From Candidatus Micrarchaeota archaeon (GTDB lineage: Archaea; Micrarchaeota; Micrarchaeia; Norongarragalinales; Norongarragalinaceae): DNA of 34,498 nucleotides. The position numbers were made by a program, and so were the translations under genes. The notes below the pieces were generated by a model that saw only the letters and a list, made by a program, of their open reading frames with translations, did no database searches and had not been told where the DNA came from. Where the stretch lies: assembly GCA_037444485.1 (NCBI GenBank), contig JBBIMI010000009.1, positions 1 through 34,498 of the forward strand, written 5' to 3'. Shown here in pieces: positions 1 through 34,498 of this stretch (positions are counted from its first letter, which is position 1; each line of letters begins with the position of its first letter).

Positions 1-1745
1 CCTAAGTCGTTTACTACTCTATCCCAAATACTGTACGCGCTCTCGCCGTGAATGGTTCCCATGACGACGTTGCCGACTGCTCCAATGCGCATTGCTTCGT
101 AAAGCGCCTTGGCTTCAGTCGAACGCACTTCGCCCACTATCAACACCGAATCGCCTAGACGCAGGGCGGTGCGCAGCGCGTCTTCAGCGCTGACTTCAGT
201 CTCGCTTATTCCGCCGAGAGGCGGACGCGTTTTCAAGCGCTGGATGTTGAAGCCGAGTTTCTTTAATGCTGGAACAGGGATTTCCTGCGTGTCTTCTTGA
301 ACGATGATCCTCAAATTCTGCGGAATTTCGAGCATCATGCTTTGCAGCATGCTCGTTTTTCCCGAACCGCGCGAGCCTACTATAAGCATGCTCGCCTGCG
401 CGTCCACGAAGTAGGAAAGCAATCCAGCTGTGAAAGCGTCGAACATTTTCACGTCAACGAACTGCGGAAGCGTCCACGGCGTGTCCTTGTGCAAACGCAG
501 CGCGAACGCTATGCCGTCAATCGCAAGCGGCTTGCCGATTACTGCAATGCGAGTCTGCAAGTCCGGCAAGTCGAAGTCGAGGATAGGGTGCGCCTCGTCG
601 AAAGGCCGCCCGCTCAACGCGCGGAAGCGTGACACGACGCTCCGCGCTTCCTCCTCGCTGAAAATCACGTTCGACTGGCATTGCCCGTACTTTGAGTGCA
701 CTACGTAAACCGGTTTTTCGCCCAGCGGCGAGTCAATGTAAACGTCCGTCAACTGCCTGTCACTCAAAAAGAGCTCGAGAATTCCATAACCAATCGTGTA
801 ACGCGAGACGATGGTGGCGAGGTCCTCTTTTTCTTCAACGCTCAAGTCGATTCTGTTCTTGAGCGCGAGGTCTGCAATCGTTGCCACGTAAATTTTCTTG
901 AAGTACTTGCGCGCCTGCGCGATGTTCATGAATTCCACGTGCTCCGGCCTGTGCGCCGCCACCACTTCCTTCGTTTTCTCGAGCAGGAAATACTTTTCGG
1001 GCGGAAGTGAATACTCGGGCGGGTTGATGAAGTACAAAAACTCGACGCGGTCGGGATGCTTGTAAATGTATACCTTGCTGCCCATTACGTCGTACTGGTC
1101 CACGAGCTCGAGTCCCTCGGCGCCGGTAAAGAAAATGCGTGAACCAATGAAAGATGGTTTTATTGCTACTTCAAAAAAAGAGTGGTAAATGGTCCTGCCA
1201 GCCGGAATCTCGCCGAGTTGCGTCAAGTACGCCTTCATTCTTTGAATCAAGCCGAGTTTTTCGAATTGCTCGCGCATGTACTGCAGCGTGTTCAAGTAAA
1301 CTTTTTCGTCTTCCTGCGCTTCAGGACTCAACGCTGGGAGCTTCGCGACTTCACCCTTGATTTCTCGAAGCAGCATCAAGTAAGCCTTGAAAGGGTCGCC
1401 GTGCATCGTGTTCAAGATAGTTAACACTGCGTCATGCCGTTGCGCGAGCAACCGCGAGTCAGTAGTCTTGCCGATGTGCGAGGGCGACCAAACAGCGTCG
1501 ATTTCAAAACGCGTGATAGCGTCAGCGACTTCCTTCAACCAACGCGTTTGCTCGGCACTATAAATGCGTTCGTAGTACTCGCTTAACACGACTTCGTCTG
1601 CATCGACTTCCATCAGCTTGTCGACGACGTCCCGCATCGCTTGCTCGTACAACGCGATATCTGCGCCGTACGGCGCGCCACGCAAGTCGATCACGAGAAT
1701 GCGTTTGCCGCCTTCCTGTCGAACCACGCTTTGACCGTAAGCCAT
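1..1745 (-). CDS. Type II/IV secretion system (VirB11/TadA/FlaI-like) ATPase, large N-terminal region; 3' end lies outside the window
   Basis: Not in the ORF track; translated by hand from ATG 1745 (MAYGQSVVRQEGGKR...). Contains Walker A GSRGSGKT, Asp-box QEDTQE, LRTALRLGDSVLIVGEVR (Walker B) and His-box MGTIHG. Frame is open to position 1. Confidence 0.9.
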   Translation of the reverse strand, partial: MAYGQSVVRQEGGKRILVIDLRGAPYGADIALYEQAMRDVVDKLMEVDADEVVLSEYYERIYSAEQTRWLKEVADAITRFEIDAVWSPSHIGKTTDSRLLAQRHDAVLTILNTMHGDPFKAYLMLLREIKGEVAKLPALSPEAQEDEKVYLNTLQYMREQFEKLGLIQRMKAYLTQLGEIPAGRTIYHSFFEVAIKPSFIGSRIFFTGAEGLELVDQYDVMGSKVYIYKHPDRVEFLYFINPPEYSLPPEKYFLLEKTKEVVAAHRPEHVEFMNIAQARKYFKKIYVATIADLALKNRIDLSVEEKEDLATIVSRYTIGYGILELFLSDRQLTDVYIDSPLGEKPVYVVHSKYGQCQSNVIFSEEEARSVVSRFRALSGRPFDEAHPILDFDLPDLQTRIAVIGKPLAIDGIAFALRLHKDTPWTLPQFVDVKMFDAFTAGLLSYFVDAQASMLIVGSRGSGKTSMLQSMMLEIPQNLRIIVQEDTQEIPVPALKKLGFNIQRLKTRPPLGGISETEVSAEDALRTALRLGDSVLIVGEVRSTEAKALYEAMRIGAVGNVVMGTIHGESAYSIWDRVVNDL

Positions 1746-1758
1746 GCGTCAATCATTA

Positions 1759-1809
1759 CTCCTAAAACATTGCTCCTAAAATATTGCTCCTAAAATATTG
1801 CTCCTAAAA
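1759..1809. repeat. 14-bp tandem repeat (CTCCTAAAAYATTG) x3.6
   Basis: Read directly. Each copy carries SD-like AGGAG on the minus strand just upstream of the ATPase start. Confidence 0.9.
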
Positions 1810-1932
1810 AAACTCTAAAATTATTCCAAAAAAAATTATTTTAAGAATTACTTTGAAATTATTCTAAAATTACTCTAAAAGAAAAAGCAAAACTAGATTT
1901 TAAAACGATTGCTTGCATAAAAAAACGGTTTT

Positions 1933-2362
1933 TTAATGAAGTGTTTTCTCTAAGAGTTTGCTTAACTCGGGAATGAAGCTAGTCGCGAAAGCCAGCGCCT
2001 CCATGCAGGTTTCGGACGTGATTTCTTCGGCGCCGTAAACGCACTTGTTCCGCAGTTTCTTGAAGCGGTCGAACGAAGAAAGCAAATGCGCAGGTATGGA
2101 ATAAAATTTTTTCAAGAAGGCTATCACAGCTTCGTGCGAGTAAGGCTTGAATCCTTTCGCCGCCATTAGCGCTTTGGCTCGCTTCCCGCACCGCTTCGTA
2201 CGCATCTTCGAAAACGAATGCCGCGGTTGCCTTGTCCACGCGTTGCTGCTTGACGTAAGCGAGTCTCTCCAAAGCGCGGTTCATCAACGTTCTGGCCGTG
2301 CTCGCGTCAGGCAATTCTTTCCTTACGAGGTTTTCCCGCAAGTAGTAATCGAATTCTTCCAC
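1933..2362 (-). pseudogene. HEPN-domain protein (toxin of MNT-HEPN pair), frameshifted
   Basis: The N-half (MEEFDYYL...FEDAYEAVREASQ) and C-half (ALMAAKGFKPYSHEAVIAFL...LRNKCVY) are in different frames. Removing one T of TTT at 2173-2175 gives a continuous 142-aa HEPN-like protein. Confidence 0.8.
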
Positions 2363-2371
2363 TTTACTTCT

Positions 2372-2893
2372 TTACTTTAATAGCCTCAAGTAGCCCGACA
2401 AGACGATGCCGTTGCTCAAGTTATTCAGAAACTCTTTGGAACACTTGTTCAAGCTTATCTCGTGCAATACTATCTTTCGATGTAAATTCTTTTCAAAAGT
2501 TTTAAAGTCAAGCTTTTTTTCGAGACTAGTGATTACCGCCAAGTCGACATCGCTGTCCGACAAGTCTTCACCCCTCGAGAAACTGCCGAAAACTACGATT
2601 GCTTCAGGTTCTTCAAAAGTTTTTTCAAGAAAGTCGACGAGTCCGCACTCGTACAGCGAAAGCAGGTTATGAAAACGCTTCAAGATGATGAATTCCTTCG
2701 AGCGTTTAGCTGAAAACTAGGTTATGACCTTCGTCTTCTCGACTTCAAGCAAGTTTTTTTTACGGAGTTTTTCAACGATTTTCATTACGCCCGGCGCGGA
2801 GAAGCCCGTGAGCCGGGCTATTTCGCGCAAGTGAAACTTTTTTTCGGGAAACGCGAAGAAAAGTTCGAGAACCCCGTTAACCATCGTTAACAT
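2372..2893 (-). pseudogene. HTH + minimal nucleotidyltransferase (MNT antitoxin) with internal in-frame TAG
   Basis: The N-terminal HTH (FHLREIARLTGFSAPGVMKIVEKL) is in frame with the MNT motif FGSFSRGEDLSDSDVDLAV but separated from it by TAG at 2717-2719. Start is ATG 2893 or 2884. Confidence 0.82.
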
Positions 2894-2931
2894 ATGTAAG
2901 TTTCACTTAACGACTGTTGTTTAAAGTTAAC
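2876..2931. promoter_or_regulatory. Candidate operator: three GTTAAC palindromes around the MNT start and promoter
   Basis: GTTAAC at 2876-2881, 2886-2891 and 2926-2931. TA antitoxins with an HTH typically autoregulate; the operator role is inferred. Confidence 0.4.
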
Positions 2932-2955
2932 GGTTAAAGAAGGCGGGAAAGCGGT

Positions 2956-5847
2956 TTATTCCAGCACTACCGCCGGCTTGCCCGGCATCGCGCGCGAAGC
3001 GCGGGGGCTCGCGCTTTCCTCTTCGCGTTCAACCACCACTTCAAGCTCGAGTTGTTTGGACAAAAATTGTTTTGAAGCGTTCAACACCTCGAACTCGCTT
3101 AACTCCAGTGCTTGAGGCCGAGCGCGCAATTCGAAGAAGCGTTTCTCGAGCCATGCTTTGAGCTTCGCGTCACCAGGCTTGGAGCGCAGTTCCGCCACAG
3201 AAGCGCTTTCCTCCAACAATTCGCGCGCCTGCTGCATTTTCGCGCGCGAGGCCACGACGAGCGTCGCGCGAGTTGGCGCCGCCTGCTTGGCTTTCAGCAG
3301 CTTGCATAGAGCGCGAACGTCTGAAGCGACAGCCTCCACGTACTCTTCCGCTGCCTCGGCTTCCGGGTTGATGAACTCTTTTCTCGCGGCAGGCCAACGC
3401 GAGAGCGATGCAAAAGGCTGCTGGCCGGCGCGAGCCCACAATTCTTCGCACGCGTGCGGCACGAGAGGCGTGAGCAAAGCAATCCACCGCAAAGCGGTTT
3501 CGCGCGCGACGAGTGCTTGCTCTCCTTGGCTCGCGCGTTCGAGAAAGCGTTCGAAAGCGTTGAGTTGCTTGTAGAAGGCGGTTTGCACGTAGTCGCGGAG
3601 GCGGAATTCTTGCAGCGCGCGCGTTGACTTGTCGAGCGTGGTTTCGAAGACGCTGACCGCCCATTGAGTGAGGGGCGTTGGTTGGGTTGGCTGGTTTTTT
3701 GTTGCTGAAACGAGTTTTTGCGCGGTCGCGATGAAGTGGTTTAGCGTGCGGCGCGTGGCTTGAATGTCTTTTTTTCTGAAGTCGAGGACGCTTGCGAAGT
3801 CGGCAGTACCAACCGCGTACAAGCGGAATAAGTCTGCGCCGTAATCTTTCGCGATCGAATCAAGCGTTACGACGTTTCCCTTGCTTTTACTCATTTTTGT
3901 TCTTTCGCTTATCACTAGGTTGTTGAGCGTGATTGCTTTAGGCCAATGCTCTTCATCGAAAATCGCTGCGTGCGCGAAAATAAAGAAACTCAAGTGGTTT
4001 TGTATGTGCGCGATGCCGGTGTGCCTCAAGTCGTTCGGGTACCAGTAAAGAAATTCTTTGCGCGCGTCTTCCAACGCTTTTTCAGGGATTCCTGTCGCGC
4101 GGCTCGCGTTCGCGAGCGGGCCTTTGCCTAGGAACACGTAGTCAAAGAATTCAGGCTTGAGTTGAGTGGGCTTGATTTCGTGCTCGCGAATTTTTTTGAT
4201 GATTGTGTAAAAAGCCATGTAAATAGTTGAGTCGCTCAAGGATTCAATAATCCATTCGTTAGCGAAAGGCAGTTGCGTGCCTAGCCCGCGCCGCCGCGCG
4301 CAAGGCCGCTTGTCTAACCACTCGAAAACGTCGTAAAACAATTTCTTGTAGTTTTCAGGAAAAACCGTCAAGCGTTTTAATGCTTCAAACGCGCGTTTCT
4401 TCCAGCCTTCTGCTTTAAAGTCGAGAAACCATTGGTCTGGAAGCACTGCTGCAACTACTTTCCCGCCGCACCTGCACTCTGCAGGCCTGCTTGTCTCAAA
4501 GTAATCAATTGCCGCGCCGCGCGCTTTGAGCCACTCAGCGATTTTGTCTTTCGCTTCACTCACCTTCAAACCAGCGAACTCGCCGCACGCTTCATTCAAA
4601 ACGCCTTCGTAAAACTCTTTCTTGTAAATTTCTTGCGTGAGTTTGTCAAGCAGCGTCTTGTCGCGCGCGTTTTTCACGCGCGCTCGCTCGCACGCGGCAA
4701 CTGCCGGCGACTCGCCTTCGCCTGAGTCAATCAAGTGAATCGGCTGGATCGCCGCGATTTCTTTCTCGAGCCAAGGCATTTTCTCGAAAAGCTTTTTGTC
4801 GCTACGCGCTTCAATAATTCCAGCCCAGTCGTAAGGCGCGTGGCTGGGCACGCTGTGCACGAAGCCGCTCGCGTTTTCAGCGTCAACGAAAGAAGCGGGC
4901 AGAATCAACACGCTCGCACCCAGCGGCGTGACTCCGCGCTTGCCTACAAAGTGCTCGCCTGAAAGTTCTTCAAGAACTTCGACGTTCTGCTGCTGGAAAA
5001 CGAGTTTTTCAGCAGCGCGCTTGCTCAAAAACCAAACCTCGCCGTTAACCCGCGCTTTAACGTAAACAGCTTTCGGGTTGACGAACAAGTTAGTGATTCC
5101 GAAAACGGTTTCCGAACGCAGCGTGGCTGAAATAATGAAACCGTCGTCGAAACGAGTTTTGATTCCCGTGAAACGCATTACTTCTACTGGGTTAATGTCA
5201 CCGTCGCGAATATCGTCTTCTCCAACCGCGTTCTTGTCGACGACGCAGTACAAGATTGGGTAAGCAGCTTGCTTTAAATAGTTTTTTTCCTTGTACTTTA
5301 AAAACTGCCATTCAATGAACTTGTTGTACTCTGGGTCGCCTGTAGTGAACTGGCGTGACAAATCAAGCGAAAAACCCATGCGTTTAAAGTCTTGAACTAG
5401 TTTCGAAGAAAAGAATTCGACGACTCGCTTGGGGTCTTTGAACGACTGCACTATTCGCTTGACTTTCCGCTGGTCTGGCTCGTAAGCACTAACGTATTCT
5501 TCGTAAAGTTTTATAGTCTCCGCGTCTCCGCCAGCGATTCTCGCGCTGACAGCAAGCACTGGAGTGCCAGTAATGTGAAACCCCATGGGCCAAAGCACGT
5601 TGAATCCTTGCATGCGTTTGAAGCGCGTGATAACGTCGCCGTTCGCGTAAGTCCTACCGTGCCCCACGTGAAGGCTTCCGGAAACGTATGGGTAAGGAAC
5701 TGTGAAGAAAAACTTTTTTTTGCCTTCCTCGACGCGCGGCTCGAAAACCTTCCGCTCGAACCACTCGCGCTGCCACTTTGCTTCAACTGCCTTAAAGTCG
5801 AAATTAAAGTCGAATTCTTGCTCAACATTTTCCTGCACGATTACCAA
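2956..5847 (-). CDS. leuS: Leucine--tRNA ligase (archaeal/eukaryal type)
   Basis: PYPYVSGSLHVGH (HIGH motif), KMSKS, IIESLSDSTIYMAFY, CP1 editing domain; 963 aa. Confidence 0.97.
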   Translation of the reverse strand: MVIVQENVEQEFDFNFDFKAVEAKWQREWFERKVFEPRVEEGKKKFFFTVPYPYVSGSLHVGHGRTYANGDVITRFKRMQGFNVLWPMGFHITGTPVLAVSARIAGGDAETIKLYEEYVSAYEPDQRKVKRIVQSFKDPKRVVEFFSSKLVQDFKRMGFSLDLSRQFTTGDPEYNKFIEWQFLKYKEKNYLKQAAYPILYCVVDKNAVGEDDIRDGDINPVEVMRFTGIKTRFDDGFIISATLRSETVFGITNLFVNPKAVYVKARVNGEVWFLSKRAAEKLVFQQQNVEVLEELSGEHFVGKRGVTPLGASVLILPASFVDAENASGFVHSVPSHAPYDWAGIIEARSDKKLFEKMPWLEKEIAAIQPIHLIDSGEGESPAVAACERARVKNARDKTLLDKLTQEIYKKEFYEGVLNEACGEFAGLKVSEAKDKIAEWLKARGAAIDYFETSRPAECRCGGKVVAAVLPDQWFLDFKAEGWKKRAFEALKRLTVFPENYKKLFYDVFEWLDKRPCARRRGLGTQLPFANEWIIESLSDSTIYMAFYTIIKKIREHEIKPTQLKPEFFDYVFLGKGPLANASRATGIPEKALEDARKEFLYWYPNDLRHTGIAHIQNHLSFFIFAHAAIFDEEHWPKAITLNNLVISERTKMSKSKGNVVTLDSIAKDYGADLFRLYAVGTADFASVLDFRKKDIQATRRTLNHFIATAQKLVSATKNQPTQPTPLTQWAVSVFETTLDKSTRALQEFRLRDYVQTAFYKQLNAFERFLERASQGEQALVARETALRWIALLTPLVPHACEELWARAGQQPFASLSRWPAARKEFINPEAEAAEEYVEAVASDVRALCKLLKAKQAAPTRATLVVASRAKMQQARELLEESASVAELRSKPGDAKLKAWLEKRFFELRARPQALELSEFEVLNASKQFLSKQLELEVVVEREEESASPRASRAMPGKPAVVLE

Positions 5848-6025
5848 CCTCTACTATAAAACGCGTTACTCTCAAGCGAAAAAACTTGCAAGCGAAAAAA
5901 CGCGTGTTACAAGAGAATTGCTTTTTACAAGCGAATTACTAGCGAATTACTTATAGTTAAACTGTTTTAATCGCTTTCGCAACCGCCTTTCACTGAAAGC
6001 CAGCTTGTGTTAAATTTTGTTAAAA

Positions 6026-7912
6026 TCATTTCAATAACAATAACGCGCTTGTGACGAGCGCGATGCTGGCTAAGAGAATGAGGGGCGCGATGATCTTCGC
6101 AACCGCGATTACTGAATTGATTGTTGCAAGGAACTCGCTTTCGCGTTCGCTGCCGAGAACGCTGAAACTTGTTTTCTTTGACGCGAAAAACGCTTCACAA
6201 TCCTCTAAATCCTTGACTGCGCGGGCTGCGGACGCTTCAACGCGCTCTAACAATGCGCGCTCTCCGGCAAGAGAAGGCAAAGGATTGTCGACCGCACTCA
6301 ACGAATTCACTGCGTGCGTGTCAGTAGTGAACAAGTCTACGAACGAGAAACCAAAACGCTTTTTCAAAAGCGCGACTAGCTTTCCGCGGAATTCAGGCAC
6401 CGCGTTATTCCCGTCAACGAGAATGATGCAGTGCTTGCGTCCCGCAATGCGGAATACTGCAACACGCAAACCCATTCCAGCGATTCCGTGCTTTACTGAA
6501 AAGCCTTCCAGCGAATCGCTTGCAACCCCTAACGCGAAACGCTTTCGCTTGTCTGGAACGCGCAGGATTTCAACAACTGTTTCGTAGTCCTCGAATGCTT
6601 TGCTGCCAGCGTAAATCTTTTCAACGCCGCCGAGACGCAGGGAATTATGCCTGTCTACAACCACGCCCTTCGCGTAACGCTTCAATAACGCGTTGTGCAA
6701 TGCGAGCCCAAGCGCGTAATCAAAGTCGTCAGTGCTTTCAGGCGCGCGTGAAACACTAGCGAAACCCGCGTCCGCGCCGCGTTCGCCGAACACGAGACTT
6801 GAAACGTTGCTCGAACCAAAGCTCGCCGACGCGAAACACGCTTTGTTAACCCAACCGCGTTCTTTCAAGCTTTTCTCTACAAGTTCGCCGGCAACACTCG
6901 CAACTTTCACGAAGTCGCTCGAATAAACCGGATTCAAGTCGTGGTTCACTAACGCGTGAAAGACGAAGGTAGGCGCGCGAAAACGCTTTTCGAGTTCTCG
7001 TGAAACAAGCGCGGGATACTCGCTGCCGCCCACGTTGCCGAAAGGACCAAAGTGAAGCGCTGGCACGACGAACAACGCCTTAAGTTTTCCGTCCGCAACG
7101 CTAACGTTTTTTCCAACGCTTTTTCCAACGCTTTTTCTGAAAGTGAAGACTGAAACCGGAATCGAAACGCTTTCACTGGTTTCATTCAATAATTGCTCGA
7201 AGTCTTTGCTCCCGCGCAAGAACTGCGCGAAATAGAGGGTAGATGCTTGCAAGGCTGAAACTCCAAGGTTACGCTTCCAAGGTGCGTTCACGATAAAAAA
7301 GAAGGCCCACAAAGCCAACAACATGATCGTTGCAGCCACGAAAAGCTTGAACAACCCCAAAACAGGGTTTTCGACAGCGAAACTCGTTTCTAAAGCAGTA
7401 AAACGCGTCCACAAAAACAAGAAACTCAAGTTAAAGAAAGGTTGAAAGAAAGACGAAACGAACGCCTTCCAACCCGCGTTGAACGCAATGAAAGAAGCTG
7501 CAAACCACAAGATAAACACTAGAGCATTCGCGACAAGCACAAACAATCCAACGTCAACGCGCGCGCCCAAAAAGTTTTCAGCAACCAGCCCAACAAAGTA
7601 AATCACGCCTGCAAGCGCTGCTGAAACAAGCGAGAGAAACGCGTTATACTTGAAGCCCTTCCCGAATTCCTTTCGCGACAAGAACGCGGTAGAAAAAACA
7701 GCTGCGAAAAGCGCTGGAAACGCGAGCAACAGAATGCCGTCAGCCCCACCGTAAAGAAAAACGCTTGCGAGCCCGCCCGGCGAGTAGAGAAAGCGAGACA
7801 AGAAGCCTGCCGCAAAGCTGACCACCAGCAAGTAAGCTACGCTCAAGCGCGGCGACGGCACCGAAAAAGAAATTCCCGCAAGCGAACTCGCCCGAAGCTT
7901 TTTATGCAACAT
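6026..7912 (-). CDS. DUF2070 family membrane protein
   Basis: Multi-TM N-terminus followed by HFGPFGNVGGS, HALVNHDLNP, VDRHNS, DGNN and TTDTH motifs, and a C-terminal TM helix. Confidence 0.85.
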   Translation of the reverse strand: MLHKKLRASSLAGISFSVPSPRLSVAYLLVVSFAAGFLSRFLYSPGGLASVFLYGGADGILLLAFPALFAAVFSTAFLSRKEFGKGFKYNAFLSLVSAALAGVIYFVGLVAENFLGARVDVGLFVLVANALVFILWFAASFIAFNAGWKAFVSSFFQPFFNLSFLFLWTRFTALETSFAVENPVLGLFKLFVAATIMLLALWAFFFIVNAPWKRNLGVSALQASTLYFAQFLRGSKDFEQLLNETSESVSIPVSVFTFRKSVGKSVGKNVSVADGKLKALFVVPALHFGPFGNVGGSEYPALVSRELEKRFRAPTFVFHALVNHDLNPVYSSDFVKVASVAGELVEKSLKERGWVNKACFASASFGSSNVSSLVFGERGADAGFASVSRAPESTDDFDYALGLALHNALLKRYAKGVVVDRHNSLRLGGVEKIYAGSKAFEDYETVVEILRVPDKRKRFALGVASDSLEGFSVKHGIAGMGLRVAVFRIAGRKHCIILVDGNNAVPEFRGKLVALLKKRFGFSFVDLFTTDTHAVNSLSAVDNPLPSLAGERALLERVEASAARAVKDLEDCEAFFASKKTSFSVLGSERESEFLATINSVIAVAKIIAPLILLASIALVTSALLLLK

Positions 7913-7914
7913 TT

Positions 7915-7992
7915 TTCATCAACCAACAACCACCAACTTCATCAACCAACAACCACCAACTTCATCAACCAACAACCACCAACTTCATCAAC
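7915..7992. repeat. 23-bp perfect tandem repeat (TTCATCAACCAACAACCACCAAC) x3.4
   Basis: Read directly; abuts the DUF2070 start codon. Confidence 0.93.
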
Positions 7993-8138
7993 TCGTTGAA
8001 CAACTAGATTAAATTAATTTCCGTCAAAATTAATTTAATGAAACACGTTAATTTAATGAGACACGAGTTTATAATCAATCAACCAACTATAACCAATCAA
8101 CCAACGCGTTAAAAAAAGAGAAAAAGGAGAAAAAGAAA

Positions 8139-8816
8139 GTGCCTAGAATATGCCCGACATGCGGAGCAAGCGAAAACGAGAAACAATTCGTAACCGCGTT
8201 CTGCATCGATTGCTTCACGAAGCAACACCAACTATTCAAAACACCGAAAAAAACCGCGTTCACGCTCTGCGCCAACTGCAAGCGGATTCGCGTCAACGGC
8301 GAGTGGCTCGCGGCGCAGCGCGGCGAAAGCGAACGCGAGTTCGAGCAACGCGTGTTAAAAGAACAAATCCTCAAGAAAACGCGTTTAGCGCACGGAGTCG
8401 AGTTGCTTCACGCGAGCGTTGAACGCCGAAAAAACCTCGCTTTCCTTCACGCGGTCTTTTCACTTGAAGGAAAACGCTTTGAAGCAAGCGCGCGAGTTCG
8501 CGTTGAAGAGGAAGGGCGCGCGTGCGAAGACTGCGCGAAGAAGGCTAGCGGTTATTACGAGGCAATTATTCAAGTTCGCGGCGAACCCCAACGCGTCGCG
8601 CGCGTTGCGCGAAGGCTCGAGCGAGCGTTGAACGCGGAAACGTTCGTTGTTGAAGCCGTCGCACGAAGGGAGGGGGTAGACTTGTTGATTGGAAGCAAGC
8701 AAGCCGCGCTTCAAGTGTTGAGTCAAGCGGGCTTGCCTTACTCGCTTTCCCACAAGCTCGTTGGCGTGAGGGAAGGAAAACGCGTGCACCGAGTCACCGC
8801 GTGCGTGCGCGTGTAA
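8139..8816 (+). CDS. NMD3 family ribosome-associated Zn-binding protein
   Basis: CPTCG, CIDC, CANC, CEDC and GYYEAIIQVRG; C-terminal KLVG..EGK.VHRVT. Confidence 0.9.
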   Translation: MPRICPTCGASENEKQFVTAFCIDCFTKQHQLFKTPKKTAFTLCANCKRIRVNGEWLAAQRGESEREFEQRVLKEQILKKTRLAHGVELLHASVERRKNLAFLHAVFSLEGKRFEASARVRVEEEGRACEDCAKKASGYYEAIIQVRGEPQRVARVARRLERALNAETFVVEAVARREGVDLLIGSKQAALQVLSQAGLPYSLSHKLVGVREGKRVHRVTACVRV

Positions 8817-8944
8817 TGCGCGCTGAATGCGCGGACTGGTCGTCACGCGCGCTTTTTTAAAACTTGAATTAAAGTAATCACGCGACTCGCTATGCGAATC
8901 GCCACGCAATTTGCTATGCGAATTCGCTATGCGACTCGTTGGAG

Positions 8945-9778
8945 TCACCCGCCTGCGCTCGAGTAATTCTCGATTCCTTTATAGAAAAACCATCGCGCGA
9001 ACAAAAACAATGCTATCGAGTAAACCGGCACTATGAGCGCGAAGAACCCCAAGTTTCTGCCGAGGAAAGCGCTTGCCGGGTAAAAACTCGCAAGACCAAC
9101 AGGCACTATGAATGAGAGAAAAACGCCGAGCACTCCAGGGAAAATGCTTATCGGGTATTGTCCGAAGCGCGTGACTTCGCGCACGTCCCACAGCAACACT
9201 TCAACTTCCACGAACCAGAACGAGAAAGAAACTAGAATCAAGAACAACGAGTACAAGCTGAGAGTCGCAAAAGCGAGAAGCGTTAGTCCAACAAACGCGT
9301 TTGTAAGTGAAGGCGTTGGAATTCCACTGAATGCGAGCGCGAGGAGGAATACTCCTGAAAGCAGGCTTCCAATGCCTGTTTCGTCCACGTTGCGAATGGA
9401 AACGTGGAACAACACGCTCAACGGCTTTGTTAAGAAGTAATCCAGTGTTCCTTTACGCACGTGCCGAGGCAAACGCATCAAATTCCAGAAGAACAAGTCA
9501 ACAAATCCCAAGCTGACAGAGAAAAACCCAGCGAGCAAACACAATTCGTAGAAACTCCAGCCTCCAACACTCACGCCGTTCGAATAAATCACGTAAAAAG
9601 TGATTGGAGTCGCCAAGGCGAAGACTGCGGTCGCGAAAACGCTTACTGCTATCGAAGCTCGGTATTCCAACCAACTCGTTACGCTTAGCTTCGCGTAGAA
9701 AAGCCACACGCTGAGATTTCGAGCGAAGCCGCTTGCTTTCAAAGAAACTAATCTCACGCCCAGCAAATCATCAACCAC
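8945..9778 (-). CDS. ABC-2 family permease (DUF990-like)
   Basis: Six TM segments; VRKGTLDYFLTKP and FGQYPISIFP motifs; ends YSSAGG. Confidence 0.88.
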   Translation of the reverse strand: MVDDLLGVRLVSLKASGFARNLSVWLFYAKLSVTSWLEYRASIAVSVFATAVFALATPITFYVIYSNGVSVGGWSFYELCLLAGFFSVSLGFVDLFFWNLMRLPRHVRKGTLDYFLTKPLSVLFHVSIRNVDETGIGSLLSGVFLLALAFSGIPTPSLTNAFVGLTLLAFATLSLYSLFLILVSFSFWFVEVEVLLWDVREVTRFGQYPISIFPGVLGVFLSFIVPVGLASFYPASAFLGRNLGFFALIVPVYSIALFLFARWFFYKGIENYSSAGG

Positions 9779-10595
9779 CGTAAACCGTAATCCGCTTTAT
9801 GGAAAAACTCCAGACGAACTTCAACAACACCGCCAAAACAATGACCCAAAACAATTGAAGCGCGAAAACCTCTAGCGAGTAATTTAGTTTACCTAAGTAA
9901 ATCATTACTGGCGTGAAAGTCGTTAAAGCGAATGGGGTGACTTCAACAACACTCCGCATAAACTCGGGGTACAAGCTTAAAGGCACTAGCGCGCCAGAAA
10001 AAATCGTGTTGAAAACCCAGAACACTTGCGTTGAAGCCCAAGGCTGCAAGTCGAAAAACGTTAGGCACGCGATTAGCGAAACCACGAGAAAGCTTATTAC
10101 AGCAGCGAAAACCACGCTAACGAAAAAACCGGCGAGCGCGAAAACGTTTGTTTGAATGAAGACGTCGAAAAAAACCTTGAATATCACTAGTAAGGGGACT
10201 ACGCGAAAGCCTATCGACACTAACGCGTTGCCGATGTTGACGAAAAAATTGTATGAGTGGAAAGACATCGGCTTCGTCAAGTACACTGAAACGTCGCCGC
10301 TCTTGATGTCTTCAGTCGAGTCGTAAAGAATTTCTGAAGCGAGAACAAAAAAAAGCAATTCCGCAACCGCGTAATACGAAAGCATTTCCTTGAATGAAAA
10401 ACCGTTAACCTCGCCGCCTGCAGCTGAAGAATAAACGTTGCTCCACAAGAACGCGATCGTAAAAAACACTAGCGGCGTGAGAATGAAGCTCGCGTAGAAC
10501 GTAAAACGGTATTCGAGCCTGTTTCTCGCCGAAATCGCGGCTACCGCGAAATACTTTTCCAAACCGCTTTTCAAAAACAAGGGAAAAAAACTCAT
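9771..10595 (-). CDS. ABC-2 family permease (DUF990-like)
   Basis: IKSGDVSVYLTKP and FSGALVPLSLYP motifs; ends ITVYGG; overlaps both neighbours (operon). Confidence 0.88.
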   Translation of the reverse strand: MSFFPLFLKSGLEKYFAVAAISARNRLEYRFTFYASFILTPLVFFTIAFLWSNVYSSAAGGEVNGFSFKEMLSYYAVAELLFFVLASEILYDSTEDIKSGDVSVYLTKPMSFHSYNFFVNIGNALVSIGFRVVPLLVIFKVFFDVFIQTNVFALAGFFVSVVFAAVISFLVVSLIACLTFFDLQPWASTQVFWVFNTIFSGALVPLSLYPEFMRSVVEVTPFALTTFTPVMIYLGKLNYSLEVFALQLFWVIVLAVLLKFVWSFSIKRITVYGG

Positions 10596-12103
10596 TTCTT
10601 TTCATCACGCTTTTCCTCGAGCTTTTCCTCGAGCTTTTCCTCCAACTTTTTCTCAGGCTTTTCCATACCGTATTCTTCTTTTTCCTTTTTCTCTTCCCTT
10701 TCTTCCCTTTCCTTTTTCTCTTCTTTTTCCTTTTTCTCTTCCCTTTCTTCCCTTTCCTTTTTCTCTTCTTTTTCCTTTTTCTCTTCCCTTTCTTCCCTTT
10801 CCTTTTTCTCTTCTTTTTCCTTTTTCTCTTCCCTTTCTTCCCTTTCCTTTTTCTCTTCTTTTTCCTTTTTCTCTTTGCTTTTATTTTCCAGTTTTTCTTC
10901 TTTTTTTTCGCGTTCTGGTTTAGCTTCGCGCACTTCAATTTTTTTCGGCAAGCGAAGCGATTTAAACAACTGTAGAGGCGTCCGCTTGCCTTGCTTTTCT
11001 TCGCGTGCTTTAGGTTCGGCTTGCGTGCGCTCGCGCTCGCGTTGTTCTTTTTCCTTTTGTTCTTTCTCGCGTTGCTCGCGTTCTCTCCGTTCTTGCTCGC
11101 GCTTGTTAAAGATGCTTGCAATCACGTCGTCGATAGGAGGTTCTTGAATCTTGACGTCTAAGATTACGAATTCTTTCGAGAGGTTTTGAAGCAGCTTGTT
11201 TTCCGCGCCGATTGGGGCGTCAAAGGAATAACTCAAGTCGCTTTCGCGCGTTACTGAGGAAGCGACTCCTTCGCTTGCTTGCTTGATGCGGTCTTCGCTG
11301 ACAGGCTTGTCGAACGCTACGGTTACGCTTTTCTGTTTGATGAAATTCTTTTTCAACGCATCGAGTCCTCCGTCGTAGACAACTCGTCCCTCGTCGATGA
11401 TGATTACTCGTTTTGCGAGTTTCTCGACGTCGAACATGTCATGCGAAGTCAAGAGTATCGTCGTCTTGAATTCCTTGTTTATTTCCTTGACGAAACGCCG
11501 AATGCGTTCCTTGCCGACCACATCGATTCCGACTGTCGGCTCGTCTAAAAACAACACGCGCGGGTTGTGCAGAATCGAAGCCGCGATTTCGCACCGCATG
11601 CGTTGTCCCAGCGAGAGTTTGCGCACTTGCTGTTTGACGAAGTCGCCTAGTTCGAGGATCTCGCTCAGGCGCGCATACGTTTTTTCGAACTCTGCTTCCG
11701 GAATTTCGTAAATTTTTTGAAAGAGTTTGAATGACTCGATTGCTGGAATATCCCACCACAATTGAGTCCGTTGGCCGAAGACTACACCGATTTTCTTCGC
11801 TAGCGCGCGCCGCTGGCGGAAAGGCTCGAGTCCGAGAACGCGCGCTTCGCCGGAATCTGGTTTGAGAATGCCGGTAAGCACTTTTATGATCGTGCTTTTG
11901 CCGGCTCCATTCGGACCAATGAATCCCACAATTTCTCCTTCCTTTACTTCAAAGGAAACCCCGTCAACCGCCTTCTTGATTTCGTACGTGCGTGCGAAAA
12001 GCGCTTTCAACGAGTTAAGAAAGCCTGGCTCGCGCTTGCTGATTTTGTATTTCTTCCTCAAGTCTTTAACGAAAATTACTGTTTCTTCAAGCACCACGCT
12101 CAC
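10592..12103 (-). CDS. ABC transporter ATP-binding protein with long charged C-terminal extension
   Basis: GPNGAGKST, VVFGQRTQLWWD, LSLGQRMR, LFLDEPT and TSH motifs, followed by ~170 aa of E/K/R-rich tail. Confidence 0.93.
   Translation of the reverse strand: MSVVLEETVIFVKDLRKKYKISKREPGFLNSLKALFARTYEIKKAVDGVSFEVKEGEIVGFIGPNGAGKSTIIKVLTGILKPDSGEARVLGLEPFRQRRALAKKIGVVFGQRTQLWWDIPAIESFKLFQKIYEIPEAEFEKTYARLSEILELGDFVKQQVRKLSLGQRMRCEIAASILHNPRVLFLDEPTVGIDVVGKERIRRFVKEINKEFKTTILLTSHDMFDVEKLAKRVIIIDEGRVVYDGGLDALKKNFIKQKSVTVAFDKPVSEDRIKQASEGVASSVTRESDLSYSFDAPIGAENKLLQNLSKEFVILDVKIQEPPIDDVIASIFNKREQERREREQREKEQKEKEQRERERTQAEPKAREEKQGKRTPLQLFKSLRLPKKIEVREAKPEREKKEEKLENKSKEKKEKEEKKEREEREEKKEKEEKKEREEREEKKEKEEKKEREEREEKKEKEEKKEREEREEKKEKEEYGMEKPEKKLEEKLEEKLEEKRDEKK
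10673..10873 (-). repeat. 45-bp in-frame tandem repeat x4.5 encoding EKKEKEEKKEREERE
   Basis: Read directly in both DNA and protein. Confidence 0.93.
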
Positions 12104-12200
12104 CTACTATTCAACCACAACACGCTCTCCGCTATTCAACCACGCTCACCCACTATTCAACCACGCTCACCCACTATTCAACCACGCTCTCCGCTATTCA
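12093..12200. repeat. 20-21 bp imperfect tandem repeat x5 overlapping the ABC ATPase start codon
   Basis: Units ACCACGCTCACCCACTATTCA / ACCACGCTCTCCGCTATTCA; the first copy contains the GTG start. Confidence 0.88.
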
Positions 12201-12271
12201 CCAGCTGGCTTTTCAAAGAATTTCAACGCAAGCGATTTATTTAAAACTCGGTTTTTCGCTAATGGTTTTTC

Positions 12272-13582
12272 ATGCCTGCCTTGAAACGAGAACTTGGACT
12301 TCTTGAAACCACTATGCTTGGAATAGGCGTAATCGTTGGCGCTGGAATTTACACTCTAGTCGGCGTTGCTGGCGTTGAAGCCGGCAACGCGTTGTGGCTG
12401 GCGTTCGCGATTGCGGGCGTCATCGCCTTCCTGACGGCCTTGGGTTACGCTGAACTTTCTTCAATGTTTCCAAAGTCTGGGGCAAGTTATCACTATGCAA
12501 AAAACGCTTTCGCGTCACAAAAAACCGGGTTTCTTTTAGGTTGGGTGATTATAGCGAGCTATATTACTGCGAGCGCTACTGTCGCGCTTGGCTTTGGGCA
12601 ATACCTTCACGCAATGTTTCCTGCAATCACGCAAGTCGCCGCGGCTTTAATCTTGCTTGCGGTAGTTGGCGCAATAAACGTGTTGGGAGTAAAGCAAGCA
12701 AGCGGCGTGAACTTGTTTTGCAGTTTTCTTGAAGTTGCCGGCTTGCTTGCAGTAATCGCGTTAGCATTGTTGTTCGCTTTCCCGAATGCTGGTTTTCAAA
12801 CACCGAAAGGAATTGATGGGTTCGTGACTGCAAGCATGCTTGCGTTTTTCGCTTTCCTTGGTTTTGAGGTGCTTGCGACTTCTGCTGAAGAAGTGAAGAA
12901 TGTTAGGAAAACCCTGCCGAAAGCTATTCTCTTGGCGATTACTGCAACCACAATCTTGTACATCGCTGTGTCTATCGCGTTTACGTCCCTAATGCCTTAC
13001 CGCGAAATAGTTTCAGTTGTGCAGCAAGGCGCGGGTGCGCTTGCCGTAGCTGCCGGCAAGGCCGGAGGCGAGCTTAGCCTATCAGCGCTCGCAATAATTG
13101 CATTATTTTCAACTAGTAATACGGTGTTGGTATCGATTTTCGGCACGAGTAGAATGCTTTACGGAATGGCTAAGGACGCGGTCTTGCCGAAATTCTTAAG
13201 CAACCTCAACACGCATAAAACACCTGCGAATGCGGTTTACTTCGCCACCATAACGAGCATGCTTCTCGCGTTACTCGGCGACATAAAACTGGTTGCTGAA
13301 GCGACTGTAATCGGAATGTTTCTAGTCTTCCTAGTCGACAACGCGGCTGTAATCGCATTGCGCTTGAAGCAACCAAACGCTGAACGCGGTTTCAGAATCC
13401 CGCTCAGCGTGAAAAACGTGCCGCTGCCCACGCTCGCAGCAATTGCAAGCATACTAGCGATTCTCGTTAAGGTAAGCATCCAAAACCCTGTTTTGGCAGT
13501 TATCGAATTCTGCATCGTGATAGCAGGACTGTTGATGTATGAAGGCGAAGAGAAAACTCTTAAGAACCGAATTAAAAAATAA
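12272..13582 (+). CDS. APC family amino acid permease
   Basis: LKRELGL..., GVIVGAGI, YAELSSMFPKSG and FAFLGFE..AEEVKN motifs; about 12 TM segments. Confidence 0.93.
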   Translation: MPALKRELGLLETTMLGIGVIVGAGIYTLVGVAGVEAGNALWLAFAIAGVIAFLTALGYAELSSMFPKSGASYHYAKNAFASQKTGFLLGWVIIASYITASATVALGFGQYLHAMFPAITQVAAALILLAVVGAINVLGVKQASGVNLFCSFLEVAGLLAVIALALLFAFPNAGFQTPKGIDGFVTASMLAFFAFLGFEVLATSAEEVKNVRKTLPKAILLAITATTILYIAVSIAFTSLMPYREIVSVVQQGAGALAVAAGKAGGELSLSALAIIALFSTSNTVLVSIFGTSRMLYGMAKDAVLPKFLSNLNTHKTPANAVYFATITSMLLALLGDIKLVAEATVIGMFLVFLVDNAAVIALRLKQPNAERGFRIPLSVKNVPLPTLAAIASILAILVKVSIQNPVLAVIEFCIVIAGLLMYEGEEKTLKNRIKK

Positions 13583-13629
13583 ATTGAATTAAAAAAAATA
13601 AAAAACCGAGATAAAAAAGAAGGGGTTTT

Positions 13630-14247
13630 TCAAGCGCACGGATCCCTAAAGTAAGAAATAGGGTAAAGAACTCCATCAACACATGAAGCGCTCAAGTACG
13701 TTTTGCCATTCGGGCAAGTAGCATACGAATCGCTGGAGCAAGGGGTTGGGGATGGCGAAACGCCGCACGGGTCCGCAAAATAGTTGATTTTAATTAAAAC
13801 ACCGTTTTCGCAAATAGAGTCTAGATATTCGCGACCGTTCGGGCACACTCCAGTAACGTTTTGAGTGCAGCCAGCCGGGCTGGGAGTTGTAGTTGGCAGA
13901 ATTGACGGCAGCGGGGTTATAGTCGGCGAAGGCTGTTCAGTTGGAATTGGTGGTTGTTCAGTTGGAATGGGTGTAGGTAGTTGGTGATTCAAGCAAGGGT
14001 CAACCAAGTATAAAACGTCTTTTAACTCTCCGTTCGCGCACTTTGCTTTCAAGTACTGGAAGCCGTCTGGACAAGAAGCGTAAACGTCCTGCGTGCACGT
14101 GACAGGCGCGACTGTCTGACGCGGAGTGGGAGTCGGGGTAGCCTTCTGCTGCGGCTGCGCAATGCAGCCAGCGACAAACAATGCAGGAATCAACACCAAG
14201 ATTATTGCAATGAAATTTTTTTCTATTTTCTTTTCCATTTTCGGCAT
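13630..14247 (-). CDS. Putative lipoprotein/secreted protein with three 35-aa four-Cys repeats and Pro/Thr linkers
   Basis: The likely start is ATG 14247 or 14238; the longer ORF-track start reads through a DNA repeat. Basic N-terminus, hydrophobic stretch and lipobox-like VAGC. Confidence 0.8.
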   Translation of the reverse strand: MPKMEKKIEKNFIAIILVLIPALFVAGCIAQPQQKATPTPTPRQTVAPVTCTQDVYASCPDGFQYLKAKCANGELKDVLYLVDPCLNHQLPTPIPTEQPPIPTEQPSPTITPLPSILPTTTPSPAGCTQNVTGVCPNGREYLDSICENGVLIKINYFADPCGVSPSPTPCSSDSYATCPNGKTYLSASCVDGVLYPISYFRDPCA

Positions 14248-14274
14248 CACCCGGCAGACGACGCGCGCATGATA

Positions 14275-14338
14275 CAGCACGCAAGAAATGCAGCACGCAA
14301 GAAATGCAGCACGCAAGAAATGCAGCACGCAAGAAATG
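14275..14338. repeat. 16-bp perfect tandem repeat (CAGCACGCAAGAAATG) x4
   Basis: Read directly; intergenic, upstream of the lipoprotein. Confidence 0.95.
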
Positions 14339-14392
14339 CTTGCCCACACGCAAAATATGCGCAAAATATGCTTATACAATAGAATGCCGGGT

Positions 14393-15202
14393 TTAAAAAT
14401 GGTTTTCTTTCCTCAAGAAAAAACTTGAAGACATTCGAGATAGCTTGCGCGCATTCCGCGCGAGCCACTCGTTCGCTCGCTCGAATTCCGCAAATTTTTT
14501 TTCGTCGCTCTTGAAAGCCCGAGAATGAACTGTCCGCCGCAGGCTCCTGCCCCGCTGGAAGAGCACGCGATGCTTGCAGTGCAACAACTCGTGAAAAACT
14601 ATGTACTCGACAACGAATTCTGGAATATGCGGCGAGTCGAGAGAGCGCGACACCACGATTTTCTTGAATGCGTTATCGTGAAAACCCAGCCGCCACCTGC
14701 TTTTCTTTCGACTCCAGGAAACCTGCGGCCGAGCAACACTCCCCAAGACGTCCGCATACTTTTCAAAAACTTTTTCTACAATGCTGTTCAAATCGAAAAA
14801 AATTTTTTCTCCCTCAATCGTATTGCGTCCATGCGCAGCACGCAGCGAATCACTCAACGCGTTCACGCTTTCCCGCGAATAAAATTCCTTGAACGAATCC
14901 ACGAGCGGCGCGGCGCATTCAGGAATTTTTTTTCCCAGTGCTCGTGAAACGAGGGAAAGAGCGAGTCCGAGGACGACTTCACGCGAAGCGCATTCAAACC
15001 CGTCACTCACAACCGCTTCAAGAAAATTTTTCTGCGCATCGAAGGAAACGCGCGCCTTCAAGCCTGCAAGCGTTTTTTTCTTTACTTGCACGAAGCAGTC
15101 AACGCCGAGCAAAGCGCACGCCGAGTAAAACGCTTCAACAAAATCAATTTTTTCCATCGTTTTCTCCGTCATTTTTCCTCCAATCATTTTCCCGTTTTGC
15201 AA
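14393..15202 (-). CDS. SprT/YgjP(DUF45)-like zinc metallopeptidase
   Basis: VVEYIVFHELLH (HExxH) with a downstream HSRAF. The true start may be slightly downstream (15172 or 15157). Confidence 0.78.
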   Translation of the reverse strand: MQNGKMIGGKMTEKTMEKIDFVEAFYSACALLGVDCFVQVKKKTLAGLKARVSFDAQKNFLEAVVSDGFECASREVVLGLALSLVSRALGKKIPECAAPLVDSFKEFYSRESVNALSDSLRAAHGRNTIEGEKIFFDLNSIVEKVFEKYADVLGSVARPQVSWSRKKSRWRLGFHDNAFKKIVVSRSLDSPHIPEFVVEYIVFHELLHCKHRVLFQRGRSLRRTVHSRAFKSDEKKFAEFERANEWLARNARKLSRMSSSFFLRKENHF

Positions 15203-15771
15203 TTTTTTCTTTAAATTTTTTATTTATTTTTCTTTAGATATTTTTCTTTAAAAAAAACATTTTCTTCGTTTTCTTTGTTTTCTTCGTTTTCTTTGTTTTG
15301 TTTTCTTTGTTTTTTCATTGTTTTTCAGTCGTTTCGCGCAGTTACCAGCATTTTTCCGCTCCCAAAAAAATTGGGGAAAGATTTAAATACTAAGCTTGTT
15401 TTATGTTGTTGCGAAAAAAAGTTTTTCGCAATAAAATAAAAAAAGTGAAGGTGAAAAAGCGAGTGAAGAAGAAAAAGAAGAAATAAATTTTTGAAAACAA
15501 AACAAAAAGCTTTAAAAAAAGCTTTAAAAAATAAAAAAATCTTCTTTTAAGATTTCTTTGATTTTTTTCTTTGATTTTTTTGATTTTATTTTTTTTCTCT
15601 CCGATTTTTTCTGCGATTTTTTTCTCTCTCTACAGTTTTTTTTGATACAGTTTTTTTGAACCGCTGCGCGCTTTCTTTCCGCTTTATTGCTTCTTTACTT
15701 TTTTATTACTTTTTTTACTTCTTTATTACTTTTAATTCGTCATCATTATTGCTTCTTCGCTTTTCTGGGAA

Positions 15772-16071
15772 TTACTTCTTCAGGGTTTTCTTGAGGATGC
15801 GGTAATCGTTTTCGAGCATTGCGAACTCGCGCGTTTCTTTGTTTCCGTAAAAATCATAGAATTCGAGCGCGACCCCTACTTTGTTTAAAGCCATGTCGCC
15901 TGTTTTATTGAACGCGACTACGTAACTTTTTTTAATGGTCCTGCTTCCGCCGCCGATAGTGAGCGTGAGGTTGTCGCCGTTCAACGCGAGGTCGCCGCGC
16001 TTTCCGTCGACGTAAATCTTGAAACTGGTTTTTTCTTTCTCTCTTTTTTCAGCTTCGCTTTTTAAAACCAT
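15772..16071 (-). CDS. Hypothetical protein (beta-rich with C-terminal helix, possibly PH-like)
   Basis: 99-aa ORF with a GGGAG-type SD upstream. The fold is a guess from the pattern only. Confidence 0.65.
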   Translation of the reverse strand: MVLKSEAEKREKEKTSFKIYVDGKRGDLALNGDNLTLTIGGGSRTIKKSYVVAFNKTGDMALNKVGVALEFYDFYGNKETREFAMLENDYRILKKTLKK

Positions 16072-16230
16072 TTCCAGAAAACGCTCCCTAATTTCCTTCG
16101 ACTGTTTTGACAGCGTTTTAACTTGACAGCGTTTTAGTTTTACAATGTTTTAATTGCGCTGTTAGAATGTTGGAAAAAATGTTGGAAAAGTTGAAAAAGT
16201 TGAAAAAAAGCTTGAACTTTAAGCGCGTGT

Positions 16231-16596
16231 TCAAGCGCGTTTGCGCTTGACGATTTTCACGTTGTGCGGCGTGAGTAAAATCTTGTCTTCATCGATTCTC
16301 GCGATGTCGCCGTTCAAGCTGGTCGTGAAATTGCGTAGTTCGTTTACAGCGCTCTTGAGTTTCGCCGGGTTTCGCGCGATTGGCGTTATGTTCAAGAGAA
16401 CTAGGTTGCGTTGCTTGAGTTCTTCTTCGACGATTTTCAAGTCCGCTTCAGTCTGGAGCGAAATTGGTTTTACGTAAAAGTCGGCTGCCTTGTGCAGGAC
16501 GTCGATGTCTTCAGCTTCCGCCGCGCTCATGAACTCGTCTACACTCATTTCTTTACTCAAGCCCAACGCGCTGCTTAATCCTTTAAAAATACCCAT
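16231..16596 (-). CDS. sepF: Cell division protein SepF (archaeal type)
   Basis: YVKPISL...NLVLLNI...NGDIARIDEDKILLTP..VKI; SD AAGGTGA precedes ATG 16596. Confidence 0.85.
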   Translation of the reverse strand: MGIFKGLSSALGLSKEMSVDEFMSAAEAEDIDVLHKAADFYVKPISLQTEADLKIVEEELKQRNLVLLNITPIARNPAKLKSAVNELRNFTTSLNGDIARIDEDKILLTPHNVKIVKRKRA

Positions 16597-16838
16597 TGTT
16601 TGATCACCTTCTCGATAGTCAAGCATTTAATCTCAGAGTTTTTTTGGTTGATTATTTCGGTTGCTTAAACTTAATTTCCACAGAGTTTTTAATCCTTACC
16701 TTCTTAAAAAGGCTTTTGCCTGCAAAGCGTTTGTTTTAAAAAAAGCTTTTTCCATAATTTTCGTAATAATTTCCATGAAAGTATTCAACTAATTTGATTT
16801 GGTTTCATTGATTTCGTTTTCGATTTGGTTTCATTGAT

Positions 16839-18116
16839 TTGGTTTCAGGTAAGGAAGGGGGTAATGGCGCGTTGGTGGGGCCTTCATTCAGCGAAATCGC
16901 CGCTTATAGAGACTCTTTATTCAAGGACAAGAACGCTTTGTCTCCGCACTTTATTCCCGAAACGCTCGTGCACCGCGAGAACGAAGTCAAGGCCATGATG
17001 CGCGCGATCGCGCCTGCGCTTGAGAAGCAAAAGCCGCGAAACTTGTTTGTGTACGGTAAAAGCGGAAGCGGCAAGACAGCATGCGCAAAGCACGTGCTGC
17101 AGAAGCTTGACGAAGAACGCGGTAAAGCGCCTTGGGTTTACAGCGTTTACATGAATTGCAGAGTGTACGATTCCAGGTATAAAGTGCTCCAGAAAACGAT
17201 TTCAACGTTTTGTCCGACGTTAGCGAAAACAGGGTACTCGTTCGCGGTTTTATATGAAAAGCTTCTCGATTGGGTTGAGGGAAGCGGCGAACACGCTGAA
17301 AGCGGGAAAGGAAAGCAAGTGGTGCTCGCGCTTGACGAGGTTGACATGGTGCGGGACTTGGACTCGCTCGTCTACACGCTTACGCGCGTTAACGACGATT
17401 TGAAGACTGGAGGGTTGAGCGTGCTTGGAATAAGCAACAAGGTGGGCTTCACGCAGAAGCTCGAGTCGCGCTCGCGTTCTTCACTATGCGAGGAAGAACT
17501 TGTTTTTCAGTCGTACAACGCGCTTCAACTCCAAGCAATTCTAAAGCAACGCGTGCCCCTTGCCTTTCGCGACGTGAAGAGCGTGCAGGAAAGCGCGTTG
17601 AACCTCGCTGCGGCGATTGCGGCGAGCGAGAATGGGGACGCGCGTTACGCACTCGCTTTGCTGTTGCGCGCTGGCGAGCTTGCAGAACGCACTGGACGTA
17701 AAATAGTTTCTGACAAGGAAGTCGAGGAATCCCGCAAGGCTGCTGACGAAGACAAAGCGTTTGAAGTGATGAACACGCTGCCCACGCACCAACAGTTGCT
17801 GCTTTACGCGCTTGCTGGCTTGAGCGGCGAGGTGAGTTACAAAAAGCTCGTTGAAGAAACTGGAGAGAATCTTTATTTCAGTGGCGAGGTGTACGAGCAT
17901 TACGTTCGCGCTTGCAAGAAGTTCGGCCGCGACCCGCGTACAGCGCGTTGGTACAGGGAGTACTTGAACGACCTTGAAAATCTGGGCTTAATCAACGCGG
18001 TCGAAAGCGGGAAAGGCGTGCGGGGTCACACTACACTCATTAAACTCGCTTACGAGCCGAACAAAGTCAAACGCGTTCTTGAGAAAACGCTTGCAGCCGC
18101 GAGCGCCGGCGAGTGA
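16839..18116 (+). CDS. cdc6: Orc1/Cdc6 replication initiator
   Basis: IPETLVHRE, YGKSGSGKT, LDEVD, GDAR motifs and a C-terminal winged helix (GKGVRG). The start may be TTG 16872 or GTG 16875. Confidence 0.93.
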   Translation: MVSGKEGGNGALVGPSFSEIAAYRDSLFKDKNALSPHFIPETLVHRENEVKAMMRAIAPALEKQKPRNLFVYGKSGSGKTACAKHVLQKLDEERGKAPWVYSVYMNCRVYDSRYKVLQKTISTFCPTLAKTGYSFAVLYEKLLDWVEGSGEHAESGKGKQVVLALDEVDMVRDLDSLVYTLTRVNDDLKTGGLSVLGISNKVGFTQKLESRSRSSLCEEELVFQSYNALQLQAILKQRVPLAFRDVKSVQESALNLAAAIAASENGDARYALALLLRAGELAERTGRKIVSDKEVEESRKAADEDKAFEVMNTLPTHQQLLLYALAGLSGEVSYKKLVEETGENLYFSGEVYEHYVRACKKFGRDPRTARWYREYLNDLENLGLINAVESGKGVRGHTTLIKLAYEPNKVKRVLEKTLAAASAGE

Positions 18117-18126
18117 AAAAAAAAAA

Positions 18127-18978
18127 TCAAACTATTTCCGAACATAGTTTTTGAATGACTTGCTGGCAACCTCTCCAGAAGGAAGGCAACTCGTTCTTCA
18201 CGAAGCCTTGGTAAGAGTCAGAGTACGCGAGGGTCAAGTGCTCGCCGGTTTTCTTGAATTCGTTTCCATACTCGTCGTAAATCTTTCGAATTATGTCGCG
18301 TTCGAAGTCTTTCTGCAGCAAGGACGGCTTGCGCAACAGCAAGTAGTCCGCTTGCCGCAGCGTGTTCACGTCCAAGTTTGAAGAGTTTTGGGAAACGAAT
18401 AGCACGCTCAAGTCCTTATGCCGCGAAATCAAGAGCAATTCACTCAACAGCTTGTTTGCGTTGCTGAAAGCCTCGCGGGAAGAAAACAAGATTCCACCCT
18501 CGTCAACAAGCAGAAACGAACAATTCTTGACGCTGTTCAAATCGTTGACGCAAGTAATCCATTGCGGGAGGGTTTCTTCGTTGAACCCCATTGCTGCCAC
18601 GCTGCGTCCTTTAGCGCGCGCGTTTTCAAGCAGTCGCAGGCCAAGCGCGCTTTTGCCGCTTCCCCGCGCGCCGATTATTATTCCAATTAAGTTTTTAGAG
18701 GTCAAGAGTTTTTGCTGGAACTCGCTTAGATCGCCGGAAATGTTTTTGACTTCAACAAGCGGCTTGAACGAAGCACTAACCTTCGGTTTTTTGCTTTCAA
18801 GCGCTTTGCGTTGCGCGAACAACTTTCCGTGCGAGAAGAGAAACGAAAAGATTTTCTTGAAAACCCGAAACAAGGCGAGCAGCAGCTTCCACAAGATTTT
18901 AAACAATATTTTAATGAAGCCCTTGATTAAGAACCACGCTGCGCCGAGGACCTTGCGCTTTAACGACTTTTTAGCCAT
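18127..18978 (-). CDS. Membrane-anchored P-loop ATPase, Zot/FtsK-HerA-like
   Basis: Amphipathic basic N-terminus; GARGSGKS, LLVDEGG and SRHK.LSVLFVSQ...LRQAD motifs. The last ~14 codons may be frameshifted. Confidence 0.72.
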   Translation of the reverse strand: MAKKSLKRKVLGAAWFLIKGFIKILFKILWKLLLALFRVFKKIFSFLFSHGKLFAQRKALESKKPKVSASFKPLVEVKNISGDLSEFQQKLLTSKNLIGIIIGARGSGKSALGLRLLENARAKGRSVAAMGFNEETLPQWITCVNDLNSVKNCSFLLVDEGGILFSSREAFSNANKLLSELLLISRHKDLSVLFVSQNSSNLDVNTLRQADYLLLRKPSLLQKDFERDIIRKIYDEYGNEFKKTGEHLTLAYSDSYQGFVKNELPSFWRGCQQVIQKLCSEIV

Positions 18979-19013
18979 GAAGTTATTAAGACGCGAAGAG
19001 AGTTTAAAAAAAG

Positions 19014-19193
19014 CGCCCTGGGCAGGACTCGAACCTGCGGCCTACTGATTTCAGCCCGTTGCCTTTTTTTTGAACGGCTAACAGTTTCGAACCCCCGCTT
19101 TTCGCTCTGCTTTTCGCTTTTTTTTGTGGGACAGTCGCTCTGCCGTTCAGCGCTCCAAACTTGTGGTTTGAAGCGAAGCTGAGCTACCAGGGC
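19014..19193 (-). tRNA. tRNA-Asn(GUU) with three introns (D-loop 17/18, anticodon stem 30/31, canonical 37/38)
   Basis: Acceptor stem GCCCUGG/CCAGGGC + G73, D stem GCUC/GAGC, T arm GCAGG-UUCGAGU-CCUGC. Removing 19145-19176, 19086-19131 and 19050-19078 gives a 73-nt tRNA with anticodon arm ACUGA-CUGUUAA-UCAGU. CCA is not encoded. Confidence 0.9.
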
Positions 19194-19215
19194 TCGAGAA
19201 TTATTTTGACTGAGA

Positions 19216-19425
19216 TTTTTAAATAACCTACGCTTAAAGGCGCGGGATTCCGCTGCCAGGCTTGGCGGCTGGCGCCACTACATCGCGCGAAACGTGCGCG
19301 AAACGCGGCGTCGAGGCCAGCGCCGCCCACGCGAACGAGGCCAGCCGCCCCTGCAAAATAACTGAAGCGAAATAAATAGGATTGATTCGTCCCGCGACTG
19401 AACTAGCGGATTTCTCAACCAAACA
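19216..19425 (-). mobile_element. Non-coding IS200/IS605-like miniature element / structured RNA, copy A
   Basis: Colinear by eye with 32872-33094; hairpins at both ends; no transposase ORF. Confidence 0.68.
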
Positions 19426-19441
19426 CGTTTAATAAAAACTT

Positions 19442-20188
19442 TTATTTTCTTGCAGGCAACACGTCAAGCAAGTCGCCGAGTTTGTTTAAAACGAAGTCAG
19501 GCTCGAAGTCAGGCTTGGCGCGCGCGAGGTGGCGCGCGACCGACTTTTCAAAAAAACGCGATATCATGCCTTGCTTGCGTGCGGCTTCAAAACCGTAGCG
19601 CGCCCACGCAGCCCGCATTCCCGCTTTTTTCGCGCCTGAGACGTCGCGCTTGAGGCTGTCGCCAACGAAGAGAACGCGGTTCGGCTGTACGCCGAGCTTG
19701 CGCGCCGCTGCGCGGAACGGCATGTGATGCGGTTTTTTAACTCGCACGTCCTCGAATGCAGTTACAGTCGAAAAAAATTCTGCGAGGCTTGCTTGCGTCA
19801 ACCGCGTCCACGCCTGCATTCTCGGCGCGTCACTCACCACGCCTAACTTGTACCCGCGCTTCTCGAGTTGCTTCAACACGAAAACCGTTCGCGGGAACGC
19901 GTGCAAGTGCTGTTGCTTTGCAGCGCGGTAGGCGGTTATGCCTGCGGCGAGAATGCGGTAATCGATTTTACCTATAGTCGCGCGCAAGAGTTTTTGAAAT
20001 ACTTTCTGGTATTCTATGCCGTGTTCTTGGTAGAGAGTCCAAATCATTGCCTCTATTTTCTCTGGCGGAATGCGGAGTCCAGCTCGCGCCATCGCGTGCG
20101 CTGCCGCGCGAACGCTCTCACTCTTCGCTCGCGTGAAGTCTATTAAAGTGTTGTCGAGGTCGAAGAGGATTGCCTTGATCTGGTGCAT
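19442..20188 (-). CDS. HAD superfamily hydrolase (subfamily IA)
   Basis: FDLDNTL, VVSD, KKP and VGDSLKRD motifs. Confidence 0.92.
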   Translation of the reverse strand: MHQIKAILFDLDNTLIDFTRAKSESVRAAAHAMARAGLRIPPEKIEAMIWTLYQEHGIEYQKVFQKLLRATIGKIDYRILAAGITAYRAAKQQHLHAFPRTVFVLKQLEKRGYKLGVVSDAPRMQAWTRLTQASLAEFFSTVTAFEDVRVKKPHHMPFRAAARKLGVQPNRVLFVGDSLKRDVSGAKKAGMRAAWARYGFEAARKQGMISRFFEKSVARHLARAKPDFEPDFVLNKLGDLLDVLPARK

Positions 20189-20200
20189 GAAGGCGTTTAG

Positions 20201-21310
<1,110 letters not shown>

Positions 21311-21425
21311 GATAAAAATTGAAGAAAAAACAAAAAACAAAGACGAAAACAAAAACTCAAAACAAAAAAACAAGAAACAAAAAACAAGAAAACAAGAAAA
21401 CGAATGTAGGTGGCGAGAAAAAAAA

Positions 21426-21626
21426 ATGGTTTGGCTGACGTGTCCGAAGTGCGGGCGAAAGATTCGCTTGCGCGCCCCCAAACACGTTTGCCTGCAGGGA
21501 ATCAACTGCTCGCACTGTAACGAAAAAATAAAATGCCCGCGCGGCGAGTGCTGCGTGATATGCGCTTACTCGAAAACAAAGTGCCCCGCACACAAGCACG
21601 CGTTCCCGAGGCGAAAACAACCGTAG
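21426..21626 (+). CDS. Small Cys-rich protein of the GDCCVxC type
   Basis: LTCPKCG...CSHC...GECCVICAYS...CP matches the GDCCVxC family pattern. Confidence 0.75.
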   Translation: MVWLTCPKCGRKIRLRAPKHVCLQGINCSHCNEKIKCPRGECCVICAYSKTKCPAHKHAFPRRKQP

Positions 21627-21630
21627 TACG

Positions 21631-22318
21631 TCAGCATTCTCCCAGTTTTTTCTCGACTTCAAGCAATCCTGACGCCGTGCCAGCGCGTTTTGATTCAATT
21701 GACTGCTGCTTGCTCGCGAGCCCGAGGTTCGAGTACTCTACAGGAAAAGTCGCGTAAACGAATTCCATCTTAATGATGCCTGCGTCCAAGTACTCCAGCG
21801 ATTTTTCGTAAAGCGAAAAAGCTTCTTCATACGTTTTCCTGTAAACGCAGTCGAAAGGCGTCCTCGTTTTTTCCGCGAGCAGTTTCAACGCGAGCAGCCG
21901 GCTCCTCTCAGCGTTTAACAAATCAATTTCAGCGTCTAAAGCCGTTTGCAAGGCAAGCGAAGCGTTCGACGCGTTTTCCTCCAGTGCGAGTGCAGCCAAC
22001 TCGTTCTTCAAGCGTTTTTCCCGCTCGTCAAGCTCTTTAAAACTAGAGGCGGGCGGAGGGTTCAATAGTTCCTCGCGCTGCTCGACGACAGTCAAGCTTG
22101 GCGCGGGCGTCGCTGCCTGCGGCGTTGCTGTAGGCGTTGCGGAAGGCGCGCTAGGCGCTGGCGACGGCGATTTCTCTGATGAAAGGCTCACTGAACTGCT
22201 GAGGCGTGATTACGCTTTGTCCAGCGGCGAGGGACAAGAATAAGAGCAAAAGCAAGAAAAAAGCGCGAAATGCTGCAGCCAACCCCATGCCGAAAACAGA
22301 AACACTAAATCTAGCCAT
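21631..22318 (-). pseudogene. Secreted/anchored protein (signal peptide, Pro/Ala/Thr linker, coiled coil), frameshifted
   Basis: The ATG 22318 frame encodes a signal peptide (FRAFFLLLLLFLSLAAG) and stops at 22151-22153. The body continues in another frame that is open from 22209. Confidence 0.65.
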
Positions 22319-22479
22319 GCCTGGAACACTAGAGTCTTATTTACGGCGCTGTTTTTTATAAGTATTTCAGAGAATGCCAGAATGTTAGAGAACGAAATTC
22401 CTTGAAGTCAAGATTCAACCAAGATTCAAGTTCAGGCCAAAGATTCAAGTTCAGGCCAAAGCAACCAAGATTCACGGGT

Positions 22480-23199
22480 TCAGGATTTGAATGCTTCCAA
22501 CTTTTTCTTTATTTCGTCAATGCTTTTAGTGGTCACGAGCAATGGAATGCCTTCTGTTTCCGCGATGCGAACCGCGAGTTTGTCTACCTTGTCGGGCTCG
22601 AGCCCGTGCAGCACGATGACAGCAGGTTTTATTGGAGCGATGCGAACTGCAACCATCGGGCTTCGCCCAGTGCTCGTTCGCGTGAACAACAATGCGCGTT
22701 GACTGGTTGTGGAATAGATTTTCACGAAGCTCTCGTAAGGCATTTCTAGAATGATTTTCAGCGAGTCGAGAATCGTGCAACCGAACAACTGGGTTTCCTC
22801 GAGCTTGCGCACGTTCGCCAACGCGCGCGCTTCAATCGCTTTCCCGAAGTCTTCGCCGCTCACGCCTTTTGGGAAATCAATGACTTGAAAAAACTTTTCG
22901 CCGTTGCTCGCGCTCTCTGCTTCCTTGAAGCGTTTTACGAGTTCTCCGCCTTTCTTCAAGTCGATTTCGAATAATGCATCAACGAAACGCTTTATCACCG
23001 CTATTCCCGGACTCTTTCTGCGGTTGCTTTCGTAATCGCTTATCGTGCTGCTTGAAATGCCGAGGTGTTCCGCAAGCTCGCCTTGATTGATTCCGAATAC
23101 TTCACGCCATTTTTTCATGGCGCTGCCTGGGTCGGTGGTAAGCGCAATCTCGCCAGCTATCTTTACCTTCAACTGCTCCAAGAAACAAAACCCCTGCAA
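22480..23199 (-). CDS. Archaeal XRE-family HTH transcriptional regulator (COG1709-like)
   Basis: IAGEI..DPG..MKKWRE.F...ISDYE..RRKSPG and RALLFT..STGRSPMVAVR motifs. Start uncertain. Confidence 0.88.
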   Translation of the reverse strand: MQGFCFLEQLKVKIAGEIALTTDPGSAMKKWREVFGINQGELAEHLGISSSTISDYESNRRKSPGIAVIKRFVDALFEIDLKKGGELVKRFKEAESASNGEKFFQVIDFPKGVSGEDFGKAIEARALANVRKLEETQLFGCTILDSLKIILEMPYESFVKIYSTTSQRALLFTRTSTGRSPMVAVRIAPIKPAVIVLHGLEPDKVDKLAVRIAETEGIPLLVTTKSIDEIKKKLEAFKS

Positions 23200-23290
23200 A
23201 CATTAATCGTAAACAATTAATGAAGCGTAAACAATTAATGAAGTACGGTGGTTAAAAAACTTTGTTCGAAGTTCAACGCTGCAAGCAGCT

Positions 23291-23623
23291 TCAACGCATC
23301 ATGAAGTAGAAGACGAGCAACAGGGCTTCAACAACCATGAAGAGCGAAAAGTCTATTCCCTTCATTAACGTAAGCGCAAGCAACACTATTGTTCCCACCA
23401 TGAAGAAAGTTAATGGCTCGAGCCCTAGAATTGATTTTCCGCGGTAAACTGCAGGCGCGCCCGCACCAGCGCGCGTGGGAGCTCCTCCTGGATTGAGGGG
23501 AACAACGTTTCCAGTCGCCGGGTCAACTTGAACAGCAAAACCACATTTCCTGCAGTAAACCACGTTATTCTGCGGGTCCACGTCAAGATTCGGGTTTCCG
23601 CACTGCGGGCACGCAACGTCCAT
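23291..23623 (-). CDS. TFIIB-like Zn-ribbon protein with two C-terminal TM helices
   Basis: CPQCG-x-CRKCG, a Gly/Pro linker and a hydrophobic hairpin. Confidence 0.75.
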   Translation of the reverse strand: MDVACPQCGNPNLDVDPQNNVVYCRKCGFAVQVDPATGNVVPLNPGGAPTRAGAGAPAVYRGKSILGLEPLTFFMVGTIVLLALTLMKGIDFSLFMVVEALLLVFYFMMR

Positions 23624-23980
23624 CTTCAATCAATGAACGTAACGAAAACAAAGTTTTTAAAACATGCTTTTTTCAAAATCAAGGCCCGATGAAAACGAAA
23701 GCCTTGAATGTAGGAAAAAAGAAAAAGATTTCAATGAAAGGAAAAAGAAAAAGATTTAAATACTTTCGCGTGCAAGAGTTAAAACAGACGTTTTACCCCC
23801 CAGCTTAAGGTTTACGGTTCTCCAAAAAAAATTTTCCTCATTGTTTCAAGCTTTCAAAAAAGTAGCGTTTAGTCCATCTAGCCTTGTTTTCAAACGCGTT
23901 AAAAAAACTAAAAACAATAAAACGATAAATGATTTAAACAAACGATTTCAAACAATTTAAATGATTTTTGTGGGGTTGAG

Positions 23981-24613
23981 TTGAAGTTGGAAGACGGAAA
24001 AACCTTGAAAACCTTGAAAGGCACGACCACGGTAGGCGTGACTTTCGATAAAGGCGTTGTGCTTGCTGCAGACAAGCGCGCGAGCATGATGAACTTCATC
24101 GCAGCGAAAGATGTGGACAAGATTCATTTTATCGCCGACAGAATAGCTTTAACGCTCGCTGGAAGCGTGGGCGACGCGCAGACTCTAGTGCGCTTAATGC
24201 GCGCTGAAATCGAGTTGTACAAGTACTCGAAAGGTGAAGACATCACGGTTGCGGGCGCCGCTACGCTTCTCGCGAACATCCTGCAGGGAAGCAAGTATTT
24301 TCCTTACCTTGTGCAACTCGTAATTGCTGGATTCGATTCGATGCCGAGACTCTTCGATTTAGACCCGCTCGGCGGGCTCCTGCCGGAAAAATATGTTTCG
24401 ACAGGCTCTGGAAGCGTTACCGCGTACGGGTTGCTTGACGAACACTTTAAGGAAGGAATAAAGCAGGATGAAGCCGTCCGCCTCGCTGCTAGGTCGGTGA
24501 ACACAGCGATGAAGCGCGACAGCGCGACCGGCGAAGGCATCGACGTGGTAGTAATAACGAGAGACCATGCAAAACGCTTGACTAAAAACGAAGTCGACGC
24601 ATTGCTTTCTTGA
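23981..24613 (+). CDS. psmB: Proteasome subunit beta
   Basis: Propeptide cleavage KG|TTTVG, AADKRAS, GSVGDAQ, STGSGS and RDSATG motifs. Confidence 0.96.
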   Translation: MKLEDGKTLKTLKGTTTVGVTFDKGVVLAADKRASMMNFIAAKDVDKIHFIADRIALTLAGSVGDAQTLVRLMRAEIELYKYSKGEDITVAGAATLLANILQGSKYFPYLVQLVIAGFDSMPRLFDLDPLGGLLPEKYVSTGSGSVTAYGLLDEHFKEGIKQDEAVRLAARSVNTAMKRDSATGEGIDVVVITRDHAKRLTKNEVDALLS

Positions 24614-24891
24614 CGCGTTTCTCGCAAGCTCTCTTGACCAGCCGTCGAACGCTTGAACGCTAACAGTTTTCAAAAAACTTCAAGCATTTTGAAAGACGAT
24701 AAAAACAATTCAAACCGACGGCTTCTAACTAAACAAATCTTTAAACAAACCTAAGCCGAATCTAAGCAAAAGTGTTCTTTGTTGGAAAAACTTGGAAAAA
24801 CAAAACTTTTTTTCTGGAAAAAAATCCAGTTTTTGAAACAACGGAATAAAGCCAGCGAGAGCTCGAGGGCTCGCGGCGTTTTGGTGTTAGA

Positions 24892-26790
24892 GTGACTGGA
24901 ATAGATTTGAAGGAACTGCAAGAATCCGTGGAAAGCGTGTTGCCTAAAGAATGCGAGTTAACGAAAATAGAACTTGAAGGCCCGCAAGTCGTCATTTTCT
25001 TGAAGAACCTGCGCGCATTCTACGAAGACGAGCACTTGATAACGAAAATCGCGGGCAAAGTACGCAAGAAAGTCTTGTTGAAGACTGACCCCAGCGCGCT
25101 CAAGCCGCCGGAGGAAGCGCTGGCTTACGCGAAAAGCGTCATTCCAGTTGAGGCAGGAGTGCAAGAGATTCGCTTTGACCCGGTTTTCAACGAGATCATC
25201 ATTGAAGCCTTGAAACCAGGGCTCGTAATCGGAAAAAAAGGCGTCGTGCTCAAAGCAATCATACTCGAAACAGGCTGGACTCCCCGCGTGCTGCGCACTC
25301 CCACGCGCCCCAGCGAAGTCGAAAAAGCGCTGCGTAGCGCGCTCCTCGCGAGTTCAAGCGAACGCAAAAAGTTTTTGAATGCTTTAGGCAAGAAAATGTT
25401 TCAGCCAAGCGTAGGCTGCGACTGGATTAAAATTACTGCGCTCGGCGCGTTCAGAGAAGTAGGCCGCTCGTGCATTCTAGTGCAAACGCCGAAAAGCAAC
25501 GTGTTGCTCGACTGTGGAATGAACAATGACACTAGCGACGTTAGCAAGGCGTACCCTTACTTGAGCGCGATGAATCTTGCGATAGAACAAATCGATGCAG
25601 TCATCATCTCGCACGCGCACTTGGACCACAGCGGTTTTCTTCCGTACTTGTTCGCTTACGGTTACGACGGGCCAGTGTACTGCACGCCTCCAACGCGCGA
25701 TTTGATGGTGTTGTTACAGCAGGACGCGGTAAAGGTGATGAACAGTGAAGGCGCAGGCGCGCCTTACGGGGAACGCGACATAAAGAAAGAGCTTAATCAC
25801 GTGATTACTCGCGAGTACGGCGAGGTGACCGACATCACGCCAGACATTCGCTTTACGTTCCACAACGCTGGCCACATTCTCGGAAGCGCTCAAGTGCATT
25901 TGCATATAGGCGAAGGAATGCAGAACCTCGTTTACACTGGCGACATCAAGTTTGGAAAAACAAACTTGTTCGACCCAGCGGACACGTTCTTTCCCCGCGT
26001 CGAAACACTGTTGATGGAATCAACTTACGGCTCGCGCGAGGCAATCATTCCACGTTTAGAGGAAGGCGAACAGCGTTTAACGCAAATCATTCGCGAAACC
26101 GCAGCGCGGCGCGGAAAAGTATTGATTCCCGCATTCGCAGTCGGCAGGGCGCAAGAACTCATGCTCGCGCTCGAACAACACTTGCGGAATGACGGGCTGA
26201 TTGTTTACAGTGATGGAATGTCGCTCGAAGCAAGCGCGATTCACACTGTTTATCCCGAATACTTGAAGAAAAGCGTCCAAAAACGCATTCTCCAGAACAA
26301 CTCGCCTTTCGACAATCCCATGTTCAAGCCCGTAGTCGCGAAAGAACGCAAAGACATCGCGGAATCCGACGAACCTTGCGTGATTCTCGCACCTTCAGGC
26401 ATGCTCAGCGGAGGGCCAAGCGTTCAATTCCTTAAACTCCTCGCTGGCGACGTGCGCAATTCCCTCGTTTTCGTCGGTTTTCAAAGTCCCCTCACGCTCG
26501 GGCGCAAGATTCAGAACGGAGAGCGGGAAGTGCCGATTCTTGACGCTGTTTCCAAAAAACAAGAGAGCCTCCGCATCAACATGCAAGTGCATACTGTAGA
26601 CGTGTTTTCCGGCCACAGCGACTTCAACCAGCTTCTCGCGTACGCCAAGAACGTCAAGCCGCGTCCCTCAAGAATATTCGTGATGCACGGTGACGAAAAC
26701 CGCACTGAATCCTTCGCGCGCACGCTCAACCGCATGATGCACGTGGAAACGCGTGCGCCCATGAACTTGGACAGCGTTCGCTTGAAGTAA
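24892..26790 (+). CDS. fttA: Beta-CASP ribonuclease aCPSF1 / transcription termination factor FttA
   Basis: N-terminal KH domains (KPGLVIGKKG), SHAHLDH, AGHILGS, MESTYG and FSGHSD motifs; conserved position after psmB. Confidence 0.95.
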   Translation: MTGIDLKELQESVESVLPKECELTKIELEGPQVVIFLKNLRAFYEDEHLITKIAGKVRKKVLLKTDPSALKPPEEALAYAKSVIPVEAGVQEIRFDPVFNEIIIEALKPGLVIGKKGVVLKAIILETGWTPRVLRTPTRPSEVEKALRSALLASSSERKKFLNALGKKMFQPSVGCDWIKITALGAFREVGRSCILVQTPKSNVLLDCGMNNDTSDVSKAYPYLSAMNLAIEQIDAVIISHAHLDHSGFLPYLFAYGYDGPVYCTPPTRDLMVLLQQDAVKVMNSEGAGAPYGERDIKKELNHVITREYGEVTDITPDIRFTFHNAGHILGSAQVHLHIGEGMQNLVYTGDIKFGKTNLFDPADTFFPRVETLLMESTYGSREAIIPRLEEGEQRLTQIIRETAARRGKVLIPAFAVGRAQELMLALEQHLRNDGLIVYSDGMSLEASAIHTVYPEYLKKSVQKRILQNNSPFDNPMFKPVVAKERKDIAESDEPCVILAPSGMLSGGPSVQFLKLLAGDVRNSLVFVGFQSPLTLGRKIQNGEREVPILDAVSKKQESLRINMQVHTVDVFSGHSDFNQLLAYAKNVKPRPSRIFVMHGDENRTESFARTLNRMMHVETRAPMNLDSVRLK

Positions 26791-26865
26791 GGAAATCAAG
26801 CGAAATCAAGCGAAGAAAACAAAAACAAGAGCCGAAGAAAAGACTAGAATAAGGGTTTTTCTCGA

Positions 26866-27420
26866 ATGCGTTTACTTGTTACTGGGACGCCCGGCGTGGG
26901 CAAAACCACTGTGACTAGAGCGTTAGCTAAACTATTAAACGCCGAACTGATCGACGTGAACGCGGTGATAAAAGAAAAAAAACTGTTTGAAAAAAAGCCT
27001 GGCGAACGCGAGAAAACAGTGAAGACAGTCAAGCTCGCGACATTAAAACGCGTTCTCGAAAAAATCTTGAAAACAAAGAAAAACGCCGTGGCCGAAAGCC
27101 ACTTGCTGTGCGAAATGCGTTTGCCTTGCGACGCAGTAATCGTGTTACGCTGCGACCCGCGAATCCTCGACGCGCGTTTGCGCGCACGCGGCTACCCGCT
27201 TTGGAAAGTGCGCGAAAACGTGTTGTGCGAAACGCTTGACTACTGCCTGATTAAAGCGCTCGAAAATTACGGCGGGAAGAAAGTGCGGCAAATCGATTTT
27301 ACTAAGCCCTTGAACGCGAAAGCATTTTTGAAAAAAATTCGTTCCGGTGAAAGCGTTCACGTTAATTACGCGCCGCTCTTACTCGAAGATAGTTTTAAAA
27401 AGCGTTTAAGCATATTTTAA
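26866..27420 (+). CDS. AK6/Fap7-type adenylate kinase
   Basis: VTGTPGVGKTT, ESH and VLRC.P..L..RL..RGY...KV.EN motifs. Confidence 0.88.
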   Translation: MRLLVTGTPGVGKTTVTRALAKLLNAELIDVNAVIKEKKLFEKKPGEREKTVKTVKLATLKRVLEKILKTKKNAVAESHLLCEMRLPCDAVIVLRCDPRILDARLRARGYPLWKVRENVLCETLDYCLIKALENYGGKKVRQIDFTKPLNAKAFLKKIRSGESVHVNYAPLLLEDSFKKRLSIF

Positions 27421-27465
27421 CCCACTTTTAAAAAAAACGCGTTTTTCTCGAGGTGAGTTTCTTTG

Positions 27466-27585
27466 ATGGCAAAGAAAAAAAAGCACGAGGAAGAATGGGA
27501 GGAGGAAGAGGAAGAAGAGGAAGACTGGGGAGAAGAAGAGTGGGGTGAAGAGGAAGAAGGCGAAGAGGAAGAAGAAAGCGAGTAA
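27466..27585 (+). CDS. 39-aa ultra-acidic microprotein MAKKKKHEEEWEEEEEEEEDWGEEEWGEEEEGEEEEESE
   Basis: Below the ORF-track cutoff. SD GAGGTGA at 27450-27456, ATG at 27466, TAA at 27583-27585; Glu codons mix GAA and GAG. Confidence 0.7.
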   Translation: MAKKKKHEEEWEEEEEEEEDWGEEEWGEEEEGEEEEESE

Positions 27586-28085
27586 ACCCACAAAACCACG
27601 AATAAGACGAGAAAAACAGTCGAGAAAAGAATATACGAGAAAAGCGAAAAATAATAGACGAGAACGACGAGTAAGAAACGATGAAAAAAACAGGATGATG
27701 ACCTAATTCAATTCTTTTTTGTCTTTCTTTTGCCTTTCTTTTTTCCTTTCTTTTTTCCTTTCTTTTGCCTTTCTTTTTAATTCTTTTTTTCTTTTCCGCT
27801 TTTTATTTTTCGCTATTCCTTACTTCGCTACTTATTTTCCACGCATTTTATTTTCCGCACATTTTATTTTTCGCACATTTTCCTCATTCTTCCGCGTTAA
27901 TGCCAGCTTCCCCACTCGAACGCTTAAACTTGAAAACCCAAAAAAACCAAAAGCATTTTATTGCGTGGAAACATGTTTTTTAGGCGTGTTTTTAAGCATT
28001 TTAAGGCACGTTTTAAAGCACGTTTTTGTGGGGGCCGATGCGCCGGGTGCTGGCCGGATTTAGCGGATTTAGAGTTGAATTTAAA

Positions 28086-28448
28086 TTGAAGAAAAAAGTT
28101 GGAAGCAAAGACAAAAACAAAAACGGGAAAGGAATCCTAGTCAAGCTGCATGAGCGGCGTGACGCGCTCGGCGTGACTAGACGCGTTCTAGCCGCTTGCG
28201 ACGAAGAACTGTTGGGAAAAACGTTCTCGTCTAAAAACATGGTTCTCGACTTGAAGGCTTACGCAGGATTTTATAACGGCGCGAAGACAAGCGGGGAAAA
28301 AGCAGTAGAGTTGATGCGTAGCGCTGACAACTTGAACTTGGTTGGAAAGAAAAGCATCGAGCTGGCGAAGAAAGCATTCGCGGATTTAAACACAAAAAAC
28401 GTGAAGAAAATTAATGGCGTTCCACACTTGCAAGTGTACAGGATTTAA
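28086..28448 (+). CDS. DUF424 family protein
   Basis: VKLH...VLAACDEELLGK, FYNG, NLVG and KKINGVPHLQ motifs. Start uncertain (TTG 28086 assumed). Confidence 0.85.
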   Translation: MKKKVGSKDKNKNGKGILVKLHERRDALGVTRRVLAACDEELLGKTFSSKNMVLDLKAYAGFYNGAKTSGEKAVELMRSADNLNLVGKKSIELAKKAFADLNTKNVKKINGVPHLQVYRI

Positions 28449-28552
28449 AAAAATGATTTAAAAAAATAACTGTACAGGATTTGGAAAATATTTGAAAAAT
28501 ATTTGAAAAATTTGGGGCTTGAAAGCCGACGGGAAAGCGGAAAGTTGGTGAG

Positions 28553-29017
28553 TTGATTGAGATGATTAAAGCGTCGCTGGCGGTTTTAAGCATCATTGTT
28601 TTCGTAATCGCGTTTGCAGCGGTCTTCGTTACTCAAGCCGCGCTCGGCGCAACAGTCGAGTTCAAGCCACCGTATTACTACGCCCCTGAAAACGCGTTGA
28701 GCGTTATAAACTCGTTCTTCTTCGTCTTCTTTTTCTCGCTATTGTTCTTCGGCTACGCCGCGCCCCTCGCGCTCGGTGTGGAAGCAGTGAAATACGCTTC
28801 TTACTTTTCAAGCGGCGCTGCGAACGCGTTCGACTTGATTTTCGCCGCGCCCGGCATTCTTGCCGCGCTTTCAGCAGTGCGTCTCGGGCACGGAGTGCTG
28901 CTTGACTTGCGGGGTGAAGGAAGCGTTTTCGACGAGTTCAGCGTCGCCGCGCGTTTGTTCATCGCTGGCGCTGTTTTGTTGGGCGTGTTGTTGATTGTGA
29001 AACGCTTTTTCTCGTGA
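28553..29017 (+). CDS. Multi-TM membrane protein (loosely SpoIIM-like)
   Basis: Four or more hydrophobic segments. Family similarity judged by eye only. Confidence 0.7.
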   Translation: MIEMIKASLAVLSIIVFVIAFAAVFVTQAALGATVEFKPPYYYAPENALSVINSFFFVFFFSLLFFGYAAPLALGVEAVKYASYFSSGAANAFDLIFAAPGILAALSAVRLGHGVLLDLRGEGSVFDEFSVAARLFIAGAVLLGVLLIVKRFFS

Positions 29018-29085
29018 TTTTCCGCAATCCAATGCAATCCCACATTTTTTTATATCTGCCAAGCGTTAAAGAAATCGTGAATTTC

Positions 29086-29562
29086 ATGCTCGCACCATTG
29101 TTTCAGGCAGCCGGTTTTCTTGACGTTATGGACACGTTGAACGACTTGAGTTTCGTCGTGAAAATAATTATTTTCTCGTACTTTCTGTTCTGGTTGTTCG
29201 TAACCTTCCGCGAACTGCCTATCGTGTTCGGGTTGAGCGTCATTGGGCTCGCGTACTTGATGTTCGTCGCAGCCATTCCGATGCTCGTAATCGCAATAGT
29301 TTTCCTCGTATTCCTAACGCCGTTCGGCATGATGCTTCAACAAGGCATTCAATTCGGTTTGCTTCCTTTTTTAGGCAGGGAGCCCATGACTGGCAGGCGG
29401 ATGACCGGGCCTGAAGAAGTGCAGAGAATTCAAGAAAAAGCGATGCGCGGCGAGAATTTAACGCAGCAAGAAGCCGAGATACTGCAGGAAGTGTACGCTC
29501 AACAACAAATGCAGGAATCGTTTGGAGGCGCTATGGCGGGAAGAAGAATGTCGATGGGTTGA
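29086..29562 (+). CDS. Hypothetical membrane protein (3 TM + Gln-rich tail)
   Basis: A TATA-like element near 29046-29055 supports a start at ATG 29086. Confidence 0.75.
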   Translation: MLAPLFQAAGFLDVMDTLNDLSFVVKIIIFSYFLFWLFVTFRELPIVFGLSVIGLAYLMFVAAIPMLVIAIVFLVFLTPFGMMLQQGIQFGLLPFLGREPMTGRRMTGPEEVQRIQEKAMRGENLTQQEAEILQEVYAQQQMQESFGGAMAGRRMSMG

Positions 29563-29739
29563 CTTGCTGACAGGAGTCAAACTACTGGAGATTGACAGAG
29601 AATAAATCACAGACAATTAAAACAATCAAAAGCAGGCAACAAGAAAGAAAATTTGGAGTAAGAAAATTCGAATAAAAAAAACTTGATTGAAAAATAAGTA
29701 AAAAATTAAGTAAAAAATTAAGTAAAAAAGAAAAAAAAA

Positions 29740-30072
29740 TTGGTGGCGGATGGTGTGGCGGTAATGATTGCGGCTGCGACGGTTACTATTCCGGCTTTCT
29801 TGTTTTTTTTGGAAAACGTTTTCAGTTGGCTTTCTTACTTTTGGTGGGTTTGGTTGTTTATTATAGCGTGGTGGTACTACAAGTGGGCGAGTGACCACTT
29901 GGCATTCTCGCCGTTGTTAACGATAGTCGTCGCTGCAATACTCATTTACTTTCTCGTGATAGAACACCCGTTGATAGGAAGCGCGGGCGTTGTTTTATGG
30001 GTTATACTGAGTTCAAGCATTTTTTATGTTCTAGCGCTAGTGCCGTCATTCACTGGATTTTTTAAAAAATGA
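29740..30072 (+). CDS. Hypothetical membrane protein (3-4 TM, Trp-rich)
   Basis: Hydrophobic ORF; start uncertain. Confidence 0.75.
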   Translation: MVADGVAVMIAAATVTIPAFLFFLENVFSWLSYFWWVWLFIIAWWYYKWASDHLAFSPLLTIVVAAILIYFLVIEHPLIGSAGVVLWVILSSSIFYVLALVPSFTGFFKK

Positions 30073-30160
30073 TTTTACAAACGATAAAAAAATTACAAAA
30101 ACGATAAAAAAGCGGAGAAAACAAAAAAAGAAGACGGAAAGAAGACGAAGGTGGAATGAA

Positions 30161-30628
30161 ATGCTGAGAAAAATCTTGAAGTATTATTCGTGGGCGCATA
30201 AAGCGAAGAGAAGCCAGTCGCTGCGTTCAGTAAACCTAGCTTGGCGAATCAGCGTCATAATCCTAGTCGCGCTAGCCATCTTCCTCGTATACGACTACCT
30301 GCAAGGAAAATACCCTGAAGCAGTCACTTACACGCCTCTCGCTGAAGGTGCGCTTCCTCAAGTCTTCATACTCGGCGAAAAACTGTTCACGTGGTTCTTG
30401 ATAGGCGTGTTCTTCGGAATAATCGCTGTGAGCTTAATCAACGAAGGCGAATACTTTCTCACAATCAGACGCGTCGCGCTTGACGTTGAACGCGAAGCAG
30501 AACGCGCAGTCAAAGAACTCGGCAAGGAAGCCGGGCGCGAAGCGCGCTTGCTCGCGCCACCAGTCTTCAAAAAAGGCGGGCGAAAACGCGTTAAAAAAAA
30601 GATGAAGGTGAAACAAGAAAATGTTTGA
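30161..30628 (+). CDS. Hypothetical membrane protein (2 TM, charged C-terminus)
   Basis: SD-like GAAGGTGGA upstream; two hydrophobic helices. Confidence 0.75.
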   Translation: MLRKILKYYSWAHKAKRSQSLRSVNLAWRISVIILVALAIFLVYDYLQGKYPEAVTYTPLAEGALPQVFILGEKLFTWFLIGVFFGIIAVSLINEGEYFLTIRRVALDVEREAERAVKELGKEAGREARLLAPPVFKKGGRKRVKKKMKVKQENV

Positions 30629-30923
30629 ACCTAAACTCCCGAAAAAAGTTTTTCACTTCAAGAAAAAACAAAAAGCGTTCACGCTCGACTTGGAAGTCGA
30701 AATCCGCGCGCACGCGCGCCGCGTGGCTGCAAGCCGCGCCAGCGAGCGCGAGATAGAGCGCGAGGCTAAACGCGTTCGAAGGCAGCTTGAACGCTTGGGT
30801 TGGGGTGAAGCCGTGCATCCAGTGACGCGAGAACCGTTTCTGGACATCGCGGAAGAGTACTTCAAGCACTTGGTCAAAGAATTCCGCAGGGAACTCGCAA
30901 AGGAATTCAGTGCGCTGCAGTAA
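30621..30923 (+). CDS. Hypothetical soluble helical protein
   Basis: SD AAGGTGA upstream; overlaps the previous stop codon. Confidence 0.7.
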   Translation: MFEPKLPKKVFHFKKKQKAFTLDLEVEIRAHARRVAASRASEREIEREAKRVRRQLERLGWGEAVHPVTREPFLDIAEEYFKHLVKEFRRELAKEFSALQ

Positions 30924-31015
30924 AGCAGCAAACGCGTAAAGCGCGAAACGCATTCAATTCAAAAAAAAGTTTTTAAGCCAAGCTTTTTTAAGTCAACTGG
31001 TTCTTAAAGTAATTC

Positions 31016-31369
31016 ATGTTTGTCGTGTTTGAAGCACTGTTTCCAGTCGCGCTCGCGCTGACAGTCACGCCAGTGTTGCTTCAAAGTTTTTGGGACGCTT
31101 TAGGGCTAGTCACCACCATAATAGTGTTCATTATGTTGTACAAGTTGTTTTACCCTGAAGTCATCGAATCACAATTTATTGCTTTAATAATGGCTACTGT
31201 TATAACCTACTTGCTAGTGATTCCGTTCGAGTGGTTCAAGTACCTCTTGTTCGTCTCTCTATTCATGTACGCTTTCTTCTGGGAATTCAAGCCGTGGGAG
31301 TGGGGAGTACGCGAGAGAACTAGAGAGCCGGTGAGGGGAAAACCTGCAGAGAAAGGCAGGCCGTACTAG
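31016..31369 (+). CDS. Hypothetical membrane protein (3-4 TM)
   Basis: Hydrophobic ORF with C-terminal FWEFKPWEW. Confidence 0.75.
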   Translation: MFVVFEALFPVALALTVTPVLLQSFWDALGLVTTIIVFIMLYKLFYPEVIESQFIALIMATVITYLLVIPFEWFKYLLFVSLFMYAFFWEFKPWEWGVRERTREPVRGKPAEKGRPY

Positions 31370-31385
31370 AAAAGGTTGTTGAAGA

Positions 31386-31679
31386 ATGGATTTCACTTTC
31401 CTCTTCATAATAGTTTTGATGCTAATCGCAGTCAAAAGCAACTTGCCTTGGCTCGCAGGCGGCTTGTTCTTACTCTTGCTCTTCACGTCAAAAAACAAGT
31501 ACTTCTTTCTCGCCGCGTTCGTTGGGCTCGCGTTAATGCTTGCGATAATGTTTGTTCCTTTAGGCGATTACTTTCTGTGGGTGGTGCTTGGAGGGTTGTT
31601 CGTGATTTTAATGCTTTTAGCGCGCAAAGACGTTGAAGAACCCACTCCAAGTTACATGGGCGGGGGCGGTTACGGTTGA
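31386..31679 (+). CDS. Hypothetical membrane protein (two TM hairpins)
   Basis: Almost entirely hydrophobic; its stop overlaps the next start. Confidence 0.75.
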   Translation: MDFTFLFIIVLMLIAVKSNLPWLAGGLFLLLLFTSKNKYFFLAAFVGLALMLAIMFVPLGDYFLWVVLGGLFVILMLLARKDVEEPTPSYMGGGGYG

Positions 31680-32011
31680 ATTGGTTGCTTGCAATAGCTT
31701 TCCTCGCTTTGTTCTGGCTCTTGATGGAATCCGGACAATTGTTTTTCGCTTTCCTGGCGCTCGTAATTTTTTTTCTCGTGCTCGTCGGCGGAGCGCGAGA
31801 AAAAGAAGGACACGCGCACGCTGCCGGCGGTGGAGGCGGGCCGTTGATAGTGCGCACGAAGCCTACAAAGTTTCCTAAAGCAATGAGGATAGCGGTGAAA
31901 CCAAACTGGAGTGGTACTTCAAGCGCGGAAGACTTCGCGACAAGTTTAAGTAGCGTGCTCTTGTTTCCGTTGAAGATGCTTGTAGGGTTTTTCAGGCGGC
32001 GCGTTGACTGA
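31676..32011 (+). CDS. Hypothetical membrane protein, VKPNW[ST]G paralog 1
   Basis: N-terminal TM hairpin, Gly linker, IAVKPNWSG and a C-terminal amphipathic helix. Confidence 0.75.
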   Translation: MNWLLAIAFLALFWLLMESGQLFFAFLALVIFFLVLVGGAREKEGHAHAAGGGGGPLIVRTKPTKFPKAMRIAVKPNWSGTSSAEDFATSLSSVLLFPLKMLVGFFRRRVD

Positions 32012-32111
32012 ACGCAAAACCAACTAAACGCAAACCGTGTTTTAAAACGCTGAGAAAAACGTTTTTTTGAAAACAATGCTTTTTAATAATGGAAGCCATT
32101 ATTTTGTTTTC

Positions 32112-32447
32112 ATGAACTGGTTGATTCCGCTAGTGTTGTTGGCTGCAGCGTACGTCTTGTTCGAAGCTGGACTGGCGTACTTGGCTTTCTTGACTGTGAT
32201 AGCGCTCGTGTTGTTGCTTGCTTTCACTAGCGGGGGACGCGGAACAAGCGCGCGTGGAGCAGGAAACGAACCCACGATTATAGAGTCTGCCGGCGAAGAA
32301 ATTCCTGAGAGATTATTCATTAAAGTAAAACCAAATTGGACTGGCCGGCAGAGTACAGAGTATTTGTTTGAACACCTCGGATACGCTCTCGACAACATAG
32401 GAAGGGGCTTAACCTTCATTTTAACCGGCAGGGCAGGAAAAAAATAA
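32112..32447 (+). CDS. Hypothetical membrane protein, VKPNW[ST]G paralog 2
   Basis: Start at ATG 32112 (MNWLI) gives 111 aa, the same length as paralog 1; contains IKVKPNWTG. Confidence 0.75.
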   Translation: MNWLIPLVLLAAAYVLFEAGLAYLAFLTVIALVLLLAFTSGGRGTSARGAGNEPTIIESAGEEIPERLFIKVKPNWTGRQSTEYLFEHLGYALDNIGRGLTFILTGRAGKK

Positions 32448-32555
32448 AAAAGATTGACTGGCGAAAAAAAGTTTCATTGCGACACTCACGCGTTCATTAC
32501 GCGTTCGTCACTCGTTCACGTTTTTATTACGGCGTTCAAATAAGGTTGAAAAAAA

Positions 32556-32846
32556 ATGCGTTTCAAAATCTCGTTGTTTCTCTTCATCGCAGCTGCAGCT
32601 GCCTTCTTCCTGCAAATAGAATGGTTTTTCCTCACGCTTGCAGTATTCGCCGTGGTTGTCGCAATCGCTGAAGCTAGTTCAACACCGCAAGCTGTCCAAC
32701 GCGAATTAGTTGGCGAAGAGGAAGCGGCGCGTCAAACTAGGCAAGCCCAGCAAGTAGTCATGCTGCAACAGCCTTCCTTAGGCAAAGAGTTTTACGAAGA
32801 GCTTGTTTCAGGAATAGTTAACAGCGTGTTCGGAAAAAACAAATAA
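32556..32846 (+). CDS. Hypothetical membrane protein (TM hairpin + amphipathic C-terminal helix)
   Basis: Same layout as the two preceding ORFs. Confidence 0.72.
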   Translation: MRFKISLFLFIAAAAAFFLQIEWFFLTLAVFAVVVAIAEASSTPQAVQRELVGEEEAARQTRQAQQVVMLQQPSLGKEFYEELVSGIVNSVFGKNK

Positions 32847-32871
32847 CATGGTTTTTTTAAAAGTTTTAATA

Positions 32872-33094
32872 TGTTTGGTTGAGAAATCCCGCGAGTTCAG
32901 TCGCGGGATGAATCAACCCTAATTGTTTCGCTTCAGTTGTTTGCCAGTTTTTTGTAGGGGCTGCGCGGGCTCGTTGGCGTGAGCGACGCGAGCCTTGACG
33001 TCGCGCGTTACGTGCGCGCGGAGATAATGACGCCGCCAGCAAACGCTAACAGCATACTGAAATCCTACGCCTTTAGGTGTAGGTTATTTAAAAA
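32872..33094 (+). mobile_element. Non-coding IS200/IS605-like miniature element / structured RNA, copy B
   Basis: Left hairpin GGTTGA-GAA-ATCCCGCGA-GTTCAG-TCGCGGGAT-GAA-TCAACC; right hairpin CCTACGCC-TTTA-GGTGTAGG; colinear with 19216-19425. Confidence 0.7.
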
Positions 33095-33193
33095 CACCGA
33101 AACCTTTTTAAAGCCACTACTCCATAATTGTTAACACTGAGAAGTGGTTAATATTTAAGAAAAGGGTTTTGATTTTAAGGATGGTGGTCTTGA

Positions 33194-33505
33194 ATGCCGC
33201 TCAGCAACTTTGATAGTTTTACAATCATGGTGTTCGTGCTATTGTTTTCGTTGGCTGCAGTGACGTACGGTGGTGCTTCAAGCATTGCCGAGAATCCTTT
33301 TGTTTGGGGCGCACACTTGTTTTTCAAGCCGGTTAACATCGCGATTGACAGCATTCTTCAAAGTGGTTTTTTCTGGCTAATGCCGGTAGCAATCATTTTC
33401 TTGTTTGTTTACCTCAGGTTTTTAGGAAACTTTTTAGGCGAAGGACTTGCGCAGTACATCACAATCGCGGTAATAATCATGCTTTTTGCGAGTTACGGGT
33501 TGTGA
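33194..33505 (+). CDS. Hypothetical membrane protein (3 TM)
   Basis: SD-like GGTGG upstream; hydrophobic ORF. Confidence 0.72.
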   Translation: MPLSNFDSFTIMVFVLLFSLAAVTYGGASSIAENPFVWGAHLFFKPVNIAIDSILQSGFFWLMPVAIIFLFVYLRFLGNFLGEGLAQYITIAVIIMLFASYGL

Positions 33506-33670
33506 CGTCCTCTCACGGTTAAAGCCGCTCAGGCAAAGTAAACAAACCAGGTTTTCGCCAGGCCCTCAACAGAACTCCCCACTGCGCGGACCACGCAAAC
33601 CACGCAAACCACGCCAACAGCGCTACTACTGCATTCTGCCGAAAGCGCCCTAAAAGAGCGGGTTTTCTCT
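33502..33670 (-). mobile_element. Degenerate IS200/IS605 (IS1341/tnpB-type) remnant
   Basis: The minus strand starts GAGAAAACCCGCTCTTTTAGGGCG and ends CGGCTTTAACCGTGAGAGGACGTCAC, resembling the hairpin + GAGGAYGTCA right end of tnpB elements. Confidence 0.5.
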
Positions 33671-33734
33671 TGGTTTTCGTTTAAAAATTAAAAAAGAAAA
33701 ATTTAGAAAAGAAAAAAATTTAGGTTGAAGGCGA

Positions 33735-34364
33735 TTACTTTAACCGCATTAAAACTTCGCGTTCTGCTTCAAGAATCTTTTTATTGATTTCTTGAAGCGC
33801 TTTAAGTAGTGAAATTGTCTCGTCCAACTTCGCTTTCAAACTCGCTGCTTCAGTCTTCGTCAACGCTGGCTCCGCGCCAGCGCCCGCGCCTTCAGCAGCG
33901 TTTTTCAGCATTTCTTCAATGCTTACTTCTTTTTCCTCGCCGCCTTCAACGCGCGTTATCTTTAGTTCGGGAATCTCGATTTTCTCTTCCGTCTCCGCTT
34001 CTACCGGCTTTTCTTCGACTTCCGCTTCTTCCTTTTCCTCAACTCCGAACAACTCCTTGCCTCCACCACCAAACAATTCCTTGCCTTCGCCTTCTCTCAC
34101 GCCTTCTCCTGCGCCTTCTTCCTTGCCTTTTTCCTCGCCTTCCTCTTCGCCGGCTTCTTCACGTTTTTCGGTTTCTTCGCCTTTTTTTTCGCTTGGCGTT
34201 GGCGCTTGCGGGGCGCTTGGCTTTCCGCCGGTAGTCAAGCCGTATACTTCGTTGACGAGTTTTTCCGCGTTCGTGAAACCGAGTTCAGCCAGGCTGGCTT
34301 TCGCTTCTTCTGCGGAGAGTCCGTCTTCACGCATTTTCTTTATTATTTGACGCACGTCAGCCAT
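33735..34364 (-). CDS. Hypothetical acidic protein (N-terminal helical domain, Glu-rich disordered middle, C-terminal coiled coil)
   Basis: 209-aa ORF with a coherent three-part composition. Confidence 0.75.
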   Translation of the reverse strand: MADVRQIIKKMREDGLSAEEAKASLAELGFTNAEKLVNEVYGLTTGGKPSAPQAPTPSEKKGEETEKREEAGEEEGEEKGKEEGAGEGVREGEGKELFGGGGKELFGVEEKEEAEVEEKPVEAETEEKIEIPELKITRVEGGEEKEVSIEEMLKNAAEGAGAGAEPALTKTEAASLKAKLDETISLLKALQEINKKILEAEREVLMRLK

Positions 34365-34498
34365 TTTTTTTTAATCGTTAAAGGAAAGTGCAAACAAGTT
34401 TTTTAAGTTTTGTGTGAATATATTTTGTGTGAGTATAGTTTGTGGTTTAGGGTGGGGGCTGCGGGGTTGATTCTGAATGCGTGTTTTGCTAGTGGAAA

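Follow-up and report, generated by a model that had tools for sequence, protein, structure and literature searches.

The window, by which we mean the whole stretch of 34,498 nucleotides that was analysed, carries on its minus strand a tRNA-Asn(GUU) gene of 180 nt, read from position 19193 to position 19014, in which the segments of the mature tRNA are separated by inserts of 32, 46 and 29 nt. Even in its unspliced form, the gene matches the Rfam tRNA family RF00005 over the entire model (19014..19193(-), 37.1 bits, E 1.9e-4, model positions 1-71 of 71; the gathering score of the family is 29 bits). RF00005 is the sole Rfam family above threshold within the 34.5-kb window, and its match is the sole credible one at E<=1. 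ARAGORN reported 0 tRNAs on the window and, when run in intron mode on a 311-nt locus, did not report the tRNA. After excision of the 32+46+29 nt by script, the remaining 73 nt are recognized by ARAGORN as tRNA-Asn(gtt), with stems of 7/4/5/5 bp and no mismatches. The first-pass annotation of this DNA had proposed a tRNA-Asn(GUU) with three inserts, a good tRNA as the spliced product, and concealment of the gene from standard scanners. Its coordinates were right, and the gene is borne out by the covariance-model match, by the spliced cloverleaf and by orthologues with matching intron sites (see below); the mismatch-free 73-mer agrees with the second statement; and the third is borne out by ARAGORN, which stays blank until the introns are excised. 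No second tRNA was found by ARAGORN and Rfam over the 34.5 kb.

The consensus positions of tRNAs include U8, A14, G18 G19, U33, G53 U54 U55 C56, A58, C61 and the G15/C48 pair, and the identity elements of tRNA-Asn are the anticodon GUU and the discriminator base G73. All of these are found in the spliced sequence; no CCA is encoded at the 3' end. Given the tRNA model score and the at least 11 orthologues, a chance origin of the locus may be regarded as excluded. A split or permuted tRNA is ruled out, as the four exons are colinear within the 180 nt. Intron-encoded C/D guide RNAs, such as that of the haloarchaeal tRNA-Trp intron, are marked by a C box RUGAUGA and a D box CUGA; UGAUGA is absent from the entire 180 nt, and Rfam families besides tRNA were not found at E<=1 in 18900-19300.

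All parts of the gene lie on the minus strand. Exon 1 (19177..19193) comprises positions 1-17, i.e. the acceptor 5' strand, U8 A9, the D-stem 5' strand and the AGCU of the D-loop, and is followed by the 32-nt intron 1 (19145..19176) at site 17/18 in the D-loop. Exon 2 (19132..19144) comprises positions 18-30, with the GGCA of the D-loop, the D-stem 3' strand, G26 and A27-G30, and intron 2 (19086..19131, 46 nt) interrupts the anticodon stem at site 30/31. The short exon 3 (19079..19085, positions 31-37) consists of A31, C32 U33, the anticodon G34 U35 U36, and A37; it is separated by intron 3 (19050..19078, 29 nt), at the canonical site 37/38, from exon 4 (19014..19049, positions 38-73), which contains A38, the anticodon stem 3' strand, the variable loop AGGCC, the T-arm, the acceptor 3' strand and G73.

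In a BHB, the splicing endonuclease cuts each 3-nt bulge between its second and third bases. This rule places the junction at 37/38, with helix bases 32-35, in all 8 genes with intron 3 (the window gene and the matches listed), and is supported by this landing at the canonical site. A BHB is described as a 4-bp helix between two 3-nt bulges in the available text of PMC5829648. The BHB core of intron 1 is a strict 3-4-3 one: its central helix UCAG(12-15)/CUGA is paired at 4/4 positions and its intron stem is 10 bp long, just as the earlier annotation had it; the outer helix is short (2 bp, C11-G19 and G10-C20). The same annotation took introns 2 and 3 for relaxed BHBs with one central mismatch each, and both fit that description as putative relaxed BHBs. 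Intron 2 has the central helix CGAC/UUCG (3/4, mismatch C28.U), an intron stem CCC/GGG of 3 bp, a 3' bulge AA|A, and an outer helix of 2 bp (G24-C32 and A23-U33). The AAA of the 3' bulge is kept in 5/5 genes (the window gene and the matches listed), and the geometry of the motif fits the published 'relaxed' BHB class only. Intron 3 has the central helix CUGU(32-35)/GCUG (3/4, mismatch U33.U), the bulges UA|G and AA|A, and an intron stem CCGUU/AACGG of 5 bp; its outer helix is the anticodon stem, of which just A31-U39 is contiguous before intron 2 is removed.

Intron 2 is A-rich and contains period-7 repeats of GCGAAAA type, forming an array of 4 GCGAAAA-like copies at 19096-19121. The other four orthologous copies are shorter, at 36-40 nt. 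Exon positions 19-27 recur in intron 2 as a 9-nt copy, GCAGAGCGA (19102-19115 vs 19135-19148). In the minimum-energy fold of the full precursor, the partner of the D-stem 5' strand is a GAGC further downstream, which is located, by dot-bracket count, inside this intron 2 copy.

BHB geometry is not usable as an argument against chance, because shuffled sequences give similar numbers of candidates. A BHB-only scan of the 180 nt found 9 candidate sites under strict criteria vs a shuffle mean of 3.9 (maximum 13); when the criteria were relaxed enough to include introns 2 and 3, it found 61 vs 36 in shuffled sequence. Intron 1 is among the strict candidates, and introns 2 and 3 appear at the first step of relaxation. 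The intron 1 region folds much more stably than shuffled sequence (z = -3.39, with 1/200 shuffles as good), and so does the intron 3 region (z = -2.86), although the minimum-energy structure there competes with the BHB; the intron 2 region (z = +0.48, 137/200 shuffles as good) shows no thermodynamic signal. In none of the modelled ensembles does a strict BHB conformer make up more than a small fraction (P <= 0.012 for the window gene).

Orthologues and the distribution of introns

We performed one scan of public genomes, using a degenerate pattern made of the T-arm and the acceptor 3' strand, which returned at least 120 loci; the pattern also matches tRNA-Asp of many archaea and bacterial tRNA-Arg. 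Among the matches listed, tRNA-Asn(GTT) is found at no fewer than 21 loci, nine without intron, seven with one, three with two and two with three. At least 11 are close orthologues of the window gene, with 62-70 of the 73 mature positions identical, and all 11, once their introns are excised in silico, are called tRNA-Asn by ARAGORN. The anticodon GUU and G73 are present in the window gene and in all 11 orthologues among the matches listed. The host fits the Micrarchaeum lineage: among the matches listed, 10 of the 11 orthologues, which share its intron sites, are titled Candidatus Micrarchaeota, and the remaining one 'archaeon'. Over 88 aa, the C-terminus of the Cdc6 protein encoded in the window has 75% identity to sequence flanking the tRNA-Asn at locus L102 (Micrarchaeota), which likewise argues for a Micrarchaeota relative.

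The introns of the orthologues are confined, in the matches listed, to the three sites of the window gene, 17/18, 30/31 and 37/38. All three introns occur in L082; introns 2 and 3 in L050, L073 and L111; intron 1 alone in L061, L072 and L074; intron 3 alone in L012, L102 and L118; and L081 has none. Together with the window gene, the matches listed thus provide five genes with the intron 2 site and eight with the intron 3 site, and the site and central helix of intron 1 are shared by 5/5 intron-1 genes. Intron 3 of the window gene is near-identical to that of L082 (score 37, 0/1000 shuffles as high), and in the same shuffle test the likeness to L082 has p=0.001 (intron 1) and p=0.04 (intron 2); the window introns are, to judge from these alignments, orthologous to the L082 introns. 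When the intron stem arms are paired in register with their own partners or with those of other species, intron 3 is informative (own 4-7 of 8 pairs, cross-species mean 2.8), intron 1 is weakly so (own 5-8 pairs vs 4.75), and intron 2 is weak or uninformative (own 3-5 of 8 pairs vs 3.8).

Three pairs of genes have identical mature tRNA-Asn and different introns: L050 and L102 (introns 2 and 3 vs intron 3), L111 and L118 (again introns 2 and 3 vs intron 3), and L074 and L012 (intron 1 vs intron 3). Because the mature sequence is the same within each pair, intron gain or loss at these sites is faster than exon divergence. Intron 2 is always accompanied by intron 3 (5/5), an association that is not significant with 12 genes (about 0.07 by our own estimate).

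Detection declines with intron number. The Rfam score is 74.3 bits for the intronless L081, 61-64 for genes with intron 3 only, 50-57 for genes with introns 2 and 3, and 44-48 for genes with intron 1 only; neither of the other three-intron genes, L082 and L079, is detected. ARAGORN in intron mode misses or misnames 9/12 of the intron-bearing tRNA-Asn genes among the matches listed (L082, L012, L102, L050, L074, L111, L118, L073, L079), naming six of them Tyr, Thr, Phe or Ser and missing three.

Locus L079, from an uncultured archaeon, has a second three-intron architecture of tRNA-Asn: removal of 31, 13 and 17 nt, at about 21/22, 38/39 and 51/52 with ambiguous junctions, leaves a 72-nt tRNA-Asn recognized by ARAGORN. 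As it stands, the L079 gene is undetected by Rfam at gathering and by ARAGORN. The scan also brought up numerous tRNA-Asp(GTC) genes that share the acceptor stem and are 100-184 nt long (L009, L014, L023, L037, L011, and others from DPANN and Bathyarchaeia). These long genes evidently carry one or more introns, some of them in the D-loop, and several are mislabelled Met, Gln, Val or Tyr by ARAGORN. A genome with two tRNA-Asn loci was not seen among the matches listed of the at least 120 loci.

Order of intron removal

Each of the three introns would form a 4-bp exon-intron helix flanked by two 3-nt bulges, both of which would be cut by a broad-specificity splicing endonuclease, presumably, in the Micrarchaeum lineage, the epsilon2 EndA described for ARMAN-2. 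The exons would then be joined by an RtcB-type ligase, and CCA added. Genes for EndA, RtcB and the CCA-adding enzyme were not found by Pfam among the 48 ORFs of the window. Intron 1, with its strict BHB core, would be cut independently of introns 2 and 3; the relaxed BHBs of introns 2 and 3 would compete, and intron 2 (and 1) would preferentially be out before intron 3.

The competition is visible in the use of exon nucleotides. C32/U33 take part both in the outer helix of intron 2 and in the central helix of intron 3, and A27-A31 both in the intron 2 core and in the anticodon stem, the stem that serves intron 3 as its outer helix; the central helices themselves fall on separate nucleotides (12-15, 25-28 and 32-35). 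From the dual use of C32/U33, it had been proposed in the first-pass annotation that splicing should be ordered. The overlap is real, and folding favours removal of intron 2 before intron 3, but the order is not forced, the central helices being separate.

The cost of each BHB was calculated as that of a constrained ensemble in which the core was forced (central helix, three intron-stem pairs, open bulges), for the precursor and six intermediates; the model includes no tertiary structure or protein. In the window gene, the intron 3 core has a modelled cost of 12.1 kcal/mol as long as all introns are present; the figure is 9.1 once intron 2 has gone and 6.7 once introns 1 and 2 have both gone. 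For intron 2 the cost is 4.3 kcal/mol, or 7.2 when intron 3 leaves first, and for intron 1 it is about 4.3 kcal/mol throughout. In L082 the coupling is weak: the cost of intron 3 changes from 7.5 to 6.1, and that of intron 2 is independent of intron 3 (10.6 vs 10.5). A strict-BHB model for intron 2 of L082 was rejected, with a cost of 10.5-11.7 kcal/mol and a preference of the intron for an extended helix; the 5' site of intron 2 is inside the extended helix in both L082 and L050.

As introns 2 and 3 compete for C32/U33 and for the anticodon stem, early removal of intron 2 (and 1) would be favoured. In these models, departure of introns 1 and 2 before the canonical intron 3 is thus the preferred order, and probably not a compulsory one, because the central helices are separate and because enzymes of this lineage cut relaxed motifs, as the accessible sections of PMC3239211 and PMC3488258 report. 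In archaeal multi-intron tRNAs, removal of one intron may be needed before the next BHB forms, according to the available text of PMC8450103.

Perfect complementarity over 8 nt exists between the 3' end of intron 1 together with the start of exon 2 (UGAAC|GGC, 19142-19149) and the first 8 nt of intron 3 (GCCGUUCA, 19071-19078). Of the 8 nt, 7 are kept in L082, the one other orthologue with three introns among the matches listed, and the helix forms in the minimum-energy fold of the window intermediate without intron 2. The chance of finding an 8-nt complement somewhere in 180 nt is roughly estimated at 0.2.

The most serious alternative accepts the gene and its introns as described and holds that splicing is unordered, the endonuclease recognizing each central helix and intron stem alone, so that the three introns are independent. 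It agrees with the confinement of the overlap to the outer helices and with L082, where the modelled cost of intron 2 is unaffected by intron 3. It sits less easily with the window gene, where the intron 3 core becomes cheaper by 3.0 kcal/mol without intron 2 and by 5.4 without introns 1 and 2, and where the 5' arm of intron 3 has its 8-nt complement at the 3' junction of intron 1, a pairing that forms in the minimum-energy fold without intron 2. We give independent splicing somewhat less than an even chance.

A more far-reaching reading joins the preferred order of removal to the distribution of introns: the introns would encode a splicing hierarchy, as opposed to being independent interruptions, and would at the same time turn over fast at three fixed sites, through an active mechanism of gain or loss in Micrarchaeota. 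We regard this combination as unlikely. If the hierarchy were true, the canonical intron would be a good substrate only once both non-canonical introns are gone, and the gene, probably the cell's only one for tRNA-Asn, would have a built-in timing or quality check.

The junction of intron 1 and the status of the gene

Intron 1 was assigned to site 17/18 on the basis of the BHB rule and of the D-arms of relatives without intron 1. The earlier annotation had put the junction at 15/16; applied to the very UCAG/CUGA helix that it described, the cut rule moves the junction 2 nt further 3', with the length still 32 nt. The intron is accordingly read as sitting at 17/18, not 15/16, and the mature D-loop as AGCUGGCA. 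With 17/18, the mature D-arms of 4/5 intron-1 genes equal those of relatives that are free of intron 1: the D-arm of the window gene is that of L073, L061 has the D-arm of L050 and L102, L072 that of L081, and L074 becomes identical to L012 across all 74 nt. The D-loops that follow from a 15/16 junction, AGACGGCA or AGAGGGTA, occur in 0/7 of the orthologues without intron 1 among the matches listed.

The competing placement, i.e. a junction between 15 and 16 (mature D-loop AGACGGCA) or a 30-nt register of intron 1, has some points in common with the accepted one. Spliced at 15/16, the gene also yields a 73-nt product that is a perfect tRNA-Asn to ARAGORN, and in the local minimum-energy fold the central helix is extended to 5 bp and the 5' bulge is moved by one base. 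The 30-nt register, which the earlier annotation had mentioned as an alternative, does exist in a simple BHB scan (p=18, q=48), but fails the comparison of D-arms. Against the 15/16 junction stand the cut positions implied by the UCAG/CUGA helix, which it disregards, and the seven orthologues without intron 1, which lack both of its D-loops and whose D-arms 17/18 reproduces exactly in four of the five genes. The competing placement is therefore highly improbable, and we retain 17/18.

The earlier annotation had also pointed out GCUGAA near the 3' ends of introns 1 and 3, and the motif is present in both. A common origin of the two introns, for which it might be taken, was rejected: their local alignment is insignificant (p=0.19). 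CUGAA ends intron 3 in just 2/8 orthologous copies (the window gene and L082), and the CUGA of intron 1, which pairs with the invariant U12-G15, is kept in 5/5 genes; the common GCUGAA would thus reflect pairing to exon bases. The likeness of introns 2 and 3 is limited to a low-complexity C-A8-G tract (p=0.012).

Both the tRNA and its intron structure show signs of selection. Across the 12 genes, the five stem pairs 27-43, 29-41, 49-65, 50-64 and 51-63 vary, and each variant is a standard pair; pair 27-43 is A-U in four genes, U-A in four and G-C in four. The central helix of intron 1 is paired at 4/4 positions in 5/5 genes, and the intron stems differ in sequence with pairing retained. Position 27 pairs with a base of intron 2, and exon and intron change together at this pair (A-U, U.G, G-C). 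The central helix of intron 3 is paired in 29/32 cells despite variation on the intron side, with all four pairs in 5/8 copies.

A TATA-like box, TTATTTAAAAAT, is located at 19215..19226 on the minus strand, its centre about 27 nt upstream of tRNA position 1, and most of the 11 orthologous loci have an A/T box of TTTAAAAA type equally far upstream. A run of 7 T (19006..19012, minus strand) begins one base past G73, and T-runs are seen 3' of several orthologues as well. We infer that the box is an archaeal promoter and that the T7 run is likely a terminator; transcription would start from the former, some 27 nt upstream, and stop at the latter. Stem covariation, the conserved TATA-like box and the T-run terminator argue together for a working gene, which makes a pseudogene or a chance resemblance appear very unlikely. 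That the locus is a decaying pseudogene with accumulated insertions, another gene providing tRNA-Asn, would accord with the mere 37.1 bits of the unspliced gene and is hardly credible in view of stems without any mismatch after excision, the same three insertion sites with maintained pairing in up to 8 genomes among the matches listed, the compensatory stem changes, the conservation of the promoter-like box and T-run, and the lack, among the matches listed, of any genome with two tRNA-Asn loci. With a high degree of confidence, then, we take the locus for a functional Micrarchaeota (DPANN) tRNA-Asn(GUU) with BHB introns at 17/18, 30/31 and 37/38, which would be spliced along the pathway set out above.

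Known systems and the rest of the window

Three-intron tRNAs, and multi-intron tRNAs in ARMAN, are already described, and the window gene is one of a rare kind. Multi-intron tRNAs of Thermoproteales were reportedly the subject of Sugahara 2007/2008 and Fujishima 2010. The available text of PMC3239211, PMC4033280 and PMC8450103 records archaeal tRNA genes that contain as many as three introns, mostly from Thermoproteales, and tRNAs with multiple introns are listed for ARMAN-1 and ARMAN-2 in Table 1 of PMC4033280, as far as that table is accessible. In ARMAN-2 (Ca. Micrarchaeum acidiphilum), 56% of the tRNA genes are disrupted, and the epsilon2 EndA has broad specificity, cutting strict and relaxed BHBs; the largest number of introns per gene found in ARMAN-2 is two, in tRNA-Pro(GGG), at 53/54 and 59/60 (PMC3239211, PMC3488258 and PMC12397907, in the parts of these papers available). 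Our literature searches brought up no paper on three-intron tRNAs in Micrarchaeota, which is weak evidence of absence.

ARMAN-2 itself shares with the window gene the lineage (to judge from orthologue titles and synteny), the presence of non-canonical and multiple BHB introns, the mixture of strict and relaxed motifs, and the fact that disrupted tRNAs were found only with several programs and a manual search; in the accessible accounts of ARMAN-2, however, there are at most two introns per gene, compared with three in the window tRNA-Asn. Thermoproteales are similar in having up to three BHB introns, with non-canonical sites in the D-arm and the anticodon stem, in the need for iterative intron removal for detection, and in rapid intron turnover (available text of PMC4033280, PMC4090602 and PMC8450103). 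They belong to another phylum, and their endonuclease is an (alpha-beta)2 enzyme with a Crenarchaea-specific loop; moreover, their introns are described in these sources as similar across tRNA species, i.e. as products of transposition, whereas here only tRNA-Asn orthologues were compared and introns 1 and 3 of the window gene are not significantly alike.

A red alga has a tRNA-Ile gene with three BHB introns, which include one in the D-arm and one at 37/38, and to judge from RT-PCR the anticodon intron is the last to leave (PMC9602550, in its accessible portion). This is the order favoured for the window gene, measured there and modelled here; the algal gene, unlike ours, is a eukaryotic nuclear gene, with sites 12/13, 37/38 and 53/54 (same source). 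Finally, a tRNA-intron system associated with a mobile element resembles the present one in that introns are present or absent between near-identical genes, pointing to recent gain or loss. A recombinase is implicated in that system, but no integrase was found here, only an additional P-loop ATPase ORF (see below).

Asparagine decoding in this genome probably rests on a gene that is invisible to routine annotation, and hidden tRNA genes of this sort bear on completeness estimates and codon-usage inferences in small-genome archaea. Incomplete tRNA sets were noted, and manual curation urged, in a survey of DPANN (available text of PMC5829648). With anything from no intron to three at three fixed sites, the 12 genes lend themselves to the study of intron gain and loss as a compact natural data set, and they offer the epsilon2 endonuclease natural substrates of both strict and relaxed type, among them one in which the coupling of splice sites could be tested.

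The remaining gene content of the window is archaeal, with Cdc6/Orc1, a proteasome subunit, FttA, DUF2070, NMD3 and a class I aminoacyl-tRNA synthetase recognized by Pfam. An ORF of 283 aa encoding a P-loop ATPase (18127-18978, minus strand) is located between cdc6 and the tRNA-Asn gene; matches to families (Zot, terminase-like, Sll1717-type) are all sub-threshold. At L102, the match to Cdc6 runs to residue 423 of 425 and stops about 35 nt from the tRNA, and the P-loop ATPase ORF of the window may be an insertion beside the tRNA gene. Rfam matches at 27468-27840 (Plasmodium RNase P, 34 bits; snR86, 25 bits) are far below threshold and were rejected as what look like composition artefacts of purine-rich, low-complexity sequence; the purine-rich stretch contains a small ORF rich in Glu and Lys. 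At 1933-2683 (minus strand), adjoining small ORFs encode a nucleotidyltransferase domain (Polbeta/NTP_transf_2, E 1e-9) and a weakly matching HEPN domain (E 2e-3), a pair that we take to be the usual minimal nucleotidyltransferase-HEPN layout.

What the first reader, a model, noticed from the sequence alone, without database searches (positions are those of the whole stretch)
32872..33094. Dispersed ~220-bp structured element (two diverged copies) resembling a protein-free TnpB omegaRNA / IS605 miniature
Seen: 32872-33094 (+) and 19216-19425 (-) align end to end by eye, from TGTTTGGTTGAGAAATCC to GTAGGTTATTTAAAAA. Both keep terminal hairpins, and an internal stem shows a compensatory change (GCGACG/CGTCGC versus GCGGCG/CGCCGC). 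Both have an AT-rich TATA-like segment upstream. Known: IS200/IS605 ends are subterminal hairpins, and the right end encodes the omegaRNA scaffold whose 3' flank is the TnpB guide. Inference: these are either non-autonomous elements mobilised in trans or stand-alone guide-RNA scaffolds with different flank-derived guides, which would imply a trans-acting RNA-guided system.
Basis: partly seen in the sequence, partly recalled or inferred. Interest (0 to 1): 0.75.

Follow-up and report, generated by a model that had tools for sequence, protein, structure and literature searches.

The report
Gene-less IS200 mini-transposon, not omegaRNA
The two look-alike 220-base stretches are copies of a gene-less remnant of a small jumping gene (IS200 type) scattered many times through this small archaeal genome, made of the DNA hairpins its transposase likely recognises plus a scrap of the transposase gene itself, so they are an ordinary genomic passenger and not a guide RNA.

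Summary
In detail: the copies are 73% identical (E 8e-31), with true bounds 32870-33091 (+) and about 19219-19427 (-). The genome has 34 left-end and 29 right-end matches and 15 paired short copies of 164-244 nt. The same ends flank IS200 tnpA pieces at contig breaks, where the right end follows the tnpA stop codon directly. The interior, including the 'compensatory' stem, is the decayed 3' end of tnpA (catalytic-Tyr helix); that stem is deleted in 9 of 16 copies. The 'TATA-like' segment is the TTAA target (29 of 33 left ends), matching an AAAT DNA guide by the IS608 rule, which also predicts the end in 16 of 18 related tnpA loci. No transposon TnpB or IscB was found; the only TnpB-like gene is a CRISPR Cas12f2-like gene without these ends. 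No Rfam RNA family matches the element, and 0 of 25 TnpB-family loci from relatives match it. Verdict: a PATE (non-autonomous IS200 derivative), likely moved in trans by TnpA; not an omegaRNA. The scan reached this reading before on other pieces of this genome. Low interest.

The parts
32866..32869 (+). TTAA target (left cleavage site CL) of copy A; host flank, not element
   Evidence: TTAA at this offset in 29 of 33 left ends, local background 4%
32870..33091 (+). Copy A, whole mini-element (222 nt)
   Evidence: boundaries from comparison of all copies
32884..32887 (+). Left DNA guide GL (AAAT), predicted to pair with TTAA
   Evidence: sequence; IS608 rule (PMC5934647 passages); inferred function
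32877..32918 (+). Left-end hairpin: inner stem 32888-32907 inside outer stem 32877-82/32913-18
   Evidence: DNA fold -14.9 kcal/mol; 4 of 7 inner pairs with two-sided change
32921..33059 (+).
   Evidence: score 81 vs shuffle max 32 against C17 tnpA tail; translation VSDASLDVARYVR vs AGDADLKTVARYVR; Tyr aligns with the C-terminal Tyr of solved Y1 transposases
33060..33063 (+). Right DNA guide GR (AAAT)
   Evidence: sequence; guide/end covariation in 16 of 18 related loci
33064..33083 (+). Right-end hairpin, 8-bp stem, TTTA loop
   Evidence: 4 of 8 pairs with two-sided change
33088..33091 (+). Right cleavage site CR (TTAA), last bases of the element
   Evidence: TTAA ends 20 of 26 right ends
19429..19432 (-). 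TTAA target of copy B (one extra A before the usual first base)
19219..19427 (-). Copy B, whole mini-element, more decayed; GL AAAT 19413-19410, GR GAAT 19250-19247, imperfect right hairpin 19246-19227, CR TTAA 19222-19219

Best explanation
Both stretches are copies of a gene-less deletion derivative (PATE) of a tnpA-only IS200-type insertion sequence of this genome, likely copied to new TTAA sites by transposase supplied in trans through single-strand 'peel-and-paste' transposition. Shown: structure = left end (about 50 nt) + last ~45 decayed codons of tnpA + 32-nt right end; same ends on tnpA pieces; TTAA before the left end and as last bases of the right end; many copies at unrelated intergenic sites, some 94-97% alike. 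Inferred from IS608: a TnpA dimer binds the two subterminal DNA hairpins on the exposed single strand, the four bases 5' of each hairpin (AAAT) pair with TTAA to set the cuts, the element leaves as a single-stranded circle and joins 3' of another TTAA, without target duplication (the TTAA on both sides only mimics one). Inferred: one founding deletion, then amplification and further internal deletions. No RNA function is needed.
For: 34 left-end/29 right-end hits, 15 pairs. Y1_Tnp pieces next to the same ends: 7 contig ends carry tnpA tail + right end, 8 carry left end + leader or 5' tnpA; stop codon directly abuts the guide. Complete left end-tnpA-right end elements without tnpB in relatives (G027, G033 and others); G040 TnpA passes NF033573 (95 bits vs cut-off 55) and matches ISHp608 transposase (E 9e-9). 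All 15 interiors outscore 200 shuffles against the tnpA tail; interior profile hits tnpA 3' ends in 3 of 30 foreign tnpA loci and 0 of 25 TnpB-family loci. TTAA at 29 of 33 left ends vs 4% local background, at 20 of 26 right ends. Guide predicts the end tetranucleotide in 16 of 18 related loci with a detectable hairpin (30 examined), permuted mean 4.9, 0 of 10000 as high. Two-sided changes concentrate in terminal hairpins. Precedent: PATE HqIRS71 keeps part of a C-terminal coding region (PMC3119063 passages).
Against: No intact full-length tnpA is assembled in G000: C26 and C27 tails are frameshifted, C19/C3/C12 5' parts carry stops; only C17 (80 aa) and C24 (24 aa) pieces are open, so a present-day source of transposase is inferred. 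No empty site or circle junction seen. 11 of 26 right ends, copy B included, have guide GAAT, which by the strict rule predicts TCAA, yet none ends so; this needs a G-T wobble or means decay. 4 of 33 left ends lack TTAA, among them C47, the closest relative of copy A. Copy B's match to the tnpA tail is marginal on its own (35 vs max 33), and shuffles kept only base composition. Offsets 4-6 in the guide test were chosen after seeing the loci and kin are not independent.
Confidence: 0.93

Rival explanations
1. The copies are immobile relics: each is a full-length IS200 that inserted and then lost its middle in place, with no transposition of the short form.
For: Copies are heterogeneous (A vs B 81% in global alignment), many hairpins are decayed, and other one-off deletion forms exist (C7:39191-39380; ~50-nt end fusion at C6:21438).
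Against: The 16 aligned short copies share the same left junction into the tnpA tail and shared derived changes absent from the parent; pairs at unrelated sites are 94-97% identical (C47/A, C3a/C3b, C6/C35, C26a/C11c), which needs copying of the short form.
Confidence: 0.04
2. The elements are stand-alone omegaRNA scaffolds whose right flanks serve as guides for a TnpB-like nuclease in trans.
For: PATEs of other organisms are said often to encode omegaRNAs (10.1101/2023.03.14.532601, passage). Copy A folds well as RNA. One internal pair does switch A-U/G-C/G-U among 7 copies. A TnpB-family protein (Cas12f2-like) exists in the genome, and the assembly is fragmented at repeats (95% complete).
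Against: Parent is tnpA-only with 32 nt after the stop; interior is tnpA sequence; stem region deleted in 9 of 16 copies and imperfect in 4 of the other 7; consensus fold only -5.2 kcal/mol with no pairs in the central region; no Rfam family at gathering score or near it; the Cas12f2-like gene lies after cas2-cas4 with its own CRISPR repeats and no element ends; no IscB RRXRR hit; TTAA+flank matches elsewhere for 4 of 25 flanks vs 11 of 75 shuffles; 0 of 25 TnpB-family loci of the order match ends or interior.
Confidence: 0.02
3. The elements are REP-like repeats kept by a domesticated tyrosine transposase (RAYT) for a host function such as terminator or promoter supply.
For: 15 of 17 copies are intergenic by crude ORF calls; copy B's right end lies 25 nt before a tRNA gene, at TATA-box distance.
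Against: The TnpA scores as IS200 (95 bits, over cut-off) and not as RAYT (34.5 vs cut-off 80); it is multi-copy and flanked by the same ends; no orientation bias to neighbours; right ends are not enriched before gene starts (2 of 24 vs 5.1% background, p 0.35).
Confidence: 0.01

Closest known systems
PATEs (palindrome-associated transposable elements) of Haloquadratum walsbyi, especially heterogeneous PATEs and HqIRS71 (PMC3119063, passages read)
   Same: No terminal inverted repeats, near-terminal palindromes, too short for a transposase, multi-copy and heterogeneous, derived from an IS200/IS605 element by core deletion, retains a disrupted C-terminal coding piece; a ~50-nt terminal-only form also occurs here.
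   Different: Parent here is tnpA-only (IS200 group) rather than tnpB-bearing; target TTAA; host is a 0.96-Mb archaeal genome; no strain comparison is available to show strain-specific insertions.
IS608 (ISHp608) of Helicobacter pylori, model of IS200/IS605 single-strand transposition (PMC3201880, PMC5934647, passages read)
   Same: Subterminal hairpins, tetranucleotide guides 5' of each hairpin, target left outside the left end and cleavage site as last bases of the right end; TnpA homologous (E 9e-9).
   Different: IS608 has tnpA+tnpB, GL AAAG/CL TTAC and GR GAAT/CR TCAA; here both guides are AAAT and both sites TTAA, no tnpB; the residue four after the Tyr is Asp instead of Gln.
IS200 group (tnpA-only) elements, NCBIfam NF033573
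   Same: The parent element in this genome and relatives: left end, ~137-aa Y1 transposase, right end 10-32 nt from the stop in 18 of 30 loci.
   Different: The window copies lack a functional gene.
TnpB omegaRNA / omegaRNA-bearing PATEs of Geobacillus stearothermophilus (10.1101/2023.03.14.532601, passages read)
   Same: Right end with hairpin followed by variable flank.
   Different: No cognate tnpB, no scaffold-length conserved region before the right end, interior is tnpA remnant and freely deleted.

Membership tests
PATE (non-autonomous IS200/IS605 derivative) | No terminal inverted repeats; palindromes close to both termini | tested here: met
PATE (non-autonomous IS200/IS605 derivative) | [quoted passage not shown] | tested here: met
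   164-244 nt, frames broken
PATE (non-autonomous IS200/IS605 derivative) | Ends shared with a TnpA-encoding IS200/IS605 element | tested here: met
PATE (non-autonomous IS200/IS605 derivative) | Inserted 3' of a fixed 4-5-nt target read by internal DNA guides | tested here: met
   TTAA at 29 of 33 left ends; rule met in 16 of 18 related right ends; caveat 11 of 26 own right ends have GAAT with a non-TCAA end
PATE (non-autonomous IS200/IS605 derivative) | No target-site duplication, shown by an empty site | tested here: inconclusive
   no empty site found; TTAA on both sides fits CL=CR, and relatives with other guides end in TTAT/TCAT/TCAC
PATE (non-autonomous IS200/IS605 derivative) | Mobilisation by TnpA in trans | not testable with these tools
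   inferred from 94-97% identical copies at unrelated sites; no intact tnpA assembled
TnpB omegaRNA (stand-alone) | Cognate tnpB/iscB with matching ends in the genome | tested here: not met
   fragmented assembly is the caveat
TnpB omegaRNA (stand-alone) | Conserved, covarying scaffold of about 150-200 nt upstream of the right end | tested here: not met
   central region deleted in 9 of 16 copies, no consensus pairs there, tnpA-derived
TnpB omegaRNA (stand-alone) | Match to described RNA families (HEARO/sot types; that Rfam holds them is recalled) | tested here: not met
   only chance-level hits far below gathering scores
TnpB omegaRNA (stand-alone) | Discrete transcript ending 16-20 nt beyond the right end | not testable with these tools
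   no RNA holder listed
Classical MITE (terminal inverted repeats, target duplication) | Terminal inverted repeats | tested here: not met
   left and right termini are not reverse complements; hairpins are subterminal
REP/RAYT | Associated transposase of the RAYT class | tested here: not met
   NF047646 34.5 bits vs cut-off 80; NF033573 95.3 vs 55

The most novel reading that the evidence does not exclude
Read-through transcripts of these IS200 miniatures have been co-opted as a genome-wide library of stand-alone guides (right-end hairpin plus flank) for the genome's Cas12f2-like protein, whose third RuvC acidic residue appears replaced by Asn, giving an RNA-guided binding system fed by a tnpA-only transposon.
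Probability: 0.02. Interest if true: 0.75.

Novelty: new member of a known kind. Interest (0 to 1): 0.1.

Why it matters
Little: it is a clean example of a known kind of gene-less mobile element. Its small use is as a natural data set for the IS200/IS605 DNA-guide code (AAAT-TTAA, AAAA-TTAT, GAAA/GATA-TCAT, GAAG-TCAC across 18 related loci) and as a warning that hairpin-rich PATE interiors that look like omegaRNA scaffolds can be decayed tnpA coding sequence. With both cleavage sites TTAA the element mimics a target-site duplication and could be misfiled as a MITE.

Tried and rejected
RNA evidence: no RNA holder listed; this is no evidence either way. Contigs of the one DNA holder X1 (possibly the source sample): a joint 33092 to 32866 at 90% likeness might have been a circle junction, but it had chromosomal depth, carried another copy's 1-nt deletion and vanished at 97%; taken as another locus; no joint skipping the element. 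Empty site by synteny: the HAD gene before copy B has orthologues in 17 of 40 relatives; in the 9 fetched none has the element behind it, but none has the tRNA either, so these are not true empty sites. Flank-as-guide test: 4 of 25 flanks vs 11 of 75 shuffles had a TTAA+14-nt match with up to 2 mismatches (one flank too short was skipped). TATA-box regeneration idea (right end TTATTTAA restoring a promoter, prompted by the tRNA 25 nt behind copy B): 2 of 24 right ends vs 245 of 4762 intergenic TTAA sites have a co-oriented ORF start 18-36 nt downstream, p 0.35 (tRNAs not counted): rejected as a general rule. Rfam at relaxed thresholds: only chance hits. A weak stop-riddled NF040570 hit at G000:C4:40075-40239 (E 0.012) was not followed. 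Rows dropped: 1 of 34 left-end hits (E above 1e-5); 3 of 29 right-end hits (reverse match within one hairpin; the two C44 head-to-head hits); 12 of 30 tnpA loci without an 8-bp hairpin by my filter (several have inserts in the hairpin or end at a contig break); only 30 of the loci from 53 matching genomes were fetched. No structure prediction or large protein search was needed. Host taxon was not determined by a tool; gene content (FttA, DUF2070, intron-bearing tRNAs) says archaeon, and 'Micrarchaeota' comes only from earlier AI notes.

Full report
Observation. The two stretches exist as described. Copy A and copy B align at 73.1% over 227 columns (blastn E 7.9e-31); the local score of 161 compares with a mean of 17 and a maximum of 28 in 500 shuffles. 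As RNA, copy A folds better than all 200 shuffles (z -3.87) but copy B does not (z -0.62). Both are intergenic: A follows a short ORF of no Pfam family (32556-32846), B lies between a HAD hydrolase gene and a tRNA gene.

Copy number and bounds. The window is contig C9 of a 961,727-base, 58-contig genome. Iterated profiles of the two ends give 34 left-end and 29 right-end hits on 27 contigs; 15 left/right pairs span 164-244 nt. Lining up the flanks shows sharp bounds: TTAA stands 3-4 nt before the model start in 29 of 33 left ends (local background 4.1%, maximum 12.5%), and 20 of 26 right ends stop at TTAA (4 TAAA, 1 TTAG, 1 TAAT). So copy A is 32870-33091 and copy B 19219-19427/8. Some copies at unrelated sites are 94-97% identical (copy A and C47 97%).

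The parent. Pfam Y1_Tnp hits four places in the genome, all next to the same ends. Seven contig ends carry a tnpA tail followed by the right end, and eight carry the left end followed by leader or 5' tnpA sequence: a near-identical full-length element collapsed in assembly. In these tails the stop codon is followed at once by AAAT, the 8-bp hairpin and TTAA, 32 nt in all, so there is no tnpB and no room for a scaffold. No intact full-length tnpA is assembled: C17 (80 aa) and C24 (24 aa) are open, C26 and C27 are frameshifted, C3, C12 and C19 carry stops. DNA relatives occur in 4 of 40 related genomes; G027 holds a complete left end-tnpA-right end element and G040 a 137-aa TnpA that passes NF033573 (IS200/IS605 transposase, 95.3 bits, cut-off 55) but not the RAYT model, and matches solved Y1 transposases including ISHp608. 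A phylum search found this TnpA in 53 of 301 genomes, G000 included; in the fetched loci the right-end hairpin starts 10-32 nt from the stop in 18 of 30.

The interior is tnpA. Every one of the 15 interiors outscores 200 base-shuffled versions against the C17 tnpA tail (copy A 81 vs maximum 32; copy B only 35 vs 33). One frame of copy A reads VSDASLDVARYVR against AGDADLKTVARYVR of the parent; that Tyr aligns with the C-terminal Tyr of solved Y1 transposases, which in IS608 is the catalytic residue on helix alpha-D (PMC5934647, passages). The segment is deleted in 9 of 16 aligned copies; in the 7 that keep it the six pairs are complete in 3, have one mismatch in 3 and two in 1. One pair does switch (G-C 4, A-U 2, G-U 1), so the compensatory change is real, but it is a single pair, whereas 4 of 7 and 4 of 8 pairs of the terminal hairpins change on both sides. 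RNAalifold finds -5.2 kcal/mol and no pairs in the central region. A profile of the interiors hits the tnpA 3' end in 3 of 30 foreign tnpA loci and none of 25 TnpB-family loci from the same order; the end profiles also hit none of the 25.

The guide code. In IS608 four bases 5' of each hairpin pair with the cleavage sites: GL AAAG with TTAC, GR GAAT with TCAA, guide positions 1 and 2 pairing crosswise with site positions 2 and 1 (PMC5934647 and PMC3201880, passages; pairing of position 4 follows from these two examples and from recall). Here both guides are AAAT, which predicts TTAA at both ends, as seen. Across relatives the guide predicts the terminal tetranucleotide in 16 of 18 loci (AAAT-TTAA, AAAA-TTAT, GAAA/GATA-TCAT, GAAG-TCAC); permuting guides gives a mean of 4.9 and never 16 in 10000. 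Caveats: spacing of 4-6 nt was set after seeing the loci, kin are not independent, 12 loci failed my hairpin filter. Against the strict rule, 11 of 26 right ends in this genome, copy B among them, have GAAT yet none ends in TCAA; a G-T wobble or decay must be assumed.

Test of the omegaRNA idea. PATEs can carry omegaRNAs for a TnpB in trans (10.1101/2023.03.14.532601, passage), so this was tested. PF07282, PF01385 and NF040570 find one clear gene, a 569-aa protein on C11 (NF040570 also a stop-riddled E 0.012 trace on C4); RRXRR finds none. That protein is closest to Cas12f2 (NF049972, 268 bits, below the 450 cut-off), follows cas2 and cas4 and precedes two CRISPR repeats at the contig end; no element end is within 5 kb. 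Rfam gives no match to the element at gathering score and only chance hits at relaxed thresholds. Right flanks find TTAA-led matches no more often than shuffles (4 of 25 vs 11 of 75). No RNA run is listed, so transcription is untested. The assembly is 95% complete and breaks at repeats, so a collapsed tnpB cannot be excluded absolutely.

Mechanism. Shown: anatomy, copy number, parentage, target and guide correspondence. Inferred from IS608: TnpA from a full-length copy binds the two DNA hairpins on single-stranded DNA, cuts 3' of each TTAA as set by the AAAT guides, releases a circle and inserts it 3' of another TTAA with no duplication. Inferred from shared junctions and near-identical pairs: one founding deletion that fused the left end to the last ~45 codons, amplification in trans, then further deletions. 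Not shown: an empty site, a circle, current activity.

Comparison. This meets the definition of a PATE (no terminal inverted repeats, near-terminal palindromes, too short for a transposase, ends shared with IS200/IS605 elements); HqIRS71, which keeps disrupted C-terminal coding sequence, and 52-bp terminal-only forms are direct precedents (PMC3119063, passages; PMC4810608, passages). It fails the tests for a stand-alone omegaRNA, a classical MITE and REP/RAYT. I read only search listings and the passages cited, no supplements; I make no claim that this particular family is absent from print. Earlier unchecked notes of this scan on other pieces of the genome reached the same reading; my reading was written down before I saw them and they are not counted as support.

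Verdict. Real, correctly spotted, ordinary: a new member of a known kind. Interest 0.1.

Noticed in passing
window 19014-19193 (-): tRNA gene with three apparent introns (one in the D arm, 46 nt at 19131-19086, 29 nt at 19078-19050). Rfam finds it, ARAGORN misses it; after removing the inserts in a script ARAGORN calls Asn(GTT) in 79 of 88 D-arm boundary trials. It starts 25 nt after the right end of copy B, whose last bases sit at TATA-box distance.
   Followed up: partly
G000:C11:27508-29214 (L001:34-1743, L042): 569-aa Cas12f2-like gene after cas2 and cas4, with a ~360-nt non-coding stretch and two CRISPR repeats at the contig end. The third RuvC acidic position reads Asn where the solved TnpB 9nzp has Asp, while the first two motifs look intact: possibly nuclease-dead.
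   Followed up: partly
G000:C17:3-242; L008; L011: TnpA subfamily has Asp four residues after the Tyr where solved Y1 transposases have the metal-binding Gln.
   Followed up: no
G000:C6:21438-21486 (L041): About 50-nt terminal-only element: start of the left end fused to the right end at the shared AAAT guide, TTAA on both sides.
   Followed up: partly
G000:C7:39191-39380 (L035): A second, independent deletion type: full left end and leader up to the tnpA start codon fused to the last ten codons and a right end with a different, fully compensated hairpin. The end of C25 repeats it with the same flank, probably assembly redundancy.
   Followed up: partly
G000:C44:3182-3219 and G000:C31:3363-3651: Two right ends fused head to head into a palindrome (C44), and a copy whose left end is inverted relative to its interior and right end (C31).
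   Followed up: no
G000 right ends (11 of 26), including window 19250-19247: Right guide GAAT paired with a TTAA-type end in many dispersed copies, suggesting a tolerated G-T wobble in the guide/cleavage pairing.
   Followed up: partly
window 18127-18978 (-): 283-aa ORF with a weak, threshold-level Pfam Zot-type hit (E 0.0004); likely an ATPase-like domain.
   Followed up: no
L045 (G033) and L046 (G027), right ends: The right-end hairpin carries a 45-50-nt GC-rich insert of nested hairpins while guide and end still follow the rule.
   Followed up: no
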